DNA of 55,862 bases from a virus. A program made the translations under genes and the position numbers. The stretch spans positions 1-55,862 of IMG/VR virus record IMGVR_UViG_3300045988_011856. One strand, written 5' to 3'. Under the pieces are notes generated by a model. The model saw only the letters and a program-made list of their open reading frames with translations, had not been told where the DNA came from and did no database searches. Positions within the stretch are counted from its first letter, which is position 1, and each line of letters opens with the position of its first letter. Positions 1 through 55,862 of this stretch are shown in pieces.

Positions 1-99
1 CTTTTTTTCTAAGACATTCCACAGCTTGGAAAAGTCAATATATCCGTTTGCACCATAATTCGCCATGCGTCACACCTCTTTTCTTTTTATATATGATAA
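1..99. repeat. Terminal direct repeat copy 1 (identical to 55764-55862); assembly overlap of a circular or circularly permuted genome
   Basis: First 99 nt and last 99 nt of the window are the same string. Positions 1-66 duplicate the 5' end of the minus-strand XRE gene 55608..55829. Confidence 0.95.
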
Positions 100-260
100 T
101 AGATTTTTCACACCATGTCAACGTCTATTCTCATGTATCATATTGCACAATAAACTGCTGTTTTGTGTCGTCTATTTTCGTGTATTGTGTCAATTGTATT
201 ATAATCTATTATCGTGTACTATTAGTATATCAAATGAAACACGAAAGCGAGGAAAACAAC

Positions 261-650
261 ATGACAAAATTTAAAATTGATAACAACAAAATTTATAGCA
301 CTTCTACACTTTGTGAAAAAACAGATATTTTTGAAATCGTGGAAAAAATCCCGGTTGGATTTTTCATATGGAATATCGGCGAAAACATGGGAACGCATGA
401 ATATATTCCAGTTTGCGAAGATTTACACCCGGAAGATAAAGAAAATTACGAGATCAACACGGCAACACTTAAAGCCGTAAAAGTTACACCGGACGAATGG
501 AAAAAACTTGATAAAGCGGCATCTTGGGGAGTTGGAAACCTTGAACAAGCAGAAAAAGCATTAAAAAGCAAGCGCAAAGGCTATACAGCAGACAGAAAAA
601 GAGCCGCGGCAGAACTCACAATTGAAATTTTCCGCAGAATTTGCGAATAG
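261..650 (+). CDS. hypothetical protein
   Basis: ORF 48..650 trimmed to ATG 261 (MTKFKIDNNK), which follows GAGGAA at 248-253. The upstream part of the ORF lies over a promoter-like AT-rich region. Confidence 0.6.
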   Translation: MTKFKIDNNKIYSTSTLCEKTDIFEIVEKIPVGFFIWNIGENMGTHEYIPVCEDLHPEDKENYEINTATLKAVKVTPDEWKKLDKAASWGVGNLEQAEKALKSKRKGYTADRKRAAAELTIEIFRRICE

Positions 651-719
651 TCGAAACCGCCACCCGGCGGTCTGCAGGAACTGCCCCACCTGCACTGATG
701 AGACAGGGCAAAAGAAAGG

Positions 720-1007
720 ATGGTTGATTATATGACAAAAGCGGAACTACTGAAAGAATTTGACAGATTGGAAAAGGAAAAAGGAGTGCACATTGATGGA
801 ATTTATTACAATAGCAAGAAAAGCACCATAGAAAACGCTATAGAATGCCTAAAATGCCCGGATGAACTTTTAAACAAGTATTTAACCGTTGTAAGCCTCA
901 AATACCCAAATAGCGGGCGCGTGATTACTGAAAACGGAGATTTTAAGCGGCACAGCCACAACAGATTGTATGTATTTAATACGGCGCGCATGATTTTAGC
1001 AAATTAA
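720..1007 (+). CDS. hypothetical protein
   Basis: Intact ORF followed directly by a hairpin plus T-run. Start is ATG 720 or ATG 732. Confidence 0.6.
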   Translation: MVDYMTKAELLKEFDRLEKEKGVHIDGIYYNSKKSTIENAIECLKCPDELLNKYLTVVSLKYPNSGRVITENGDFKRHSHNRLYVFNTARMILAN

Positions 1008-1050
1008 GCAAGGCTGGCTTTCCCGGGGTTCGATTCCCCGGCTTGCTTTT
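1007..1050 (+). terminator. Intrinsic terminator shaped like a tRNA acceptor/T-arm minihelix
   Basis: Outer stem AGCAAG/CTTGCT and inner stem CCGGGG/CCCCGG close the loop TTCGATT (T-loop consensus), followed by TTTT. Confidence 0.6.
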
Positions 1051-1092
1051 ACCCGGAACAACCGGAAAATTGAAACATGGAGGTAAAACAGG

Positions 1093-1266
1093 ATGAAAAA
1101 AGAAAACAAAGAGATCTTGCGCACATACAGAAGATTGTTGCGCGAATTTGACAAATCAGAAACGTATACAGAGTGGATAAAAAGACGGTGCAAGGTTCTT
1201 GCAGAAGCTCCGCTTTGCGTATCTGCTAGAACATTTCACAAGCTTGTAAAAAGCATATGCTTATAG
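1093..1266 (+). CDS. hypothetical small protein (57 aa, MKKENKEILRTYRRLL...)
   Basis: ATG 9 nt after GGAGG (1079-1083). Below the length cutoff of the ORF track. Followed by a terminator. Confidence 0.5.
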   Translation: MKKENKEILRTYRRLLREFDKSETYTEWIKRRCKVLAEAPLCVSARTFHKLVKSICL

Positions 1267-1289
1267 GGCGGTACCATTCCGCCCTTTTT
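1266..1289 (+). terminator. Rho-independent terminator
   Basis: GGGCGG-7 nt-CCGCCC followed by TTTTT. Confidence 0.7.
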
Positions 1290-1396
1290 CGCGTGTTGGC
1301 TTTGTTGCAGGCAATAGCACATTGACAAGTATATATGCGGTTGTGCGCGATTATTTAGCCTTATGCAGCCACAAATACGCGTAGGCATGGCATAGC

Positions 1397-1425
1397 TTGA
1401 CAAGCGCAACAAATGCGCATACAAT
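1397..1425 (+). promoter_or_regulatory. Near-consensus sigma-A-type promoter
   Basis: TTGACA (1397-1402), 17-nt spacer, TACAAT (1420-1425). Followed by a GC-rich leader of about 150 nt before ATG 1582. Confidence 0.55.
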
Positions 1426-1581
1426 GGAATATAAGCATATTCTAACGGCACAAGTACGCCCACGCATGGCGCGATCGTTCCAAGGCTTTGCAGGATCAGC
1501 CGGAAGCGGTTCGATCTGTGCACGCTCGCGGTCAACCATCTATAGTTGTATGAATTTTCACGCAATTCTGCCTGCTACAAG

Positions 1582-1758
1582 ATGTATGATTCGGTTGACA
1601 GTCTTAAGGATGTGTTGAGTGAGAGACTGTATAACGACATTAGCGATAAGATAAGGGATGGCATTTGCGACGTTCAAGAAGCAGCTTTTATTGCAGGATT
1701 CGCGTGTTGCGCAAAGTTTCTTACAAATGGCAAAACAGACTTGTTACCAAACGAGTAA
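1582..1758 (+). CDS. hypothetical small protein
   Basis: ORF 1546..1758 (TTG) trimmed to ATG 1582. No clear RBS. Followed by a strong terminator. Confidence 0.45.
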   Translation: MYDSVDSLKDVLSERLYNDISDKIRDGICDVQEAAFIAGFACCAKFLTNGKTDLLPNE

Positions 1759-1766
1759 TATATTTA

Positions 1767-1800
1767 TCCGGCGGCGATTCAAACCGCCGGATTTATTTTT
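1767..1800 (+). terminator. Rho-independent terminator (bidirectional shape)
   Basis: TCCGGCGG-9 nt-CCGCCGGA followed by a T-rich run. Confidence 0.7.
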
Positions 1801-1948
1801 GTTGTAGCGCAACGATGTTTTCTTTTGTAAAGTTTATTGACCGCGCCACATAATCACTTTTCCCCAACTCTTCTATCAGCTTCTCTCTCGTCATTTCCGG
1901 ATTTGTCCGGCGCACATACTGCAAGAGTTCTGTAATTTTATCCATCAT
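1793..1948 (-). CDS. hypothetical small protein (51 aa, MMDKITELLQYVRR...)
   Basis: GGAGG upstream. ATGA overlap with the stop of the 1945..2262 gene. Below the track cutoff. Confidence 0.5.
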   Translation of the reverse strand: MMDKITELLQYVRRTNPEMTREKLIEELGKSDYVARSINFTKENIVALQQK

Positions 1949-2262
1949 GCAACCTCCATAATTTTTAGCAATAATCTGTCTGCGATTTTAAACACTTCTC
2001 TTCCGTATGTAGCCAAGAAGTCTGCTACGATTTCCTCGGTGCCAATATCCATGTATACATTATACGAAAGACAGAACGCATGACATAATTCGTGACATAG
2101 CACTTTGTCTAAAAATCCACCGAGCAGATCATCCGCGATATAGATTGTTTGCGTGTTCCGGTCTGTCATACCTACAGTCCTGCTACCATCGCTACGCATT
2201 AGCATAGGGTTCTGACGCGATATTTTGACTATTTCCCACGTTTTATTATTAATCTTGAACAT
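1945..2262 (-). CDS. putative zinc metallopeptidase (HExxH)
   Basis: Contains the HELCH motif. Start trimmed to MFKINNK after GAGGTG. Confidence 0.55.
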   Translation of the reverse strand: MFKINNKTWEIVKISRQNPMLMRSDGSRTVGMTDRNTQTIYIADDLLGGFLDKVLCHELCHAFCLSYNVYMDIGTEEIVADFLATYGREVFKIADRLLLKIMEVA

Positions 2263-2273
2263 CTTTATCACCT

Positions 2274-2299
2274 CAAAAAGAAAGGGGCGAAATCGCCCC
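2274..2299 (-). terminator. Rho-independent terminator
   Basis: On the minus strand: GGGGCGA-TT-TCGCCCC followed by TTTCTTTTT. Confidence 0.75.
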
Positions 2300-2304
2300 A
2301 ATTC

Positions 2305-2985
2305 TTACATTTTAGTTACCAACGCGGTCAGTTTACGTTTTGTCAAATCTTTCTCTTCTGGTGACATTCCTGCGATCAGTTCCGTCACATCCTCGGAAAG
2401 AGACTTCATGTACTTTTCGAGTTCCTTCATTTTGGCATCCTTGTCCGCAGTAGAATCGCCATGATGCATCTCCTTGGTCTCAATATAACTTCTTCTGTTT
2501 ACTCCGGCGCGTCCTTCTCTCACATCGTGCATATCAGCTTTCATTCCATCATCATGCATTGGCTCGGTAAAGAACATTCTACCAAGCATAGCGCGGTCAA
2601 GGTCTCTCATGCGTTCAGCTTCTGGCATGGATTCCCACTCTCGGTAATCTTCCGGCATCTGGTGATAATATGGAGGTTCTACATATCCTCTGCGTGTTCC
2701 GCGCCCTTTCGGTGCAAATCTGCCGTTTGCATAGCGGTAATGGTCGTAATATCTTCTGTCCGGATAATCTTCGTACTGTTCAAGCATACGCATAATATCC
2801 TCATTATCTTCAGACTTTTTCATGGCTTCAACAATGTTATAGTCCTTGTCAAAGCATACGATGTTCTTTGCAATTTCCGTCCAATCCTTGAGATCATCAA
2901 GGTTTTGTCCCTCAAAATTCTCGATTCCAATGCCGTCAACGTGGGCTTTCACGCAATCCATAATCTGTTTCGCAAACTTATGCAT
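2305..2985 (-). CDS. hypothetical protein, charged and Tyr/Arg/Asp-rich
   Basis: Intact ORF in an operon with its neighbours. Confidence 0.65.
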   Translation of the reverse strand: MHKFAKQIMDCVKAHVDGIGIENFEGQNLDDLKDWTEIAKNIVCFDKDYNIVEAMKKSEDNEDIMRMLEQYEDYPDRRYYDHYRYANGRFAPKGRGTRRGYVEPPYYHQMPEDYREWESMPEAERMRDLDRAMLGRMFFTEPMHDDGMKADMHDVREGRAGVNRRSYIETKEMHHGDSTADKDAKMKELEKYMKSLSEDVTELIAGMSPEEKDLTKRKLTALVTKM

Positions 2986-2989
2986 AATA

Positions 2990-3409
2990 TCAAGCCTCCC
3001 TTACTGCAATCAAATTACTGTTCTGCACCTCGATAGCCTGTGTAGACGTATTCTGCACGGCTACGGTACTGCAACAGCTGCAAGGCACATCAACGTATGT
3101 CTGTGCCGATACATTAAAGAAATTCTCAACTGCCGCTGGCGTTACAATCATCTTTGTTGACTGCAAAGGCTCTCCGTCAACCGCGATTGCAAGCGAAATC
3201 TCTCCGACTGTTCCGCCTGTCGGAATCTGAATGTTGCCGGAATACGATACCAAAAATCTAGCCTTGCACTGATTGGTGATACCTCTTAATTTTATAATTC
3301 CACTTCCCTGTCTGTGCACAATACATTTACTACCGCAAACCGGTGTTTCTGTAAATGCCACATCTTCGCCGGCGGCAACTGTTTGTAATGCAATTCCTGT
3401 TACTTCCAT
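2990..3409 (-). CDS. hypothetical protein resembling BclA C-terminal / exosporium BxpB-type (C1q/TNF-like) small domains
   Basis: Start MEVTGIALQ after GAGAGG. The pattern of short beta-strand motifs (GIIKLRG, FLVSYSGNIQ, ISLAIAVDG, VAVQNTS) was recognised by eye only. Confidence 0.5.
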   Translation of the reverse strand: MEVTGIALQTVAAGEDVAFTETPVCGSKCIVHRQGSGIIKLRGITNQCKARFLVSYSGNIQIPTGGTVGEISLAIAVDGEPLQSTKMIVTPAAVENFFNVSAQTYVDVPCSCCSTVAVQNTSTQAIEVQNSNLIAVREA

Positions 3410-3578
3410 TATTTTTACCTCTCTTTCATAAAATAAGGGCAAACCATACAAGTCTGCCCTTTAAATTTAAGTAATACTGCATAGCAGACATAATCTTTCG
3501 AGTTTTCTTTCGAGTGGAACTCAAAAGCACTCATCCGATCAAGATACTTAATTATTTATTTTTTCGTAGCTGCTACTT

Positions 3579-4364
3579 TTAGCAGCCACATCCTGTATTA
3601 CATCCGCATCCATATGCATAAGCATTTGGGTTAGGTACGACATATGCCGGAATAGCAGACGGATTTACTGCATTGATAATCTGCTGAGTCTGAGCTGCCA
3701 TCTGAGTTGTAAGTAGTGCGCTCTGACGATCCTGTGAAGCTGCTCTGCGAAGGTCGCTATTTTCTGCCTGTAAGCTAGAAATCTTTTCGTTGCAGAGATA
3801 ATCAAGAATAGCGCGAGTTCCGGCATTCTGACTGTCGATAATGTCTCTTGTGTTGGTGTTCATGGTGTTCTGCAATGCGCAAGTGTTCTGTGCCATATTG
3901 TAGTTAACACCTTGAATAGCTTCTCTTGTTTCGCAGCAGCAATTAGCAAGCTGAGTCTGTAAAGCATTCTGTCCTTGCATTAATGCAACATTTGTAGTGT
4001 TGAATCCCTGCTGAGTCTGATAACCTAAGTTACAGATAGCGTTGTCTACTCCGTGGAATCCGTTCATGATCGCAGTATTCTGCGCATAGAATCCGTCACA
4101 GAGTCCATTTGTGATTCCGTCAAGTTTGGAAAGAACTGCCTGGTTGTCAAATCCTCGCTGAATAGCCGAGTCGGTGTAAGCAGAAGCGGTAGAGTTCATT
4201 CCTCCGCCGTTGTTGCCCCAGCCTCCGTTACCCCATCCGCCAAAAATTGCGAAAAGAATAATTAAAACCCACCAGCCGTTGCCGTCTCCCCATGCTCCGT
4301 CATTTCTGTTGTTTCCTGTCACTGCCGCAATATCGGCAAGTGATGGTGAAGCTGAATTAAACAT
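3579..4364 (-). CDS. membrane-anchored Gly/Trp-, Gln/Asn- and Cys-rich protein of unknown function
   Basis: N-terminal TM segment WWVLIILFAIFGGW followed by GNGGWGNNGGG. Q/N-rich core with a CCC motif. C-terminus is GCGCNTGCGC. Confidence 0.7.
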   Translation of the reverse strand: MFNSASPSLADIAAVTGNNRNDGAWGDGNGWWVLIILFAIFGGWGNGGWGNNGGGMNSTASAYTDSAIQRGFDNQAVLSKLDGITNGLCDGFYAQNTAIMNGFHGVDNAICNLGYQTQQGFNTTNVALMQGQNALQTQLANCCCETREAIQGVNYNMAQNTCALQNTMNTNTRDIIDSQNAGTRAILDYLCNEKISSLQAENSDLRRAASQDRQSALLTTQMAAQTQQIINAVNPSAIPAYVVPNPNAYAYGCGCNTGCGC

Positions 4365-4434
4365 TTAATTACCTCCATATGTGTTTATTTACAAATGGGA
4401 TAACCGGTCATTGTGTGCGCACTCCCAAAATGTA

Positions 4435-4665
4435 CTAATTCATGCCAAACTGATTCATAATTCTATTTTTCATTTCATCCGGCGTTGTTCCGCGCTCCCT
4501 GCAGATATTCTCGGCAAGCTTCTTAAGACCATCAGAATCTCCGTTCTGCATCATCTGCATAGCATTTTTAGCCATAGGATTATTCATAACTTGGCTATTG
4601 CTTGCCATTTGTTGTAAAAGTGCTTGCGGATTTCTTATCGCTTGCATCATCTGGATAGGATTCAT
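4435..4665 (-). CDS. hypothetical Met/Gln/Asn-rich small protein
   Basis: Trimmed to MNPIQMMQ after GGAGCG. Confidence 0.6.
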   Translation of the reverse strand: MNPIQMMQAIRNPQALLQQMASNSQVMNNPMAKNAMQMMQNGDSDGLKKLAENICRERGTTPDEMKNRIMNQFGMN

Positions 4666-4687
4666 AAAATCACGCTCCATTCTTGGA

Positions 4688-5185
4688 CTAATCTTGGACT
4701 AAATTTGAACTGCTTTTAGTCCTAGCCGACTTTGTTGTAGTCTTTGCCGGCTCTCCGTTAATAAGTTGACCTATCTTATCCGAAAGTTCATCAAATCTAC
4801 TCATAATTGCCTTTGTAGCATCGTCAGATAAGCCAATTTTCAATTTTTCTTCCTCATTTTTGGAATTGCTAGTGTTATCTTCCAAAATAGGCTTATAGGC
4901 TAAAATACGAGTTCTACCCTCATTTACAATCCACTGTTTTGCGAAGATCTCAGTACCGTCAGCTTTTGGGAAAAAGTACATCCCACCATCCATAGGAACA
5001 TCCATGCTTCTTACCATCTCAACACTATCAACAATCTTGCCAAGCACATTCATAGGTTGTTGCATGGTCTGTTGCGGTTGTGGCATCTCCTGCGGTTGCT
5101 GAAATCGCATCATCGGATTGTACTGATAAGCCGCATAACTCGGGTTCGGGTTATACGTCATATTCGGATTTTGCATCGGATACAT
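4688..5185 (-). CDS. hypothetical protein with Pro/Gln/Met-rich N-terminus
   Basis: RBS GAGGAGGAG upstream of ATG 5185. Confidence 0.65.
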   Translation of the reverse strand: MYPMQNPNMTYNPNPSYAAYQYNPMMRFQQPQEMPQPQQTMQQPMNVLGKIVDSVEMVRSMDVPMDGGMYFFPKADGTEIFAKQWIVNEGRTRILAYKPILEDNTSNSKNEEEKLKIGLSDDATKAIMSRFDELSDKIGQLINGEPAKTTTKSARTKSSSNLVQD

Positions 5186-5303
5186 CTTTCTCCTCCTCTA
5201 ACACTTCTTGTATTGCGTGGATCATAGCCGATTGATAAACCAAAGGAACTTTTGATACATCTTCTCGGCTTAATATTTTTTCCAAAACATTGTCTGAAAA
5301 CAT
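5151..5303 (-). CDS. possible small protein (50 aa, MFSDNVLEKILSRED...)
   Basis: GGAGGG 7 nt upstream of the ATG. Overlaps the start of the next gene by 35 nt. Confidence 0.35.
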   Translation of the reverse strand: MFSDNVLEKILSREDVSKVPLVYQSAMIHAIQEVLEEEKDVSDAKSEYDV

Positions 5304-5493
5304 TCCGCATCCCTCCTATGTCTATATTTTTGCATAAAAAAATACGGTCATTCCGCAACAAATCCGCAGAAAAACCGCAATAAAAAAAGACGCTCAATGC
5401 GTCCAAACTTCTATAGTAATCATATTCAATTAACTTTTAGCACTTGTACAAGAAACTCCTTTCTCTAGTAAAATCAAGGCTTCCGAGCCTTTT

Positions 5494-5523
5494 TTGATTA
5501 CCTTTTGATTACTTTTTGATTAC
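5494..5523 (+). repeat. Three direct TTGATTAC repeats (candidate integrase arm-type sites, P arm)
   Basis: TTGATTAC at 5494, 5505 and 5516, spaced 11 bp apart. Confidence 0.6.
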
Positions 5524-5575
5524 TCTCTTTCCCCTAATCTATAGAAAACCTTGATTTTATGCGGTTTTCCGAAAG

Positions 5576-5640
5576 CCAATAAGGGGATTCGAACCCTTGC
5601 ACAAAGCATCAACTTTTCAGTGTTTATGCGGCTTGTAGCG
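5576..5640 (-). other. attP core candidate: 3' fragment of a tRNA gene
   Basis: The minus strand reads ...CTGAAAAGTTGATGCTTTGTGCAAGGGTTCGAATCCCCTTATTGGC. It has a T-arm with the TTCGAAT loop and a 3' acceptor strand but no 5' half. It lies next to the integrase 3' end. Confidence 0.55.
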
Positions 5641-5648
5641 TTTTTACT

Positions 5649-5687
5649 TTGATTACTTTTGATTACTTTTTTCAAAATAGTAATCAA
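5649..5687 (+). repeat. Two direct and one inverted TTGATTAC repeat (candidate arm-type sites, P' arm)
   Basis: TTGATTAC at 5649 and 5659. GTAATCAA at 5680. Confidence 0.6.
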
Positions 5688-5691
5688 ACGA

Positions 5692-6909
5692 CTAACTTGT
5701 TCGTGCTTTGAAGTCTGGTATACTACTTAAAATATCTGACTTTTTCTCGATAGATCTGCGGTTTCTGTGGTAATGTTCCTCTGTAGTTCCTAGGCTTGCG
5801 TGCCCCATCTGACCAAGGATCAACCGCTCGTCAATATTGTTGTCAAGAAGGATGGTTCCGTATGTCTTTCGGATCTTATGTGGAGACTTTCGATAGATTC
5901 CTAACTTATCGCACAATCTCTGTAATCGCATTCTTACACAATTCGCATTCAAGCGCTCTCCATTTTCTTTAATGAACACAAATTCTTCAAATGGATTCGT
6001 TTTTCTGATCCTATCACACAACCACTCGTAGTCCTTTGGGATGATAATTGTTCTTGCCCCAGCTCTCGTCTTTGGGAAATCCTTTATCGCAACCGTATAT
6101 TTTGCATCGTCCTCTCCACGATACCTTGTTTCGGTTCGCCGAACCTTGACCGTATTACCGTCAAAATCATCATGTTTTAGGCACACAACCTCTCCGATTC
6201 TCATTCCGGTCACGAACATTAGAAGTATTGCTATGTTTGATAAATCAAGGTTGCATTCCAAATATTTAATCATAATATCAGTTTCATTCTCGTCAAAAAC
6301 CTCTTCGTAATCTTCCTTGATCGTTCGTTTGAAATCGGAATCAGATGTATCAAGCTCCTCAAACAATTCTTCAACATTAAAATCAATCAACTTCCGCTTT
6401 TTGGCTCGTTTCAGAAACCCTTTGGTTATCCCTTTTAGTCCGGAAAACGCCTTTGCCGTCAAGTTAAACTTCGGAATCTGTTCTTCTAGGAAATCTCCCC
6501 ATTCATCTTCCGATATTGATTTTATGTGCCTTTTACCCATTTGTTTAAAGTGCCTTTGATAAAAGTTGCGATTCCTTTGGTGCGTTGCATTTCCAATCTT
6601 GTTCAGTGCCAACCGCCTGTCGTTCCACTCTTCAAACACTTCATCAATGGTTGGATTTTCTTCTTGAATCTGTAAATAATCGATAACCTCATTTTCAATA
6701 TCGACCCTATCTTTTTTCTTAAGTAGCTTTCTCCCTTTCTCCTTGCATGGAATATAGGTTCTCCAATACCCATCTTTCCCTTCCCATATATCATATGGGT
6801 GTTTCTTTAGTATCTTTTCTCTTTTGTTCATTTCAACTTGTTCTTGCACAAGTGCTATGTCGAGAATACCACTATCAACGGCATATTTCAACAGTTCTTT
6901 TTCATCCAA
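5692..6909 (-). CDS. int: tyrosine recombinase / phage integrase
   Basis: C-terminal catalytic signature: RIGEV..., HKIRKT, GHASLGTTEEHYHRN (R...HxxR...H...Y). Confidence 0.9.
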   Translation of the reverse strand: MDEKELLKYAVDSGILDIALVQEQVEMNKREKILKKHPYDIWEGKDGYWRTYIPCKEKGRKLLKKKDRVDIENEVIDYLQIQEENPTIDEVFEEWNDRRLALNKIGNATHQRNRNFYQRHFKQMGKRHIKSISEDEWGDFLEEQIPKFNLTAKAFSGLKGITKGFLKRAKKRKLIDFNVEELFEELDTSDSDFKRTIKEDYEEVFDENETDIMIKYLECNLDLSNIAILLMFVTGMRIGEVVCLKHDDFDGNTVKVRRTETRYRGEDDAKYTVAIKDFPKTRAGARTIIIPKDYEWLCDRIRKTNPFEEFVFIKENGERLNANCVRMRLQRLCDKLGIYRKSPHKIRKTYGTILLDNNIDERLILGQMGHASLGTTEEHYHRNRRSIEKKSDILSSIPDFKARTS

Positions 6910-7115
6910 TCAAATACCCCCGTTCTTTCTATTTTATCCTTTATATCTCTCACTCTGTACTCTATCGTTCTTAGTGATAGATTTTCTTTTGTGGATATTT
7001 GCTTTTGTGAAAAACCACGGCAGAGAAGAGAGAAAATCCTCTCCTCCTCTTCCGTGAAATTGGCATTTTCTTTAATGTATTCAAGTTCTGGCTTAATGAA
7101 TTTTGTAAATTTCAT
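6888..7115 (-). CDS. LuxR/GerE-type (sigma-70 region 4-like) HTH protein
   Basis: FTEEEERIFSLLCRGFSQKQISTKENLSLRTIEYRVRDIKDKI matches the LuxR-type HTH pattern. Overlaps the int start by 22 nt. Confidence 0.6.
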   Translation of the reverse strand: MKFTKFIKPELEYIKENANFTEEEERIFSLLCRGFSQKQISTKENLSLRTIEYRVRDIKDKIERTGVFDWMKKNC

Positions 7116-7199
7116 AAGCCATTTCTCCTTATTTTATTTGTTGATATTTATATGTTTTCAATATTAAAAACATAATAATAATTGATAAAATCTATAAAA

Positions 7200-7919
7200 C
7201 TATTGCTGACTCCATATTTCCTTATCAAGAATATATTGTCTGATAAATCTATCTGCGTACTGTGGGTGTATCATTGACCTTGCTGTTTTTTTATCTATAC
7301 CCAAGGGGTTTTTATTTGTAATATATTGTATTGGCGGCATACTTTCTACTTGTTCCAACGGTTCAAAAACAAGATTGTTTTTAGGATTTAATCCAATAAA
7401 CCAATACTGAGTGGGCTTCTTGTAATAATCCCCATTCTGTGTCCTATCCCTGTCAATTACACTTGGCTTCAAGCACCAGAAGTTTGTAAGGTAATGTAAT
7501 CCACTTGTATTCAATGGATTTTCAATTACAATTTGCAAATGACCTCGCTGACAAATTATCACTAATTTATTCAGCTTTTCATAAAACAAATCAAGTTCCT
7601 TATGCCGTTTCATTGCCAATTCACATTTTTGCTCAATAGTGTAATTCCTGTACTGATAAGCCGTGCAAGCCAGATGCCTCAATCACTGGTCTGAAAAATA
7701 AGTGCAAGGGAAAAATGCAAATATCAAATCATCAGGGCTTATCTTATCAAACAAACTCGGCTCACCTTGATACCCCCTATCAATTTCTTCGAAAAGGTCA
7801 GTAACATAGTCGGTTTCGTTAAATTCATTCTGAATATCATAGTCGTAGGCTTCAATTCCATACTTCTTGAAAGCGTTCTTGAATGTTCCTGACTGTTCAA
7901 ATAAACAATGTACTTTCAT
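7200..7919 (-). pseudogene. C5-cytosine DNA methyltransferase-like gene interrupted by one in-frame TGA (7683-7685)
   Basis: The 78-aa ORF (LFEQSGTF motif I-like, FFPCTYFS motif IV) and the 160-aa ORF (IVIENP motif VI) are in the same frame, separated only by TGA. Confidence 0.6.
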
Positions 7920-8593
7920 ACTGTATCTCCTATAAAATCACTTAATCTCATTTGTGCCATTTCGGTATCTAACCTCTGTTTTGACACCTTGTAATAGTAT
8001 TCGTCAAGCTCAAACCCGACAAATTTATGATTAGTGTTATAGCAAGCTATCAAGCTACTCGCACTGCCTACATGAGTATCAAGTATAATGTCATTAGGCT
8101 TTGCATATCTGCTTAATAACCATTCATATAGTGCAATGGGCTTCTGCGTTGGATGTATGCGATTTTCTTTACGCTTCATGTTTTGCTGAAGCATTCCAGC
8201 CCACCTATATTTAATTTGCCTTACTGCAGTACTGAACGAAGTCCATGCAAGCTCACAATCAGCAAAATCGTTATCTCCATTATCTTTATCCCAAACAATC
8301 CAACAACTACTATCAAACGGCATTTTGCTGATAAAATGATTTGCGCCCCATATAATTTGATTTTTTGAAACTCTAAAAAGTTCATCAAAGTATTTTTCGC
8401 TTGGTGGCTTTAAATCCATTCCACTAAAAGCCTTATAATTCTTTGCTCTCGCTAGTTTACCTCTTGTATGGTTTTTATCCCCATTTTCTCCAATTCCATA
8501 TGGTGGGTCTACAATCGCAAGGTCAAAATATTTGTCGGGAAATTCTTTCATCCCCTGCATACAATCCATGTTGTAATATCCAAAATCTAACAT
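7916..8593 (-). CDS. DNA N6-adenine/N4-cytosine methyltransferase (beta class)
   Basis: DPPY motif (IVDPPYGIG) precedes HPTQKP...DTHVGSASS. Confidence 0.85.
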   Translation of the reverse strand: MLDFGYYNMDCMQGMKEFPDKYFDLAIVDPPYGIGENGDKNHTRGKLARAKNYKAFSGMDLKPPSEKYFDELFRVSKNQIIWGANHFISKMPFDSSCWIVWDKDNGDNDFADCELAWTSFSTAVRQIKYRWAGMLQQNMKRKENRIHPTQKPIALYEWLLSRYAKPNDIILDTHVGSASSLIACYNTNHKFVGFELDEYYYKVSKQRLDTEMAQMRLSDFIGDTV

Positions 8594-8604
8594 TTTGCGC
8601 TCCT

Positions 8605-9447
8605 TTATATAAAATCACTTATATCCATTTGATTATCCTTTTCAAATACAAGCATTTCATTCTTTGCACGCTCGTAAAAGTTTCTGTCAATCTCGAATCC
8701 GTATGCACTTCTGCCAAGTTCTGCGGCGGCTCTTAGCGTGCTACCGCTACCGCAACAAGGGTCAATAACAACATCTCCCTCGTCTGTAAAAATCTCAATC
8801 AGCTTTTTAAGGACTGCTACGGGCTTTTGTGCCGGATGAATTTTCGGTATATCTTTTCCGTCTTTCTCCCAAGTAAACCAATTGAAAATCATGTGTCCTG
8901 TACCTCTGATATTCTTTCCGTTTTCATCAATTTGCAAGCCGTTTCTGAATTTCTGCAACTTATTTCGGTACAGTACGAGTGCATATTCCGTAGCACCAAC
9001 GATGCGCATATTCGCTTTAAGTACCTGTGGACTGTAATTTTTACAGAATACAAGCGGTATGTAATTAACAAATCCGTGTTTCTTCGCCGCCGCAATCAAT
9101 GTTGACAACTGCTCAAATGCGCAAAACACAATCATGCAAGGGCTATTACTACTTCTGCCCCTTGCGATAGGCTTTGTATCTTCTTTTTTCAACATCTTTG
9201 AACAGAAATGAAAATATTCATACAGATTGAAATTGAAATCCGAATTGAAGGCCGCCTTTTTCGCAAGTTTGCTCTCACCATTCTTGTTATCTCCACCGTT
9301 ATACCACATAGGGTTACTGCCATAGAAGTTGTTTCCGACATTATAAGGAACATCAGCTATAATCAACTGTGCTGGCGGTATTGCATATTTCTTGTAATTC
9401 TGCATAGAATCACGATAAATCTCACATTTAATCTTCTTTTTATACAT
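8605..9447 (-). CDS. DNA N6/N4 methyltransferase (beta class), second copy of different sequence
   Basis: ADVPYN motif precedes HPAQKP...IDPCCGSGST. Confidence 0.85.
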   Translation of the reverse strand: MYKKKIKCEIYRDSMQNYKKYAIPPAQLIIADVPYNVGNNFYGSNPMWYNGGDNKNGESKLAKKAAFNSDFNFNLYEYFHFCSKMLKKEDTKPIARGRSSNSPCMIVFCAFEQLSTLIAAAKKHGFVNYIPLVFCKNYSPQVLKANMRIVGATEYALVLYRNKLQKFRNGLQIDENGKNIRGTGHMIFNWFTWEKDGKDIPKIHPAQKPVAVLKKLIEIFTDEGDVVIDPCCGSGSTLRAAAELGRSAYGFEIDRNFYERAKNEMLVFEKDNQMDISDFI

Positions 9448-9513
9448 TCTAAATCTACCAAAAGGAAACCTCGGTTTTATGTCGCGACAACCTATTCCTT
9501 TCTTAGATTTTTC

Positions 9514-9681
9514 TTAGTTTTTCAAAACTTCTTTCATTGCATTAGCCATATCGCAGATACCCTTGATATAGTTAAATGCACCTATTATATATTCGTCTGA
9601 ATTTTCTCCATCAACAACGCCTGTTGTGGCAAAGTTGATTAGCCTTAATGCATTGTGATTTATTGCGTTTTCGTCAATCAC
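9514..9681 (-). CDS. possible small protein (55 aa, GTG start)
   Basis: GTG overlaps the upstream stop (TAGTG) and GGAG lies upstream. Below the track cutoff. Confidence 0.4.
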   Translation of the reverse strand: MIDENAINHNALRLINFATTGVVDGENSDEYIIGAFNYIKGICDMANAMKEVLKN

Positions 9682-9959
9682 TATTCTCCAACTCCTTTTC
9701 TTTCAAAGCTCTCGCAAGGAACATCAAGTAAACAACCACACTCCTCAATTTCTGTTGTCCCCCAATATGTCTTGTATCTGTAAGAATTTGCACAATTAAA
9801 GCAGAAGCTCTTTCCACTATTCATCTTGCAACTTGTCTTCTTATCCTCCAGCTTTTTCCCAAGGCTTTCATTTATTCTTTTGAGTTCTTCTACCTTTTCC
9901 TGTAGTTTCTCGCAATCATCATAGAGTTTATTGTATTTCTTCTTGCTTAAAATCTTCAC
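9681..9959 (-). CDS. hypothetical protein with coiled coil and Cys cluster
   Basis: Intact ORF. Contains CFNC...CGC...C motifs. Confidence 0.65.
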   Translation of the reverse strand: MKILSKKKYNKLYDDCEKLQEKVEELKRINESLGKKLEDKKTSCKMNSGKSFCFNCANSYRYKTYWGTTEIEECGCLLDVPCESFERKGVGE

Positions 9960-10168
9960 TCTGTTTCGCTCCTTTCAGTTCAAACTTAAATAACACATAA
10001 TTCCACAATCCGGCATAATCATTGCCACTACTGCTTTAGGCATCTTTGCACATCCTAGCATCTCAACTTAATCAATTATTTATATTTTTTGTAGTTGCAT
10101 TTACCGTTTCTACAACGGCATTTCCACCCAAAATCGCCCGAACCATTTCTGTGTTAAATAAAATCGGC

Positions 10169-10333
10169 TTAATTGCCATCTATCCACCTCCATCTAAAAT
10201 GAAATACTGCAAAATGAATCTGAATGTTGAAATTTTTATCAATCATTTCATGCTGTGTGCTTATCCTAATTGTCGGGAGAATATATACATCTTGTATATC
10301 AACCAGAAAGTCAAATCTGTCAAAATTAACCAT
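10169..10333 (-). CDS. possible small protein (54 aa)
   Basis: GGTGGAG upstream of ATG 10333. Confidence 0.35.
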   Translation of the reverse strand: MVNFDRFDFLVDIQDVYILPTIRISTQHEMIDKNFNIQIHFAVFHFRWRWIDGN

Positions 10334-10342
10334 CTACTCCAC

Positions 10343-10552
10343 CTACTTTCCCATCATGTCCGGAAACTCCTTCCATTCATAGGAAGTGACCTTATCTTTA
10401 AGTTCTTTATTCTCCTCTTTCAGTTTCTTATTGTCGGCTCTCAGCTTCGCATTGTCTGTCAAGACTTTCTGCAGCTTACACGTTTTTCTATATTCGCACC
10501 GAGAATGAATAGAGTACTCATTGCACATCCGGCATAATTCGATTCTAGTCAT
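10343..10552 (-). CDS. hypothetical protein (Cys pairs plus coiled coil)
   Basis: Intact ORF that overlaps the upstream gene end. Confidence 0.6.
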   Translation of the reverse strand: MTRIELCRMCNEYSIHSRCEYRKTCKLQKVLTDNAKLRADNKKLKEENKELKDKVTSYEWKEFPDMMGK

Positions 10553-10844
10553 CTACACCGCCACCTTTCACAATCTCGATCGCCTTTTCATAGGCTATAA
10601 GCATTCCTAATTCCTTTGGTTTATCATTTACAATATCATCAAGTACCCTATTTACTGGTACAAGGCTTTTCAGTTTTTCCAATTGCTCCACAACCTTATC
10701 CACATCATATGCGGTCGGTTGTTCATCAATCTTTTTTGCCAACGCATAGAACATATCCTCGCTGTTTCTTTGTGTAAGAAGAATATCCATAAACCATTGT
10801 TGATATAATTCTTTTTTCAATTCGTCTGCATCAATCAGTCTCAT
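10545..10844 (-). CDS. hypothetical protein
   Basis: Intact ORF. ATGA coupling with the upstream small ORF. Confidence 0.65.
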   Translation of the reverse strand: MRLIDADELKKELYQQWFMDILLTQRNSEDMFYALAKKIDEQPTAYDVDKVVEQLEKLKSLVPVNRVLDDIVNDKPKELGMLIAYEKAIEIVKGGGVDD

Positions 10845-11017
10845 CGTCCGCCCTCCTGTTCCAATCTTTCACAACATTCTTGACACACTCTTGCTATTAT
10901 TGCAGCCTCCGCATGATTAAAAGCGCAACTTTTTGCAAGCGTTGTCACAACGCCAATTATTTTTCTTGCATCAACTGTGCTTATTCTGTCGTTCTTGTCA
11001 AATTCTTCGACTGTCAT
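10841..11017 (-). CDS. hypothetical small protein (58 aa, MTVEEFDKNDR...)
   Basis: GGAGGTG upstream. Stop overlaps the next ATG. Confidence 0.55.
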   Translation of the reverse strand: MTVEEFDKNDRISTVDARKIIGVVTTLAKSCAFNHAEAAIIARVCQECCERLEQEGGR

Positions 11018-11019
11018 AG

Positions 11020-11400
11020 TTACACCTCCAACAATTTCGGATTGTCAAATTTATTGCCGATAACTTCTGCATTAACCATATTTGTCCAATAGCCTAAATC
11101 TTTTCTGTAATTTTTAGTGTACCTCCACGACCAATCTACATAAAATCCGATATGCTCTGCCTTTGTGCTATCAAAGCAGTTTTGATAACTGCCGTATTTG
11201 ATTTGCGCGCAAGCATCACTAAATACGTCTTTTACAATATCATTCTCCCAGATCAGTTTGCCATTCTTGTCTTTCAAGCCTGTGCATTGGCAGATGGTGG
11301 ATTTATCAATATCGACACCGTATAAACCGCTAAAGATGTTCCAAACAACCCATTCTCCATCATCAACTCTTTTAGCCTTAAATAAGTATCTATCTTCCAT
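11020..11400 (-). CDS. YopX-family phage protein
   Basis: MEDRYLFKAKRVDDGEWV...CTGLKDKNGKLIWENDIV is typical of YopX. Start follows AGGAGAG. Confidence 0.7.
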   Translation of the reverse strand: MEDRYLFKAKRVDDGEWVVWNIFSGLYGVDIDKSTICQCTGLKDKNGKLIWENDIVKDVFSDACAQIKYGSYQNCFDSTKAEHIGFYVDWSWRYTKNYRKDLGYWTNMVNAEVIGNKFDNPKLLEV

Positions 11401-11408
11401 ATTCTCTC

Positions 11409-11603
11409 CTATTCTGCTTCTGATTGAAGCCATTCTAAAATACAATCCTTGCAAGTTTTGTACGGTTTTTGGCATTTAATTCCCATCATAATTTCACATT
11501 TGATTACATACCAACTTGCTAACTCTTCATCCGACATATTTCTGATTCTGTCGGCATTGGTCTGCGGCTTTGCCATATTCTTCATACATTCAAGCATCGG
11601 CAT
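11409..11603 (-). CDS. hypothetical small protein
   Basis: Trimmed to an internal Met after GTGAGG. Confidence 0.5.
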   Translation of the reverse strand: MPMLECMKNMAKPQTNADRIRNMSDEELASWYVIKCEIMMGIKCQKPYKTCKDCILEWLQSEAE

Positions 11604-11988
11604 CCTCACTTTCTGCCAGCTTTGCCATTTTCCAATCGGTTGTATTACTGCAATCCGCGCTCCATGATGTTGCGCCATTTCCCCATGCATACACCGTGTT
11701 GTCCTCGTATTTTGCAAAATATCTCTTTCTCCACATTCTTTCTTCGCTATCTCTTACCAAAATCGGCGTATCGACTGCAACCTTGTTCCAATCAACCGGA
11801 GTCTCAACGTATTCACTGTTCGCCCACTCCTGCTTCGATACAATGCAATCATCGCGGTCGTAAAAAGCGCAACTCGTGCAACCTTGCACATCTGAGCAAG
11901 CACATATTTTTCCGCCCATCAAAGCAAATGTTTCATCTTTTAACGCAACGTCAACAATCTCTTTCGCGTATTTTTCTCTATTTAACAT
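11590..11988 (-). CDS. hypothetical protein
   Basis: Intact ORF. Confidence 0.65.
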   Translation of the reverse strand: MLNREKYAKEIVDVALKDETFALMGGKICACSDVQGCTSCAFYDRDDCIVSKQEWANSEYVETPVDWNKVAVDTPILVRDSEERMWRKRYFAKYEDNTVYAWGNGATSWSADCSNTTDWKMAKLAESEDADA

Positions 11989-12230
11989 TACACATCCTCC
12001 TTATCTAACCCAAATTCATCAATTATTAAGTTTATTCTTTGACCAATTCTTACAACCTCTTGTAGCAATATCCATATGTCTTGATCGTCTGGATATTTTT
12101 CGTACAACTTTTCCGTAAGCGTAAATATATTCCCTCTGCTACAAACCTTATATTCATTAGGCTTTGTGCAATTATAGTCCACATTGTATTTGCAATTTTT
12201 AAAATTACAAGTCGGCAAATCTACCCTCAT
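11988..12230 (-). CDS. hypothetical protein
   Basis: Trimmed to MRVDLPT after GGAGG. Confidence 0.6.
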   Translation of the reverse strand: MRVDLPTCNFKNCKYNVDYNCTKPNEYKVCSRGNIFTLTEKLYEKYPDDQDIWILLQEVVRIGQRINLIIDEFGLDKEDV

Positions 12231-12232
12231 AT

Positions 12233-12832
12233 TTACGCCTCCAAATCGCATACAAACTTAATCTCATCCGCCAAACTCTCAGCAATCATCGGTATGGTTA
12301 ATTGAAACTGCTTGTAATTCGCAAGCGTATCGATATAATCAACAAACTTATCCGAAAACTCCTGCAACTGTCCTCGCGTGAACTTGAACATCTTTTTCAG
12401 TGCCGTAAGAGTCAGTGCAAGATAGTTAAACATCGATGCACTAGAAAGCCTGTATGCTTCACGTTCAACACAATGTCCTTTCCATGCATACAACCGCATC
12501 AATTGACTTTGCGGCACTCTATTCACGATCGATGTAACATCCAAATCGTATTTTTCCTTAAGCATGAATGCCAAGGACGTTCCTTTCATATTCGAATCGT
12601 CAACAGATGCTTCGGAATATGCATTTACGGTTTGTTCAAGCCTTGCCATACGCTTCTGACCAAATCCAAACTTGTCATGCAGGATAATGTAACCAATCAC
12701 AAGATAATCCTTGTATGACTTGAATACGACCCTCTGTGTATTCCTCGTCTCAAAATCATTCCGACCGATGATAGTTGTATCTTTCTTCGTGAAAAATGTC
12801 GGTTTCTTTTTTCTCCTAAGTGCATTACTCAT
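12233..12832 (-). CDS. hypothetical protein
   Basis: Trimmed to MSNALRRKKK after GGAGAGGAGG. Confidence 0.65.
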   Translation of the reverse strand: MSNALRRKKKPTFFTKKDTTIIGRNDFETRNTQRVVFKSYKDYLVIGYIILHDKFGFGQKRMARLEQTVNAYSEASVDDSNMKGTSLAFMLKEKYDLDVTSIVNRVPQSQLMRLYAWKGHCVEREAYRLSSASMFNYLALTLTALKKMFKFTRGQLQEFSDKFVDYIDTLANYKQFQLTIPMIAESLADEIKFVCDLEA

Positions 12833-13083
12833 ACGATAACCTCCTCTCCGTGTCTGCCTTTGATGCAAGTGTTCCAAAATATACATCCAGGATCACACGT
12901 TTTGTTCTTCTCTCCGTAACTGCATTTTCTTCCGCTACCATAATCTGTAGGTGGAGTTTTAAATTTCTTATATGCTTTCGGATCTCTGTGCTCCGGTTTG
13001 GAATCTTGATAGTTCCGCATATCTTCAGATAATTGAATCCGAGATATCTCAAACCTCTTTTCCATACTACTTCTGTGCTTCAT
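12829..13083 (-). CDS. hypothetical protein
   Basis: ORF coupled to the downstream gene by an ATGA overlap. A second ORF in another frame (12825..13052) was rejected. Confidence 0.5.
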   Translation of the reverse strand: MKHRSSMEKRFEISRIQLSEDMRNYQDSKPEHRDPKAYKKFKTPPTDYGSGRKCSYGEKNKTCDPGCIFWNTCIKGRHGEEVIV

Positions 13084-13315
13084 CTATTGCCCTCATCCTT
13101 CGTTCTACGTCTGCGAAATGGTCAAAGATAAGTTCCTTGGCATATTCCGAGAATTCCATGCCGGAATACTTCTCGATAATGTTTTCGCCTGCCTGCATCA
13201 TCTCTTGATACCATTCATCGCAGTTATCCGCGTAATAATACTTCTGCCGGAATTGGTAATAATCAATAAAGAATTGCCATTCTTCCGAACCTTTTTCAAA
13301 TTTCTTACCTGCCAT
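13067..13315 (-). CDS. hypothetical protein
   Basis: Intact ORF directly downstream of dnaB. Confidence 0.6.
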   Translation of the reverse strand: MAGKKFEKGSEEWQFFIDYYQFRQKYYYADNCDEWYQEMMQAGENIIEKYSGMEFSEYAKELIFDHFADVERRMRAIDEAQK

Positions 13316-13323
13316 AATCTCTC

Positions 13324-14646
13324 CTAAAACGGACTAACAAAATCATCCATCGCATCATTGAACTCCGCCCGACTCTTTTCTTGTTGGATCGCTCTGCTTC
13401 TGTATTTTTCAAACGGCTCGTTCGATTCAATAAAAGTCATGTGATCTCCATCGAAATCAATGCCCTCTTTCATCAATTCGCCTTGTCTGCATTTGTCAAC
13501 CTTAAGTCCCTTATGCCTGCGATCTTCCGAAACATTCCAAAGCAATATAATGTTCGAAGCGTCCTGCTCAATATCTCCCGACTCTCTAAGGTCTGCCATT
13601 GTTGGCTCTTTGGTCTCTTTCATCTCCGATACTCGATTAAGCTGCGAGAGAAGAATAACCGGCACATGGAGTTCTCCGGCAAGCGCTTTGATGGATTTTG
13701 AAATATCTCCAACCTCAGATGATCTGTTTGCAAATTTACGATCAGCCTTGATAAGTTGCAGATAGTCAATGATAATTGCATCGTAGCTTTGATTTTTGCA
13801 AAGCACCTTGATTTCCGAAACTGTTTTTGATCCGGTTGAAATATCAACATCGTAATCAGATAACTCCTCATTGGCTTTTTTGAACGATTCTTCTTCTCCA
13901 CCCAAAAATGCCTTTGCCCTTCTGACGCGCGTAAGCGACAATTTAGCGAGCATTGACACGAAACGCTCATAAACCTGTGACTCATTCATTTCAAGGTTAA
14001 AATAGACCACTCTATTGCGTTTCCGAGCCATGTGATCGATTATGTTTGCTACAAACGCTGATTTTCCAACTGACGGTCTTGCTCCGACTACGGTTATGTC
14101 TCCTGCTTCTAACTGACCCAAACAATCATCAAGGTTGTAAAATCCGGTCTTGACTCCACCCTCTCCAACTTGGTCATTGAAATAGTTGTCCTTATTCTCT
14201 GTGACAATCTGTTTCATCGACTTAATGTTTGTCTGCTTATTGTCCTTAAGCAACTCGATCCTTGTAAGAATCGTTCCGATCGTATCATCAATATCACAAG
14301 GCTTAAGGCTAATGTGGTGGAACAGTGAAGCAACTTCTCTTGACCGGTACTCCTTAATGATGGTGTCGGCATAACTACCAATCATTACCGAAGTCGGTGC
14401 GCTTGTTAAGCAATCCCTAAGAACTGTGCTTATCTGTTCCGGATCATGCTTGTGATTCTCCATCGCCTGCGATAGCGACATGATATTCACGTTCTCGCCG
14501 CGATCATAGATAGCAAGAATCTGTTGATAAGCATCTTGGCAAAATTCCGTTGAAAACATATCCGGCTTAAGCTTGGTGTAAATCTTATCAAGGGAGTTGT
14601 TATCAATCAGCACACATCCGATTACTCCAAGTTCTGCTTCTGTCAT
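13324..14646 (-). CDS. dnaB: replicative DNA helicase (DnaB family)
   Basis: Walker A GARPSVGKSAF. IIIDYLQLIK. SEVGDISKSIKALAGELHVPVILLSQLNR. Confidence 0.9.
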   Translation of the reverse strand: MTEAELGVIGCVLIDNNSLDKIYTKLKPDMFSTEFCQDAYQQILAIYDRGENVNIMSLSQAMENHKHDPEQISTVLRDCLTSAPTSVMIGSYADTIIKEYRSREVASLFHHISLKPCDIDDTIGTILTRIELLKDNKQTNIKSMKQIVTENKDNYFNDQVGEGGVKTGFYNLDDCLGQLEAGDITVVGARPSVGKSAFVANIIDHMARKRNRVVYFNLEMNESQVYERFVSMLAKLSLTRVRRAKAFLGGEEESFKKANEELSDYDVDISTGSKTVSEIKVLCKNQSYDAIIIDYLQLIKADRKFANRSSEVGDISKSIKALAGELHVPVILLSQLNRVSEMKETKEPTMADLRESGDIEQDASNIILLWNVSEDRRHKGLKVDKCRQGELMKEGIDFDGDHMTFIESNEPFEKYRSRAIQQEKSRAEFNDAMDDFVSPF

Positions 14647-14649
14647 GCG

Positions 14650-15423
14650 CTATTCCCTCTTTTCTGCAAACTTAAGCCAATAATCACAATCGCTTTTCAA
14701 CCACTCGGCATACTTTGGAATGAATTTATACTCTGCATCATCTACGTGCTTTTTGCGGTAATCATCCAAATACATTGCCGTTGCGGTATAAATCAGTCTA
14801 GCAATATCTGGTCTGTTCTCTTCGATTACTCCAAGCAACTTATCCATCCAAGTTGTCTTGGCATTGGTATATGCGGTCTTTTTAGGATAGATGGCAAATG
14901 TCTGCTCAAATGCACTTTCAAAATCGAAAGGGAGAGGGACTTCTTCTTTCTTCTCTTTCTCTTCTCTTTTATCTATCTCTTTCTCTATCTCTGTGTCACT
15001 CATTGTCACACACTTGTCACAAAGTGACGTTTCCTTGTTTTCATTAAGAAGTTTTTCACGTTCTCTATGCTCCCTCATCCTGCTTGCACTCTCACATTCA
15101 CTTCCGGTCATGCTTTCACACTCAGTCAAAAGATATTCTTCTTCACTCAGCATTGTTAAGTGACCAATGGACATAAGAAAGCGAACTGTCACTCTAACAT
15201 TTTCTTCATCTTCGTCGATGTCGCTTGCTAATTCTTTGACAAAATCATCCTCGATGCCATCAAAGTAAAGCCTTCCATTATCTTTGAGAGACGATAAAAG
15301 CATCTTCAAATAAATGATTGTATATGTATCTCCTCCGGCAAGTTTGCGAAGCTTCTTGATAGGTTTTCCCCTAAAGAAATCAGTATTAAGTTTCAACCAA
15401 TAATATCTCTTACTCTTCGCCAT
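14650..15423 (-). CDS. phage replisome organizer / DnaD-like replication initiation protein
   Basis: The N-terminus MAKSKRYYWLKLNTDFFRGKPIKKL...GDTYTIIYLKMLL is the replisome-organizer N-domain signature. Iterons lie inside the gene. Confidence 0.8.
   Translation of the reverse strand: MAKSKRYYWLKLNTDFFRGKPIKKLRKLAGGDTYTIIYLKMLLSSLKDNGRLYFDGIEDDFVKELASDIDEDEENVRVTVRFLMSIGHLTMLSEEEYLLTECESMTGSECESASRMREHREREKLLNENKETSLCDKCVTMSDTEIEKEIDKREEKEKKEEVPLPFDFESAFEQTFAIYPKKTAYTNAKTTWMDKLLGVIEENRPDIARLIYTATAMYLDDYRKKHVDDAEYKFIPKYAEWLKSDCDYWLKFAEKRE
14977..15028. repeat. TGTCAC iterons (candidate ori) inside the replisome organizer gene
   Basis: TGTCAC at 14994, 15004 and 15015, plus an inverted GTGAC at 15024. 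Preceded by a CT-rich tract. Confidence 0.45.
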
Positions 15424-16024
15424 CTTTCGAACCCTCTTTCAACAATTCTTTAAATTTCTCAAACTGTTTCTCGGAAACCTTGTTGCCCTGCTTATCATCC
15501 CTAATCGCCACGACAAGGTGTTTTTCGATGATATGCGATAATTCCCTAGCCATATTGATTCTGCCTTGTTTAAGACCGTCTCTGTAGCCTTTGGTTGGGC
15601 GATAATCGGCAATCTGTGTTTTCCCCTCCCCTTGGCTACCGCTTGTTTTATTGCGAAGCTGATAACCTTTGTCTGCACAATACTTAATCCATCGTTGTTC
15701 TTCCTCGTTAAGTCTGTCTACAGGACAATGTTGAATGCAAACTCCCCATCCATGCGGATTATCCTCTGAATGCAGTCCGTGAGACTTCAAGCTAAGGTCT
15801 ATGTGCTGATACCCAGAAAGGTGTTGCGACAATCTGGTTAAAATACGCTTAGCCTGCCCAACATAGGCATATCTAAACCCGTTTTCGTCCTGTCTTGTCA
15901 AAATATATATTCCGCTTGATTCATCAAGCATTGGATTCAATTCAAGCCATTTCTTCTTGTTCTTGGCTTCAATCGCCTTTGCCTGCCGGAATTTCTGATA
16001 GTCCAACGCGATCCCTCCTTTCAA
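15410..16024 (-). CDS. GIY-YIG nuclease (free-standing homing-endonuclease-like)
   Basis: SGIYILT...YAYVGQAKRILTRLSQH...LRNKTSG. The start could instead be Met at 15931. Confidence 0.7.
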   Translation of the reverse strand: MKGGIALDYQKFRQAKAIEAKNKKKWLELNPMLDESSGIYILTRQDENGFRYAYVGQAKRILTRLSQHLSGYQHIDLSLKSHGLHSEDNPHGWGVCIQHCPVDRLNEEEQRWIKYCADKGYQLRNKTSGSQGEGKTQIADYRPTKGYRDGLKQGRINMARELSHIIEKHLVVAIRDDKQGNKVSEKQFEKFKELLKEGSKDGEE

Positions 16025-16370
16025 ACGGCTTCATGTTCTGCGCAGCTACATACTTTCCATAGCTGACACCACTTTTTCTAGCAGCCTTATTAACTTGATT
16101 TATTGTGTGGATTCTCTTTCTAGGCTTTCGAGCCTCAACGTCCTTATGTCTACCGTTTGGAGACGGTAAGCACTCAAAACAAAATTCCCTTTTGTCGCTC
16201 ATGGATCTAAAATTAAGACCGCATTTAGGGCAAGTTTTGTAATAAATCGTCTTGCCACGTCTTTCCATTGTGACTGAAAAATTCAGCCTATTGGTGCATC
16301 TTGAACTGCAATCCAACTGATTTTTATGCCTAGGTTCAAATTCCCTTCCGCAATATCTGCAAATACTCAT
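15969..16370 (-). CDS. zinc-ribbon protein
   Basis: Trimmed to MSICRYCGREF after AGAGG. Has CxxC pairs. Confidence 0.6.
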   Translation of the reverse strand: MSICRYCGREFEPRHKNQLDCSSRCTNRLNFSVTMERRGKTIYYKTCPKCGLNFRSMSDKREFCFECLPSPNGRHKDVEARKPRKRIHTINQVNKAARKSGVSYGKYVAAQNMKPFERRDRVGLSEIPAGKGD

Positions 16371-16519
16371 ATCCTTTACCTCTTTTGTTTTGGCGGCACG
16401 CAGGGGACGCACCGCCACGGTAACGAACGGCTTACAATAAGTTCTGTGATAACTATTCAAATTCGCCGTTTATGCGTTAGAATGGTTTCTTTCGCTTTTC
16501 AGCTGGTGTTTCAACCTAG

Positions 16520-16723
16520 TTATTCCTCGATTACTTCAAGCTCACACTCTTTTAAAGCGTTGTACTCGCTTGATTCATAACTGCTAAGTGCTTTTTCCGG
16601 AGAATATGCCGATTCTTTTGCACAATATGGCACAGTACTGGTTTGTAATGCAACAACGATTTCTCCCGGTTTAAAAAACCCATAATCATCACTAATAACT
16701 CTGCACTTTGTTCCTTTCTCCAT
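16520..16723 (-). CDS. hypothetical small protein
   Basis: Trimmed to MEKGTKCRV after AGGAGAAAG. Confidence 0.55.
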   Translation of the reverse strand: MEKGTKCRVISDDYGFFKPGEIVVALQTSTVPYCAKESAYSPEKALSSYESSEYNALKECELEVIEE

Positions 16724-16734
16724 GCTTTCTCCTT

Positions 16735-17477
16735 TCAGAACGGACAAAGGTTCATATCAACCTCTAACCCTTTTTCTGCAACATAAACATTCGTTCCGTA
16801 TTTAACTGTTTCTTTTGCTTTTTGTGAAAATTTCGCGGGATCACCGCATTTATCCGATAAGTGAATTAGAATGACATTCCTAAGTGCAGGATTGTCGTTA
16901 GTCTTAATAAATTTAAGTGCCGTATCAAGGCTCATATGCCCTCGCAGGCGGTGTTCGTAGTTCGGCTCATTCCGGTCTACCAAGTCCATACTGTAATTGG
17001 CTTCAACCATGATATGTTCAATGTTAAACTTCGAAAAGTTGTACTTGCAATATTCCAAGTCTGTCAAGAACAATAACTGCCCCATCTCCTCATGCTTGAT
17101 TAAATAGCCGTAGCACTCGATTTCTGTATCATGTGGTACATTGAATGGTGTTACCGTAAAGCTTCCGATTTGCCGTGCTACAAGAGGCGAGAGAGGCGTT
17201 GTGCGCTCTCCGGTAATAACTTCTAGTGCGGTTTGTGTTTCAAATGCCGTATAGACCGGAATGCCAGACCTCATAAAGTCTTTTATGTAATACGCATGAT
17301 CGCTCAACCATGTTCGTGAGAAACAATGCAACCAACCACATTTGAGATTTTCCAATCAATCGTCTTCTTGAAATCAAGAAATTTGCAACCGGCTTCAATC
17401 GCAAGGATTTCTCCGTTATCTGCAATTAAAGCATATGAGTTACCCGATGATCCTGATCCGCAACATCTCATGAACAT
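16735..17477 (-). pseudogene. MBL-fold metallo-hydrolase (putative recombination exonuclease) with a frame disruption inside HxHxDH
   Basis: Frame A from ATG 17477 gives MFMRCCGSGSSGNSYAL...GCIVSHEHG, then TGA (17304-17306). Frame B continues DHAYYIKDF...PHD...IHLSD. Deleting 5 nt restores HEHGDH. Confidence 0.75.
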
Positions 17478-17496
17478 TAAACCACCTCACTTTCTT

Positions 17497-18051
17497 TTAA
17501 TTTCCAAACAAATCCTCCAGCCTGTTCCTGACCTTTCCCTTGACATATTCTTCTTTATTGGCAACTTGCATTATATTTCTTTGACAAACTCCGGTAAAAT
17601 CGCTGGCAATCTGCGCGTTTGCATATTCTGCAATAAAATGACCGTCCAGATCATATTGTTGAATATGTCTCGGTCTTTCAAACATATTATAATTTCTTAA
17701 CCGATCGACAATTTGAGGGTGTTCAATTTCTGTTTTTGCTCTATGTGCTTTCGGGTGCAGTATTTGTAAGTTGGTAACAATATTGTTTTGCTTATTTCCA
17801 TCGATATGGTCAACGTGATACCCTTTTGGTATTTCGCCTATAAAATGTTCTGCTACCAGCACGTGGATTCTTGTACACCTTCTCAGTTTTACAGCTTTGT
17901 TTGTTAATACAACCGATAAATATCCTCCCTTTTGGTTTGTGTTCGAGAGAATATACCCATCTTTGTACTTTTTGTAACTTTTCAGTCTTCCAAAATTTGA
18001 AATTTGATATACACCCTCAAACCCATTTACCCATTTCCATTCTTCATTCAA
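17497..18051 (-). CDS. HNH homing endonuclease (NUMOD4 plus HNH_3 type)
   Basis: [21 protein letters not shown] (NUMOD4). [18 protein letters not shown] (HNH). Confidence 0.85.
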
Positions 18052-18455
18052 TCAATCACCTCGCCTCCAAAGAACTCACTCCTTACATCAACAATCTGTC
18101 TCGTCTGCCCCAACAATGCTCGATTATGTTTTGCCCTCTGCTCATTGTCACAGATAAACTGCTTGCAGATTTCCGGTCGAACCGGATAGATTCTGCATTT
18201 CTCACAACTCTTATCCGTATCAAGAAAAGGACAAGTCATATCATATGGTCTATTCGCAGTAGGAAGCAGGTGCTTGCACTCTTTGATATGATTCTTACGG
18301 ATATATCTGCGAATGGCATCCACTTCCCTTCTACTCATAGGTAAAAGGTTGGAACAGCAATTACCGCATTGGCTACATTTTCCATCTTTGCAGAAATTGT
18401 AAATATTATCTTCCATGCCTTTCTGCACGAACTCTAAATAAGATGAAACTTCCAT
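18048..18455 (-). CDS. YkgJ-family Cys-cluster (Fe-S/Zn) protein
   Basis: CSQCGNCC...CPFL...C..C..YPVRP..C..F.C pattern. Confidence 0.7.
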
Positions 18456-18461
18456 AGGCTA

Positions 18462-18794
18462 CTACAATTCTTCCTCTGCCGGGAACTGAAAATATTCTGT
18501 TGTAGCTTTCTTAAACATTTCTTCACTTAACGCTTGGGTAAATTCCGTGAAGTGTTCTGAATTGGCAATATGATGATAAAATTCATTATTTTCATACGCA
18601 ATTCTAAGCATTTCCATAGCTTTCTTTGCTTTTTCTTCGGTGGAATAAGTGGCGATCTTCACTGACGAAGAACCTTCTTTATAAATCAAGTGTCCATTTA
18701 TGTGGTACTCTCTTTTATCTCCACTGCAACCAAGAGTGATTAGCACCTCTTCATATGGTACATCAATCGTTCCGTCCCGTGAAATTACTCTCAT
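18462..18794 (-). CDS. hypothetical protein
   Basis: Trimmed to MRVISRDG after GAGGAGG. Confidence 0.6.
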   Translation of the reverse strand: MRVISRDGTIDVPYEEVLITLGCSGDKREYHINGHLIYKEGSSSVKIATYSTEEKAKKAMEMLRIAYENNEFYHHIANSEHFTEFTQALSEEMFKKATTEYFQFPAEEEL

Positions 18795-18805
18795 ATAAGA
18801 CCTCC

Positions 18806-19018
18806 TCATCTAAAAAACAAAAACCAAACCAAAGCAACGAAAGCATCAACAAACAGTGCAATCGATAAGATAGCTAAAACAACTCTTCCGAACGTAAGCT
18901 TATATGGAACTCCGAGATTGTGAAGTGCCTGCTCTTGTGGAGATATGTTTGAAGCAACAATTTTTCCGATAACAAACCATAACACGAATAACAGAATCGC
19001 CAATTTAACAAAAATCAT
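18806..19018 (-). CDS. small membrane protein (two TM segments)
   Basis: Hydrophobic segments LAILLFVLWFVIG and VLAILSIALFVDAFVALVWFLF. Confidence 0.6.
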   Translation of the reverse strand: MIFVKLAILLFVLWFVIGKIVASNISPQEQALHNLGVPYKLTFGRVVLAILSIALFVDAFVALVWFLFFR

Positions 19019-19027
19019 AATGCCCTC

Positions 19028-19981
19028 CTAATTCTTCATAAAATCCGGAACGTCAGCATCTGTAGAAATCTTTCGATCATCTTTCACCGGAACTTCTACA
19101 TCAAAATGCGCTCCAACCGACTTCTCAACGCCATCTTTCACGGATTCCTTTACTTCTGCATCTGCAACAATGAAGTCCTCTGAATTTGCATTCTCGGCAA
19201 TATCATGTTCAACATCAATGATCGTTCTATCGTCCGTCTCTGTGGCTTCTACATTGTCGTATGCATCGTTTAACATCTGCGTACCGTATGTACGAATAAT
19301 ATATTTCAACGCACGATTCTTGACTGTTTTCATTGCCATCTGGTCAGTGAATTTCTGATGCGTACCGGAACCATTCTCTTTGTAACCAAATCCCTGTTTC
19401 CACGCCTGCTTAATCATATCCATGTTCATGATTTCGATGTATTTGCTATCGTCTTCCATTGTTACGATTGCATACGCACCGATAATTTTATCTGTATTGA
19501 TGTTCATAAAATCCTGCTCGTGGCAGTCGATAACAATTCGGGCATTCTCGATGTGGTATTTAAACTTATCGCCATCGTAAATGCACATGGCATCAATGTT
19601 TTTCATGCCATAGTTTCTTGCAATACAGGTGTTTCCATAAACAGATACTTGGCACTGTAACTTACCCCCATAAGCTACCGGATAACACTGTTTTTTCTGC
19701 ATAGACAATCCCATTGTAACCATATCCATAAGAGTATTTGCGATTGATACCTGTGTACAGGTTTCTAAAACCGACTTATTGTTCTTATCAACCGTCTCTT
19801 TCAGAATCAGATATGCTCCCATTAACTCATTGGAATAGTTATATCCTTTCGGGAAAGTAAGACCAAACTTCTCTTTCTGCTGCAACTGTGAAACCAATCC
19901 ATCAACAAATGCATTATTGACTACAAGTCCTGCCTGCTCCTTTCCTTTGGTTGCTACTTCCTGCTTCTTTTCTTCTACCAT
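19028..19981 (-). CDS. recT: RecT-family single-strand annealing protein
   Basis: RecT-like core (CYPVAYGGKLQCQVSVYG, MIKQAWKQG) with an acidic C-terminal tail. Confidence 0.8.
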   Translation of the reverse strand: MVEEKKQEVATKGKEQAGLVVNNAFVDGLVSQLQQKEKFGLTFPKGYNYSNELMGAYLILKETVDKNNKSVLETCTQVSIANTLMDMVTMGLSMQKKQCYPVAYGGKLQCQVSVYGNTCIARNYGMKNIDAMCIYDGDKFKYHIENARIVIDCHEQDFMNINTDKIIGAYAIVTMEDDSKYIEIMNMDMIKQAWKQGFGYKENGSGTHQKFTDQMAMKTVKNRALKYIIRTYGTQMLNDAYDNVEATETDDRTIIDVEHDIAENANSEDFIVADAEVKESVKDGVEKSVGAHFDVEVPVKDDRKISTDADVPDFMKN

Positions 19982-19983
19982 AA

Positions 19984-20526
19984 TTACTTTTCCTCGCTTT
20001 CTTCAAACTGCTTTAACTGCTCTGCCAATTTCTTGCATTCTTCTGCCACATATTCCTCTGTGCGGACAACATCATCCTCAATCGGGAATTCGCTTTCGAT
20101 AGCCAAACGAGCCATATATTCTTCTTTTCTGTCCGGGAACTTCTCTATTGCATACTTCAAATCCGCCTTATCTCCTGCATGACCGCAATCAAATCCAAAC
20201 CACCACAAATCACTGTCAATTGGATAGTATGAATTTTCGCCACCGTCAGCATATGTTATGCCACCGTGACACTGAAAATATGCTTCAATTTTGATTCTTT
20301 CATCTTCATCCAGGAAAGCACCAAGCAAAGGGAAAATTCCGCTTACTTCTCTGTCCACGACATCGGCTTTCTTGATTTCAAGGTAGTCTATATAATCCTT
20401 TCCGTATAATGGATGATTCTTTGGAATGCCAACATAACCGCATCTGTGCCCGATACTTCCAAATATGACAACACATTTGTAGCCTGCGTGTTCAAATTCA
20501 CGCTCTATGATATATCTGTCACTCAT
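19984..20526 (-). CDS. hypothetical phage protein
   Basis: Intact ORF with conserved-looking His/Cys/Trp motifs (GHRCGYVG, CHGGITY, WWFGFDCGHAGD). Confidence 0.65.
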   Translation of the reverse strand: MSDRYIIEREFEHAGYKCVVIFGSIGHRCGYVGIPKNHPLYGKDYIDYLEIKKADVVDREVSGIFPLLGAFLDEDERIKIEAYFQCHGGITYADGGENSYYPIDSDLWWFGFDCGHAGDKADLKYAIEKFPDRKEEYMARLAIESEFPIEDDVVRTEEYVAEECKKLAEQLKQFEESEEK

Positions 20527-20839
20527 GTGCTACCTCGCTTTCTGCATTTTTTACAAGTTCAAATTCATACATGCTATTCATTGTTCCAACTACAAGATTC
20601 CCCTTTTCGTTGATAAATGAATCCCAAACACGGCTTGTCCTTAATGTATTTCCGGAGTAATCCGTTCCGTCAGCATTTCTGACGTATTCAACAATCATTG
20701 GCAATCCAATATGTGGGTTTGGCTTCTTTGTGATTCTGCCGATTCTCAATGGGTATCTGCCATCCGACCTTGTAATGTGCGTTTTTGCATCCCGAATATC
20801 AACAATGCGATATTCCTCATATTTCTTCACAACCGCCAC
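20519..20839 (-). CDS. hypothetical protein
   Basis: Intact ORF. Confidence 0.6.
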   Translation of the reverse strand: MAVVKKYEEYRIVDIRDAKTHITRSDGRYPLRIGRITKKPNPHIGLPMIVEYVRNADGTDYSGNTLRTSRVWDSFINEKGNLVVGTMNSMYEFELVKNAESEVAHE

Positions 20840-20857
20840 CTTATCAGCACCATAGGT

Positions 20858-21007
20858 TTACACCCATGTCATATCAACCGATTCATCCGTGACGTTCAAC
20901 TTTGCACCCTTGGCATTTACAACCGTGTCACAGGCTTTCACAGAATCCTCGGTGCGATACACATAGCTTCTTTTACTGTTTGGATATTTTGCTTTTATGT
21001 AGTTCAT
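20858..21007 (-). CDS. possible small protein (49 aa, MNYIKAKYPNS...)
   Basis: GAGGTG upstream. Below the track cutoff. Confidence 0.45.
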   Translation of the reverse strand: MNYIKAKYPNSKRSYVYRTEDSVKACDTVVNAKGAKLNVTDESVDMTWV

Positions 21008-21016
21008 TACGGCACC

Positions 21017-21484
21017 TCATTCTTTCATTTTGATATCATTAAGGTCAATCGTCTTCCAATTGCCATAGTATTTATCCGGATAGAAGATGCCGATCCACTT
21101 ACTTTTTGAGTAAGACTTGTACTTAACAACATCTTCGTTCCACTCCTGCACCTCATCGACATACTCTTTATTGACAATGCCAAACTCATCGCGGATACTT
21201 TCGGTCTTTGCTTTGTATAGCAAGGCTTCATATTTCTGTTCATTACTTGCCGCATAGCCGGCACCGCTTAAGTTGTTAGTGCTAATAACGACTAGCATCC
21301 CAATGATTGCGAGACCTAAAAACGCAGATACCACGACGGATGTAGCACTAAGCCAACAAGCAAAGCTAGACAATACGCATTTCCAAGACGTTATTGAATA
21401 TCCAAACTTATCTTCGATATAACTAGCGAAAAAAGCCAATGCAATCAAAACCACAAGCAAAATTAAGCATAACCAAAATAACAT
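21017..21484 (-). CDS. membrane protein (3 TM segments)
   Basis: Hydrophobic N-terminal half. ATG is adjacent to the upstream stop. Confidence 0.65.
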   Translation of the reverse strand: MLFWLCLILLVVLIALAFFASYIEDKFGYSITSWKCVLSSFACWLSATSVVVSAFLGLAIIGMLVVISTNNLSGAGYAASNEQKYEALLYKAKTESIRDEFGIVNKEYVDEVQEWNEDVVKYKSYSKSKWIGIFYPDKYYGNWKTIDLNDIKMKE

Positions 21485-23482
21485 TTACAACACCTCCACT
21501 TTCAAATCCTTATCCTTAGTGACCGTCAGCAGGATAAGCTGCGTATCGACTTTCGGGATATACTCATCGTTGATACTCTCCGCATTATCAAGAACAATCG
21601 GAACTCTCATGCCATAGAATTTCTGAAAACTATCGCAAATATCAAGCTTTGCTTCAATCTCACGTCCTTTGTTTGTGGTATCTCCAAATACCTTATAGAT
21701 TCCGGTCTTTTCATCCGGAACAGTAGGAATGCAAACTTCCTTGTATTCGCCGTTCTTCTGATAATCGTACAATTTCCACTTGACAATGCTAAAATGAGAA
21801 TTGATTTCATCAACAAGCAAATTGTTCTTGCGTTTAGACACCTCAGAAAGCTGATTAAGAATGTTTTCTGCGTCAGCCTTGACTTGTGCGTACTCGGTTT
21901 GTTTCGCCTGCATTTCGGCAATCTGTTCGTCAATACGGACATTGTTTTCAGCCTGCGCGATAACCTTATTTACTTCGATAAGTTGCAACTGTAATTCCTG
22001 CTTCTGTGACTTTAAATCTTCAACCGTCTTATCAACTCCACTTGCTTCGATTTTGGCAATCTCGGCTTTAACTTCGTTATCCTTGGCAAGCAGTTCGCGG
22101 TACTTCTCGTTTGACTCGTAATCGGCATGATCCGGTAATTCAGAAATCTTCTTATCGAGATCAGAAACAGTCTTTTCAACCTCTGGAAGTTTTTCATTTA
22201 AATGGGCGATAGAATCCGTTAACTCCTTGTTGCGCAGTTCCAATTCTGAAAGCTTCTTTTTGCAGTAATCGCCTTTTTCAACAGTTTCAGCAAGTGACTT
22301 AGCCTTGAGATCACTAAAGGCAACCATCGCATCGGCTTTCTTCTGCTCAAACTCTGATCTCAACTCCTCAACCTTATCAAGAGGAAGATTCTGACCACAT
22401 AAGGAACAAACCGTTGTGGATTCATCGAATTTCCAATCATCTTCATTGAATTTCGACTCCTTCATGGTCATATATTTCCTAAGAAGTTTTTCCCTAGTAG
22501 AAGTGACACGAGCATATTCATCCACGCTAGAAGAATAAGCACTTTCACTTTCCTTAATGTTATGTTTAATACTTTCCAACTGTCTATTTGCTTGGAACCT
22601 CAAATCTTCAAGTTCTCTCTTACGCTGAGAAAACGCATTATTCATGGGCTGCATAATGCCGGACATCTCGAATTGAAGTTTCATCTCTTGGTCTCTCAAA
22701 TCATTCAAGGCATTTCCGGCATTAGAAATCTTCTTGTCGATTTCTTCAAGGCTTCTAACAATTTCAGCCTTTGCCAGCTCCTGCTCCGCTACATCAACGT
22801 CAACCTTGGCTTTCTCCAACCCGATAATCTGATTCGGAATAGCATCTAACTGCTCAGAAGCCTTTTTCTTGGAAGCCTTGTTCATAACTTCAATCTCCTC
22901 AAACTTGTAGGATTCAAGAAGCTTTGCTACTTCCGCGGTTTCTTTACTCATCTTGGCGATCTCTAAATCAGATTTAGAATTCGACATAGCAAACAGATGC
23001 TCTCGCATTTCATCCTGCTTCTTTTTCTGATTCAAGTCTTTCGTAAACACATCTGGATGCGAGCAAACAAGGAATTTATCGAAATCAAATCCAAGTTCTT
23101 CCATGTATGCTACGAAATCGCGGTTTGTCTTAGGAACACTGTTAATCTCGTAGGAATTCGACAATGTAACCTTGGAAACACCGTTCTCGTCCGGTTTGCC
23201 GACTTTCTGCTTCTGCATTTTAGAGATAACAACCTCTTTGCCATCAATATCAAGTGTTGCGGTAACAGTAGGTACGCACTCTCTACCATCATCCGGTCTG
23301 ATATTAGGATTGCTATTTAACTCGTATCCTTTGTCCGAGAACAACCAAAAGATTGCAGTACCGATAGTTGTCTTGCCAAGGCGATTCATACCGTTAATGC
23401 GTGTAATATCGCCAAAATCATAGGTCTTGTCAACTACGCTTTTAAAATTTTCAAGCCGTAGTGTTTTCAGAATCGCTTTCAT
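21485..23482 (-). CDS. SMC/Rad50/SbcC-like AAA ATPase with coiled coil and CxxC hook
   Basis: N-terminal Walker A NGMNRLGKTT. Long coiled coil with a central CSLCGQ. C-terminal LDNAES (Walker B/D-loop-like). Confidence 0.75.
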   Translation of the reverse strand: MKAILKTLRLENFKSVVDKTYDFGDITRINGMNRLGKTTIGTAIFWLFSDKGYELNSNPNIRPDDGRECVPTVTATLDIDGKEVVISKMQKQKVGKPDENGVSKVTLSNSYEINSVPKTNRDFVAYMEELGFDFDKFLVCSHPDVFTKDLNQKKKQDEMREHLFAMSNSKSDLEIAKMSKETAEVAKLLESYKFEEIEVMNKASKKKASEQLDAIPNQIIGLEKAKVDVDVAEQELAKAEIVRSLEEIDKKISNAGNALNDLRDQEMKLQFEMSGIMQPMNNAFSQRKRELEDLRFQANRQLESIKHNIKESESAYSSSVDEYARVTSTREKLLRKYMTMKESKFNEDDWKFDESTTVCSLCGQNLPLDKVEELRSEFEQKKADAMVAFSDLKAKSLAETVEKGDYCKKKLSELELRNKELTDSIAHLNEKLPEVEKTVSDLDKKISELPDHADYESNEKYRELLAKDNEVKAEIAKIEASGVDKTVEDLKSQKQELQLQLIEVNKVIAQAENNVRIDEQIAEMQAKQTEYAQVKADAENILNQLSEVSKRKNNLLVDEINSHFSIVKWKLYDYQKNGEYKEVCIPTVPDEKTGIYKVFGDTTNKGREIEAKLDICDSFQKFYGMRVPIVLDNAESINDEYIPKVDTQLILLTVTKDKDLKVEVL

Positions 23483-24098
23483 TTTCTTCCCCTTTCCCAA
23501 CCTTCTCAAAGCTTGTAATAGATACCTCGTAAACGGTATTCACTGACGTTCCACCATCTTCAAGCGTTTTCTTGTAAATCCTGCTCTGCAGTCTGCCGTT
23601 AACACGGACTTTGTCGCCGATTTCAAGCTTTCTAGCTTCGTGTGCTTGCTCCATCCATGCAATGCACGGAATATAATCTGTTTTGCCGTTAATCCGGTTT
23701 GATGCAACAAGGAAATCGGTCAGAACATATCCGCTTTTACGTTCCTTAAAATATGGTTCTTTGCACACGCATCCTTCGATTGTTACTGCATTTTCATTTC
23801 CAATCTCAACAATATTCATGTAATCAGCGTAAATGTAATGAATCAAATGATTTTTGTTGCCATAAGTCTTACTGTGCGACCGGAATGATCCGGACAACTC
23901 AATGAACTGTCCTTCGTATTCGCCATTCGGATTAAACACTTCTTCCGTAAAACAAACCGGAAGAATATCGCTTGTTCCGCTCTTTCTAAGGAATCGAACC
24001 ATCATCGTATAATGTGGAATTCCTTGTGTTGTGTGGGAATATTTCGGATCTTCTACGATTTTTCCAGAAAATACCACACTGTTTCTATCTTTTTCCAT
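23451..24098 (-). CDS. ssb: single-stranded DNA-binding protein-like (two OB-like halves)
   Basis: NSVVFSGKIVEDP... and VTIEGCVCKEP...DYIPCIAWMEQAHEARKLEIGDKVRVNGRLQSRIY, with an acidic tail. Confidence 0.65.
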   Translation of the reverse strand: MEKDRNSVVFSGKIVEDPKYSHTTQGIPHYTMMVRFLRKSGTSDILPVCFTEEVFNPNGEYEGQFIELSGSFRSHSKTYGNKNHLIHYIYADYMNIVEIGNENAVTIEGCVCKEPYFKERKSGYVLTDFLVASNRINGKTDYIPCIAWMEQAHEARKLEIGDKVRVNGRLQSRIYKKTLEDGGTSVNTVYEVSITSFEKVGKGEENESDSENTTA

Positions 24099-24100
24099 CT

Positions 24101-24259
24101 CTAGCACCCTTTCTCTTTCTGCAAATCAAACTTCTTAATCTCCCGATCAAGAATTGTTTCAAAACTTTCCTGCTTGTCGTTCGTTTTCTTCTTTCCACCA
24201 AGCATCGATACCAATGCTCGCTTTTCGTAATCATTACAACGAACACCACTAATAATCAT
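24101..24259 (-). CDS. possible small protein (52 aa)
   Basis: The ATG overlaps the end of the SLT gene. Below the track cutoff. Confidence 0.35.
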   Translation of the reverse strand: MIISGVRCNDYEKRALVSMLGGKKKTNDKQESFETILDREIKKFDLQKEKGC

Positions 24260-24779
24260 GTTTACCATGCGCATCTTCTAACTCTGCCGCCCTTTCCATT
24301 ATTGATACTGCGTAATTGGAGTATTTGCCGGAATTGTAACGCTCAACCGCACCTCCGTATTCGCCCTCGTTGTAGCACATAAGGACTAAATAAGGATCGC
24401 CGTACTTTTCTGCCAATTCCGCAATCAAATCCGTTCCGCATAGGATGTTTTGGTATGGATCATACAGATCCGTAATACCAAGTCTCTTCATCCGGTCACG
24501 ATTCCATTTCGGAATTACCTGCATCAATCCGGTATCGTCAGAACTGCCATGAGCATTCGGATTGTAATTCGATTCCTGCTCAACGATTGCTTGTATCAGT
24601 TCCGGGCAAATGTTGTATTTACCGCCTATCTCCTCACAATAGCCGATATAAGTCTCTGTGGCATTTGTGCTATACGGCTTTACAACAAGCATTGTTGCAA
24701 TCATCGCAAGTGCAATTACTCTCTTCAATGGCTTTTGCTCTCCTTTCCGCGATTTTTCTGTCAAGTTTACGGCGTTCAT
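24249..24779 (-). CDS. lytic transglycosylase (SLT domain) with N-terminal membrane anchor
   Basis: ELIQAIVEQESNYNPNAHGSSDDTGLMQV. Start is uncertain because the ORF overlaps 24670..24936. Confidence 0.75.
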   Translation of the reverse strand: MNAVNLTEKSRKGEQKPLKRVIALAMIATMLVVKPYSTNATETYIGYCEEIGGKYNICPELIQAIVEQESNYNPNAHGSSDDTGLMQVIPKWNRDRMKRLGITDLYDPYQNILCGTDLIAELAEKYGDPYLVLMCYNEGEYGGAVERYNSGKYSNYAVSIMERAAELEDAHGKHDY

Positions 24780-24936
24780 AATTGATACGAAGCATTTTGT
24801 TTGAGAACGCTATCAGAAGCAATCCTGCGATCCCGATAATTCCAAAGATAAGACCGCGAACATCTTCTGTGCCAACGCAACAAAACGACAACGAAGCAAT
24901 CAAAAAACCTAATTTTCTTAAAATTCTGTAAACCAT
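24670..24936 (-). CDS. small membrane protein with Cys-rich tail
   Basis: Two TM segments. Overlaps the SLT ORF by 110 nt, so one of the two starts is mis-set. Confidence 0.45.
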   Translation of the reverse strand: MVYRILRKLGFLIASLSFCCVGTEDVRGLIFGIIGIAGLLLIAFSNKMLRINYERRKLDRKIAERRAKAIEESNCTCDDCNNACCKAV

Positions 24937-24965
24937 ATTGTTCTCCTTTTAAATAAGGAAGTTAC

Positions 24966-25730
24966 TCATGCAAAGCTTGTGCGAAGGAACTTGTTGATAA
25001 AGTACACTTGACCTTTTCCGGTTACTTTGGTCGTTCGGGTAATTCTTACTGAACCATCTGGATTCTGCACATTTCTTTCCTTGACTTCAAACAAGCCTTG
25101 TTCAACATATCTCTGTAACGGCATATTCTTTGATGATCCATTCTTGACAAGATAGCCATTTTCGCGAAGCCAATCGAATAAACGCTTCTGACCAATCTGA
25201 TAACCATTCTGACAAATCAACTTTGCCAAATCTCCGATCAGAATTGACGTATGGCTCGTTGCAACCGCATCTGCAAAAATCTCTTTAGGTATCATCCCTT
25301 GTATACGCGAGTCCTGCATAGCAATGATGTTGTTCTTTTCGTCAATCTTTCGTTGTGCCACCATAAGAGCCTTGGAAAGCAACTCTTCATCAGACAAGGT
25401 TTCCTGTCCTGCTATGTAACCGCCATTCTTACGGATTGACGGAAGGACTTCATGCGTAATCCATCTTTTGAAATCTTTGGCTTCTCTTTTTCTGCTTGCA
25501 AGTACCAATGAGTAAAGACCGTATTCGTTTACACAGTTTGTCTCTCCGCCAGATAACCCTAAATTGAATTTAGACTTTTCATCATCATCAATTCTTTGCA
25601 TAGCCATTGTTGGGTTTGACAAATCTAACGACCTGCATATGTCACTTGCGACAAACCAAGGCTCATTATCTTTAGTAATTGTCCGAATCTCTCCGAACTC
25701 TTCATTATTGAAAATCTGTAATTCGTTCAT
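24966..25730 (-). CDS. antirepressor (Bro-N plus KilAC/Ant C-terminal domain)
   Basis: MNELQIFNNEEFGEIRTI...PWFVASDICRSLDL (Bro-N). C-terminal Ant-type region. Confidence 0.8.
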   Translation of the reverse strand: MNELQIFNNEEFGEIRTITKDNEPWFVASDICRSLDLSNPTMAMQRIDDDEKSKFNLGLSGGETNCVNEYGLYSLVLASRKREAKDFKRWITHEVLPSIRKNGGYIAGQETLSDEELLSKALMVAQRKIDEKNNIIAMQDSRIQGMIPKEIFADAVATSHTSILIGDLAKLICQNGYQIGQKRLFDWLRENGYLVKNGSSKNMPLQRYVEQGLFEVKERNVQNPDGSVRITRTTKVTGKGQVYFINKFLRTSFA

Positions 25731-25786
25731 GTTTCTCCTTTCTGTGGTATAATTCCCTTATCTTTATTTAGAAAAGAGGTGAAACC

Positions 25787-25978
25787 ATGGAAAAGAAAAT
25801 GATTAAATGCAACGGTTTGTCCGAAGAGAAAATAAACGAGATAATTTCCGAATATGTAAGTCTTGGTTGGAAATACATCGGAATATCAAGCGGATTTCCT
25901 GCGGACTATTCATGGATTCATTTAGAATGGTCTAATTCGGAACATCCGATTTATCCCGACAAAGAATCCAGCAGTTAA
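25787..25978 (+). CDS. hypothetical small protein
   Basis: AGAGGTG precedes the ATG. The 3' end overlaps a convergent minus-strand candidate. Confidence 0.45.
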   Translation: MEKKMIKCNGLSEEKINEIISEYVSLGWKYIGISSGFPADYSWIHLEWSNSEHPIYPDKESSS

Positions 25979-26105
25979 TTTCATCTTCTTCCGGTGAAAA
26001 CATCACCCAATAGGCTCTTTTTAGTAGATCGTTCTTTTCCTCTTCTGTTTTGGCAAGTGCGACACACTGAATCGAGCCTATGTTGTTCATGTCGTATGTC
26101 TTCAA
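25932..26105 (-). CDS. possible small protein (57 aa, TTG start)
   Basis: AAAGGAGG 7 nt upstream. Directly downstream of the cro-like gene. Confidence 0.45.
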   Translation of the reverse strand: MKTYDMNNIGSIQCVALAKTEEEKNDLLKRAYWVMFSPEEDEINCWILCRDKSDVPN

Positions 26106-26120
26106 ATAATTTCCTCCTTT

Positions 26121-26303
26121 CTAATTAAGAAGAGAATCAACAGTTACATTTAAAACCTTTGCAACGGCGTTAAGGTTTTCTGCACTAGGGCAAGATTCGT
26201 TCCATTTGCGGATTGTAGCATTGCTAAGTCCTGCTTCTTTCTCGACTCTCATAATGTTTGTGCCCTTTTCATTGCAAAGTTGCTTGATTTTGTCGTAAAG
26301 CAA
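26121..26303 (-). CDS. Cro-like XRE-family HTH regulator
   Basis: GTNIMRVEKEAGLSNATIRKWNE HTH. GGGAGG RBS. Divergent from the cI-like gene. Confidence 0.8.
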   Translation of the reverse strand: MLYDKIKQLCNEKGTNIMRVEKEAGLSNATIRKWNESCPSAENLNAVAKVLNVTVDSLLN

Positions 26304-26330
26304 ATTACATACCTCCCTTTCTATAGACTT

Positions 26331-26344
26331 AGAAAATATTCTAT
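26331..26344. promoter_or_regulatory. Operator O1, TAGAAAATATTCTA
   Basis: Palindrome TAGAA-N4-TTCTA that abuts the -35 of the rightward promoter. Confidence 0.6.
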
Positions 26345-26373
26345 TGACATAATGTAGATAATATTCTAAAATA
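26345..26373 (+). promoter_or_regulatory. Rightward promoter (toward the cI-like gene)
   Basis: TTGACA-17 nt-TAAAAT. Confidence 0.6.
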
Positions 26374-26417
26374 AATTTGCCAAATGAATTTAAGAACAGT
26401 CTCTATTTATATTTCGT

Positions 26418-26431
26418 AGAACATTTTCTAG
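26418..26431. promoter_or_regulatory. Operator O2, TAGAACATTTTCTA
   Basis: Same palindrome. Lies just downstream of the leftward -10. Confidence 0.6.
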
Positions 26432-26443
26432 TTGATAAAGCCA

Positions 26444-26472
26444 TTATATAGAAGATGTTCTAGTTTGTCAAC
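26444..26472 (-). promoter_or_regulatory. Leftward promoter (toward cro-like and early genes)
   Basis: The minus strand reads TTGACA-17 nt-TATAAT (perfect consensus). Operator O3 occupies the spacer. Confidence 0.7.
26450..26463. promoter_or_regulatory. Operator O3, TAGAAGATGTTCTA
   Basis: Same palindrome, 32 bp centre-to-centre from O2 and from O4. Confidence 0.6.
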
Positions 26473-26481
26473 CCATTTTAT

Positions 26482-26495
26482 AGAAATTGTTCTAG
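26482..26495. promoter_or_regulatory. Operator O4, TAGAAATTGTTCTA
   Basis: Same palindrome. Confidence 0.6.
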
Positions 26496-26512
26496 TGAAA
26501 TGGAGGAAAATT

Positions 26513-26848
26513 ATGACACCGCTAGAAAGAATTAGGTTATTGTGCAAAAAAGCAGGGATTAGCATGACTGCCCTAGAAGAAAAGCTGGAATTTAGCAACG
26601 GCTCTATATCAAAACCGAAGGATATTCCATCATCGAGAATAATAAAAATTGCTGAATATTTTGGAGTGAGTGCAGATTGGATATTGACAGGCGAAGAAAA
26701 CTCCGCATTTTCGGATGAATCAATCCATCTTGCATCGAAAATTGTTTTAGACGCGGAATTAAGCAGTAAGATTGAAAAACTTCTATCTCTTTCGGACAAG
26801 AAGAAAAAGCACGTTTTTGAATTGATCGATTTATTGAGTGAGGAATAG
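26513..26848 (+). CDS. CI-like XRE-family HTH repressor (no S24 peptidase domain seen)
   Basis: Trimmed to MTPLERIRLLCKKAGISMTALEEKLEFSNGSIS after GGAGGAAA. Confidence 0.8.
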   Translation: MTPLERIRLLCKKAGISMTALEEKLEFSNGSISKPKDIPSSRIIKIAEYFGVSADWILTGEENSAFSDESIHLASKIVLDAELSSKIEKLLSLSDKKKKHVFELIDLLSEE

Positions 26849-26850
26849 TT

Positions 26851-27039
26851 GTGTATAGAAATGTTCGTGGTTTTTGTGATAAAGAAAATAAGGATGTAAA
26901 TATCTTAATCGAATGTATACCATATAAAAATACGGAAGGTATTATATACGCAAAAGGCGGGATAAACTGCTTAGATAAGGAAATATCCCACCATTGCGCA
27001 AGGGAAGATTGCCCTATTTGGGTTCATTATCATCCTTGA
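26851..27039 (+). CDS. hypothetical small Cys/His-containing protein (GTG start)
   Basis: Follows the repressor gene after 2 nt. Confidence 0.45.
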   Translation: MYRNVRGFCDKENKDVNILIECIPYKNTEGIIYAKGGINCLDKEISHHCAREDCPIWVHYHP

Positions 27040-27268
27040 ATTTAAAAATGATTTCATTTTCTCCGTCTTTGCCCTCTAATTGAGTGATAAACGGAGAATC
27101 TACCGTCATGTCGATACAGTTCATGTCGATGCTGACAACAGGCATGGACTGCGCTTTCTTTTCAAATCGTATGCTTCGCACTCCATGCACGACATGACCA
27201 TCAATAAGGACTTGACAATAGATGCTATCTTCGTCTATTGTCTTTATTTCAAGCTTTGAATGTTTCAT
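27014..27268 (-). CDS. hypothetical protein
   Basis: Intact ORF. ATGA coupling with the upstream small ORF. Confidence 0.55.
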   Translation of the reverse strand: MKHSKLEIKTIDEDSIYCQVLIDGHVVHGVRSIRFEKKAQSMPVVSIDMNCIDMTVDSPFITQLEGKDGENEIIFKFKDDNEPK

Positions 27269-27375
27269 TTTTCAATCTCCTTCACAATGTCAGAAATAAA
27301 AATATAAATGCAACGCAAAATCCTTGAATCATCGATTTTATCAAGCAATTCAATTATCATCTTTTTAAAGTCCAT
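27265..27375 (-). CDS. possible small protein (36 aa)
   Basis: GGGGG upstream. Stop overlaps the next ATG. Confidence 0.35.
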   Translation of the reverse strand: MDFKKMIIELLDKIDDSRILRCIYIFISDIVKEIEK

Positions 27376-27546
27376 AACAATACCCCCAATCCTTATACCC
27401 TATTATAGAACATACGTTCTGCATAGTCAACGATAATTTGAGGGCAAGACCATGCCAAGCCTTACCCCCACCAGAACTTGAAGCCGTCCTTTCGGACAAG
27501 TAAATGATACTATGGTAAACGGATGAAATATGGAAATTATTGTCGA

Positions 27547-27696
27547 TTACTCATCAGCTTTTGTAACTGTTCCATCCTCATTCAAAACATATCCTTCGCT
27601 CACAAGTTCTTCCTTGACCTTATCCTGCCACAGTTTAGGCACGTCAGTCCATTTTTTCAGACCGTTCTTTACCCGATATACATAAAAGTTTACCAT
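27547..27696 (-). CDS. XkdX-family small phage protein (49 aa)
   Basis: MVNFYVYRVKNGLKKWTDVPKLWQDKVKEELVSEGY... fits the XkdX pattern. GGAGG upstream. Below the track cutoff. Confidence 0.6.
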   Translation of the reverse strand: MVNFYVYRVKNGLKKWTDVPKLWQDKVKEELVSEGYVLNEDGTVTKADE

Positions 27697-27697
27697 A

Positions 27698-28081
27698 TTA
27701 TTTTACCTCCATTTCTGCCGCCATTGTTGCTAATTCTTCAATTGCTCCAGCGTTTACTTCATACCCTGCCTTCAACTCATCGATGGCTTTCTCAATCTCT
27801 GTTTTCGTACGAAGCATTACTGTAACGGTATATGTACCATCTTCCTTACCATCATCCCCGAAATTTGGTAAATATGTGAATCCACTATTCTTAAGGTTCT
27901 CATACTCACCGGAAATCTCTCCATTGTGGGTAAAAGTTACTTTTGAAATGTTCTCAGCGTTGAACTTGTCTGTGATGGTCTTGACTTCATCGAAGTTTTT
28001 TGCCTGGATCTGAATATTACCGAGACTCGCACCATCTGCGATCTCGAACTCAGTTTTGTCTTTCAAAATAATTTTGTCCAT
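27698..28081 (-). CDS. hypothetical tail-associated protein (XkdW position)
   Basis: Intact ORF between the tail fibre and XkdX-like genes. Confidence 0.6.
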   Translation of the reverse strand: MDKIILKDKTEFEIADGASLGNIQIQAKNFDEVKTITDKFNAENISKVTFTHNGEISGEYENLKNSGFTYLPNFGDDGKEDGTYTVTVMLRTKTEIEKAIDELKAGYEVNAGAIEELATMAAEMEVK

Positions 28082-28122
28082 GTTTTTTATTCCTTTCTAT
28101 ATATGTTTTTACGAGTTACTAA

Positions 28123-28464
28123 ACTAATTTAAACGGCAGTTTAAAAGAAATTGAGTTAACGAGGTATAATATCGAAGGTATTGACACAAGCAGCGTGCAG
28201 TGTTTTGTAAAAAATAATATAGCATACGTCAATATTGGCGTATATTATAGAACGAAAGAGGCAATAACTGGATGGACGAAAATTGTTAGTAATCTTCCAA
28301 TTCCTGCATATACCAAGCGAACGTTCATACATTATTCGCAAAATGATGACGGTGGCCTTATTGCAGGTATTTTGCTAAATAGCAATGGAGAATTGATGAT
28401 TGAAGGAGGTAGACTTTCATACACTAAGTTTATCTGCTCACTAATATCGTATCCTATAAAATGA
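28123..28464 (+). CDS. start-less alternative tail-fibre C-terminal cassette (silent orientation)
   Basis: The frame is open from 28123 and has no ATG. It begins TNLNGSLKEIE... and shares the LNGSL-encoding 19-bp repeat, in phase, with the tail-fibre gene on the other strand. Confidence 0.6.
   Translation, partial: TNLNGSLKEIELTRYNIEGIDTSSVQCFVKNNIAYVNIGVYYRTKEAITGWTKIVSNLPIPAYTKRTFIHYSQNDDGGLIAGILLNSNGELMIEGGRLSYTKFICSLISYPIK
28127..28145. repeat. Inverted repeat, left copy (ATTTAAACGGCAGTTTAAA)
   Basis: Exact reverse complement of 28958-28976. Confidence 0.95.
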
Positions 28465-28470
28465 TATTAC

Positions 28471-29553
28471 CTATATATTGTTTGCAAGATCAATGCTGCA
28501 CACAATTACTTCGCCATCAGAGATTTCAGGGACTAAATAAGCCTCAACATGTTCAGCTGATTGTATTCCTTCATTAAATGGAATAAATGATAATATTTCA
28601 GTTGCGTTTATAAATGCATTAGAATACACATCAAGAAATATTGTATTACCACTCCTTACAATCCGAACCCTTTTTAATACAGTTGTATTGTACCCGATAA
28701 CAGATATTCTTGCAGAATCATTGTATATTAAATAGAAATCTATTTTATGAAAACAACCTAGTGCATTTGAAAATGTTTGGCGAATTAGTGTTTCTATCAA
28801 TATGTAAGTAGAACCCTTTGCTATCGTGTCTACTTTACAGGTTATCTTTGCAAATCTGTACCAGCCAGCGCCTTCGTTTCCAATAGATTTATCTGAATAT
28901 AATCGAATTGCTCCTGATGGATTCAATGCACTTATATCGTTTTTAGTAGCAACATTATTTAAACTGCCGTTTAAATCACTTATCTGCTTTGCAAGTGATC
29001 CATCAATATTCGGGTTCGCCTGCCGCGCATCAAGTGCGAAGCCTTCCGCTGTGGTGATCTGATTATTCGCTACGTTTGCCGCAGGAAATGCTCCATCGAT
29101 GGCATCTTTTAAGGTATCTGCCAATTTGATTACATTGTTGACCTGGTCCATCGTGAGCGTTGTACCATCAATGTTGACTTGAAGTTTTCCATCCTCTCCA
29201 ATCGAAAGACCCTGTCCTGTTTCAACGCTCGGTTTGATTTCTGTGCCGTTGTATGTAAGTGAGCCATCTTTTGATTCTCCAAGTTTCGCAGCTACATCGC
29301 CGTCAATGCCATCAAGTTTCTTCTTATCTTCTTTCGGCATCAAACCATCTTCGGTATCTGTTGCCACATTAACGACACTGCCAGAAATCGATTTCGACCA
29401 ATATTCTGTATTTGTCGTTGCCGTTCCTGCCGAAACGTCTTTCTTCGCAAAATAAAGCGTATTATTGTGTGTTACTGCATCCAATCTCTTATATGCAGTT
29501 TGTGCATTCCACTCGCCCTTAGGTACGATTGCTACTCTACCTGCTACTGCCAT
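28471..29553 (-). CDS. tail fibre / receptor-binding protein
   Basis: The N-terminus GEWNAQTAYKRLDAVTHNNTLYFAKKD is typical of fibre proteins. Position follows the other tail-tip genes. Confidence 0.75.
   Translation of the reverse strand: MAVAGRVAIVPKGEWNAQTAYKRLDAVTHNNTLYFAKKDVSAGTATTNTEYWSKSISGSVVNVATDTEDGLMPKEDKKKLDGIDGDVAAKLGESKDGSLTYNGTEIKPSVETGQGLSIGEDGKLQVNIDGTTLTMDQVNNVIKLADTLKDAIDGAFPAANVANNQITTAEGFALDARQANPNIDGSLAKQISDLNGSLNNVATKNDISALNPSGAIRLYSDKSIGNEGAGWYRFAKITCKVDTIAKGSTYILIETLIRQTFSNALGCFHKIDFYLIYNDSARISVIGYNTTVLKRVRIVRSGNTIFLDVYSNAFINATEILSFIPFNEGIQSAEHVEAYLVPEISDGEVIVCSIDLANNI
28958..28976. repeat. Inverted repeat, right copy, inside the tail-fibre gene
   Basis: TTTAAACTGCCGTTTAAAT on the plus strand. 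Confidence 0.95.
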
Positions 29554-29554
29554 A

Positions 29555-30313
29555 TTAAGCCACCTCCCAATTCAAATTTCCATCATCATCAACTGTAAAA
29601 CTATCAGCCGTGTTATCCGTGTAGATTAACTCACCATCGTCATTCACATCAAAAGTGGCAAGGTTCAGTTTCTTGTCAAGATTATCACTGTACCCCTTGG
29701 CTTTTTCTGCATATTCATTTGCAGAATTTGCATAACCTTTTGATAAATTTGCCTGCGACTCCGAATCCTTTGCGGACTTGTCAGCCGAAACTGCTGACGA
29801 TGCTGCTTTCGCTGATTCAACCTTAATGTCTGCTAAGTAGTCCGGTCTCAATTTATCCTCGGTAATCGAACCGTTCTTAATTGAGAATGAATAGGTCTTA
29901 TTGACACCCTCTCCGCTTACCGATACCGCGATTTCGTCCGAATCCTCAAATGTAAGAATCGGAATCATTGCACCGATATTCGCCGTAAACTTCGTGCCAT
30001 CATCGGTTGTCATGGTTAGGATACCATCATCGGATAAAGCGAAAGATACCGGAATCTTTTCAATATTAAGGTCGAACAGAATCTTTTCTCCGCTCAACTT
30101 CGTGATAGTGATTATTCCGGTATTTTCATCGATCTCCCAATCCTTAATCAATGAATTTGCGGTAATCGCATCAAACTTGGTTTCATCCATAGCAACGACA
30201 CGATCATCAATCGCATCTAATCCTGAATCCATTCTGTTAAGATTCGTTTCATTTACCGCCGTTTCTTCGCTAGGGAAGTTCTTCCAATTTATACGGCTAT
30301 AAATCTTCTGCAT
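29555..30313 (-). CDS. tail fibre / baseplate-associated protein
   Basis: N-terminus INWKNFPSEETAVNETNLNRMDSGLDAID is typical of Firmicute phage tail proteins. Confidence 0.65.
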   Translation of the reverse strand: MQKIYSRINWKNFPSEETAVNETNLNRMDSGLDAIDDRVVAMDETKFDAITANSLIKDWEIDENTGIITITKLSGEKILFDLNIEKIPVSFALSDDGILTMTTDDGTKFTANIGAMIPILTFEDSDEIAVSVSGEGVNKTYSFSIKNGSITEDKLRPDYLADIKVESAKAASSAVSADKSAKDSESQANLSKGYANSANEYAEKAKGYSDNLDKKLNLATFDVNDDGELIYTDNTADSFTVDDDGNLNWEVA

Positions 30314-30323
30314 AGGCTACCTC

Positions 30324-30548
30324 CTATTCCGCAGAATAAGCATCCACTGCATCTTCAAACTCCGCTCTGTCAGCCTTGAATATATCCTTGTTCGCCTTGT
30401 AAAGTTCCTCGTCCTGAATGGAATAATTTACATTGTGTTTTCCATCCGTTCCGATATTTGCATTAAAATAAGCAAATACTTTCTGTTTTCCATCAACCTC
30501 AACACTTGACATTCCACTGAAATTAACTGATTTTTGAACTGATAACAT
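30324..30548 (-). CDS. hypothetical protein
   Basis: Intact ORF. Confidence 0.55.
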   Translation of the reverse strand: MLSVQKSVNFSGMSSVEVDGKQKVFAYFNANIGTDGKHNVNYSIQDEELYKANKDIFKADRAEFEDAVDAYSAE

Positions 30549-32730
30549 CTAACATTTCCTCCATTTTTTCTAGTCTTTTATTTAAAATATCAACTTCTCC
30601 TTTTAAAGCGAAGTTATCCAATTTTAACTCTTCAATCTCCTTTTGTTGCTTTTGAATCATATAAATGTGTAGCGCGTGGAATTGATCGTAATCAACTCGG
30701 TACACATCATCTCCGCCTGTATATTGAGCTTCGGCAGTATCGGCAAGCGGTTTTGATTTTCGCACAATGCTATATAAATCAGGATTTATATCATGATCGA
30801 TCATATCCTTTTCAGTCCATTGAGCGATAACACCGAACTGATATTTTCCGTCTTCGCCAACACCAACACTATTTTTATACTTGTGCCTTGTAGGAATGAG
30901 ATTCATATAAAAGTCTTCAATTGCTGATTCAGTAATCGAAGATATATCTTTTTTAAGTCTTTTATCGGAAAGTTTTGTCTTCAAATCATCATATGAAATC
31001 TTTGAACCATTAATCACGGTTCCGTTCATGTGAATACTGTTATATACGCCAGCGGTTGAATCTCCGGAAAACCACGTCACGGGGAGATCTGAATATGTAA
31101 GAAGAGCAGATCCATCATTTGCGTATATATTCCCTCGTGCACAAAAATTACTATTCGCGTAGAATCCCATAGCGCCACCGCCCGGAAGCTTTCCATAACT
31201 TAACTGACCGCTATGAGCGTCGCTGAACTCTTCATAAAAAGAGAGCTGACCACCAATAGCTGCGTCTCCTGTATCCTCGTCAACCTTGAAATTTCCACAG
31301 TCAATCTCTAAATGGTTTGCCCGAAGTGATATAACTTCTGACGTTTGATTAATCTCTGAAACAACCTCTCCATAGGAAACCTTTGTGCTGATCGCACTAG
31401 CAGTCTGCTGTATTTGAGAACTCATTACGCTATCCGCTTTCTGCCGATTTGTAACCTCGGTTTGAATCATTTCTGCGGTCTGCTCAAACTTGGAACTTGT
31501 CTGCTTGTCCAAATCCTCGTATTGCGACAACAGATGATCTGCATTACGTTCAAGTTTGCTTGTTCGTCTTTGCACGCTTTCCAATGTCTCACGCATGGAA
31601 TTAACCTTTGCACTGTGTATTTCCGTACCTTGTGCTGCAATCGAATCACGCTTGCTTTGTACTCCGGTCAATGTTCTCTGCAGGATGTACGTCTCAACAA
31701 TCTCACGCGTTGTATTGAATCTGATAGGATCTCCAAGCTCCAGACACGGATTGCCGACACATGTACACGTTTTCAGTGGCGTATATGCCGCCTGCTTCAT
31801 GATCGGAAACACGTTATTTGCGATCTGCTCCAACTCTGCGCCGGTCTTGTCTGATACAAGAAAGTTACCGGAAATCACATAGTTATTGCCGGGAGTACCA
31901 ACAATAGCACCGGCACTAGAATCATCCGGTCTGATTTCAAGCTGCGTGATTGCCTTGCTTTGGAAATCTTCATAGTCAAATGTGATGTAATGACCGCTCA
32001 TGGATTCCGTATTCGCATCAGCCGGAAACAGGTTATCCGAAGGAAACAAATCATCAGCCGGATAAACTGCACTGATAATGTTGGGCAAAATCACATACTC
32101 AAACTTGCCATCACGGTTGATATTTCCAAAGCATCCGTTAATCTCACAGATTGCCGTTACAACGGTTTTTCCGCTGATAGAGGACTCTTCTGTGACCGCA
32201 CTTGAATCGTCCGTCTGCGTGGCTACAAGAGTCTTATTGACCGTCATGGAATCATTGACAAGGCTTGTTTCAACTTGCGCAATTCCAAGATGCGCAAAAA
32301 AGCTATCGCGGAACTGCTTAAGCGTCATTGGAAAGCTAAGTCTTGCATACCAAGCCTTAACATCCGCATTGATGATGTCGTACATCGCGTCATATGCCGT
32401 AATCTGCCGTTTTGTTCTATCAGCCGTAGGAATATCAGAATAGACCTTATAAGCGCCGTATTGAGTCGGATTCTCCGTATCTCCGTCAAGTGTTTCTGAT
32501 ATCGATATGGTTTTTCCAACTAAGCTTCCGGCAGTGTTGTGAGCAGTGAACTTAACGCTATTCGCTTCACAACAACCGAATTTCAATTCTGATTCCGAAC
32601 ATAAGCTTTCTTCTAGTGAGAACGTTCCGCTTTCAAGCATTGAGTTGTCGATCGAAACATTTGTGCCGACAACCGAAATCAGCATTTGTTTATCAACGCT
32701 AGATTCCCAATACTTTTCTTTACTTGCCAT
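30523..32730 (-). CDS. tail tip / minor structural protein with C-terminal S74 intramolecular-chaperone domain
   Basis: N-terminal region (GTFSLEESLCSESELKFGCCEANSVKFT) resembles phage minor structural protein N-domains. C-terminal SDKRLKKDISSI...YQFGVIAQ is the auto-cleavage chaperone signature. Confidence 0.75.
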   Translation of the reverse strand: MASKEKYWESSVDKQMLISVVGTNVSIDNSMLESGTFSLEESLCSESELKFGCCEANSVKFTAHNTAGSLVGKTISISETLDGDTENPTQYGAYKVYSDIPTADRTKRQITAYDAMYDIINADVKAWYARLSFPMTLKQFRDSFFAHLGIAQVETSLVNDSMTVNKTLVATQTDDSSAVTEESSISGKTVVTAICEINGCFGNINRDGKFEYVILPNIISAVYPADDLFPSDNLFPADANTESMSGHYITFDYEDFQSKAITQLEIRPDDSSAGAIVGTPGNNYVISGNFLVSDKTGAELEQIANNVFPIMKQAAYTPLKTCTCVGNPCLELGDPIRFNTTREIVETYILQRTLTGVQSKRDSIAAQGTEIHSAKVNSMRETLESVQRRTSKLERNADHLLSQYEDLDKQTSSKFEQTAEMIQTEVTNRQKADSVMSSQIQQTASAISTKVSYGEVVSEINQTSEVISLRANHLEIDCGNFKVDEDTGDAAIGGQLSFYEEFSDAHSGQLSYGKLPGGGAMGFYANSNFCARGNIYANDGSALLTYSDLPVTWFSGDSTAGVYNSIHMNGTVINGSKISYDDLKTKLSDKRLKKDISSITESAIEDFYMNLIPTRHKYKNSVGVGEDGKYQFGVIAQWTEKDMIDHDINPDLYSIVRKSKPLADTAEAQYTGGDDVYRVDYDQFHALHIYMIQKQQKEIEELKLDNFALKGEVDILNKRLEKMEEMLDVISSKIS

Positions 32731-33136
32731 GATAAACACCTCCTATGAATGAGAACTTCACGGAGTCGTACTTTATTCCGCCTGCTACCGTGTACATAAC
32801 CGGCTGAATGTCTGCAATATAGCCGTACTGAGTCTCATAACCGCCAATCTCCGGTATGTATGCCGTGATATAACCCCCACGTTCATCAGCCTTGACGTAA
32901 TTCTTGCGAATATTCGACCAAAACTCGTTGAACTCTTTCTCGGTCAGCATGGCTTTGGTTTCAAATTCAACCTTAATCGCCTTAAGCTTAACCGCGTCAC
33001 GATGCTCGTAGCCATCTTCATCACTCCAAGGCTCATAGTCCTGCATATTCCGGTACGCGCTATATGTGTCTTGCTTAATCAATCCGTTTGGTATCGTGTA
33101 ATCGCCAAACTTGACTAAATAACCGCCATATCCCAT
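32720..33136 (-). CDS. short distal-tail-like protein
   Basis: Call rests on position upstream of the tail-tip gene. No motif-level support. Confidence 0.5.
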   Translation of the reverse strand: MGYGGYLVKFGDYTIPNGLIKQDTYSAYRNMQDYEPWSDEDGYEHRDAVKLKAIKVEFETKAMLTEKEFNEFWSNIRKNYVKADERGGYITAYIPEIGGYETQYGYIADIQPVMYTVAGGIKYDSVKFSFIGGVYHGK

Positions 33137-33154
33137 CGTTTACCTCCTAAAAAT

Positions 33155-33189
33155 GGGCATAAAAATAGCACCTACCATGTGGTAGATGC
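33155..33189 (-). terminator. Terminator-like hairpin closing the moron cassette
   Basis: On the minus strand: GCATCTACCA-CA-TGGTAGGTGC followed by TATTTTTAT. Confidence 0.5.
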
Positions 33190-33313
33190 CATTTTGTCTA
33201 TTGCTATTTAGCAACAAAAATGTTATTATTTAACAGAATCCTTGACGGGATTCCCTTCTCTGAGTAGTCGTTCAGTTCGCGGCTACTCTTTTTTTATTTT
33301 AAGGCATAACAAA

Positions 33314-33331
33314 AGCCGTGTTTCCACGGCT
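33314..33331 (-). terminator. Terminator after the DUF4352-like gene
   Basis: On the minus strand: AGCCGTG-GAAA-CACGGCT followed by TTTGTT. Confidence 0.55.
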
Positions 33332-33344
33332 TAAGTATTACTAT

Positions 33345-34046
33345 TTATTTTTCTACTTCAAAGCAAACCTTAGATTCACTCCAATAGTTTGTCTCATATT
33401 CAAGTGAAATTTCTTTTGCATCTTTTGGTATCTCAAAACACACAACGCCTTTTGTCTTTTTTCCTGCTGATAATGTAGCGTCCAAATCCTTGTCGTTACT
33501 TGAATAAGCGCTTTCCACATCATATCCATCAGCATAACAGTTAAAATCAAAAGAAGAAATATATTGGTCGGAATCTGAAATATTTTCAAACTCAAACTCA
33601 AATTTGTAAAACTCATGTTCTTTTGCCGGCTCGTCGTATTCGTCGGTGTACGGCTCGGCTTTCAAAAATGTAATCCTTAAGTCTTCCGTCTCAACGGTAT
33701 CTCCAACTTTAAAAGGCTCATCAACTTTTTCTTCTGTTGAATTTTCTGCAAGATCACTTTCCGTAGATTGAATTTGCGTTTCTTCATTTGATGATACTTT
33801 TTTAGGCGCATTGTTCGTATCATCGCTTGTAAATACAAACATTGCTAAAAAGAAAGTAATAATGCCGACTATTGAACATACCAAACCACCTATAGCCGTT
33901 CCATGCCCCTTGTTTTTCTGCAAAAGTGCTATAATCGCAAACACAATTCCAACTATTGCCGGAACTATTCCGATAGCAACGCACGACAATAAAATGCCTG
34001 CTATTCCGCACACCAAAGATGCAATTCCCCATCCGCTTTGTTTCAT
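33345..34046 (-). CDS. membrane protein with DUF4352-like extracellular domain (moron)
   Basis: ORF trimmed to MKQSGWG after AAGGAGG. Three TM segments precede a beta-rich domain (FYKFEFEFENISD...GVVCFEIPKD). It has its own promoter and terminators. Confidence 0.7.
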   Translation of the reverse strand: MKQSGWGIASLVCGIAGILLSCVAIGIVPAIVGIVFAIIALLQKNKGHGTAIGGLVCSIVGIITFFLAMFVFTSDDTNNAPKKVSSNEETQIQSTESDLAENSTEEKVDEPFKVGDTVETEDLRITFLKAEPYTDEYDEPAKEHEFYKFEFEFENISDSDQYISSFDFNCYADGYDVESAYSSNDKDLDATLSAGKKTKGVVCFEIPKDAKEISLEYETNYWSESKVCFEVEK

Positions 34047-34082
34047 AATCAAATTCCTCCTTGCTTGTAATATATACATATC

Positions 34083-34111
34083 AATATACCACAAGCAGAG
34101 GAGTTTGTCAC
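34083..34111 (-). promoter_or_regulatory. Promoter of the moron
   Basis: The minus strand reads GTGACA-17 nt-TATATT with TGG just upstream of the -10. The -35 overlaps the tape measure stop codon. Confidence 0.5.
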
Positions 34112-36471
34112 TATACCGGATATGGTGCGGTGCCGGTCTTATTAAAGAACTCTTGCGCACTCTTTCTCGTGCTATCAAAGATAACTTTGCCATCAAGTAC
34201 AATCTGAATAGGCTGACCGCCGTTGCCGTTGCTTCTAATATATGAACGCAATACGCGTTCCGTAGCTTGCGCCACTCCATTTGCAACAGATGAAACAATC
34301 TGATCGTTATTCATAACCGCCGTATGACCGCCAAGGTTTCCAACAAGTTCCGGTCCCGCTTCTCTTGCGATAAACATTTGACCGAAATTTGGTGCTCCGC
34401 CTGCGGCATACTTCTTAATGCTATGCCATGAACCGCCGTAGAATACGCCACCATCGGCTTTCTTTTCGGCTTTTGTCCCAACATCAACGGATTTTCCGGT
34501 AAAAAACCTTGTTACGGAAGACCACAGATTGCTCAAAGCGTTTTTTGCAAAACTTAACCCGATAGTCACCGTTCTAGTTACACTATTCCATGAAGTCTTG
34601 AATTCGCTCCACAATTCACTAACCTTAGTTCCCCTCTTCATTAAGAAAGAAACCGTTTTCTTTTCTCCCCATGACTTCTTGAAGTCTCCCCACAATTCGC
34701 TTATCTTTGATGCGATCTTTAATAAGAATTGTGCCGTTCTAGTTTCTCCCCACGACTTCTTGAACTTATCCCACAGGTCTTTAGCCTTTGAGCCGATTTT
34801 CAGCAAGAATTGTGCGGTCTTTGTCTCTCCCCAAGACTTCTTGAATTTTTCCCATAAATCAGAAGCCTTAGGAGCAATTTTTGTCTTAAACTCCGCCGTT
34901 TTGTCCTTTACATTCTTCCATTCTTTTGTGAAATCTTTCCACAAATCAGAAGCTTTATTCTTGATCTTTGCTACGATTTCAAGTGCATTGTCTTTTTTCT
35001 TCTTCCAATACTTCTTAACTCCGTCCCACCAATCAGAAATACTTTGAAACGTTTCTCTATAAGATGGTAATTCAACTCCTGCGAATGGAATATAAACATG
35101 GCTATCGCCATTTTTTACATCTTTCCACCACTCAGAAAAAGCTGGTCCCCATGTGTCGTTCCACCAATCGGAAAAGCCTTGCTTCCAATCATCTAAGGAA
35201 TATGAAAATAAATCGCTGAATTTAAAGTCAACGCGGTACTTTTTCATTTCTTCCGGTTGCGTAGCATCGGCTATCTTATTTCCAATTGCTTTTCCAAGTG
35301 ACAATCCTGCCTCTGCCGTAATAACAATCGCTCCTACAGTCAACGCAAGCTTTCCGATTTTTCCAGAAATAGTTCCAAGCCCTTTTAGCTTTTTTGACAG
35401 TGCATCGGATAGCACACTTCCAATCGTTGAATTTGCTGCGATTTCAACACCTAATTTAGATGCTATCGCCGAAGCAATCTTTTTAGAAATAGCAGTTCCA
35501 ATTGCGCCAAGAGCTGCTTTTGCTAAATGCAGTCCTAAAATTTTCTTAATAGTCAGTGCACCGACAATAATTGCAACCGTCTTTATATCTAAGTTACTTA
35601 AAAACTCCTTTGCTCCGTTCCAAACATCCTTCCAAGAAATTTTACTTAACGCTGTCGTAACTGCATCAAATGCGCCTTGCGCCCATGTATTAAGTGTTTG
35701 AGCAAACAGAGCGAAATCAAAGTTCTTGAAAAACTTATTGACTCCATCAGCAATAGAATTTCCAAATTGTTTCCAATCAAACGTTGTGCCGAATGAATCC
35801 AATCCGTGAAGCACTGTGTTTAATGAATTAGCTATTAACTTTCCGGTCTCTCCGAATAATGTTGTGCCTTTCTGACCTTCAAACAATCCATTAAGAAACT
35901 TTGCAAGTCCGCTACCAAAGCCGGAAGCTTTGGCGTACACCTTATCCCACTTGATTTCTTTCATTGCGTTTATCAACGCACCGGATATTGACTTTCCAAG
36001 CCCTTCAAGGTCTTTGATCTTGCTTTTATAATCCTTAAAAATAGTGTCAGCCGCTACGAGTTTTCCGCTTGAACCGCTTGCACCACCGCCTCCGGATGAA
36101 CCACTACCGCTACCGGACGAACCTTTATCTTTATTTGAACTGATTACTTTTAATTCATCAAATGCTCTGGTTGATTTCTTTGCTTCTTTTGCGGCTTTCT
36201 TTGTACCGTTTGCCGCGTTATTTGCCTCGTCCGCTACATTTCCATAGCTATCAGCTAAATCGTCCGTAATGCCTACGTCACTTGCTTCATACTTCCATCC
36301 GAATATTGAGCCGAGCGCGTCTGTTACCATCGTTGCAAACTGAATTACCTTTTGTAGAACCGCATTTAAAGTCTTTACAAGCGGTTTGAAAGCATTGATC
36401 AGAGCCCCACCAACAATGCCGGATAACTGTTGGAATGATTGCTTGAGGATTGTTACTTGGTTATGCCATGT
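34111..36471 (-). CDS. tail tape measure protein, exon 3
   Basis: Begins TWHNQVTILKQSFQQLSGIVGG, the ANQxRxL segment of TP901-type tape measure proteins. The frame opens immediately after a TAA. Confidence 0.85.
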   Translation of the reverse strand, partial: TWHNQVTILKQSFQQLSGIVGGALINAFKPLVKTLNAVLQKVIQFATMVTDALGSIFGWKYEASDVGITDDLADSYGNVADEANNAANGTKKAAKEAKKSTRAFDELKVISSNKDKGSSGSGSGSSGGGGASGSSGKLVAADTIFKDYKSKIKDLEGLGKSISGALINAMKEIKWDKVYAKASGFGSGLAKFLNGLFEGQKGTTLFGETGKLIANSLNTVLHGLDSFGTTFDWKQFGNSIADGVNKFFKNFDFALFAQTLNTWAQGAFDAVTTALSKISWKDVWNGAKEFLSNLDIKTVAIIVGALTIKKILGLHLAKAALGAIGTAISKKIASAIASKLGVEIAANSTIGSVLSDALSKKLKGLGTISGKIGKLALTVGAIVITAEAGLSLGKAIGNKIADATQPEEMKKYRVDFKFSDLFSYSLDDWKQGFSDWWNDTWGPAFSEWWKDVKNGDSHVYIPFAGVELPSYRETFQSISDWWDGVKKYWKKKKDNALEIVAKIKNKASDLWKDFTKEWKNVKDKTAEFKTKIAPKASDLWEKFKKSWGETKTAQFLLKIGSKAKDLWDKFKKSWGETRTAQFLLKIASKISELWGDFKKSWGEKKTVSFLMKRGTKVSELWSEFKTSWNSVTRTVTIGLSFAKNALSNLWSSVTRFFTGKSVDVGTKAEKKADGGVFYGGSWHSIKKYAAGGAPNFGQMFIAREAGPELVGNLGGHTAVMNNDQIVSSVANGVAQATERVLRSYIRSNGNGGQPIQIVLDGKVIFDSTRKSAQEFFNKTGTAPYPV

Positions 36472-36782
36472 CAATTATGTTATCGTAAAGGCTTTTTATC
36501 CTCTACTTCTTATGGTTTCCCATAAGTTCGGCGTACATTTTCAACCACAGTGTTGTGGTTGTCGGATACTCTTGGGGATGTTATATTCTATACTCTTTCC
36601 ATAAGAAAAGAGCATAGGTTCAATCCCTACGCTCTACAATGTGCTATAACTTTTATTTTATAGCCTTATCTCGGTATTAGCTTATTGACTTACCAAAAAT
36701 CAACTTAGCTTTCACCGATTTTACCCGATTTTTCATCGACATATTACTATGCCGCGCGACACATGAAACAAAAGTTTCGTTT
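36472..36782 (-). ncRNA. Group I-like intron 2 in the tape measure gene (311 nt, no ORF)
   Basis: Follows exon U (GAU) and ends in G. Guide sequence CAUGU-GUCG pairs with the exon 3 start ACAUG and the exon 2 end CGAU. Several 7-bp hairpins, one with a GAAA loop. Confidence 0.75.
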
Positions 36783-36955
36783 ATCGGCTGTTCTGGCAAA
36801 GTCCCCCTGTGCCGCAGCCGTGTTAGCCATAACATATTGGTATCTAAGCATGGCTTTTTCGGCTTGCGTCATTGTCTTAAAATTAGCTTCTATGCCTTGC
36901 GTAAGTGCCCATTCCTTAAGTGTTGCTTGGGTTAAATCTAAACCGTAAGTCCTTA
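36783..36955 (-). CDS. tail tape measure protein, exon 2 (173 nt)
   Basis: Encodes (L)RTYGLDLTQATLKEWALTQGIEANFKTMTQAEKAMLRYQYVMANTAAAQGDFARTAD, the missing conserved core between exons 1 and 3. Confidence 0.8.
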
Positions 36956-37228
36956 CATTTATACCCTCGGTTTCCCGATATTTATTAGGGGATTAGACTA
37001 TCTCACAACCTCGTAAAAGGTCTCCGATACTTCGAGTGGTGCTAATCTCCACCCTACGGCTTTCGCCTAGTCGTTACACCTTCCTATTCTCATAGGCTCG
37101 GCTCGGTATTGCCCTCGTCTTTACGTTAGGGTTTTTACCGATAGCAAGAGAATCATTCTCTCACACCGCTTTTGCTTGCGTTCTTCGGATTATTCGTAAT
37201 GCATTTCTGCATTAAGCCGCTAATGTCA
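36956..37228 (-). ncRNA. Group I-like intron 1 in the tape measure gene (273 nt, no ORF)
   Basis: 5' splice site after U with P1 CCGU/GCGG. Terminal G. P2 TAATGCA-GAAA-TGCATTA. Four GAAA tetraloops. P7-like GACTA/TAGTC inside R/S-like elements. Confidence 0.75.
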
Positions 37229-38222
37229 ACGGTCTGGTCTGTCCGGTAAAGATTGATTCCAAGTCCTCCGCTACGTCTGATTGTGCCACATCATAGAATG
37301 ATGCCATGTCTGCGGTCAGCTTCGTGAGTTGTACAGACATATCTGCCATCTTGCCTTGCGGAAATCCCATAGCAACGCCCATTGCTTGAAATCGGCTTGC
37401 AAACTGTTTTACAGATAACTCGGACATACCGAATTTCTGAATTGAATCCGCGGCAAATTCATTTACAAGCGATTCATACTTTCCAAAGGTTGTACGAACT
37501 ACGTTCTCAACCTCTGTCAGACTTGAAGATATGTCGATTGCATCCCTTATTTTTCCAAATCCTCGGAACAATAGGAAATATGATGCATACACTTTTCCTA
37601 TTGCTGACGCAAGAGAAAATGACTTCTTGGTTGCACTAGAAGCGCCGGAAGTAAAACCACTAAACGAACTTGTGATGCTTCTAGCCGCAGTTCCTGCCGC
37701 TCCTCCTGTTCTTGCTAGCTTCGCAAGTGCATTTGTCATGTTGATAAGATTTTGACTTACCATAGGTGCTTTTGACAATTCTGCCATAAGCTGACGCATC
37801 GCAACCGCAAGTTTTGGTATGTTCTCGATAGCCTTTGTTGAGCTTGTATAACCAAGCTGTTTGATTCCTCCAGCTAATTCCGACAAGCCTTGCACCGATT
37901 TTGACATGTCAGAAAATGAGCTTACAGACTTTGAAATCTGTCGCATTGATCCGGCTGCTGCATTTATCTTTCCTGTGTCAATGTTGCTAAGCGTTTTAAT
38001 GTTTCTTGCAAGAGTCGAGAATGACCTTGAATCAACACTCCGCATGGCACTCATTGAGTTTGACAATCGGTTTACTCCGGTTGATAACCGGTTAATTCCG
38101 CTAGAATCTATGCTTTGCAAGGATGATGATAATTTTCCAAGCCTTGTTATCAGCGCATCAATCTGTCCGTTAGCTTGCCTTGCCTGTGCTTGAATTTTGA
38201 CCTCTAAGGTTTCTAATTCCAA
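37229..38222 (-). CDS. tail tape measure protein, exon 1 (TTG start)
   Basis: GGAGGTG RBS. Ends ...DVAEDLESIFTGQTRP(L). If left unspliced it runs into TAA 4 codons later. Confidence 0.85.
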
Positions 38223-38248
38223 CAGTCACACCTCCTTTATTTAGTTTT

Positions 38249-38282
38249 AGAAAAGGGCGGTAGGATTTGACCCCTACCGCCC
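38249..38282 (-). terminator. Strong intrinsic terminator immediately upstream of the tape measure RBS
   Basis: On the minus strand: GGGCGGTAGG-8 nt-CCTACCGCCC followed by TTTTCT. Confidence 0.75.
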
Positions 38283-38287
38283 TTGAA

Positions 38288-38977
38288 TTACTTTTTCAGT
38301 TTTCCCTTTTTCAGAAGAGAAAGCATCTTTGAATTTTCCTCTGACGTAAACTTAAAATTGGAAAATCCGTTCTTTTTTGCGATTTCCGCACGATGTTCTT
38401 TCGACGCATCATCTTCCCCAACCGCTTTTAATGCTTCTACGATTGAGTTTGAGTTTCCCTTATACTTCGGATAATACTTTTCTTTGCTTTTCTTTGCTCC
38501 GCTTACAACAATCACTGTATGACCTTTTGTGCGCGTCACAAGAATATCTCCGTTGCGAAGAATAAACCCGGCATGATAAGAACCCATATCATCAAACAGA
38601 CCGGATTTCAGAATTACCGGTCGTTCATTAGATGTATTAAAATCTCCCACATCCTTACCGGATGCATAGATAATACAGGCACGTACAAGAGAAGAACAAT
38701 CGCATTCCGTCTTGACTTTTGTGTTAATGCCATGTTTAATAACTCCGTAGCGTTCCGATTGGTCATAGCCGATATTTTTGTTGTCACACGCAATCTTCAT
38801 AGCTTCAGCTAACTTCTCCGCAACCTTATTATCCTTTGCTCTTAACACATTCCATCCCTTAGAATGGTTATAAAACTTCTGCGTAGACACTTCTTGTCCG
38901 GTCTGATCTCCAGCTTTTCCACCAGAATAGCAATTTCCGTGTTCATCATGCCGCGCACTTCCGATAATTACTGCCAT
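38288..38977 (-). CDS. NlpC/P60-type peptidoglycan hydrolase (candidate endolysin or tail lysin)
   Basis: Catalytic-looking Cys (ECDCSSLV) and His (KGHTVIVV). C-terminal repeat-like binding tail (NGFSNFKFTSEENSKMLSLLKKGKL). Confidence 0.6.
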   Translation of the reverse strand: MAVIIGSARHDEHGNCYSGGKAGDQTGQEVSTQKFYNHSKGWNVLRAKDNKVAEKLAEAMKIACDNKNIGYDQSERYGVIKHGINTKVKTECDCSSLVRACIIYASGKDVGDFNTSNERPVILKSGLFDDMGSYHAGFILRNGDILVTRTKGHTVIVVSGAKKSKEKYYPKYKGNSNSIVEALKAVGEDDASKEHRAEIAKKNGFSNFKFTSEENSKMLSLLKKGKLKK

Positions 38978-38993
38978 AGCAATACCTCTTTTC

Positions 38994-39332
38994 TTAAACT
39001 ATCTTTGGCTTTGGTAAATGTGATTCCCTTGATTTAGCCGCCCATGCTTCTTCCGCTTTAAGCATTTCTCGTATATCTGCATCGGGATCGTCCGTATTAT
39101 GCTTTTCGATAGAATCATAGCAAGTTTCTTTCACGTACTTGCTATTACCCTTGCCGAATGTCGCGTCTATTGCGGTCACAAGTGCTGACGTTGCATATCT
39201 GCCGAACCACATATACATTTCCATGTCGCGTTGCTTCCATTCTGCCTTATATGCATCTACATAAGGCTTAAGCAACTCTGGATTCATCATATCTATATCA
39301 TCAACGGAAAATCCGTAGCCTTTCGTTACCAT
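38994..39332 (-). CDS. tail assembly chaperone, T-like part (probably made as a G-T fusion by -1 frameshift)
   Basis: In the -1 frame relative to 39374..39799. This frame stays open upstream through the heptamer GAAAAAG (39404-39410). Confidence 0.6.
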   Translation of the reverse strand: MVTKGYGFSVDDIDMMNPELLKPYVDAYKAEWKQRDMEMYMWFGRYATSALVTAIDATFGKGNSKYVKETCYDSIEKHNTDDPDADIREMLKAEEAWAAKSRESHLPKPKIV

Positions 39333-39373
39333 AAGGTAAAACGGACGGATTTCCGCAACGTAATATTCCCATG

Positions 39374-39799
39374 TTAATTCTTGGTCTTTGCCTTGGATGG
39401 GGTCTTTTTCTTCTCCTTCTCCTGCTCCTGTGCTTTCGCTATCGACTCCATCATCTGCGCTAAAAAACCGTTTGTCATCATTTCCTCCTGCATATCAGCA
39501 AATAAATCCATGCAGTTAATCTCGTTTGTATCAATCGCATCATAGAGAATGCTTGTTACCTTCTCAAACTGCTCATCGTAGCCATCGTTTGTGTTGTAAT
39601 CATATCCAAACTCATCATTGTGATGCATCTGCAATCCAACAAGAAGCGTCTTAGGAAGTGTTTCAAGAAGAATATCTTCCATAGAAGAAATATCCTCCAT
39701 GTCCTGTGTCTTCATAATATCCTGTAAGATATGTGCTTTTAATGATGGTCTTGTTGCGAACTGAATTGTATATTCTTTTCCACCTAATTTAACTTTCAT
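39374..39799 (-). CDS. tail assembly chaperone (G-like)
   Basis: Lies between the major tail and tape measure genes. Acidic protein with a Lys-rich end. Confidence 0.65.
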   Translation of the reverse strand: MKVKLGGKEYTIQFATRPSLKAHILQDIMKTQDMEDISSMEDILLETLPKTLLVGLQMHHNDEFGYDYNTNDGYDEQFEKVTSILYDAIDTNEINCMDLFADMQEEMMTNGFLAQMMESIAKAQEQEKEKKKTPSKAKTKN

Positions 39800-39942
39800 G
39801 TTTTACCTTGCCTTTCTGCCCTATATTGGCAAGGGGCAGTGTTGCCACCGCCCCATTGTTGCTTATCTTATTGCTTCAAGTTCTGCTATCGACCGTTCAT
39901 CCTCGCCTACCGGTGCGGTCGATTGCTCGTCCGATAGGCTTT

Positions 39943-40428
39943 TTACCCCACCACTGTTACGGTGAATGTTCCATCGTTGTTATCAACGACAGTCAGCTTA
40001 TCTGTAACAAGCTCTGATGCTGTACTTGGAATAACTGTTACCGTCATTTCAAGGATTTCATCGTTTCCACCTACATCGTTAGGTGTGGCTGTTGCAGTTC
40101 CTACATATGCGTATTTCGCTACACCGCCGATACCGTCCGTTCCGTACAGATGGATAATATCAAGTTTTTTATCTCCATATCCATCCACCTTTGAAAGATA
40201 TTCTTTTTCAAGGTTTCCTGTGATTTCTCTTGAATCAGAAGTCTTAATTCCTTTTTCAAAAGTCTGCTGGTCATCTTCCATTGTGGTTGACTCAACCGTG
40301 TTTGGCGGTGATGCAGGGCTTGGAACTGACTTAGCCGCGACCAAAAGATTGTATATTCCTGCAAAATCGGCCTGTTTTTCCGTGTGCTCTTTTACAATGA
40401 CACGTGTTCTATAACTTGTTGATGCCAT
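39943..40428 (-). CDS. major tail protein
   Basis: Position, size and composition. Followed by a structured 140-nt spacer. Confidence 0.65.
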   Translation of the reverse strand: MASTSYRTRVIVKEHTEKQADFAGIYNLLVAAKSVPSPASPPNTVESTTMEDDQQTFEKGIKTSDSREITGNLEKEYLSKVDGYGDKKLDIIHLYGTDGIGGVAKYAYVGTATATPNDVGGNDEILEMTVTVIPSTASELVTDKLTVVDNNDGTFTVTVVG

Positions 40429-40448
40429 ATTTTCTACTTCCTTTCTGC

Positions 40449-40877
40449 TTATAGCTGATCTAAATGCTCAACGTTTCCAATTACGCGAGTTGCGCGGAAT
40501 GTAACCGTTCGCACTTGCTTGGAAATTGTTGAGACTGTATCTGATACTTCAAACATTTGTTGTTTAAAAAAAGACACCGCATATGCTGCGATGTCCTTAG
40601 TTGCTTTTCTTGAACCTTTGTTTGTAATTGTGATCTGAAATGTTGGGCGAATTGCGTTGATTGTCTTTGCTTCATTAGTTCGTCCGGCTTCTTTGCCACC
40701 GATTTGTCTGACTAAAAGCGTCGGGAATGTTGCAGTGCCGCCCGATTCTTCATCTTGCACCACATTAATTCCTCTTACCTTGCTTTCCATGTACGATTTC
40801 AAAAGGGAACATAAGGTATCTTCAAAATCAAGTGCCCAACTATTTAACTCATTTTCCACCGAATACCTCCCTTGCAA
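40449..40877 (-). CDS. tail completion / terminator-like protein
   Basis: Positional call only. Confidence 0.5.
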   Translation of the reverse strand: MQGRYSVENELNSWALDFEDTLCSLLKSYMESKVRGINVVQDEESGGTATFPTLLVRQIGGKEAGRTNEAKTINAIRPTFQITITNKGSRKATKDIAAYAVSFFKQQMFEVSDTVSTISKQVRTVTFRATRVIGNVEHLDQL

Positions 40878-41391
40878 TCTTTACATACTGTTGAATAATC
40901 TGTTGTTCCGCATTGTACATAGGCATTGTGGCTTTGATACCGTGGGTATAACGCCATGTTTCGGTCTTATCATCCCAATAGTACCAACCATCTTCAAAAG
41001 CGTGTATTTGCCCAGGATAAGTGCCGACACCGAATCCAAGTTCCGGTGCTTTGGGGTTTTCTTTGGAGTTATAAAAAATACCGGCTCCAAACTCTACCGC
41101 CAACAAAGTATAGAACGGTTCCCTATCTTCTGACATTACCGTTTTTCCGGTTGCAATCAGAATCGCGTTCGAGGTCATTAACTGTGGTGCTTTATCTACC
41201 CTTACCGTTATCGTGTTTCCTATTGGAGATTTCGATATTTGTTTTATTGCCACCGTCTGACCTTCCTGTGCAAGCCTAGAAACAAGCAAATCGCACTTAG
41301 CCTGTAAACTATCGCGGTACTGTTCTAATTTCTTTATAGCGTCTTGTATGGACTTAGTGGATAGTGTCATTGAAATAGGTTTCTTTTTCAT
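40849..41391 (-). CDS. HK97 gp10-like head-tail joining protein
   Basis: Positional call, with a weak motif impression. Confidence 0.5.
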   Translation of the reverse strand: MKKKPISMTLSTKSIQDAIKKLEQYRDSLQAKCDLLVSRLAQEGQTVAIKQISKSPIGNTITVRVDKAPQLMTSNAILIATGKTVMSEDREPFYTLLAVEFGAGIFYNSKENPKAPELGFGVGTYPGQIHAFEDGWYYWDDKTETWRYTHGIKATMPMYNAEQQIIQQYVKIAREVFGGK

Positions 41392-41399
41392 GCAATCAC

Positions 41400-41858
41400 C
41401 TACTTAATATTCTTCCGAAGAAGAAACAAATCCGTTGTCAGTCGTTCATCAGCAACGCCTTTTACGATGTAATCTGCGGTTTCTGAATCCACTAATCCAT
41501 CATCAGTGCGCTTGACTTCCGAACGTTTCCACACCACATCACCGGCTTTCAGTGGCAAATATCCTTTATCCGTGACAAGCTGACAGTATGATGTACTATC
41601 ATCAATTCCAAATTCTTTCACAAGGGCTTCCGACAGCTTATTGCTGATATTGGCTTGGAATGTCGTAGGTTCTGAAAACCCTTCAACTTCCTCGCCTTTT
41701 GGAATCTTGTTGCCTTCGGAATCTAAATAAGGTACAAAGTTTCCATCGGAATCCTTGTACCCTTCATAGACAATATCTCCATTTTCGTCAGTTTGTGGGA
41801 TGAATACCCTCTGACCGGATTGCGAATACTTCATTTCCTGCTTGTTAATGTCAAGCAT
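41400..41858 (-). CDS. head closure / head-tail adaptor-like protein
   Basis: Trimmed to MLDINKQEMKY. The ATG overlaps the end of the holin gene. Confidence 0.5.
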   Translation of the reverse strand: MLDINKQEMKYSQSGQRVFIPQTDENGDIVYEGYKDSDGNFVPYLDSEGNKIPKGEEVEGFSEPTTFQANISNKLSEALVKEFGIDDSTSYCQLVTDKGYLPLKAGDVVWKRSEVKRTDDGLVDSETADYIVKGVADERLTTDLFLLRKNIK

Positions 41859-42054
41859 TGGTGTTTTCCTCCGGGATTCCGGCAACACTTGTCAGAAGTG
41901 ATAACACTCCGGCAAGGACTGATGCAGAAAGAACATATTTCCAATCCACCGCGCCCATAAATGCCGCCGTTCCAATTCCGGCAACCGCCGCCTGTGCAAC
42001 AGTCTTGATTGCTCGGATTCCGGCTTTCTTAGTCCAATCCTTCCAATTCCTCAT
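41851..42054 (-). CDS. holin (phi LC3 / LL-H-like)
   Basis: 67 aa: WTKKAGIRAIKTVAQAAVAGIG...VLAGVLSLLTSVAG. Two TM segments and a charged tail. Confidence 0.65.
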   Translation of the reverse strand: MRNWKDWTKKAGIRAIKTVAQAAVAGIGTAAFMGAVDWKYVLSASVLAGVLSLLTSVAGIPEENTNA

Positions 42055-42358
42055 GGCTCTTATCTCCTTTCCCTATATGAATCTCTTCAATCTCATGTTT
42101 CATTTTCGTAACCATTCCATTTCCACCTAGCGCATGGTACGCATCATACATCTCACAGAAATTTTGGTAGGCATATGACGGTATCTCTCCGATTCTAGTG
42201 TACTTTGCATGGTATTCAATAAGCTGGACGCGCAAAAGGAGCATTGTTCCTTTGCTGTTCGCATCCCTGCTTTTCTTTTGTTGCTTAAGAAGCCAAACTA
42301 TATACCCAAGCACTATCGGAAGTGCCACAAGATAAGTTTGAATCAAAATACTTTTCAT
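42029..42358 (-). CDS. N-terminally anchored membrane protein (holin-associated?)
   Basis: Trimmed to MKSILIQTYLVALPIVLGYIVWLL after AAGGAG. Confidence 0.55.
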   Translation of the reverse strand: MKSILIQTYLVALPIVLGYIVWLLKQQKKSRDANSKGTMLLLRVQLIEYHAKYTRIGEIPSYAYQNFCEMYDAYHALGGNGMVTKMKHEIEEIHIGKGDKSHEELEGLD

Positions 42359-42458
42359 TTGAATCTCCTTTTGACGCACTGCCCACCACCGCTTAATGTG
42401 CGCCGCCTGCAACCATAATGGTCACGCTCAATCTTCTTTAATGCCCTATAGGCGATAT

Positions 42459-42839
42459 TTACATAGCTTTAACAAACGGAAATACACCAGCAAAAAGGCT
42501 TTCACGGTCTTTCCATGTCCTGCTCACGCCGTTTTCGGAGAAACTTGCCATGTATGCTTCTCCTGCCTGTGACCGGTCGTACACTGCCAAATTGACCATA
42601 ATGTTTTCATAGTTCTTAACATCACTGTCAATCTGGTCTTGCGTGTATGTGTCCGGATAGTTCCGTCTGCTGATAATCTCTTTTCTTGCCTGCTCTAAAA
42701 GCTGTTCAATCAAAGGGTTACATTCTTTTTCATCAAACACAACTTTATCGGACTTTTCTCCGGTCGTTTCGTCCTCTACCTCTTCTATATGAAATTGTTT
42801 TAAACGAATTTTTACTTGTTCGACAAGCGTGTATGACAT
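42459..42839 (-). CDS. gp6-like head-tail connector protein
   Basis: MSYTLVEQVKIRLKQ...LIEQLLEQARKEI pattern. Confidence 0.65.
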   Translation of the reverse strand: MSYTLVEQVKIRLKQFHIEEVEDETTGEKSDKVVFDEKECNPLIEQLLEQARKEIISRRNYPDTYTQDQIDSDVKNYENIMVNLAVYDRSQAGEAYMASFSENGVSRTWKDRESLFAGVFPFVKAM

Positions 42840-42849
42840 AAGCGATCTC

Positions 42850-43077
42850 CTACAGATTAAATTTTGCAATCAGAATTTCTTTCAGTTCCGCACCGCTTGT
42901 TGCTTGTGCGTTTTCAATTCCCTGCTCTGCGGCAAGTTTCTGCAAGTCTGCGGTACTCATTCTGTTGATTTCGGTCTTTGTATATCCAACGGAAGATACC
43001 GGAGAATTACTCTCCGGCACCTCTTCTCCTGCGTTGTACCATTTACCATTATGAATCACTATATATGGATATTTCAT
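42850..43077 (-). CDS. small protein with Rho-N/SAP-like C-terminal motif
   Basis: STADLQKLAAEQGIENAQATSGAELKEILIAKF. Confidence 0.55.
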   Translation of the reverse strand: MKYPYIVIHNGKWYNAGEEVPESNSPVSSVGYTKTEINRMSTADLQKLAAEQGIENAQATSGAELKEILIAKFNL

Positions 43078-43089
43078 AGTTGCACCCCC

Positions 43090-44163
43090 CTACTCTTCGC
43101 TATGAACCTCATATACAAATGTGCTATCCATATTCTCGTATGATGGAAGTACAACCTCAGATGCAAATGTTGACATCTTCATAGGTGGTCCATACTCTGT
43201 CTTTGTAGCGACTGTAATACCTACACCATATGTTGTTACATCAACATCAGCTACCTGTCTTGCAGTTCTTTCTTCCGGTGTAGTGCCAAACCAAGTGCTT
43301 CCAAGGCTGCCTTCTGGAAGAAGTGTAACCTTGTTATCCGGGTAGAAGTACTGCTCTTTGCCATCATCATCAATGTACATCTTATCGTAAAGTACGATAG
43401 TGAGCTTCGCCCTCTTCTGTACCACCGAAATAACAGTATCATCGTCAACCTCAATAGTTGCTGTAAGGTTCTGTGCAAGAATTGAGTTTCTTATTTGTGC
43501 ATTGTCAAGCAGATATTGGAATGTATTGCTGTTCATAAGTGCGTATCTAGCAATCTTACCCTGCTTCTGTAACTTCTTTCTTGCATTGTTAAGGTCTGTA
43601 AGTGGCTTTGAATTAGCTGTATCGCTCCACATGCTTGTGCCGGATAACTTTGCGTAATGGTCTTTTGCGTATGAGCCATCCTTATCGTAATCATAAGCGT
43701 ACTGAACGCCATCACTTACAATAGCAATTACCGGATGACCTGCATTTGTAGAAAGAAGTGACATTCTCATGCGCTCCGGTACAACTTCTGCGCCGCTTAC
43801 GAGGTTGTTAGTGTCGTCATATACACTTGATAAAGCACTTGCAAGGTAAGGGTCGTCTTCTGATTGAATACGCTCGATTTCAAGCATTTCCTCTTCACCA
43901 ACTGTCATTCCCTCGCGGAAAAATGCCATCTTTGTTTTTTCCTTACTTAATCCGCCTCTAGCTCTAAGAGTTGGGATTGTGTCAAAATTAGATGGCGCAA
44001 GTGAAACCGGCAAACCCTTGTGTGTCTTAATCCAACTTAAATCAAGTCCCTGCTTCTTTCTTTCTGGAAACCACTGTAAACCAAGATAAGGTATCTGATT
44101 ACTAGCGTTTTCTGTTGCCGATAATGCGATAGACTTACTGTCTAATACTTCATTAATTAACAT
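43090..44163 (-). CDS. major capsid protein (lambda gpE-like family)
   Basis: N-terminal IPYLGLQWFPERKKQGLDLSWIKTHKGLPVSLAPSNFD pattern, plus size and position. Confidence 0.8.
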   Translation of the reverse strand: MLINEVLDSKSIALSATENASNQIPYLGLQWFPERKKQGLDLSWIKTHKGLPVSLAPSNFDTIPTLRARGGLSKEKTKMAFFREGMTVGEEEMLEIERIQSEDDPYLASALSSVYDDTNNLVSGAEVVPERMRMSLLSTNAGHPVIAIVSDGVQYAYDYDKDGSYAKDHYAKLSGTSMWSDTANSKPLTDLNNARKKLQKQGKIARYALMNSNTFQYLLDNAQIRNSILAQNLTATIEVDDDTVISVVQKRAKLTIVLYDKMYIDDDGKEQYFYPDNKVTLLPEGSLGSTWFGTTPEERTARQVADVDVTTYGVGITVATKTEYGPPMKMSTFASEVVLPSYENMDSTFVYEVHSEE

Positions 44164-44180
44164 CTATTTACCTCCTGTTA

Positions 44181-44534
44181 TTATTCAAATACAATCATTG
44201 GAAGAGCTGTCTTAACTTCTGCGTCATATGTAACGCCGGAATGCGCTTCTGCTACTTTCGTGTTAAGATATGCTTTCTTAAGCAGCACTCCTTGTGGCCT
44301 GTCCTCTGTTACATCAAATCTCAAAATACCCACTACCGTAGCCGTATTGTCAGCCTTGCCATTTGCTCCGATTGGAGTACCTGCTTTGACAATCTTCTTG
44401 CCCTGTGCGTTTTTAGTTGTCACGCCATCAAAATCAAGTGTTAATGGGATTGCTTCATTAGGCTCTCTCTTTAAAATCTGAACATCTCCTGCGTATAAAG
44501 TCTTTTCATACTGCATATTCATTTCCTTTGCCAT
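44181..44534 (-). CDS. head decoration-like protein
   Basis: Lies between the scaffold and capsid genes. About 117 aa. Confidence 0.55.
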   Translation of the reverse strand: MAKEMNMQYEKTLYAGDVQILKREPNEAIPLTLDFDGVTTKNAQGKKIVKAGTPIGANGKADNTATVVGILRFDVTEDRPQGVLLKKAYLNTKVAEAHSGVTYDAEVKTALPMIVFE

Positions 44535-44547
44535 TTCTTACCTCCTG

Positions 44548-45108
44548 TTATTGCTGAATGTAATGTGATAAAACGTCATTGTTCTTAGGTGCGTTAGATA
44601 TAAGGCTTTCTGCTATCTTTTCAGCATTTGTCTTATTATCTGTACCGGCTTTATCGCCGCCAGCCGTTCCACCGCCCGGATTCGTACTTCCATTTGCAAT
44701 CTCCTGCTCCTTGGCTTGTGCTGCGGCGGTCTCTTTTTCAGAGATAATCTTTCCAAGAACGTCATAATCAAAGCTGCCATCGTCTTTTACGATCTGTGCT
44801 GCCTGCTCTGCAGTAACATTAAATTTAGATGCGGCATTGGCTCTCTGCGTGGCTATTGCCTGCGCTTTTTCAAGTTCCGCGATCCTAGCATTTGCTTTTT
44901 CAAGGTTCTTGTTAGCCTGCTCAACTTCCGTAAGCTTTCCCTGTTCGATATCATCAAGCTGCTTCTGCAACTCTTCAGCTTTGTCAGCCTTTGTCTTGTA
45001 CTCGTCAACCTTTGCTTTGGCTTTCTGTACGGAACTTCCGTAATCTGCCATGATCTTGTCCGCGTTTTCCTCGCTTAATCCCATAGCAATCAGGTCTTCT
45101 CTTTTCAT
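44548..45108 (-). CDS. scaffolding protein (DUF4355-like)
   Basis: Coiled coil rich in A/K/E/Q, with the typical MKREDLIAMGLSEENADKIMADYG start. Confidence 0.75.
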   Translation of the reverse strand: MKREDLIAMGLSEENADKIMADYGSSVQKAKAKVDEYKTKADKAEELQKQLDDIEQGKLTEVEQANKNLEKANARIAELEKAQAIATQRANAASKFNVTAEQAAQIVKDDGSFDYDVLGKIISEKETAAAQAKEQEIANGSTNPGGGTAGGDKAGTDNKTNAEKIAESLISNAPKNNDVLSHYIQQ

Positions 45109-45223
45109 CCATTACCTCCGATATGTCATACGAATTTTTATACGGTGCAACGACACCGAACGACATTATTGATTTTTACGCTCACAACTTTGCGAATTTT
45201 TATAAAATAAAAACAGCCGCCGG

Positions 45224-46684
45224 TTACTCGGTGACTGTTTTATCTTTGTTTGTCTGGCTCTGTGTGCCATCTGTATTCATTTTATTTATCAATTCTTGTG
45301 CTTTCTGTTCCTGCGCTTCTACATCATCAATGGTTTTCCACAGATTATCCAAGTATGGCTTTGACAACAGGAATGTCTTTTCCGCATCTCCCCAAAGCCC
45401 AACAGATTTAATTGCCACAAGCGGATGAATACCGGCTTGTAAAAGCTGATATAATGTCTGTGACTTGGTATACATATTGTCTTGCGGGCTATGGTTAATC
45501 TGAACATCAAAGTCGCGCAAACTCAATCCTAAATCGTGATCCTGTATACGAATCACATTCAAAACAACTTTCGCAAGTCTTTTTTCAGCCGACTTTACAA
45601 TTGGGTCTTTCAGTTTTGCTCTCGACTTTGAAAAGTCCCATCCGTTTCTAAGTTCAACCGCTCCCTGTGTATCTCCACCGGAATTATTGTTGTTCTTATT
45701 CGGTATGGCAAGAATGGACTGTGCATTATCCCACAGATCATCCTTTGCAACTTGGCACTCTGTCTGATTCAACTCTTGTGTCATAATGTCAACATCTGAT
45801 TTATTATCTTTGTTGATAGACTTAACTGTAAGAGCGTGATTCATTTTCATTTTTTCAAATGTTTCTTCATCAACCTCGCAATTTACGAATTTTACCCAAA
45901 ACTGAACAAATTGCTCAACGCCATCCATTCGGTTTGACTGCATTGTATTGATTGCATCCAATAATCCGATCACAAGCTCAATATCAGAAATGCGTTCATG
46001 GTTGTTCGGAAACTCAACAATCGGGATTCCGCCAAAGCCATGTAGTTTCCAATCTCGAACCTCTCCATTTACAATCTTGCACTCGTAACAGTCCGTGTAG
46101 CAGAGTTTATACATCTGCCCATCGGCATCTTTAAGCTCTTGGATTGCTAAAAGTGGTTCTTCTGTGGATTGACTGTAGATAACAAACGTATTCATTGGTG
46201 TCGGTGCTACAATTCTAAATGGTATATCTCCATTTTTTGCAATCTGTACCGCCTTAAATGACGTTCCGGTTGCTGATTGCCACTCTCCTGCCTTAATGTC
46301 CTTTTCCTGCTTATTAGCATCGGTCAGATAATCGTTAAATTCATCAACCGCATTATTTATCCGATCATCATCTTTCCTGCTAATAAGCTGAATTGGCTCA
46401 CCGTAAGTCTGACCAACCTTGAATTGAACAATTTCATAGGCATGGTTTTCAGATACCTTATTGGTTATATCCGCATTCTGTATCTTTGTCCGGTACAATA
46501 CCGGCTGATCGCCTTTGTAATAGTTCCATAGATACCGGATAATCGTCTTGTTGAAATAAAATGCTCCAATGCAGTTTCCCACAACCTTTATAATGTTGTC
46601 TGCCGTAATGGTTTCAACATCCGTATATGCAATTTTTCTTCCGTATCCGCCTTTTACAAGGTCATGGAAATACTGTTTGTTCAT
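45224..46684 (-). CDS. portal protein (SPP1 gp6-like)
   Basis: Size, position and an SPP1-type portal sequence impression. Confidence 0.8.
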   Translation of the reverse strand: MNKQYFHDLVKGGYGRKIAYTDVETITADNIIKVVGNCIGAFYFNKTIIRYLWNYYKGDQPVLYRTKIQNADITNKVSENHAYEIVQFKVGQTYGEPIQLISRKDDDRINNAVDEFNDYLTDANKQEKDIKAGEWQSATGTSFKAVQIAKNGDIPFRIVAPTPMNTFVIYSQSTEEPLLAIQELKDADGQMYKLCYTDCYECKIVNGEVRDWKLHGFGGIPIVEFPNNHERISDIELVIGLLDAINTMQSNRMDGVEQFVQFWVKFVNCEVDEETFEKMKMNHALTVKSINKDNKSDVDIMTQELNQTECQVAKDDLWDNAQSILAIPNKNNNNSGGDTQGAVELRNGWDFSKSRAKLKDPIVKSAEKRLAKVVLNVIRIQDHDLGLSLRDFDVQINHSPQDNMYTKSQTLYQLLQAGIHPLVAIKSVGLWGDAEKTFLLSKPYLDNLWKTIDDVEAQEQKAQELINKMNTDGTQSQTNKDKTVTE

Positions 46685-46872
46685 ATAAACAACACTCCGC
46701 TACTGCATTCTCTCTTCCGAATTGGCTTAGTCTCAATCTTTCCGGTCGCAACTCGATAAATAACAAGATGGTTGCACTTTTTACATCTGCATGGGTGATC
46801 TATTGTTGACTTCCCATCGTAATGACCGGCTATTCGTCCACAATCTGGACAATATATTGTTACCTTTTTCAT
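46681..46872 (-). CDS. zinc-ribbon small protein
   Basis: CPDCG...CRCKKCNH. Trimmed to MKKVTIYC. Confidence 0.55.
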   Translation of the reverse strand: MKKVTIYCPDCGRIAGHYDGKSTIDHPCRCKKCNHLVIYRVATGKIETKPIRKRECSSGVLFI

Positions 46873-47014
46873 AAATCCTCTTTTCTGCACAACAAAAGAA
46901 CCGCCATTTCTGACGGTTCCTTACGAAAGGGTGATATTGAAACGAACTACTTGATCTTTTACTCTTTTAGTGTAACACACAAGTTTTAGGAAATGTTATG
47001 AATCATAGTGAACT

Positions 47015-47458
47015 TTAGTGAACTTTAGTGTTATCCCCGAGATATAATGCACCGAATTTTGTTTCAAATTCTCTTAAAGCCTTTTTGCGAAGCTTCATGG
47101 CATTTCTGTATGAGCAATCCATATCAACAGAAATCACGTTCCAATCCTTGCCATCAATGTAATGCGCGGCTAGGACGATATACACATCCGTATCCTCCAT
47201 ACTGTCAATCTGCCCTATAATCTCCCTACGTTTTGTAACAAGTCCTTCAACAAGGACGTTGATTTCATTCTGCAGGTCTACGATTTTTGCGACCGCGCTT
47301 CCTAACTTGTCTTGATCTCCGGAAGATTGAACATCAACTTCTTTTGGGGACACCGATATGGAAGTTGCCATATCCGACAATCGCTTGATTTCCGACAATT
47401 TATTCTTGATTGCATGGTCAGTTCTACTGATCTGTGATAAATATTCATTGGTTGTCAT
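47015..47458 (-). CDS. DUF1492 / sigma-70 region 4-like putative late regulator
   Basis: C-terminal YIVLAAHYIDGKDWNVISVDMDCSYRNAMKLRKKALREF resembles region 4 HTH proteins of Firmicute phages. Confidence 0.55.
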   Translation of the reverse strand: MTTNEYLSQISRTDHAIKNKLSEIKRLSDMATSISVSPKEVDVQSSGDQDKLGSAVAKIVDLQNEINVLVEGLVTKRREIIGQIDSMEDTDVYIVLAAHYIDGKDWNVISVDMDCSYRNAMKLRKKALREFETKFGALYLGDNTKVH

Positions 47459-47460
47459 GG

Positions 47461-49194
47461 CTAATACCCCCTTCTGAATGGATTTGCCGTTGCTTCTACT
47501 TTTGCTACTCTATTTCCTTTTGTCATTCGTAAAGCAAAGTTTGAAAATACATCTGGTACATCATCTAACTGTTTCTTTCCGGAAACCGAATACTGCTTTA
47601 ACAATGACATCATTACTCCATATGGTTCTTTAGGCGTGTACTTGGAAGAATCCTTGAATATGACGTGTTGTAATATCCAAGACGAACACTGAAAAATCCT
47701 CGCTTCCTTGTTGGTCTCGGTTGGCATATCAGTTATATTACATATCCAGCCTTTGCCCTCGACACGCTTATTTACTTCCATAGCCACGCGATCGCCGCCG
47801 GCATTACGCTCAAACTCGCATTCCTGCACTTTGTTATTCACAAGGACATTTGCGGCGTTCTCGTACTGCATTTCATAGTCTGCAGTATTGTCGCAAACAC
47901 AATCAACGCAATAGTAATCTTCTCCATACTTTTGCAGTATCGGCATAACGAAATAGTCAGTTCCTTTTCCTTTGGTGTCGCATTGTCCGGTAATAATCTC
48001 CGGTTCTCCGTGTGGAAGATTGAGAAACCTACGGATTTTATCGTCAGGAAACAACAATCCTTCACGCTCAATAGGCTCCTGCTTATAAAGGCACTTATAC
48101 GAGATTTCATCCATCAATAATTGCTGATCTTGAAAGAATTCGACCGTAAATCCGCTATATTCATAATCAAAATTGCTTTCTCCGGTATTGGGATCAATAT
48201 CCGGTACTGCAATAACCTTAACCCTTGGATTTCCTGCATACATATTTTGAATGCGCCCGATAACATCATTAACACTCCATCTTGTCGCAATATGGATTTC
48301 CTTGCAGTTATGTCCGTCTGTATCTTGGATTTTTCTCTGTCTGGCATCTACCGCGTATTTATTCCACAACTTGTCAAGGATCGTGGGATTTAACGCTTCT
48401 TCGATTCCTCCGATCATATCATCGACAAGAAGAAACTTTGATGCACGAACCTTACCGGCATTCTTACTTCCCACGGATGTACATTGAACCGATGGGAACG
48501 GTTTGTACTTTCCAACATTAAACTGCTCCATCTTCGCGTCCGTTCTTGTTACAGACAAATTTGGAAATACCTCGTTCCACGCATATTCATCCGGATTCGT
48601 TACAATTTCAATCATTCCATCGTAGTACATTCGCGTAATATCTCCGCTATGCGAATAAAACAAATTGAAATCATTTGGAAACCAACCTATGATAGCTGCG
48701 TTGAAAAACTTCTCGATCGTAGTTTTTCCTGCGCCGGGGATAAGTGATATGCAAAGAATATCGTATCTATCATCAATCATCCCTTGTAAGGCATCGACAA
48801 GACCAATTTTCAAGAAACATTTCCGTCTCGGCATATAAAACCGTTCTTTTGGCACTCTTTTCTTCTCGATGTACCGGAAAAAGCTATCAACAACTTTATT
48901 TTGCGCTTCAAGAAGCAAAGCTTCGTAGTATTTATCAAGAAATCTGTACGATGTTTTTGTTTCAAACACAAGTTTCTCGATTTCCCACATATCAGATATG
49001 CCTATATCGCTCTTACAAGCACTCTCAATCAGTTCTTTTGCCCTAGACGTACATTTAAGCAATACGTCACGGTTTTTTGCTTTATCAGCCATTCTGCACG
49101 TTTCTAAGTATGCATCAATTACATTCTCATCAACGCCATTCCGCTTAATGTAATTCTCGCAATCTTGTATCAACGATTCAATTTCTGAAATCAA
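47461..49194 (-). CDS. terL: terminase large subunit
   Basis: Walker A LIPGAGKTT. Nuclease half at the C-terminus. Start is TTG 49194 (GGAGGTG 7 nt upstream) or TTG 49239. Confidence 0.85.
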   Translation of the reverse strand: MISEIESLIQDCENYIKRNGVDENVIDAYLETCRMADKAKNRDVLLKCTSRAKELIESACKSDIGISDMWEIEKLVFETKTSYRFLDKYYEALLLEAQNKVVDSFFRYIEKKRVPKERFYMPRRKCFLKIGLVDALQGMIDDRYDILCISLIPGAGKTTIEKFFNAAIIGWFPNDFNLFYSHSGDITRMYYDGMIEIVTNPDEYAWNEVFPNLSVTRTDAKMEQFNVGKYKPFPSVQCTSVGSKNAGKVRASKFLLVDDMIGGIEEALNPTILDKLWNKYAVDARQRKIQDTDGHNCKEIHIATRWSVNDVIGRIQNMYAGNPRVKVIAVPDIDPNTGESNFDYEYSGFTVEFFQDQQLLMDEISYKCLYKQEPIEREGLLFPDDKIRRFLNLPHGEPEIITGQCDTKGKGTDYFVMPILQKYGEDYYCVDCVCDNTADYEMQYENAANVLVNNKVQECEFERNAGGDRVAMEVNKRVEGKGWICNITDMPTETNKEARIFQCSSWILQHVIFKDSSKYTPKEPYGVMMSLLKQYSVSGKKQLDDVPDVFSNFALRMTKGNRVAKVEATANPFRRGY

Positions 49195-49288
49195 AAAAGC
49201 ACCTCCGCAAAAGCAGAAGTGCCTTAAGACCTCTGCCAATAATTTTTGTTGGGTAGCGACTAACTCCGTTTGTTAGCCGGTAATATAT

Positions 49289-49447
49289 TTATTCGCATTC
49301 TAAAAGTCTGTCTTCTACAAATTGTTCTAATACGCTAAAGCCTTTTGGCTTTTCAATTCCTTTTCTTGCAAGTTCTGCAACTATTGTTTCCATTTCTTCT
49401 TTTACTCCTTGATAAGCAATTTTCATTCCGGATTTCATTTCGTCCAT
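49289..49447 (-). CDS. possible small protein (52 aa)
   Basis: GGAAAGGAAAA upstream. Below the track cutoff. Confidence 0.4.
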   Translation of the reverse strand: MDEMKSGMKIAYQGVKEEMETIVAELARKGIEKPKGFSVLEQFVEDRLLECE

Positions 49448-49476
49448 TTGTTTTCCTTTCCGCTGATAATCAGCAA

Positions 49477-49668
49477 CTAAACATTTACTAATTTATCTAC
49501 ATACCTTGTCATTTCAATTGTTGTTCCGTTTTCATCTTTTGTACTAACACAAACATGCTTGTCATCATGGCTTATCATATCTGTAAGTCTAATTTCTGTT
49601 TCATCATCTTTAAAATTGTAGCATTTTCGCATTTCTTCAATGCAATTATTCATTTCTGTTATTTTCAT
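49477..49668 (-). CDS. hypothetical small protein
   Basis: Intact ORF. Confidence 0.55.
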   Translation of the reverse strand: MKITEMNNCIEEMRKCYNFKDDETEIRLTDMISHDDKHVCVSTKDENGTTIEMTRYVDKLVNV

Positions 49669-49679
49669 AATCTTGCCCC

Positions 49680-49928
49680 CTAAATTCTTGCAACTACGTG
49701 TTCTTTTTCAAAATCTTTTTTGCCTTCATCGTAGATAGCTGAACCATTTTTATCAGTTTTCAGTTTATCAAATTCACAAGCAACCTTTATGCCATCCTTG
49801 TTACTGCATTCTGCGCGATAGTCAATAACACATACTTTCTTCTGCCATTTTCCATTGGCATAAATCTTTGTGTAACCGCCTTTTCTAGTTTTGATTATAA
49901 TTTTTGAACGTGTTTTCTTCATTTCCAA
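49680..49928 (-). CDS. hypothetical small protein
   Basis: Intact ORF. Confidence 0.55.
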   Translation of the reverse strand: MEMKKTRSKIIIKTRKGGYTKIYANGKWQKKVCVIDYRAECSNKDGIKVACEFDKLKTDKNGSAIYDEGKKDFEKEHVVARI

Positions 49929-50134
49929 TGCACCCTGAACCCTTTCTCCTCATATGCTTTCACGGCTTTATTTAGGCTATCAGAGTCTTCATATTTCTCA
50001 TACAATAAAATTATCGCATCATCCTTTTCGATCGCGTATATGTTGCAATCCGCAAGTCTCTTGGCTGATTCTAAAACCGCTTTTGATTGCCACCGTGTCA
50101 TTTCGTAGATGCGACTGCCGATATTAACAATCAT
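49919..50134 (-). CDS. hypothetical small protein
   Basis: Intact ORF that overlaps its neighbours. Confidence 0.55.
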   Translation of the reverse strand: MIVNIGSRIYEMTRWQSKAVLESAKRLADCNIYAIEKDDAIILLYEKYEDSDSLNKAVKAYEEKGFRVHWK

Positions 50135-50349
50135 TCTTCCACCAACTTTCTACCGCAGATAGGGCAATAGGCTATTTTCATTACCATTTCAACATTCATA
50201 TCTTTACTGCTACACACCGCAAAGGGTGGACATTTATTCAAGTCGCATGTAATTACAGGTTTATTTGACAACTTATCAATCTTAAATTTTCCATAATGTG
50301 TTATGATAGGAAATTTTTCCTCGCAAAATTCACACATATTACACCTCAA
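50131..50349 (-). CDS. zinc-ribbon small protein
   Basis: CNMCEFC...CPICG. Confidence 0.55.
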   Translation of the reverse strand: MRCNMCEFCEEKFPIITHYGKFKIDKLSNKPVITCDLNKCPPFAVCSSKDMNVEMVMKIAYCPICGRKLVEE

Positions 50350-50596
50350 TCAAAGTAAATTTTCTTATTTCTCTCGGAATCTCACGATGCAAAATGCCAT
50401 TTGTATCATAATATGGTTCGCATAATAGATGATTATGTTCTACATTTCCTAGATACACTTTGCTTGTTCTTCCGCCAATCGTGATTTCTCCGAAGAACAT
50501 TTCCCCTATTTCAGCCTTGAATCCGCTTACATCATATGGAGTTTTGCAATAAGGACACACCTTTTTATCAGTTTCAATTGGTGCGCCGCAATTCAC
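50339..50596 (-). CDS. zinc-ribbon small protein
   Basis: MNCGAPI...CPYCKTPY. Confidence 0.55.
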   Translation of the reverse strand: MNCGAPIETDKKVCPYCKTPYDVSGFKAEIGEMFFGEITIGGRTSKVYLGNVEHNHLLCEPYYDTNGILHREIPREIRKFTLIEV

Positions 50597-50735
50597 TCAG
50601 CTTGTCATAATTCACACCCCAATCATAGCAAAAAATCGGAATCCTCGTGAGATTCCGTGTCTTTTGTGTGATATAAATATTCCACAATGTTTTTATCATA
50701 CTTACACACCATTTTGCGTAAATATCAACCTCGAA

Positions 50736-50839
50736 TAGCGACACAGGGAATCGAACCCTGTCAGATCAAACCATGCCAACCGCTTTCAAATCTGCAATTT
50801 CTAATCACGGAAGGGTTTTCTGTTTCCAATAATACCGCT
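50736..50839 (-). ncRNA. aberrant tRNA-like element (104 nt; acceptor stem and T-arm only are canonical)
   Basis: T-arm CAGGG-TTCGATT-CCCTG. 7-bp acceptor pairing AGCGGTA/TGTCGCT (2 G.U). No canonical D or anticodon arm could be folded by hand. Confidence 0.35.
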
Positions 50840-50908
50840 ACCATCCATAAGTCTCCCATCGACCGGAACTATTGCAGTAGCACCCGACTAAGCGGAGATA
50901 AAGATAAA

Positions 50909-50991
50909 CGCAGATACAAGGACTCGAACCTTGACAGCATTTCTGCTGGATAGCTTAGCAAGCTACTGGAATACCATTATCCCATATCTGC
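50909..50991 (-). tRNA. tRNA-Ser (anticodon GCU), type II with long variable arm
   Basis: Acceptor GCAGATA/TATCTGC. Anticodon stem GTAGC/GCTAT with loop TTGCTAA. Variable arm CAGCA-GAAA-TGCTG. T-arm CAAGG-TTCGAGT-CCTTG. Confidence 0.85.
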
Positions 50992-51077
50992 AAATAATTT
51001 ATTGGCAGGACTTAGCAGCGCATTTTCTGTACCGCCCATTTAATCAAGCCTTGTCGCCTACTTGAACCAATAATTAG

Positions 51078-51149
51078 CTGGGATAGTGGGGATCGAACCC
51101 ACGGCATTCTGATTAACAGTCAGACGTTCTACCTCTGAACTATATCCCA
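51078..51149 (-). tRNA. tRNA-Asn (anticodon GUU)
   Basis: Full 72-nt cloverleaf. Anticodon arm TCTGA-CTGTTAA-TCAGA. T-arm GTGGG-TTCGATC-CCCAC. Confidence 0.9.
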
Positions 51150-51438
51150 ATAACCGCCGTTAAGCGGTTAGCAATATGTTTTACGTGCTATGCATTGCAC
51201 TATCTCGGGCACCGTGGGATAGATGCCCGAATCATAGTTGACTGCTATATGGATTGCACGTCTGCAAATTACGGAACGAATACCGCTCAACACCATATAG
51301 TCTTACATCAAAGACCTACCGGACGGTCTCGCACCGTCCTTAACAGAATCGTCCTAGTAGGCGGAGGACTCCGGATAGCATAAAAAGTAATGCCTACACA
51401 GAGTCAGAAACGTCCGTATGCAAACGATAACAGACGAA

Positions 51439-51510
51439 CTGGGTTAGCCGGACTCGAACCGGCAAATGCAGGAATCAAAATCCTGTGCCTTACCACTTGG
51501 CAATAGCCCA
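51439..51510 (-). tRNA. tRNA-Gln (anticodon UUG)
   Basis: 72 nt. Anticodon arm CAGGA-TTTTGAT-TCCTG. T-arm GCCGG-TTCGAGT-CCGGC. U1-A72. One C.A mismatch in the acceptor stem. Confidence 0.8.
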
Positions 51511-51754
51511 ATGTTTTTTCGTCCGCGAACATGATTCAAGCGCCAACGCCCAACTGCCAAGAATCATTGTCCGCGGACTTAAGCTATACCGGATGCTCTG
51601 ATTTCTCGCTCTGGTGCTCGGCGTCACTATCCAGATTGAGTAAATCTCCGGTGCTGTCCGGTTCCTTTGATTTTGTTATATGTATTCTTTCGACCACACT
51701 CAAAAATTGCGGCAGAAAGCAAATACCAAATATCGGATCATAAATTACCATGTA

Positions 51755-51913
51755 TTAACTCCACATCAAAAGTATGTTAGAACCAATCAGCAGGGAAAGA
51801 GAAATAAAACCAACTGTTTGCGCTTTGTTTTCTCGTTCTGTTATCGCAAAACTTAAAAGTAATGCGATCAGCAAAAAATCGAGCGTTGATATAATTGTTT
51901 TGATAATATCCAT
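51755..51913 (-). CDS. possible small membrane protein (52 aa)
   Basis: GGAGGTG upstream. Two hydrophobic segments. Confidence 0.45.
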   Translation of the reverse strand: MDIIKTIISTLDFLLIALLLSFAITERENKAQTVGFISLSLLIGSNILLMWS

Positions 51914-51943
51914 CTTTTACACCTCCGGCATATAATAAGCAAC

Positions 51944-52123
51944 CTATATAACGTTCTTTTCAATCATCTCTCTAAGCACTTCTTGTGCGCGTTCATGCGA
52001 CTCGTATTTTCCAATCTCAACGTCTCTTCCGTCAATGTGAAGATATATGTATTCTCCCCTTTGTGCAATAACGTGTGAATCGAAATCGAAAACAAAATCT
52101 CTTTTCTGCGAAACTACTGTCAT
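51944..52123 (-). CDS. possible small protein (59 aa)
   Basis: ATGA overlap with the upstream lipoprotein gene. Confidence 0.45.
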   Translation of the reverse strand: MTVVSQKRDFVFDFDSHVIAQRGEYIYLHIDGRDVEIGKYESHERAQEVLREMIEKNVI

Positions 52124-52359
52124 TCTGTATCTCCCACATAAACTCTTAATGTTCCATCAGCATTGTACAGTGGAGTAATCCCTCCATCGTAACGCGCTTG
52201 ATAATACATGACACCAGTATCCGGATCGACAATCACTCCACCACCATCCATATTTGTTTTATCCACCATAGATTCCGTTTTGTTATCAGCCGACCCGCAT
52301 CCAGCAATTCCAAGTGCAAGTGCTGCGCAAAGAAAAATCGCTAATACTTTCATCTTCAT
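52120..52359 (-). CDS. lipoprotein
   Basis: Signal peptide with lipobox LGIAGC. Trimmed to MKMKVLAIF after GGGAGGG. Confidence 0.7.
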   Translation of the reverse strand: MKMKVLAIFLCAALALGIAGCGSADNKTESMVDKTNMDGGGVIVDPDTGVMYYQARYDGGITPLYNADGTLRVYVGDTE

Positions 52360-52529
52360 TTCTTTCCCTCCCATTCATCGCATACATGGTTGAATTCTAC
52401 GAAGTCTGCAGTATAGTCACTTGAATCATTCACGCATACATAACCTTGCATCTTGTCGTATGTAGCATATTTGCAAGTGCCACAACAATCATTCTTCGGT
52501 TGTCTGCAATATCGTTCGTCATAACGCAT
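52356..52529 (-). CDS. possible small Cys-rich protein (57 aa)
   Basis: ATGA overlap with the lipoprotein start. Confidence 0.45.
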   Translation of the reverse strand: MRYDERYCRQPKNDCCGTCKYATYDKMQGYVCVNDSSDYTADFVEFNHVCDEWEGKK

Positions 52530-52531
52530 AT

Positions 52532-52951
52532 CTATACATCACCCATCGCTCTATTATTTGCTCTGCTTATATCAAAGCCTTCCGGGTAACGCGCCTTAAG
52601 CTTGTCCACGTTCATTTTCATGATTTCATCAAGGCTCCATCCGAAGGATTCACAAAGCATTGCAAGATACCAACAAATATCGCCAGCTTCTTTCTTAGCA
52701 TGGTCAATATCAAGCGGCTTCTCATGGAAAATCCACTTTTTGATTATGTCGTTAAATTCTCCAACTTCACCGGATAATCCGAGGCAAGCGTTAAAGATGC
52801 CGCCAAAATCAAGATGCTGTTCGTCTTCTGCAATCAAATTTTGCTGTAGCAGATATTTCATGTCGCACGTTAACATATTTTCAAGCATTCTGTCTGTTGC
52901 TTTGCGATCATTTGTCCGCATGGCTAATGACTGATACTCATTTCCGGTCAT
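52532..52951 (-). CDS. MazG-like nucleotide pyrophosphohydrolase
   Basis: GLSGEVGEFNDIIKK...EAGDICWYLAMLCE...MNVDKLKARYPEGF. Confidence 0.8.
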   Translation of the reverse strand: MTGNEYQSLAMRTNDRKATDRMLENMLTCDMKYLLQQNLIAEDEQHLDFGGIFNACLGLSGEVGEFNDIIKKWIFHEKPLDIDHAKKEAGDICWYLAMLCESFGWSLDEIMKMNVDKLKARYPEGFDISRANNRAMGDV

Positions 52952-53450
52952 ACAACAATACCCTCCATTTTACAATCAGGTTATTATTTTCGTTAATCTC
53001 TAGTGGAATTTCTGCTACGAATGTAGCCTTTATCTCAAAGTGAATAAGAACTGTGTTCTTGATATTAATTCTAGCCTATAAGTGAAATTAAGTCTAGTGT
53101 TTTTTGAATATCCGTAATATTGCGTATCTTATGGGTTCTACTGTGGTGAGTGAAAGGCGCTTTTTGTTTTTGCGGTTATTTGGGGGGCTTAGCAGGCGCG
53201 GTTTTCGGATTCCATCAGACCCCCTCCCCCATGCATCCAGCGGTCATTGTCAGCAGCTTTTCTGTTGCTCCATTGTCTTTCTGTCTCGGTTCTTGGAATT
53301 GTGTGTAAATCTCAAACACTTAACACAACTTCAAAGTTTTTGTTATAACTATTCGCATAACCTCAGGTTTACGAATAGTTGCGAATAACTGAAATCGCTA
53401 CATCCATTGGTATTACTGCATTTGTAAATTGTAGAATAACCACGCACAAT

Positions 53451-54110
53451 TTACGGTGCATTTTCTTGATTATTCTCGTTTAATTGTGTGCCGATTTGGT
53501 GCAATTCCGAGCCGCTTTTCTTAGCCAACAACGCGCGTACATCGTTGGCGGTGAGTTCCTTGTCAGTGCTTCTCTCCCTGCTCACTCCCGGCATATTCCA
53601 TTGATAGTGACGATTGAGGACTCCAAGAACTCCAACAGGATTTTGTTTTCCGGTCACCAGCTTATCGCTTAAGGATTCCTCGCGAAAAGTGTACAATTTT
53701 TGGAAAATCTCTACGCTTACCGGACTTAGTGTTCCCCTCGTGCCGTTCCCCCAACTCGATATAGCGTCTATGCTTATACCTGTAAGATTACTAAATCCGC
53801 AAATACTTATCTCCTTATCGTTGGTAAAGCATAAGTCTATGTATATATCACATATCTCATTTACTAGATCATAGTTGTATGCGTTAAATGTACTGCATAT
53901 ACTTCCAAGATCTGTATTGTTATCAGTCCTCAACATACTGTTATCTTGGAATACATGGCGCTTTATATATCTTAATGCTCCATTCCATACGCTTTGGCTT
54001 TCCTGCTTAATACTGTCAATGTTATGTTCTTCACAGTAGAGCTGTAAATACATGACAATGTCATTCTCATATACTTCTACACTGTTTGTATTTACTGTAC
54101 TATCTGCCAT
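53451..54110 (-). CDS. terS: terminase small subunit (tentative)
   Basis: The C-terminal GKQNPVGVLGVLNRHYQWNMPG resembles the conserved end of Terminase_2-type small subunits. Follows a long AT-rich promoter-like region. Confidence 0.5.
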   Translation of the reverse strand: MADSTVNTNSVEVYENDIVMYLQLYCEEHNIDSIKQESQSVWNGALRYIKRHVFQDNSMLRTDNNTDLGSICSTFNAYNYDLVNEICDIYIDLCFTNDKEISICGFSNLTGISIDAISSWGNGTRGTLSPVSVEIFQKLYTFREESLSDKLVTGKQNPVGVLGVLNRHYQWNMPGVSRERSTDKELTANDVRALLAKKSGSELHQIGTQLNENNQENAP

Positions 54111-54526
54111 ATATCTACACCTCCAATCCTTGATATATTTTACGCTACACTATTTTTGCATCTAAATCAAGTTATTTTTTCTTCCGGCAATAATAAAGCC
54201 GTATATAATATATATCCGCTTATGCGTGCGGTGTTAAATATCTATACATCGTTATGTCTTGGCTATATTTAATATATATATTTATACAAAGCGATAGAGA
54301 GTATATATCTTACTCTTTCTCTATACTCTATCTCTGTGTCACACTTCCGCACAATGTGACGCTATCAATTAAAAAAAGACATAGAAAAGAGTCGGAGAAA
54401 CCCGAATAAAATATCCTTGTTTATAAAAATTTAATAAAAGTTTTATTCTTACTTTATGGTTTCTTGGGGATTTTTTGGAGTTTCAAAAAAGATATGCCCG
54501 GACGCGTTGTTTATTTTGGACATGGC

Positions 54527-54557
54527 AAAAAGAAAAAGACAGCCGGAAAAGCTGCCC
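54527..54557 (-). terminator. Terminator after the ORF6N gene
   Basis: On the minus strand: GGCAGC-7 nt-GCTGTC (one G.U) followed by TTTTTCTTTTT. Confidence 0.5.
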
Positions 54558-54576
54558 TTTGTTTGTGAATTATCTT

Positions 54577-55287
54577 TTATCTGTTATATATATGCCCTAA
54601 ATACTCTTTTGGGTACCTTCTAACTCTATTCATGTGTATCTGTATGATAGTTTCTGCCGCTTCCCTTAATTCTGGATAAAACGATACAACCTCCATGATA
54701 TACTCTGGCGCGTGTCCGGTATCGCGCTTATAGAAAACTCTATAATCATCAACATTATAATCATCCCCAATATCCAACAATATCTTGTGGTACAGTTCCT
54801 TTCTGCTGATCCCATAGGCACTACAAATCTGCTTAAATAGAGGTTCATGGTCTTTCATCCAAGTGTTAGCCAACGATGGATAATGACCTTCATGCGGTTG
54901 CGGTACATCACTTCGATTTATCACTTCGTTTTGCAACTTTCCACAATTGAAATATGAGCTTACAAGTCTTCTTTGCACTTTCCAAGACAAATCATCATGG
55001 AATGACTTTACAAGCATTAAATATCCTGTTTCTGTAAATAAAAAGACTTTCAAATTCGGGTTCCCTTTTAACGGTTCGGAATTAGGGACGAAATTCGTCC
55101 CGAACTCTTTTCTTGTTAATTCAAAGTAATCTTCGTTCAAAATAAAATGTTTTCTATTTTGTTTAAAACTACGCTTTGCCGTTCCGTTAGGTCTTTGATG
55201 TACTCTGTCTATATCATTAAAAGTTACAACCCTTTGAGAATCCCAAACTTTGATTGCTGGAATTTCCAATTTTTCTAATTCCTCCAT
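54577..55287 (-). CDS. ORF6N/KilA-N-type DNA-binding (antirepressor-like) protein
   Basis: VWDSQRVVTFNDIDRVHQRPNGTAKRSFKQNRKHFILNEDYFEL...YLMLVKSF. Confidence 0.7.
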   Translation of the reverse strand: MEELEKLEIPAIKVWDSQRVVTFNDIDRVHQRPNGTAKRSFKQNRKHFILNEDYFELTRKEFGTNFVPNSEPLKGNPNLKVFLFTETGYLMLVKSFHDDLSWKVQRRLVSSYFNCGKLQNEVINRSDVPQPHEGHYPSLANTWMKDHEPLFKQICSAYGISRKELYHKILLDIGDDYNVDDYRVFYKRDTGHAPEYIMEVVSFYPELREAAETIIQIHMNRVRRYPKEYLGHIYNR

Positions 55288-55342
55288 TGCTTTCTCCTTT
55301 CTCTTTAGTTTTTGAACAAATCATTTCCGTTTTACCAAAAAA

Positions 55343-55525
55343 TTACTTATTTTCTAAGCTGTTTAAATCTTTTACAACCAATTCAGAAACATAAGCATTA
55401 CAACTTTTTCCGGTCAATACTTTTATCCTGTTTTTTGTCCCCTTTGGTAAATTAACTGCTATTCTGTCAAACTTGTTATTGTAATTCTGAATAGCTTTCT
55501 TTGTATACTCTGGAGTTTTTGCCAT
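55343..55525 (-). CDS. ribbon-helix-helix (Arc/CopG-like) small protein
   Basis: Trimmed to MAKTPEYTKKAIQNYNNKFDRIAVNLPKGTKNRIK after AGAGGTGAG. Confidence 0.55.
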   Translation of the reverse strand: MAKTPEYTKKAIQNYNNKFDRIAVNLPKGTKNRIKVLTGKSCNAYVSELVVKDLNSLENK

Positions 55526-55607
55526 TGTCTCACCTCTTTTAATATTCAATTTATATAAACATATTATCAATTATCGTGTATATGTCAATAGTCTATTTTC
55601 ATGTATT

Positions 55608-55829
55608 TTAATTATTTTTATATTCCATAATATCGCCCGGCTGACAATTTAGCAGTCTGCATAGATTACATATAACCTCACAAGTTACATTTTCATTTTT
55701 TGTCAGCTTTGCCACTGTATTAGAATGGATTCCGTTATTCTTTAACCACTGCTTATTGTATTCCTTTTTTTCTAAGACATTCCACAGCTTGGAAAAGTCA
55801 ATATATCCGTTTGCACCATAATTCGCCAT
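55608..55829 (-). CDS. XRE-family HTH regulator
   Basis: KNNGIHSNTVAKLTKNENVTCEVICNLCRLLNCQPGDIMEY. The 5' end is repeated at window positions 1-66. Confidence 0.8.
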   Translation of the reverse strand: MANYGANGYIDFSKLWNVLEKKEYNKQWLKNNGIHSNTVAKLTKNENVTCEVICNLCRLLNCQPGDIMEYKNN

Positions 55830-55862
55830 GCGTCACACCTCTTTTCTTTTTATATATGATAA
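55764..55862. repeat. Terminal direct repeat copy 2
   Basis: Identical to 1-99. Confidence 0.95.

Follow-up and report, generated by a model that had tools for sequence, protein, structure and literature searches.

Predicted inversion of a tail-fibre tip in a complete gut phage genome: a probable member, without a recombinase, of a Rin-like family of tyrosine shufflons

The inversion of fibre gene segments has been known as a host-range switch since phages Mu and P1. The serine invertases of the Din family, to which these systems belong, can complement each other in trans, a precedent for the supply of the enzyme by another element; their sites are 26 bp long, the crossover spans 2 bp, and they use an enhancer that depends on Fis. 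A version based on a tyrosine recombinase, the Rin shufflon of actinobacterial phages, was published in 2018 (Mavrich et al. 2018, PMC6109161), and is reported from prophages of Bifidobacterium and Eggerthella lenta (PMC6109161; PMC8778435). An inversion locus devoid of a recombinase is also described, in bifidoprophages integrated at tRNA-Met (PMC6109161).

The present analysis concerns a gut phage genome of 40% G+C (the window: the whole stretch of 55,862 nucleotides presented above), for which an invertible tail-fibre C-terminus without a cognate invertase had been predicted from the letters alone. The window is a complete circular genome of 55,763 bp: a 100-nt terminal direct repeat shows the assembly to be closed, and therefore no gene is hidden beyond its ends. 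Its nearest TerL is that of Dulem virus 39 (79%). A search of GenBank phage DNA with positions 27600-30400 gave no match, and a protein search with the fibre N-terminus returned four weak partial matches and no relative: no cultured phage was found with this fibre. The relevant features are listed below, in coordinates of the window.

5493-5688, no strand: attP-like region of Int, with six TTTGATTAC repeats around a fragment resembling a tRNA 3' end; unlike the inverton site
5692-6909, minus strand: integrase Int (PF00589), the only recombinase found in the genome
27547-28081, minus strand: a pair of small conserved genes, encoding 127 aa and 49 aa, immediately downstream of the distal site
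28127-28145, plus strand: distal recombination site, an inverted copy outside any expressed gene, heading the silent cassette
28146-28467, plus strand: cassette CB, the alternative tip, silent (106 aa and a stop), with no start codon of its own near the head
28146-28957, no strand: predicted invertible segment, consisting of two convergent start-less C-terminal cassettes, 3 nt apart
28471-28957, minus strand: cassette CA, the tip now expressed (162 aa, fibre residues 199-360, plus stop)
28471-29553, minus strand: tail-fibre gene (360 aa)
28958-28976, minus strand: proximal recombination site, inside the fibre gene (residues 193-199), reading ATTTAAACGGCAGTTTAAA in the fibre sense; its core TTAAACGGCAGTTTAAA is kept here in related loci
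28977-29553, minus strand: N-terminal part of the fibre, constant (residues 1-192), with 38 inserted aa that most relatives lack and a PHROG tail-fibre match at residues 5-53

The perfect 19-bp inverted repeat ATTTAAACGGCAGTTTAAA, predicted to bracket about 0.85 kb, is present at 28127-28145 and, as its reverse complement, at 28958-28976, with 812 bp between the arms; over 24 bp the two copies are 92% identical. Translation likewise confirmed that the right copy, within the fibre gene, encodes (D)LNGSL(N) and the left one (N)LNGSL(K), in the same phase, each cassette being headed by a short, inverted, in-phase crossover site, as in the shufflons of Rin/Rci type. When the whole 55.8 kb was searched with up to 3 mismatches, only these two places were matched (0.07 expected by chance) and no third copy was found; each of the two scores on both strands, because the sequence is nearly palindromic. 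The site is about 17-20 bp long, with a core, TTAAACGGCAGTTTAAA, made of 7-8-bp inverted arms and an asymmetric centre. Its proposed division into 7-bp arms around an asymmetric 6-bp spacer is valid, but is not the sole one, as 8-bp arms (ATTTAAAC and GTTTAAAT) around GGCA also fit. The crossover is limited to AAACGGCAGTTTA: the inner half-sites travel with the cassette, the outer halves staying put, and the junctions predicted after a flip read ...AGATAAGTGATTTAAACGGCAGTTTAAAAGAAATTGAGTTAAC... and ...GAGTTACTAAACTAATTTAAACGGCAGTTTAAATAATGTTGCTACT... The window holds exactly two sites and two cassettes, corresponding to the single segment with two convergent alternative fibre C-termini that characterizes systems of Din type, rather than to the larger cassette sets and multiple inversions of Rin/Rci-type shufflons.

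The left, plus-strand frame had been described as open from 28123 to 28464 and lacking an ATG. The frame is indeed open over this interval, between an in-frame TAA at 28120-28122 and a TGA stop at 28465-28467, but one ATG is present, at codon 92 of 113, and none near the head. A constant 5' part with alternative start-less 3' cassettes, as in Rin/Rci-type shufflons, is found in the window and again in its relatives. The anticipated in-frame exchange of the fibre C-terminus was reproduced by computing the crossover product, in which the 106-aa tip replaces the 162-aa tip to give a fibre of 304 aa. Structure prediction of the two C-termini, which had been suggested as a check, was carried out with AlphaFold2 for CA, and the models were compared by Foldseek. 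The CA model (pLDDT mostly above 90, block means 85-97) weakly matched the C-terminal domains of tailspikes and fibres of phages; for CB (pLDDT about 88-95), the best matches were the receptor-binding proteins of Listeria phage PSA and of the lactococcal phages p2 and TP901-1. Both tips are confidently predicted to be beta-rich domains, resembling the receptor-binding domains of phages. The dN/dS ratio of CB was 0.41 against one relative (L081), and 0.7 and 1.2 in comparisons at 2-3% divergence, too little for these two values to be informative.

Loss of the repeat in related phages had been named beforehand as a ground for abandoning the prediction. Of 80 related phage loci, 56 have the core TTAAACGGCAGTTTAAA as two inverted copies, both of them perfect in 26, while the fibre N-termini of related loci are only about 55-65% identical to that of the window. 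Conservation of the site drops outside the 17-bp core. The outer half-sites, which are part of the phages' own flanks, show no variation at synonymous or non-coding positions among diverged relatives that lack the recombinase. A second such ground, the presence in related phages of the CB frame with its own start and without the repeat, was looked for in the relatives carrying a silent CB (L081, L082, L365, L366 and L367): in all five, the site is found at the head of the cassette, or the contig ends before the head.

The segment is inverted between the members of 28 locus pairs, with breakpoints located at the sites when genomes are compared, as in Rin/Rci-type shufflons. In the pair formed by L007 and L063, the flanks are collinear at 86% and 83% identity, and 932 bp, exactly between the sites, are inverted at 92%; between L025 and L017, 745 bp are inverted at 96.5%. 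Both active and silent positions are occupied by members of 11 of the 27 cassette families. The CA family is silent in L063, L065, L095 and L096, and CB is in the expressed position in L083, L084 and L095. Among public proteins, CB is fused in frame at LNGSL to fibre N-termini in about 21 clusters (P0001, P0002 and about 19 more; 229-268 aa), and is found as short silent ORFs in about 17. On this comparative evidence, the inversions between genomes exactly at the sites and the finding of both cassettes in expressed position support the predicted invertible tail-fibre C-terminus.

The segment is also shared between otherwise different phages. The 842-bp segment of the window recurs at 100% identity in two other contexts, and at 99.6% identity in the opposite orientation in a third (L095), whose flanks are 75-84% identical to those of the window by BLAST and 68-72% by global alignment. 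In the first of the two identical contexts (L367) the orientation is that of the window and the flanks are 62-72% identical; in the second (L096), the segment lies 130 bp from a gene for a tyrosine recombinase, in otherwise unrelated DNA. Conversely, L281 is nearly isogenic to the window (flanks 93-98%) but carries an unrelated segment, homology ending and restarting inside the sites, at 28963 and 28140. The L281 segment matches, at 98.8% identity, the second inverton of L084, a locus bearing the same type of recombinase, the first inverton of which is the window segment, flipped, at 93%. Movement of a segment between two invertons was seen in the comparisons of L097 with L098 and of L105 with L117, and in 17 locus pairs the segments are far more similar than the flanks. 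A metagenome scan with CB identified 3 loci only: one (L364) adjoins a recombinase gene, and in the other two CB is silent.

No flipped pair with flanks over 95% identical was found among recombinase-less phages; in one inverted pair, L095 and L367, the segment is 99.6% identical and the flanks only 77-82%. Differences in orientation could consequently stem from the acquisition of cassettes, rather than from inversion in place, and the switch of the window may be frozen: the segment would have come in recently from a phage encoding the recombinase, bringing the sites and the silent cassette along, it would never invert here, and the orientations seen would be separate acquisitions. A very recent arrival is suggested by the 100% identity to copies elsewhere, and a frozen state would fit the decayed inner half-sites of L281 and the empty silent cassettes (LNGSLN followed by a stop) of L012-L016. 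One orientation only is on record for the window phage: a collection of 15 billion proteins does not contain the flipped product of 304 aa exactly as predicted, and the 8 public contigs with an identical fibre (for example in ERZ27262664, ERZ28664375, SRR16124305 and SRR33880552) all have one orientation by construction. The invariance of the outer half-sites in diverged recombinase-less relatives, however, argues for continuing selection on recombination, and acquisition itself would need a recombinase acting in trans on this genome, a condition that would equally permit inversion. A frozen switch is considered unlikely, without being negligible.

The gene that adjoins the sites in L096 (18-902) and L084 (11893-12876) encodes the candidate enzyme, a protein of about 327 aa with PF00589 and SAM-like domains and the residues R..K..HxxR..H..Y. 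With the NCBIfam XerA model its score is 217 bits, just below the cut-off of 220, and it is Xer-like also by a PDB search. The same core is found beside this recombinase (52-83% identical) in 11 viral loci, mostly as four sites flanking the gene, and the usual layout in the phages encoding it, [+ -] recombinase [+ -], is that of a four-cassette shufflon (the recombinase-bearing relatives are L084, L066, L085-87, L096, L097/98, L104-108, L111/112 and L117/118). This repeated adjacency supports the proposal that the site is of tyrosine-recombinase type, and not a hix/gix site; it is also the basis on which a phage-borne Xer-like tyrosine recombinase is taken to be, most likely, the cognate enzyme. 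The window has the traits of an orphan inverton: no such gene in cis, and a recombinase for the same site encoded elsewhere.

The recombinase lies within 6 kb of the fibre in only 1 of the 80 relatives, most of which are covered only over that distance and may encode it elsewhere. This scarcity would fit a global invertase encoded by the host chromosome (cf. RecV, Mpi) as the enzyme flipping the segment, and trans-acting global invertases are an established category, cited as such in PMC6109161. On the other hand, all copies of the recombinase family found here adjoin fibre cassettes, and a scan of 185,579 representative genomes with the 17-mer gave 104 chance matches, none of them in a fibre or recombinase context, hence no sign of a host regulon using the site. 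A literature search found the site sequence in no paper. A host invertase is regarded as quite unlikely.

As had been anticipated, no serine invertase of Gin/Cin/Hin type is encoded by the window: Pfam or PHROG scans, which covered all ORFs from 150 aa upwards and many shorter ones, did not detect PF00239, and tblastn of the genome with Hin and Gin (approximate query sequences) gave nothing below E = 0.09. By the same scans, and by tblastn, the putative cognate Xer-like recombinase is also absent from the complete genome, in which it matched only the catalytic motif of Int (E = 0.016). The window has neither the serine recombinase in cis of the Din family nor, beside its cassettes, the dedicated tyrosine recombinase of Rin/Rci-type shufflons. 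Int proved to be, as claimed, the only recombinase: none other was found in the closed genome. A 674-aa protein labelled 'recombinase' in PHROGs is a SbcC/Rad50-like ATPase. The 127-aa and 49-aa genes, presumably similar to XkdW and XkdX and given a function by no protein library, were considered as hidden recombinases and rejected, since they show no recombinase matches and the same pair also occurs in recombinase-encoding relatives; the pair follows the inverton in relatives both with and without the recombinase.

The original prediction had left the switch either to a bifunctional Int or to a host enzyme of Xer/Rci type. The Xer-like type stands, but the best candidate is phage-borne rather than host-encoded, and Int is an unlikely driver, since the attP that belongs to it has TTTGATTAC arm repeats flanking a tRNA-like core (near 5560-5640) and contains nothing like TTAAACGGCAGTTTAAA. 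Inversion of the fibre segment by Int might be supported by its being the only recombinase found in the complete genome, by its 97-100% conservation in at least 9 related fibre contigs and by an isolated TTTGATTAC copy at 29125, situated 150 bp away from the proximal site. The genome contains 8 copies of TTTGATTAC against 0.92 expected, six of them at 5493-5688, but a single copy is at chance level. Int is conserved at this level in at least 37 viral contigs (counted among 80 of 163 Int matches), which include at least 9 of the 80 related fibre contigs, a low proportion that speaks against a role in the switch. A dedicated, unrelated Xer-like recombinase, resembling Int in the catalytic motif only, adjoins the same site in other phages, and the genome has no third site. 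Inversion by Int is judged very unlikely. The co-occurrence data alone did not exclude Int, which was set aside by the architecture of attP.

That no site-specific recombination occurs, the LNGSL stretch being a linker for homologous shuffling of fibre modules, is highly improbable: segments far more similar than their flanks are what modular exchange predicts, but a linker needs no second inverted copy, yet a conserved one heads a start-less in-phase cassette downstream, the breakpoints fall within 13 bp, and a dedicated tyrosine recombinase adjoins the sites in some members.

The locus, a two-cassette switch, probably belongs to a Rin-like family of tyrosine shufflons as a member without a recombinase, flipped in trans. 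According to this mechanism, the constant 5' part of a siphovirus fibre gene ends in ...DLNGSL, encoded by the recombination site, with the inverted second site, 812 bp downstream, heading the start-less alternative 3' cassette. Strand exchange within AAACGGCAGTTTA would invert the segment, so that CB, similar to the receptor-binding heads of p2 and TP901-1, would be fused in frame and CA, a different beta-domain, silenced. The window phage would be an 'orphan', flipping only when another element, most plausibly a related phage or prophage resident in the same cell, supplies an invertase, presumably the Xer-like one, in trans. The same sites would allow whole segments to be exchanged between phage genomes in either orientation, and the tips to be re-stocked in trans. 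A broader picture is offered more tentatively, at somewhat less than an even chance: that of a shared cassette-exchange system, in which a minority of phages encode the invertase and many keep only two sites and use the enzyme in trans, segments carrying a pair of tips moving by double site-specific recombination in either orientation, as an integron-like pool of tips rather than a private phase switch.

Three aspects are new. A large group of uncultured gut phages relies on another site, well defined and 17 bp long. Among the members near the window (most of them covered within 6 kb of the fibre), the majority, including the complete window genome, have no invertase of their own, and the switch must depend on another element. 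The segment, moreover, behaves as a unit of horizontal transfer, being 100% identical where the flanks are 62-72% identical or unrelated. If both the supply in trans and the exchange between genomes are true, host range would depend on which other phages share the cell, and hosts could not be predicted reliably from a single assembled orientation; the short site, together with the small recombinase, would then be a candidate cassette-exchange tool for engineering the receptor-binding proteins of phages.

Among the systems described, the Rin shufflon shares many features with the present locus, as far as covered by the sections of PMC6109161 and PMC8778435 used here. It is phage-borne and joins a constant N-terminal part of the receptor-binding protein to start-less C-terminal cassettes, each starting with a short crossover site, rix, of 11 or 8 bp; its predicted invertase is of the tyrosine family and distinct from the phage integrase, its cassettes resemble the receptor-binding head of TP901-1, and there, too, the evidence comes largely from the comparison of genome arrangements. 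Identical segments common to diverged phages, as found here, are not reported for Rin in those sections. The window differs in lacking a rin-like gene, in having a single segment whose two cassettes converge, in its nearly palindromic site TTAAACGGCAGTTTAAA, and in belonging to another phage group, of 40% G+C and with no cultured relative carrying this fibre. The locus is Rin-like and Rci-like by architecture, the recombinase being assigned as Xer-like by NCBIfam and PDB.

With the Din family (Gin and the Mu G segment, Cin and the P1 C segment, Min of p15B, Pin of e14) the locus shares a constant fibre part (Sc), two convergent variable cassettes and the role of host-range switch. Those systems rely on serine invertases, whereas no PF00239 protein is found here and a tyrosine recombinase is found in relatives; nothing like the 26-bp site, 2-bp crossover and enhancer mentioned above was noticed, the site being 17-20 bp long. 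The locus works like the G segment, but is not a member of the Din family. The R64 shufflon of IncI plasmids also depends on a tyrosine recombinase, Rci, and on sites of about 19 bp that head alternative C-termini of the PilV adhesin, with multiple inversions among four segments, as in the four-site relatives of the window; there, however, a pilus gene of a plasmid is involved, the shufflon has the gene for Rci next to it and the site sequence is unrelated. The recombinase-less locus of bifidoprophages, Mpi and RecV, finally, resemble the present case, as presented in the sections of PMC6109161 used here, in having an invertible coding segment without an invertase in cis and a proposed supply in trans; here, in contrast, the candidate family of trans-acting enzymes adjoins, in other phages, the same site and a 100% identical segment.

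Read directly from the sequence, the segment has ATTTAAACGGCAGTTTAAA at one boundary (28127-28145) and the reverse complement of this motif at the other (28958-28976). Of the inverted repeats that a repeat finder returned for the region, this pair ranked first (24 nt at 92%, the arms 812 nt apart). The two copies are placed as follows:

28958-28976: right, proximal copy, within the 360-aa fibre ORF 28471..29553 (minus strand), encoding (D)LNGSL(N)
28127-28145: left, distal copy, within the plus-strand open frame 28123-28464, encoding (N)LNGSL(K)

Crossover between the copies is predicted to replace the 162-aa C-terminus now expressed (CA) by the silent 106-aa one (CB), the reading frame being kept. 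Sequence, repeat finder and ORF reading bear out the original prediction of an inverted repeat bracketing the fibre end, with both copies in phase. The silent frame had been described as lacking an ATG; none is found at its head, which is directly preceded by an in-frame TAA, but a single one occurs at codon 92. The proposed site anatomy of 7-bp arms around a 6-bp spacer can equally be read as 8-bp arms flanking GGCA.

Non-conservation of the repeat had been named as a ground against the switch. Within 80 viral loci encoding relatives of the fibre, whose N-terminal parts are mostly 50-65% identical to that of the window, an inverted pair of TTAAACGGCAGTTTAAA is present in 56 (up to 2 mismatches per copy), and both copies are perfect in 26. 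In every case the proximal copy sits where the constant part ends, and the distal one follows 500-900 bp downstream, beyond the expressed gene. Conservation declines beyond the 17-bp core, and it extends to synonymous positions in the proximal copy and to the non-coding or silent position of the distal one, which, at the level of sequence, points to selection acting on the DNA itself. A literature search for the site sequence found no match in published papers. In five loci (L012, L013, L014, L016 and L019, at about 6466-7001) the distal site is followed by an empty silent cassette, LNGSLN plus a stop, and inversion would truncate the fibre; these may be decayed switches or ON/OFF switches.

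The C-terminal cassettes of the related loci fall into 27 families, 11 of which are found both expressed and silent. Aligned at the DNA level, the following pairs are collinear in the flanks and inverted in the middle, with the sites as boundaries:

L007 versus L063: inverted middle of 932 bp at 92%, flanks at 86% and 83%
L025 versus L017: inverted middle of 745 bp at 96.5%
L023 versus L063: inverted middle of 898 bp at 89%

The cassettes of L055 and L061 are exactly swapped. Among the 65 two-site loci, a common segment is inverted in 28 pairs and direct in 102.

A query joining the end of the constant part to CB was fully covered by fibres of 229-268 aa in about 21 protein clusters, two of which (P0001 and P0002) are 95-96% identical to it; about 17 further clusters are short ORFs, i.e. 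CB in silent position. L083 and L084 have CB in the expressed position and a CA-type cassette in the silent one. The segment of the window also recurs in other contigs:

L095: 99.6%, inverted; flanks 75-84% (BLAST) or 68-72% (global)
L367: 100% (842/842 bp), same orientation; flanks 62-72%
L096: 100%, both cassettes silent; flanks unrelated, a recombinase gene 130 bp away
L364: 95%, adjoining the end of a recombinase gene

Contig L281 is near-isogenic to the window (flanks 93-98%, N-terminus 99% identical) and carries a wholly different segment; homology ends at 28963 and restarts at 28140, both within the sites. L084 carries both the segment of the window (93%, flipped) and that of L281 (98.8%). 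On these comparisons, the segment can be inverted as well as transferred horizontally, and its breakpoints fall at the sites. Fibres with markedly different N-termini (P0005, P0151, P0152) carry the CA and CB cassettes as well, one N-terminus being collagen-like with GDxGD repeats and another starting MTKTKYYDL with the junction LSGSL, so that the cassette pool serves several fibre families. The constant part of the window fibre contains a 38-aa insertion at residues ~58-100 (about 29250-29380), which brings that part to 198 aa, where most relatives have ~160; fibres bearing at least six different tips (P0163, P0176, P0214, P0238, P0239, P0243) have this insertion too, at 92-99% identity.

In AlphaFold2 models, the N-terminal part is poorly modelled and both tips are confident (block-mean pLDDT ~88-95 for CB, 85-97 for CA). 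CB is an all-beta domain, best matched in the PDB by receptor-binding proteins from phage PSA of Listeria and from the lactococcal phages p2 and TP901-1 (probability 1.0, E 3e-3 to 1e-2). CA is a larger beta domain, with weak matches to C-terminal domains of Acinetobacter and Klebsiella phage tailspikes and fibres. Although weak, these model-based matches are of the type expected for two different receptor-binding heads.

The first 100 nt of the window are repeated at its end (1-100 = 55763-55862), so the assembly is circularly closed, with a length of 55,763 bp; contig L090 (55,882 bp, k=119) implies an identical unit. The fibre matches that of 'virus sp. ctQ5V6' exactly, is present on eight public contigs and is absent from GenBank phages. 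Further features of the genome are:

7916-9447: two adjacent N6/N4 DNA methylase genes (225 and 280 aa)
15410-16024: weak GIY-YIG match, within the replication/recombination module (DnaB, RecT, SSB, SbcC-like)
17497-18051: HNH/NUMOD4 homing-endonuclease-like gene, in the same module
26330-26368 and 26417-26480: palindromic TAGAAnATnTTCTA motifs and a 32-nt tandem pair, in the interval separating the divergent HTH genes 26121..26303 (minus) and 26432..26848 (plus); they look like immunity-switch operators just downstream of the tail module
29555-30313: 252-aa gene just upstream of the fibre, PHROG label 'kinase' (phrog_17196, 2e-27); its place among tail genes suggests a structural role
50908-51511: three tRNA genes (Ser-GCT, Asn-GTT, Gln-TTG)

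Pfam or PHROG scans of all ORFs of at least 150 aa, plus many smaller, detected a single recombinase, the tyrosine integrase Int (5692..6909), and tblastn with Hin and Gin serine invertase queries gave no match below E = 0.09 in the window; on both points the earlier reading stands.

A candidate enzyme is found in other phages. In L084, a gene about 600 bp past the inverton codes for a tyrosine recombinase of 327 aa; homologues are found beside the inverton core site in L066, L085-87 and L096, and eleven more viral loci combine the same core with a recombinase 52-83% identical, mostly in a four-site arrangement, [+ -] gene [+ -]. Among the 80 fibre loci, only L066 has the gene within 6 kb. The proteins are, by sequence, Xer-like: the catalytic R, K, HxxR, H and Y residues are present, the score against the NCBIfam XerA model is 217 bits (cut-off 220), and PDB matches are XerC-like and XerD chains. 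In L084 to L087 the recombinase stop codon (GCA TAA) sits in the outer arm of the third site (ATAAACGGCAG; L084 12875, L085 1518, L086 and L087 6981), so that recombination there falls at the extreme 3' end of the gene that encodes the enzyme. Between L097 and L098 (flanks 98-100% identical) one segment has been relocated, inverted, to the other inverton, and likewise between L105 and L117; in both pairs the outer half-sites are fixed in position and the inner halves move with the cassette, which locates the exchange of strands within AAACGGCAGTTTA. No homologue of this recombinase is present in the window, where tblastn matched only the catalytic motif of Int (E = 0.016).

Inversion by Int itself, as the only recombinase of the genome, had been envisaged. 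Int is 97-100% conserved in at least 37 viral contigs, at least nine of them among the 80 fibre contigs (matches listed), and co-occurrence alone is therefore no ground to dismiss it. Against this, Int has a probable attP with arm-type sites of its own: six TTTGATTAC repeats at 5493-5688, adjoining int, surround a fragment resembling a tRNA 3' end, out of 8 copies in the genome versus 0.92 expected. A third copy of the inverton motif was not found in the 55.8-kb window with up to 3 mismatches allowed (0.07 expected by chance). Since other phages have a dedicated, unrelated enzyme for the same site, Int is unlikely to be the invertase. One TTTGATTAC copy lies in the fibre gene at 29125-29133, 150 bp from the proximal site, as many as chance predicts. 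The attP-like region could identify the host attB.

Acting in trans from a related phage, the candidate Xer-like invertase would flip the segment and would also replace the cassette pair; this is considered the most likely mechanism, with fair rather than strong confidence. The original interpretation was largely right about a real finding; of its two proposed drivers, neither Int nor a host Xer/Rci-like enzyme is the best candidate, which is a phage-borne invertase.

The predicted function, a host-range switch like the G segment or of Rin type, appears largely right, and programmed inversions are already recognised as a class in phage tail genes (PMC9881135). Compared with the defining features of tyrosine shufflons, the window genome lacks an invertase in cis and holds just two cassettes. 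The G segment of phage Mu has the same anatomy (constant part, two convergent variable ends, one invertible segment), whereas its enzyme class differs from that associated with the site of the window. The closest known system is the Rin shufflon, found in prophages of Bifidobacterium and Eggerthella (PMC6109161, PMC8778435), in which a tyrosine invertase shuffles C-terminal cassettes of receptor-binding proteins at 11-bp or 8-bp rix sites; a recombinase-less inversion locus, possibly served in trans, is noted in the 2018 paper (PMC6109161).

Follow-up and report, generated by a model that had tools for sequence, protein, structure and literature searches.

The 311 nt at positions 36472-36782 of the window (the whole 55,862-nt stretch of viral DNA analysed here) very probably form, on the minus strand, a group I intron of subgroup IA that interrupts the tail tape measure gene of an uncultivated gut phage and is present there in an endonuclease-less form. 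An ORF-less group I intron in a tape measure gene had been proposed at this place in the first-pass annotation, and a precise insertion, a match to the full length of Rfam model RF00028 and covariation in the core all speak for it. We infer that the intron is spliced, perhaps autonomously, from its intact and covarying core, its guide sequence, the selection acting on the exons and the precedent of other phages. The gene, from its 5' end, is laid out as follows.

37229-38222, minus strand: exon 1, 994 nt, with a TTG start as listed
36956-37228, minus strand: intron 1, 273 nt, a second group I intron of a different lineage, 173 nt from intron 2
36783-36955, minus strand: exon 2, 173 nt
36472-36782, minus strand: intron 2, 311 nt, an ORF-less group I intron assigned to subgroup IA, between exons 2 and 3 of the tape measure gene
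36783 and 36472, minus strand: ends of intron 2, with the 5' splice site after U36783 and the terminal G at 36472
34111-36471, minus strand: exon 3, 2361 nt including the stop

The tape measure gene and its interruptions

When 38222-37229, 36955-36783 and 36471-34111 are joined, they give a 3528-nt ORF with a single stop, which encodes 1175 aa; the ligated exons meet at GCCAGAACAGCCGAU/ACAUGGCAUAACC and at CAGACCAGACCGU/UAAGGACUUACGG. On the minus strand, exon 2 ends with ...GCC GAU at 36783 and exon 3 begins with ACA UGG CAU AAC at 36471. Intron 2, read from 36782 to 36472, starts with AAACGAAAC and finishes with ...AUAAUUG, and the U before the intron and the G at its end that had been annotated are U36783 and G36472. 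Reading on from exon 2 meets a TAG after 11 codons, in keeping with the earlier claim that the 311 nt contain stops in the tape measure frame, and this read-through ORF (36747-36872) terminates in ...FARTADKRNFCFMCRAA and the stop.

A 215-aa peptide spanning both junctions aligns as one gapless block with uninterrupted homologues from Roseburia phage Jekyll, Anaerostipes phage AC844P2 and Streptococcus phage Javan351. Around junction 2, residues D155, W157, N159 and Q160 are invariant in this alignment, and the sequence that exon joining had been said to give, ...GDFARTAD-TWHNQVTILKQ..., aligns without a gap to tape measure proteins that are uninterrupted. Among 5.8 billion proteins searched were uninterrupted homologues at 97%, 93% and 89% identity, the best of which (P0001, 97% identity) is exactly 1175 aa long; the same search returned proteins of 785-817 aa that correspond to exon 3 of interrupted alleles. 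At the DNA level, the contig that carries the 97% allele (L006) aligns with the window gene in three blocks, and the window has exactly 311 and 273 nt in excess, the latter being intron 1 as an exact insertion. Precise removal of intron 2 restores a continuous host gene, whose empty site reads ...ACAGCAGAC/ACATGGGCAAAC..., and an intron-less allele is without precisely these 311 nt; every coordinate given for the intron in the first-pass annotation is borne out on the minus strand. The alignment with L006 leaves a one-base (A) ambiguity at junction 2, which is settled at 36472-36782 by the rule that U comes before the intron and G is its last base. The exact ligated-exon sequence was also found, as DNA, in four long phage contigs. 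These matches to the ligated junction were considered as spliced transcripts and rejected as such, the 57-62-kb DNA contigs being intron-less genomes and not cDNA. Against the intron-less allele, the whole spliced coding sequence has a dN/dS ratio of 0.08, and exon 3 by itself one of 0.10; the exons are under purifying selection, so the gene is being maintained in its entirety despite its interruptions.

The identity of the protein is given by PHROG 1535, 'tail length tape measure protein', which matches the spliced product with an E value of 9e-65, and also by annotated homologues and by gene order, the gene lying after tail and chaperone genes. No NCBIfam model matched the spliced protein, and in Pfam the only hit was Baculo_PEP_C, which is unrelated and sub-threshold (E 0.0074, 16.8 bits against a cut-off of 38). 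Since no tape measure family of either collection was matched, TIGR01760 and PhageMin_Tail included, the label 'TP901-type' that the product had been given is unsupported.

It could be argued that the gene is expressed in pieces without splicing, as two or three polypeptides (38222-37212, exon 2 and 36474-34111), with the 311 nt being no more than a spacer left behind by a mobile element. ORF listings do give ORFs of 336 and 787 aa, and in public records related phages are shown with two tape measure CDSs. The 787-aa ORF is listed separately because the last three bases of intron 2 (UUG), which provide its TTG start, are in frame with exon 3; yet no ribosome-binding or Shine-Dalgarno-like sequence is visible upstream of that TTG. 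Exon 2, with its 58 codons, is conserved, but has no start of its own that covers the conserved 5' part. Moreover, the supposed spacer has a group I core that is still complete and shows compensatory changes, its guide sequence matches both exon ends, and splicing of an interrupted tape measure gene has been demonstrated in phage ICP1 by RNA-seq and RT-PCR (PMC10448857). Expression in pieces is for these reasons very improbable, and a spliced intron is the reading that we retain.

Ribozyme fold, covariation and the guide sequence

The comparison with RF00028 to which the first-pass annotation had pointed came out in part as foreseen: in a 1.1-kb search run with an E-value threshold, the whole model (1-253) aligns to 36509-36768 with 35.5 bits and an E value of 3.7e-7, a score that lies under the gathering score of 50 bits. 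At the gathering threshold, Rfam returned nothing at the intron 2 locus in a search of the whole window. RF00028 was likewise without a match at the gathering score on 14 loci that hold relatives of the intron, so that the low score points to limited sensitivity of the model and not to a defective copy, and L277 and L279 gave no group I match in Rfam at E <= 0.01. The model appears to be insensitive to the IA lineage to which intron 2 belongs. The minimum free energy (MFE) fold of intron 2 has -96.8 kcal/mol, compared with -58.9 +/- 4.7 kcal/mol in shuffled sequences (z = -8.0), and without any comparative input it recovers P2, P3, P4, P5, P5a, P6, P7.1, P7.2, P8, P9 and P9.1. An alternative hairpin that would sequester the 5' strand of P7 is thermodynamically possible. 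The elements of the fold are the following.

36757-36765, minus strand: internal guide sequence, nt 18-26 of the intron, 5'-CAUGU-GUCG-3' (CAUGUGUCG)
36737-36754, minus strand: P2 hairpin, nt 29-46; its loop is of the GNRA type, GUAA here and GCAA in relatives
36722-36728, minus strand: P3 5' strand, nt 55-61, UCGGGUA, partner of 36562-36568
36671-36718, minus strand: P4-P5-P5a arm, nt 65-112
36690-36698, minus strand: P5a loop, UUUUGGUAA, the point at which relatives carry an endonuclease insertion of ~905 nt
36643-36664, minus strand: P6 hairpin, nt 119-140, GCUAUAA/UUAUAGC
36628-36634, minus strand: P7 5' strand, nt 149-155, G-(A bulge)-GCGUA, presumed guanosine-binding helix
36575-36627, minus strand: P7.1 and P7.2 arm, 53 nt, nt 156-208, in which P7.1 (GGGAU/AUCCC) encloses an optional P7.2 (CUAUGCUCUUU/AAAGAGUAUAG)
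36562-36568, minus strand: P3 3' strand, nt 215-221, UAUCCGA
36544-36559, minus strand: P8 hairpin, nt 224-239
36530-36535, minus strand: P7 3' strand, nt 248-253, UACGCC
36485-36526, minus strand: P9 (GAAA loop) and P9.1, which together with the following GAUAAC make up the 3' module

Comparative evidence was obtained separately for the two halves of the molecule. The 3' domain was modelled as P7 with its bulge, P7.1, P7.2, P8, P9 and P9.1 on a structure-blind MAFFT alignment of 54 diverse relatives, in which 90.6% of the cells are paired, against 70.8% in shuffles, and 30 pairs show double changes. No shuffle among 500 reached any of the observed measures, and slid controls were 31-48% paired. 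For the 5' domain, 15 full-length ORF-less relatives were aligned. Covariation supports P2, P3, P6, P7, P7.1, the outer part of P8, P9 and P9.1, and with them the P3/P7 pseudoknot. In the 5' domain, two-sided changes occur at all seven pairs of P2, all seven pairs of P6 covary, and the long-range P3, which the MFE fold also predicts, is paired in 99% of cells with covariation at 6/7 pairs; P4 is invariant in the 15 relatives and is thus uninformative. Among the 54 sequences, P7 is 99.4% paired and covaries at four of its six pairs. Its pair G151-C252 is invariant in 54/54, while the neighbouring pair covaries between G-C and A-U across a bulged A or C. P7.1 (97.4% paired) covaries at 5/5 pairs, P7.2 is 90% paired where it is present, P9 and P9.1 both covary, and the outer three pairs of P8 are 92.9% paired and covary. 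The inner three pairs of P8 (46.6% paired) could not be scored because MAFFT aligned this region of variable length poorly.

Four hairpins had been described in the body of the intron, and three of them are helices of this model: GCTATAA/TTATAGC is P6, AACCACA/TGTGGTT is P8 (as (A)ACCACA/TGTGGT(T)) and CTTATGG-GAAA-CCATAAG is P9. The remaining one, GAGCGTAGG/CCTATGCTC, can be drawn but is not conserved and was rejected; it is 66% paired, which is the level of the shuffles, and, according to which pair is considered, 22-42 of the 54 relatives have no 3' arm for it. The bases concerned form part of P7, P7.1 and P7.2.

The 61 near-identical copies of the ribozyme represent 18 distinct sequences, in which 10 stem pairs vary; six of these remain canonical throughout, by G.U pairs or compensatory changes, and the other four, which mismatch in some sequences, lie at a helix end or in the peripheral P5a and P8. 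The P2 loop is of the GNRA type in all 18. Between the window and contig L007, this loop changes from GUAA to GCAA, and a compensatory change from A-U to G-C is found in P8.

The classification of Michel and Westhof sets subgroup IA apart from other group I introns by additional helices, P7.1/P7.2 (or P7.1a), that lie between P7 and the second strand of P3; IA is the usual subgroup of phage introns. The alignment to RF00028 puts a 56-nt insertion at the P7.1/P7.2 arm, and it is this arm that, on sequence and predicted structure, places intron 2 in subgroup IA.

The guide that had been read at nt 18-26 (36765-36757), with P1 closed by a U.G pair and with P10, is present in the sequence. Its 3' part GUCG (nt 23-26) pairs with CGAU of exon 2, the U.G falling at the splice site, and its 5' part CAUGU pairs with ACAUG of exon 3 in a P10 of 5 bp. 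A guide of equal quality for P1 and P10 within the first 60 nt was found in only 12 of 200,000 shuffles of the intron. P1 is short, with 4 bp on the exon side.

These elements suggest a course of splicing of the ordinary group I type. In the late transcript, the RNA would fold into a group I core, with the P3-P8 and P4-P6 domains and the P7 pseudoknot, and the guide CAUGUGUCG would hold the end of exon 2 (CGAU, with its U.G wobble). Exogenous guanosine bound in P7 would then attack after U36783, the guide would next align the start of exon 3 (ACAUG, in P10), and the terminal G36472 would enter the G site, whereupon the exons would be ligated. With intron 1 also removed, the result would be an mRNA for the 1175-aa tape measure protein.

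Long, short and empty alleles at one site

Contig L018 and similar contigs carry a related tape measure gene (...ITGDFARTAD/TWHNQ...) that is interrupted at the identical nucleotide by an intron of 1216 nt. Between this long form and intron 2 of the window, the first 84 nt show only three differences, and identity over nt 91-307 of the window intron is 97.7%. The additional sequence, ~905 nt inserted into the P5a loop, codes for a protein of 293 aa that has GIY-YIG and NUMOD1 matches in Pfam as well as I-HmuI-like NUMOD domains. A trace of this gene persists in the window copy, where UAAGUCAAUAA, on the 3' side of the P5a loop, corresponds to the final codons and stop of the endonuclease ORF of the sibling. 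Intron 2 of the window is evidently a shortened copy that has lost its homing-endonuclease gene, and since it holds no ORF, it is an endonuclease-less form that is not itself autonomously mobile. The element would spread between phage genomes by way of the GIY-YIG/NUMOD1 homing endonuclease in the P5a loop of the sibling form.

The exact first 29 nt of intron 2 are present in 68 IMG/VR contigs, and both intron ends were recovered in 59 of them. All but one of these 59 complete copies are of the GIY-YIG/NUMOD1 form (58 copies, 1214-1216 nt); the exception (L252) is 310 nt long and shares its loop junction with the window copy. Intron 1 is absent from all 63 assessable IMG/VR contigs that bear the start of intron 2, and the Logan contig L007 has both introns, like the window. 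The short form is thus found in at least two tape measure backgrounds, that of the window and L007 and that of L252.

The best 80 matching tape measure loci of IMG/VR are uninterrupted at both sites, and most of them read GAC/ACATGG at site 2, with GCCGAT in only two of the 80; having C at position -1, most empty alleles are unable to form the wobble pair. Every one of the 68 intron-bearing alleles has ...GCCGAT at the 5' exon end, and ACATGG... opens the 3' exon in all 59 alleles whose 3' end lies inside the stored locus. Such a pattern of exon flanks is expected from co-conversion on homing or from the constraint imposed by P1 and P10.

The loss of the endonuclease gene raises the possibility that intron 2 is a decayed, non-splicing intron and the tape measure gene a pseudogene of a defective phage or prophage. 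Absence of the endonuclease gene is the stage that precedes loss in the life cycle of such introns, the short form is rare (1/59 complete copies in IMG/VR), and the score with RF00028 is under the gathering score. Against this, the exon dN/dS of 0.08-0.10 extends to the 2.4 kb that follow the intron, P7 with its G-site pair G151-C252 is intact, as are P3, P4 and the terminal G, the variable stem pairs stay canonical at 6/10 positions across the 61 copies and 18 sequences, and the short form persists in more than a single background. Decay is a shade less probable even than expression in pieces. That the insert is of another kind (a group II intron, an element in frame that resembles an intein, or what is left of a MITE or IS) has nothing in its favour beyond the presence of an insert and can be given a negligible probability: the RNA folds as group I introns do, the junctions (GAT/.../ACA) show neither a target-site duplication nor terminal inverted repeats, a group II intron is excluded by the length of 311 nt and by the lack of any group II match in Rfam, and an intein by the in-frame stops.

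Relatives in other phages and implications

Relatives of the 3' two thirds of intron 2 were found by blastn in 131 deposited genomes of phages, among them those of Streptococcus, Staphylococcus and Clostridium. In phages of these three genera, the DNA-level relatives sit in tape measure and terminase genes that are split, and the inserts are not annotated as introns in the public records. The closest deposited relative is in the Streptococcus suis phage phiJH1301-1, where an ORF-less insert of ~298 nt lies between two CDSs annotated as tape measure protein; in our own reading of the sequence, its insertion point is 1 nt from the site homologous to that of intron 1 of the window. In Clostridium perfringens phage phiCP34O, an ORF-containing relative of ~1.07 kb separates the two tape measure CDSs. 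Further relatives are inserts that adjoin terminase genes of Staphylococcus phages and unannotated stretches near the genome starts of S. thermophilus phages. These inserts of Firmicutes phages are 70-78% identical to intron 2 over the 3' two thirds and 88-93% over P9-P9.1, but differ from it in insertion site and host gene, and in the sequence and length of P1, P2, P5, P6 and P8.

The 3' module (P9, P9.1 and GAUAAC) is more than 90% identical in many introns of Firmicutes phages; in Streptococcus phages, mostly of S. thermophilus, blastn identity over nt 254-305/311 of the intron is 88-93%. An exact 18-base motif from P9.1 is shared by over 120 IMG/VR contigs, and many of these have catalytic cores that have diverged to ~70%. 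If this sharing goes beyond recent common descent, the module might be the site of a protein splicing cofactor or a module of recombination through which introns lacking an endonuclease, like intron 2, pass between genes and phages, which at present seems unlikely; were it true, it would add a layer to the biology of phage introns. The short form is indeed seen in two tape measure backgrounds. Intron 1 has its own relatives. It scores 24.3 bits over the full RF00028 model, and over ~50 nt at its 3' end it shares 89-96% identity with regions that resemble introns in Staphylococcus phage Twort, Listeria phage P100 and the Bacillus phages SIOphi and Grass.

By megablast, no close relative of the remainder of the window is found among deposited phages. 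As the exact 29-nt 5' end of intron 2 has no match in 185,579 bacterial and archaeal genomes, the host is deduced only from the nearest prophage tape measure proteins (~70% identity), which are found in Lachnospira and Roseburia genomes; the host of this uncultivated gut phage is probably a bacterium of the Lachnospiraceae.

In the td intron of phage T4, also of subgroup IA with P7.1/P7.2, the gene for I-TevI (GIY-YIG, with a NUMOD-type DNA-binding region) is looped out from a peripheral helix, and ORF-less derivatives are known among T-even phages. It differs in its host gene, thymidylate synthase, and in the host of the phage, a proteobacterium.

Group I introns in phage tape measure genes have been known from studies of 2008 and 2023, and intron 2 adds another example. 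Tourasse & Kolsto (2008, PMC2504315) described the group I introns TMP-IVS1, 2 and 3 in the tape measure gene of Bacillus cereus-group prophages such as lambdaBa01. Several introns of class IA can occupy one tape measure gene there, some without a complete endonuclease gene; related introns are found at different sites with an adapted P1 and guide, different introns at one site, and their distribution among related phages is sporadic (PMC2504315). The near coincidence of the S. suis phage relative of intron 2 with the intron 1 site resembles these patterns. Unlike the TMP-IVS introns, which were compared by description, those of the window are in a gut phage of Lachnospiraceae type, in another tape measure family and at other insertion sites, and intron 2 had no detectable DNA similarity to Bacillus phage records by blastn. 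Barth et al. (2023, PMC10448857) found the tape measure gene to be among the frequently interrupted phage genes. In Vibrio phage ICP1, they showed by RNA-seq and RT-PCR that splicing across an endonuclease-bearing insert restores the full-length tape measure protein, and the endonuclease content of such introns varies while their surroundings are unchanged (PMC10448857). The ICP1 inserts encode HNH-3 endonucleases, whereas the sibling of intron 2 has a GIY-YIG/NUMOD1 enzyme and the window copy none.

The general knowledge of group I introns is left unchanged by this locus; its practical value lies in the correct annotation of tape measure genes of gut phages. This intron family escapes the gathering threshold of Rfam, and as a result ORF callers break tape measure genes up into two or three 'genes'. 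Such split genes occur in at least 68 IMG/VR gut-phage contigs and in the deposited phages phiJH1301-1 and phiCP34O, and tail-length predictions made from the split ORFs would be wrong. Taken together, a single site displays the life cycle of a group I intron, with alleles that are empty, alleles that are empty but have intron-type flanks, an endonuclease-bearing form and a rare endonuclease-less form, and the locus is a neat illustration from nature of the cycle in which an intron is gained, loses its endonuclease and is itself lost.

Intron 1 of the tape measure gene

The tape measure gene holds a second group I intron, referred to here as intron 1, which lies 173 nt upstream of intron 2 (the 311-nt ORF-less group I intron of the same gene) and scores as follows with RF00028, the Rfam group I intron model.

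Window 36956-37228, minus strand: intron 1, second group I intron, 273 nt, RF00028 24.3 bits

Intron 1 interrupts a Leu codon as U|UA, and its guide GCGG pairs with the exon end CCGU. When the window is compared with L006, a contig that carries a 97%-identical, uninterrupted allele of the gene, intron 1 appears as an exact 273-nt insertion. Its 3′ end is similar to those of the introns of Twort, P100 and the Bacillus phages SIOphi and Grass, and it is therefore of another lineage than intron 2. Intron 1 was absent from all 63 of the 63 assessable IMG/VR contigs bearing intron 2.

Loci with several introns or none

L118, an IMG/VR contig, is another multi-intron locus, in which two members of the intron 2 family, both ORF-less and of ~290 nt each, lie ~1 kb apart, with their P9.1 motifs at offsets 7045 and 8091. 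In a rumen MAG contig labelled Paludibacteraceae (L279, 1-1700), the tape measure query matches by exon 2 only (residues 27-79, 72% identity), and an ORF of 314 aa, GIY-YIG-like at its N-terminus, lies ahead of this match. The arrangement suggests that in a further tape measure gene both sites are occupied by inserts; on L279, Rfam gave no match at E <= 0.01. Four phage contigs of 57-62 kb (L286-L289) carry the exact ligated-exon sequence, with flanks GCCGAT|ACATGGCATAACCA of the intron type, and are without intron 2, which represents either a precise intron loss or a preferred homing site.

Within the intron 2 family, the P9-P9.1-GAUAAC module (window 36485-36526, and the same part of >120 loci, L008-L127) is conserved far above the catalytic core. 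Its identity is 88-93% in Streptococcus phages, and an exact 18-base motif of the module is common to many metagenomic phages. In L018, a contig with the 1216-nt, endonuclease-bearing form of intron 2, the 5′ strand of P5a, as read from the sequence, leads into TTGACT-17 nt-TATAAT (intron nt ~79-125, minus strand of the locus), which corresponds to a sigma-70-type promoter consensus and lies ~10 nt upstream of the endonuclease start codon, suggesting that the endonuclease may have its own intron-internal promoter.

Other RNA features of the window

Rfam matched two further kinds of RNA in the window.

Window 649-712, plus strand: type II hammerhead ribozyme (RF02276), full model, 37.4 bits, E 4.7e-4, barely exceeding the gathering score of 37
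Window 50909-51510, minus strand: three tRNA genes inside ~600 nt, 74.5, 59.3 and 57.5 bits

One of the three tRNA genes has a long variable arm.

Relatives in deposited phages and sensitivity of Rfam

In the genomes of phiJH1301-1 and phiCP34O, the tape measure gene is annotated as two CDSs, and the gap between them is unannotated.

L004 2455-2752: phiJH1301-1 gap, ORF-less, ~298 nt
L005 ~2005-3071: phiCP34O gap, with an ORF of ~260 codons inside

Judging from DNA similarity to intron 2 and from how the exon junctions read, both gaps contain a predicted group I intron of the intron 2 family. At its gathering score, RF00028 detected none of the 14 loci searched that have clear intron 2 relatives (L004, L005, L007, L011, L013, L018, L023, L034, L069, L082, L083, L087, L097 and L118). 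The whole intron 2 lineage would escape standard Rfam-based annotation.

Follow-up and report, generated by a model that had tools for sequence, protein, structure and literature searches.

The DNA analyzed here, the 55,862 nucleotides of the IMG/VR virus record IMGVR_UViG_3300045988_011856 (referred to as the window), encodes a tail tape measure gene interrupted by two introns. The first of these, intron 1, is very probably a functional group I intron of subgroup IA2 without an endonuclease gene, inserted at the motif FTGxTxPL|RxYG of the tape measure protein. Introns of this kind are already known from phage tail genes, and the one found here has an additional RNA branch that is unusual. The coordinates and sequence statements of an initial annotation, made from the sequence alone, were verified on the minus strand (Table 1). 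Exon 1 ends in ...CAG ACC AGA CCG U and exon 2 begins with UA AGG ACU UAC GGU UUA. Joined in frame, they encode ...IFTGQTRP-L-RTYGLDLTQATLKEW; the junction sequence across the spliced exons is AGACCGTTAAGGACTTAC, and the corresponding unspliced sequence is AGACCGTTGACATTAG. Without splicing, exon 1 becomes a 336-aa ORF (37212..38222) whose frame runs on as L-T-L-A-A to a UAA stop at intron nt 15-17, the early TAA that had been anticipated. Once both introns are removed the product is 1175 aa long. This protein had no match in Pfam, and the insertion motif of intron 1 within it is highly conserved. The exon 1 product has an identical database entry, P0042, which is named 'minor tail protein, virus sp. 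ctQ5V6'. Aside from the exon-1 read-through, no ORF of at least 20 aa was found on the sense strand of intron 1.

Natural alleles with and without the intron define its boundaries. A near-identical phage contig (L001, flanks ~97% identical) lacks exactly the 273 nt of intron 1 and reads uninterrupted through the site as ...TGQTRPLRTYGLDL..., a comparison that the initial annotation had proposed and that confirmed both its exon junction and its spliced reading frame. The 402-aa product of L001 (P0001) agrees with this, as do more distantly related tape measure proteins that have no interruption, all with ...TGQTRPLRxYG[IL]DLTQATLK... across the junction. The second, separate intron 173 nt downstream also held up, being exactly absent from L003, and uninterrupted homologues match its junction ARTAD|TWHNQ. 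L002 has both introns, and all four states of presence and absence were found among near-identical phages. The copy of intron 1 in L003 differs by four substitutions, all located in loops or junctions. Around the insertion site, the intron-less allele and the intron-bearing exons differ by four synonymous changes within 12 nt, the target site being CAGACCAGACCTTTGCGTACTTACGG in L001, against CAGACCAGACCGTTAAGGACTTACGG in the joined exons of the window. Intron-bearing alleles were located in near-complete phage contigs of 38-55 kb from independent samples. A megablast search with 15 kb around the tape measure gene retrieved no related isolated phage, with matches to the intron cores alone, and an exact-pattern scan of IMG/VR for the unique 5' part of intron 1 gave 0 matches. 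A candidate third intron site in P0104 (...LKECNGRFYG*) was dropped, as the contig runs on into unrelated genes, and P0097 was ignored, its end being what we take to be adapter-like sequence.

A T shared by both ends of the insert makes its placement ambiguous by 1 nt at the DNA level, and presence or absence in DNA alone would be equally compatible with exon 1 ending in ...CCGUU (37228) and the intron in ...AAAUGU (36955), from which the same mRNA would result. However, the intron would then end in U instead of the universally required G, and the cleaved U would pair with A8 at the expense of the conserved U.G wobble; moreover, G directly precedes the exon-2 sequence in all ten complete homologues. 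We regard this shift as extremely improbable and prefer the placement of Table 1, because it is the only one with U before the 5' splice site and G at the intron end.

The assignment of intron 1 to group I relies on profile searches, sequence similarity and structure. In a focused search of 1.3 kb, the Rfam model RF00028 aligned end to end with intron 1 (24.3 bits, E=0.001) and also detected intron 2 (35.5 bits, E=4e-7). Neither intron was found with Rfam at gathering thresholds or when the whole window was searched at E<=0.05, and the score of intron 1 lies below the gathering score of 50 bits, whereas a canonical relative reaches 106 bits. A family-specific insert of 43 nt between P3 and P4 is a likely contributor to this low score, since RF00028 forces P3 onto nt 79-87, a pairing contradicted by covariation. 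The insert is thus a case of a generic Rfam model mis-pairing and under-scoring a real intron, and similar introns have probably been missed in viromes. By blastn, intron 1 matched 402 phage records (from Staphylococcus, Bacillus, Listeria, and Enterococcus phages), its core segments being ~94% identical to the Twort/K-like introns of Staphylococcus phages. On the other hand, P1, P2, P3 and the insert at nt 45-87 had no blastn match in any isolated phage record. The group I hallmarks found in intron 1 are the U.G wobble in P1, the omega-G, the core fold and the precise absence from homologous alleles. By these sequence features we classify it as group I and, within that group, as phage type IA2, with IA2 distinguished from IA1 by similarity to Twort/K-like introns and, in part, by the Michel-Westhof criteria. 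The idea that intron 1 is a duplicate of intron 2 was rejected, as their global alignment (score 1.0, against -3.4 +/- 4.6 for shuffled sequences) revealed no significant similarity, and we regard the two as unrelated.

The secondary structure was built from a MAFFT alignment of 11 homologues at the same tape-measure site. P5, P6a and the outer P9 were excluded from the formal pair count because ORF excision and length variation made their columns unreliable. In the formal count of 58 pairs, 97.0% of cells are paired, and 32 of the pairs are changed on both sides. None of 500 shuffles reached the observed percentage paired, double-change count or covariation score, and sliding the 3' partner by 1-3 columns left just 33-43% of cells paired. 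Compensatory changes support P2, P3, P4 (4/6 pairs), P7.1 (nt 162-171, 3/3), P7.2 (nt 175-195, 3/6), P8 and P9a. P6 and P7 do not vary within the family, which is consistent with the fold and uninformative for covariation; P7 and J8/7 also agree with the RF00028 consensus. The helices of the P4-P6a domain are P4 UCGGUA/UACCGA, P5 CCCU/AGGG, P6 GCC/GGU, and P6a CCUAU-GAGA-AUAGG. As the initial annotation had proposed, P1 contains a U.G pair (CCGU/GCGG) and P10 joins UUA to UAA. Both are present and covary with the exon: P1 reads CCAU/GUGG in L055 and GCCU/GGGC in L026, where P10 becomes UUUU/AAAA. Its terminal G (kept in 10/10 complete homologues), its P2, a P7 formed from R- and S-like elements and a P9-like CCCU...CGG-GAAA-CCG-AGGG were likewise recovered; of its four GAAA tetraloops, three are GAAA (at intron nt 22, 165, and 255) and the one in P6a is GAGA. 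Together with the natural alleles and the similarity to known introns, these compensatory changes bear out the claim of an ORF-less group I intron with the splice sites given in Table 1.

Table 1. Features of intron 1 and of the surrounding tape measure gene in window coordinates; subtracting an intron nt number from 37229 gives its window coordinate.
Feature	Position	Strand	Description and support
Tape measure gene, exon 1	37229..38222	minus	TTG start, AAGGAGG upstream, 331 codons + 1 nt
Intron 1	36956..37228	minus	Group I, 273 nt, ORF-less
P1 and internal guide	37217..37232	minus	Exon CCGU (37232..37229) with intron GCGG (nt 9-12); U(-1).G9 at splice site
P10		minus	Intron U6-U7-A8 with exon-2 UAA
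P2	37197..37214	minus	nt 15-32; hairpin UAAUGCA-GAAA-UGCAUUA; both sides changed in 5/7 pairs
P3 5' strand	37185..37189	minus	nt 40-44; UCCGA; 4/5 pairs compensatory, 100% of cells paired
Insert between P3 and P4	37142..37184	minus	nt 45-87; present in minimum-free-energy fold
P4-P5-P6-P6a domain	37078..37141	minus	nt 88-151; ~94% identical to Staphylococcus phage introns
P7 5' strand (R-like)	37068..37072	minus	nt 157-161; GACUA; aligned to RF00028 consensus GACUA; invariant in 11/11 homologues
P7.1 and P7.2	37034..37067	minus	nt 162-195; GGC-GAAA-GCC and GGGUGG...CCACUC; subgroup IA signature
P3 3' strand	37023..37027	minus	nt 202-206; UCGGA; covariation
P8	37008..37021	minus	nt 208-221; hairpin; 2/3 counted pairs compensatory
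P7 3' strand (S-like)	36996..37000	minus	nt 229-233; UAGUC; preceded by J8/7 GUGAGA
P9, P9a and omega-G	36956..36990	minus	CCCU/AGGG, CGG-GAAA-CCG and G 36956; 2/3 P9a pairs compensatory
Exon 2	36783..36955	minus	173 nt; joined directly to exon 1 in L001/P0001 and to exon 3 in L003
Intron 2	36472..36782	minus	Group I, 311 nt; preceded by GAU, final nt G
Exon 3	34111..36471	minus	

These results also bear on a rival reading in which the gene is merely broken or decaying, the 273 nt are a non-catalytic insert or intron relic, and the tape measure function is either provided by fragments translated separately or lost. Gene callers do predict two distinct ORFs (336 aa and 787 aa), exon 3 starts just past a TTG, and the RF00028 score falls under its gathering threshold. 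However, the 57 codons of exon 2 are conserved and in frame while having no start codon or ribosome site of their own, and this arrangement recurs in several large phage contigs of different sample origin. Furthermore, the core junctions and P7 are invariant, and the double substitutions that keep 32 pairs among relatives require selection on the RNA fold. A split gene is therefore a very unlikely explanation, and a spliced gene is the reading that we retain. In public records the gene is broken up into pieces named 'minor tail protein'; recognizing the two introns restores one 1175-aa protein, and the same correction is applicable to dozens of related gut-phage contigs.

Catalysis and splicing in vivo are what we infer from the established group I pathway. 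The first step would be the folding of the late transcript, in which the exon-1 CCGU would form P1 with the guide GCGG, placing the U.G wobble where cleavage occurs. The attack after the splice-site U would then come from a free guanosine docked in P7, the guide UUA would position the exon-2 UAA through P10, and the terminal G (36956) would move into the G site. Ligation of the exons would yield ...CCG UUA AGG... (Pro-Leu-Arg), and removal of both introns would restore the tape measure ORF of 1175 aa. The in-frame stop at intron nt 15-17 coincides with the first three bases of P2, and a ribosome on unspliced RNA would halt there, at the start of P2 and before the catalytic core.

Intron 1 differs from canonical group I introns in the insert between P3 and P4. 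P3 and this two-hairpin insert, as well as the endonuclease-carrying siblings described below, did not figure in the initial annotation. Canonical J3/4 is ~3 nt long and normally packs against P6, whereas intron 1 has in its place two hairpins that we refer to as P3.1 (nt 49-62, stem CGC/GCG, loop A-rich and almost invariant, 2/3 pairs compensatory) and P3.2 (nt 65-85, 9 bp, 6/8 pairs compensatory). Their loops are nearly invariant even where the stems vary. A constrained fold with P3.1 and P3.2 had -81.8 kcal/mol, against -69.2 kcal/mol with the P3 of Rfam. The latter (nt 79-87 with 200-207), which is ~12 kcal/mol worse, was rejected: only 83% of its cells are paired, and pair 80/206 is unpaired in eight of the 11 homologues. 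Endonuclease-carrying and endonuclease-less forms have the insert in common, so it is not a scar of endonuclease loss.

In principle, such an insert could impair folding or require a protein cofactor. Intron 1 would then be a group I intron whose splicing depends, because of the insert or the loss of the endonuclease, on a host protein, a maturase-like activity of an endonuclease-carrying sibling or another phage protein. Some group I introns do require protein helpers, the 43 nt stand where a short J3/4 would normally pack on P6, and their nearly invariant loops would be in keeping with a tertiary contact or a site for binding. Nevertheless, the sequence indicates no specific cofactor, the insert is present irrespective of whether the endonuclease is, and the related IA2 introns of the phages Twort and T4 self-splice in vitro. 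We consider cofactor dependence unlikely, and an intron that functions without such a helper remains our preferred reading.

A more speculative proposal, which we put forward as possible rather than probable, is that intron 1 represents an undescribed structural variant of IA2 specific to one tape-measure site. In this variant a two-hairpin module of 41-43 nt would replace J3/4, following or splitting the 5' strand of P3, and would have a function of its own (e.g., tertiary brace, protein site, or substitute for the J3/4 triple helix), as suggested by covarying stems with nearly invariant loops. The same proposal holds that the endonuclease-less copy could be a chimera instead of a plain deletion derivative, a P4-P5 module having been swapped into it from the widespread core of ORF-less phage introns. 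If true, this module would be direct evidence of modular ribozyme recombination. The P4-P6a domain has a 32-nt exact match (a 32-mer from P5-P4') with introns in unrelated viral contigs. The introns retrieved by this 32-mer lie in another gene, at a ...YGG|...G.GK[ST] site, and were used solely as canonical comparators. The compact P4-P5 module of the window copy agrees with that of many other ORF-less phage introns.

The relatives of intron 1 show that its family is, judging by their sequences, a mobile element. The family occupies the same tape-measure site in phages and prophages of Lachnospiraceae and Clostridia, and in most of its members the P5 region contains a gene, under its own promoter, for a homing endonuclease of 343 aa. 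L016, L019, L020-26, and L049-58 have this ORF within the same intron and at an identical insertion site, where it starts from the P5 region and extends into P4'-P6-P6a. It matched PHROG 314 ('homing endonuclease') with E=4e-12, and NUMOD1 and I-HmuI-NUMOD-like domains were identified in 24/24 members. A GIY-YIG-like motif (YVYVW..FYVGKG) suggests its catalytic class; the Pfam GIY-YIG model had no match to it, a PDB sequence search returned chance matches only, and a scan of IMG/VR for this enzyme gave no confirmed match. An intron-encoded homing endonuclease gene is absent from the window copy of intron 1, which represents the endonuclease-less form, given that siblings at the same site carry the 343-aa enzyme. 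The window yielded a single endonuclease gene, of type HNH_3/NUMOD4 (17497..18051). It is 19 kb away from intron 1, and its catalytic domain is unrelated to that of the sibling enzyme. Presumably the sibling enzyme spreads the intron into intron-less alleles by homing. Without an endonuclease gene, the window copy would now travel with its phage or be mobilized in trans. With endonuclease-bearing and endonuclease-less forms at one site, the locus is a natural experiment in intron gain and loss, and is usable for work on uncultivated Lachnospiraceae phages that addresses homing, immunity of the target site and the loss of endonucleases.

Several known systems resemble intron 1 in part, and the general picture of phage group I introns is unchanged by it. 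Among them are the Twort/K-like IA2 introns, to which the ~94% identity of intron 1 extends over the P4-P6 and P7-P9 segments and which also have P7.1 and P7.2. The Twort ribozyme is one for which a crystal structure exists (PDB 1Y0Q). The match in Twort falls inside its terminase gene, which is joined from 3 pieces, beside an intron-encoded endonuclease. Unlike these introns (in terminase, orf142, and other genes), intron 1 lies in a different host gene, and its insert occupies the place where, in canonical relatives, ~3 nt link P3 to P4. In the T4 td intron, also a phage IA2 intron, the I-TevI ORF is looped out of the ribozyme and ORF-less derivatives still splice. Similarly, the siblings of intron 1 carry an endonuclease ORF of free-standing type whose NUMOD modules resemble the I-TevI/I-HmuI class. 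However, this ORF is located in the P5 region, as opposed to P6a in td. In Geobacillus virus E3, a group I intron with an RF00028 score of 48.7 bits divides the tape measure gene (gp42/gp43), and over 126 nt the core of this intron shares 71% identity with intron 1. Nevertheless, the tape measure family and the site (...ALNEVD|NNFAVSTQDLA...) differ, and the Rfam alignment of the E3 intron contains no P3-P4 insert.

Group I introns have also been described in capsid and tail genes of cluster J mycobacteriophages, where they are spliced during late expression (PMC3706429). Intron 1 shares with them its location in late structural genes of siphoviruses and its presence in only some related genomes; this likeness is one of gene context, and those introns reside in minor tail genes of high-GC actinobacteriophages. 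Similar in setting are the introns TMP-IVS1, IVS2, and IVS3a/b of tape measure genes in Bacillus cereus-group prophages (Tourasse & Kolsto, NAR 2008, PMC2504315). [quoted passage not shown] Intron 1 resembles them in its early stop and conserved target, while published descriptions set it apart by its occurrence in gut phages of Lachnospiraceae and Clostridia, in another tape measure family and at another insertion motif, and by its P3-P4 insert. Some B. cereus-group prophages have two introns in one tape measure gene, and their presence is variable (PMC2504315). The view that two closely spaced introns in one tail gene are unusual consequently does not stand, as multiple introns per tape measure gene were published in 2008. 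Likewise, a structural gene of Staphylococcus phage 110 has two annotated introns only 88 nt apart.

With the spliced peptide as the search query, relatives of three kinds were recovered and aligned, and their DNA was then fetched and aligned as well. The first kind had exactly the sequence of tape measure exon 1 and ended in ...TGQTRPLTLAA*, among them the window's own exon-1 product (P0042, publicly named 'minor tail protein, virus sp. ctQ5V6'). The second, 88-98% identical, read uninterrupted through ...TGQTRPLRTYGLDLTQATLKEW... and then stopped at ...ARTADKRNFCFMCRAA*, a tail produced by read-through into intron 2. The third were more distant and continuous at both sites (...GDFARTSDSWHNQ...). 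At the DNA level, the related contig L001 lacked exactly the 273 nt of intron 1 and retained intron 2, L002 carried both inserts with an intron 1 identical to the window's copy, and L003 carried intron 1 with four substitutions and was exactly devoid of intron 2. The junction of intron 2, ARTAD|TWHNQ, was the same as in uninterrupted homologues. All four presence/absence combinations were found among close relatives, and the two inserts are therefore independent elements with precise bounds. Both L001 and the uninterrupted proteins match the intron 1 junction predicted in the initial annotation. The only residual ambiguity is a slide by 1 nt, which a T common to both insert ends would permit, but a U before the 5' site together with G as the last intron base is obtained only with the original placement. 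Around the site, the intron-less allele reads CCT TTG CGT ACT versus CCG T^TA AGG ACT in the window's ligated exons, with four synonymous differences within 12 nt.

Features of the window discussed in the text (intron nt p corresponds to window position 37229-p)
Feature	Window positions	Strand	Details
Tape measure exon 1	38222..37229	minus	3' end ...CAG ACC AGA CCG U
Intron 1	37228..36956	minus	273 nt; 5' start UGACAUUAGCGG; 3' end ...GGGUAUAAAUG
Tape measure exon 2	36955..36783	minus	173 nt; 5' start UA AGG ACU UAC GGU UUA
Intron 2	36782..36472	minus	311 nt; after GAU; last base G
Interval between P3 5' strand and P4	37184..37142	minus	intron nt 45-87
GCUA(A)	37141..37145	minus	intron nt 84-88
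UUAGC	37041..37045	minus	intron nt 184-188
Homing-endonuclease-like gene	17497..18051	minus	free-standing; replication module; HNH_3 + NUMOD4 (E about 1e-12)
ELLD gene	38288..38977	minus	endolysin-like domain, E=1.5e-36
Type II hammerhead ribozyme match	649..712	plus	RF02276, 37.4 bits (gathering score 37), E=5e-4
Three tRNA genes	50909..51510	minus	one with long variable arm
Stretch without ORF of at least 90 aa	49240..52531		3.3 kb

Without splicing, the exon 1 frame continues as L-T-L-A-A and meets a UAA stop at intron nt 15-17. Joined to exon 2 it stays open (...IFTGQTRPLRTYGLDLTQATLKEW...), and taking out both inserts yields a single ORF of 1175 aa. The sense strand of intron 1 contained no ORF of at least 20 aa apart from the exon-1 read-through, in agreement with its earlier description as ORF-less. 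The rest of the window resembles a siphovirus genome, with genes for terminase, an SPP1-type portal and capsid E.

The default Rfam scan gave no report at intron 1. In a focused search, RF00028 aligned end to end with intron 1 (24.3 bits, E=0.001) and scored 35.5 bits (E=4e-7) for intron 2, both below the gathering score of 50. Intron 2 is thus also of group I but unrelated to intron 1; its Rfam alignment ended 37 nt short of the real 3' end. Of 50,697 phage records searched with intron 1 by sensitive blastn, 402 gave matches, always within two core blocks that correspond approximately to P4-P6 and P7-P9. Identity in these blocks was ~94% for phage Twort and K-like phages of Staphylococcus, and Bacillus, Listeria, Enterococcus, and Lactobacillus phages also matched. 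The Twort match lies within a three-piece terminase gene, adjoining an intron-encoded endonuclease, and a canonical relative in Staphylococcus phage 110 scored 106 bits with RF00028. The remaining 15-kb neighbourhood matched no isolated phage. With its P7.1 and P7.2 and its similarity to Twort, intron 1 falls into subgroup IA, IA2 type. The group I features of the initial annotation were confirmed and their interpretation supported, and we consider it very likely that intron 1 is capable of splicing as a group I intron at precisely these junctions.

The structure drafted from the window's sequence (58 pairs in 12 helices, P3.1 and P3.2 being our names for two hairpins between P3 and P4) was tested on an alignment of 11 introns, from which the ORF region of the siblings described below (~1.05 kb each) had been excised beforehand. 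Standard pairs occupied 97.0% of the cells, and both sides had changed in 32 of the 58 pairs. None of 500 column shuffles reached the observed percentage paired, number of double-change pairs or covariation score, and pairing fell to 33-43% when the 3' partners were shifted by 1-3 columns. Both-side changes were found in P2 (5/7 pairs), P3 (4/5), P3.1 (2/3), P3.2 (6/8), P4 (4/6), P7.1 (3/3), P7.2 (3/6), P8 (2/3), and P9a (2/3); P6 and P7 were invariant and hence uninformative. P1 covaries with the exon (CCAU/GUGG in sibling L055, GCCU/GGGC in L026), and P10 of L026 is likewise altered, from UUA/UAA to UUUU/AAAA. All four substitutions of the L003 intron fall in loops or junctions.

In this structure, P3 pairs UCCGA (nt 40-44) with UCGGA (nt 202-206). 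The P3 chosen by Rfam (nt 79-87 with 200-207) was rejected, being 83% paired in the family, with one pair broken in 8 of the 11 sequences, and ~12 kcal/mol worse in a constrained fold (-69.2 versus -81.8). Our P3 consequently leaves 43 nt between its 5' strand and P4, an interval of ~3 nt in the Rfam consensus and canonical relatives. This insert folds as two hairpins, each backed by compensatory changes, and hardly any variation was seen in its loops and linkers (GAAGAAC, GCAAAAG). Pairing of the invariant U86-A87 with A201-U200 is conceivable and would extend P3 to 7 bp, with the insert interrupting its 5' strand; alternatively, these bases would form a short J3/4. It is plausible that the insert contributes to the low Rfam score, and intron 1 is possibly a new structural variant; a search of open-access full text, weak as evidence of novelty, returned nothing relevant on P3.1/P3.2 in group I introns. 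Complementarity between the invariant GCUA(A) just 5' of P4 and the invariant UUAGC of the P7.2 loop could reflect a tertiary contact, although nt 84 and 85 also belong to the covarying P3.2 stem.

An exon-1-type relative from pig gut (L016) had intron nt 1-87 in common with the window and then diverged into an ORF. Following up this ORF revealed homologous introns at the tape-measure motif [FY][TS]GxTxPL|[RK]xYG in L019, L020-L023, L024 and L025 (both Lachnospiraceae metagenome-assembled genomes), L049-L054, L055-L056, L057, and L058, and, in the Clostridia genome L026, at the corresponding position of a far more divergent tape measure protein (...TGETESL|KNLGIVMTETNLKAF...). In every sibling intron the ORF encodes about 330-345 aa and has a ribosome site of its own as well as a sequence resembling an extended -10 promoter. 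The product matched PHROG 314 'homing endonuclease' (E=4e-12), and NUMOD1 and I-HmuI-NUMOD-like domains were present in all 24 members; the N-terminus (YVYVW...FYVGKG) looks GIY-YIG-like, without Pfam confirmation. The ORF occupies the P5 region, its last codons spanning P5', J5/4, P4', and P6 into P6a. The L019 intron is nearly identical to intron 1 except in the P4-P5 segment (P4 is ACGAUG/CAUCGU versus UCGGUA/UACCGA in the window), and the window's P5-P4' 32-mer recurs without a mismatch in unrelated introns that have no ORF and interrupt another gene on IMG/VR contigs. Given these two observations, the window copy did not arise from the L019 form by a clean deletion: either its P4-P5 module was exchanged, or an endonuclease cassette entered an ORF-less ancestor whose P4 drifted later. 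The target of intron 1 is the most conserved stretch of the tape measure family in the protein alignment, as is common for homing elements. Spread of the intron into intron-less alleles is presumably driven by the sibling endonuclease, which the window copy lacks. The sole endonuclease gene in the window, of the HNH_3/NUMOD4 type, has only the DNA-binding module in common with the sibling protein, its C-terminal part being weakly similar to the NUMOD region. In L027 (Clostridia MAG JAZURE010000019, about 1250..2700), a tape measure gene of another type contains an intron whose 3' tail (AAGTAGAGGATAAAAAGCCTTTACGATAAC...) is almost identical to that of intron 2. This intron encodes a relative of the intron-1-family endonuclease (33% identity), so relatives with an endonuclease seem to exist for intron 2 as well.

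On the basis of the known splicing pathway of group I introns, we infer that the late transcript would fold with P1 presenting the U.G pair, and that a P7-bound guanosine would cleave 3' of U37229. P10 would then align exon 2, the terminal G36956 would take the cofactor's place, and ligation would yield CCG-UUA-AGG. The stop codon at the start of P2 may exclude ribosomes from the intron core, as noted for prophage introns by Tourasse & Kolsto (PMC2504315).

The initial annotation regarded two small introns in one tail gene as unusual, a view that does not hold since several introns per phage structural gene are already known. For phage tape measure genes, a 2008 report described group I introns in prophages, at three sites, with two per gene in some cases, IA1/IA2 types, endonuclease-less copies, and a patchy distribution (PMC2504315). 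Staphylococcus phage 110 likewise has two annotated introns in a structural gene, 88 nt apart, and spliced introns are known in tail genes of Cluster J mycobacteriophages (PMC3706429). The tape measure gene of Geobacillus virus E3 is likewise split by a related intron, but at another site (KP144388, 625..926; 48.7 bits; ...ALNEVD|NNFAVSTQDLA...); its halves are annotated as gp42/gp43 (N- and C-terminal), the intron itself being unannotated. What is new here is the host clade and tape measure family, the complete natural allele set, the pair of endonuclease-plus and endonuclease-minus forms, and the P3-P4 insert.

Further tape measure fragments (P0057, P0098, P0102, P0080, P0011, P0105) have other end points (...ARTAGRLCAA*, ...KTSGRLCAA*, ...INMLNRWLKH*, and ...AATDKLLVA*), pointing to introns of other types at or close to site 2 and perhaps to additional insertion sites in the same conserved ~100-aa stretch. 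Just upstream of tape measure genes, tail assembly chaperones are usual; the gene directly upstream here encodes the endolysin-like domain ELLD, an order kept in L001-L003 and L018. The tRNA genes lie within the ORF-poor stretch, and the hammerhead match in a 69-nt gap between ORFs 48..650 and 720..1007.
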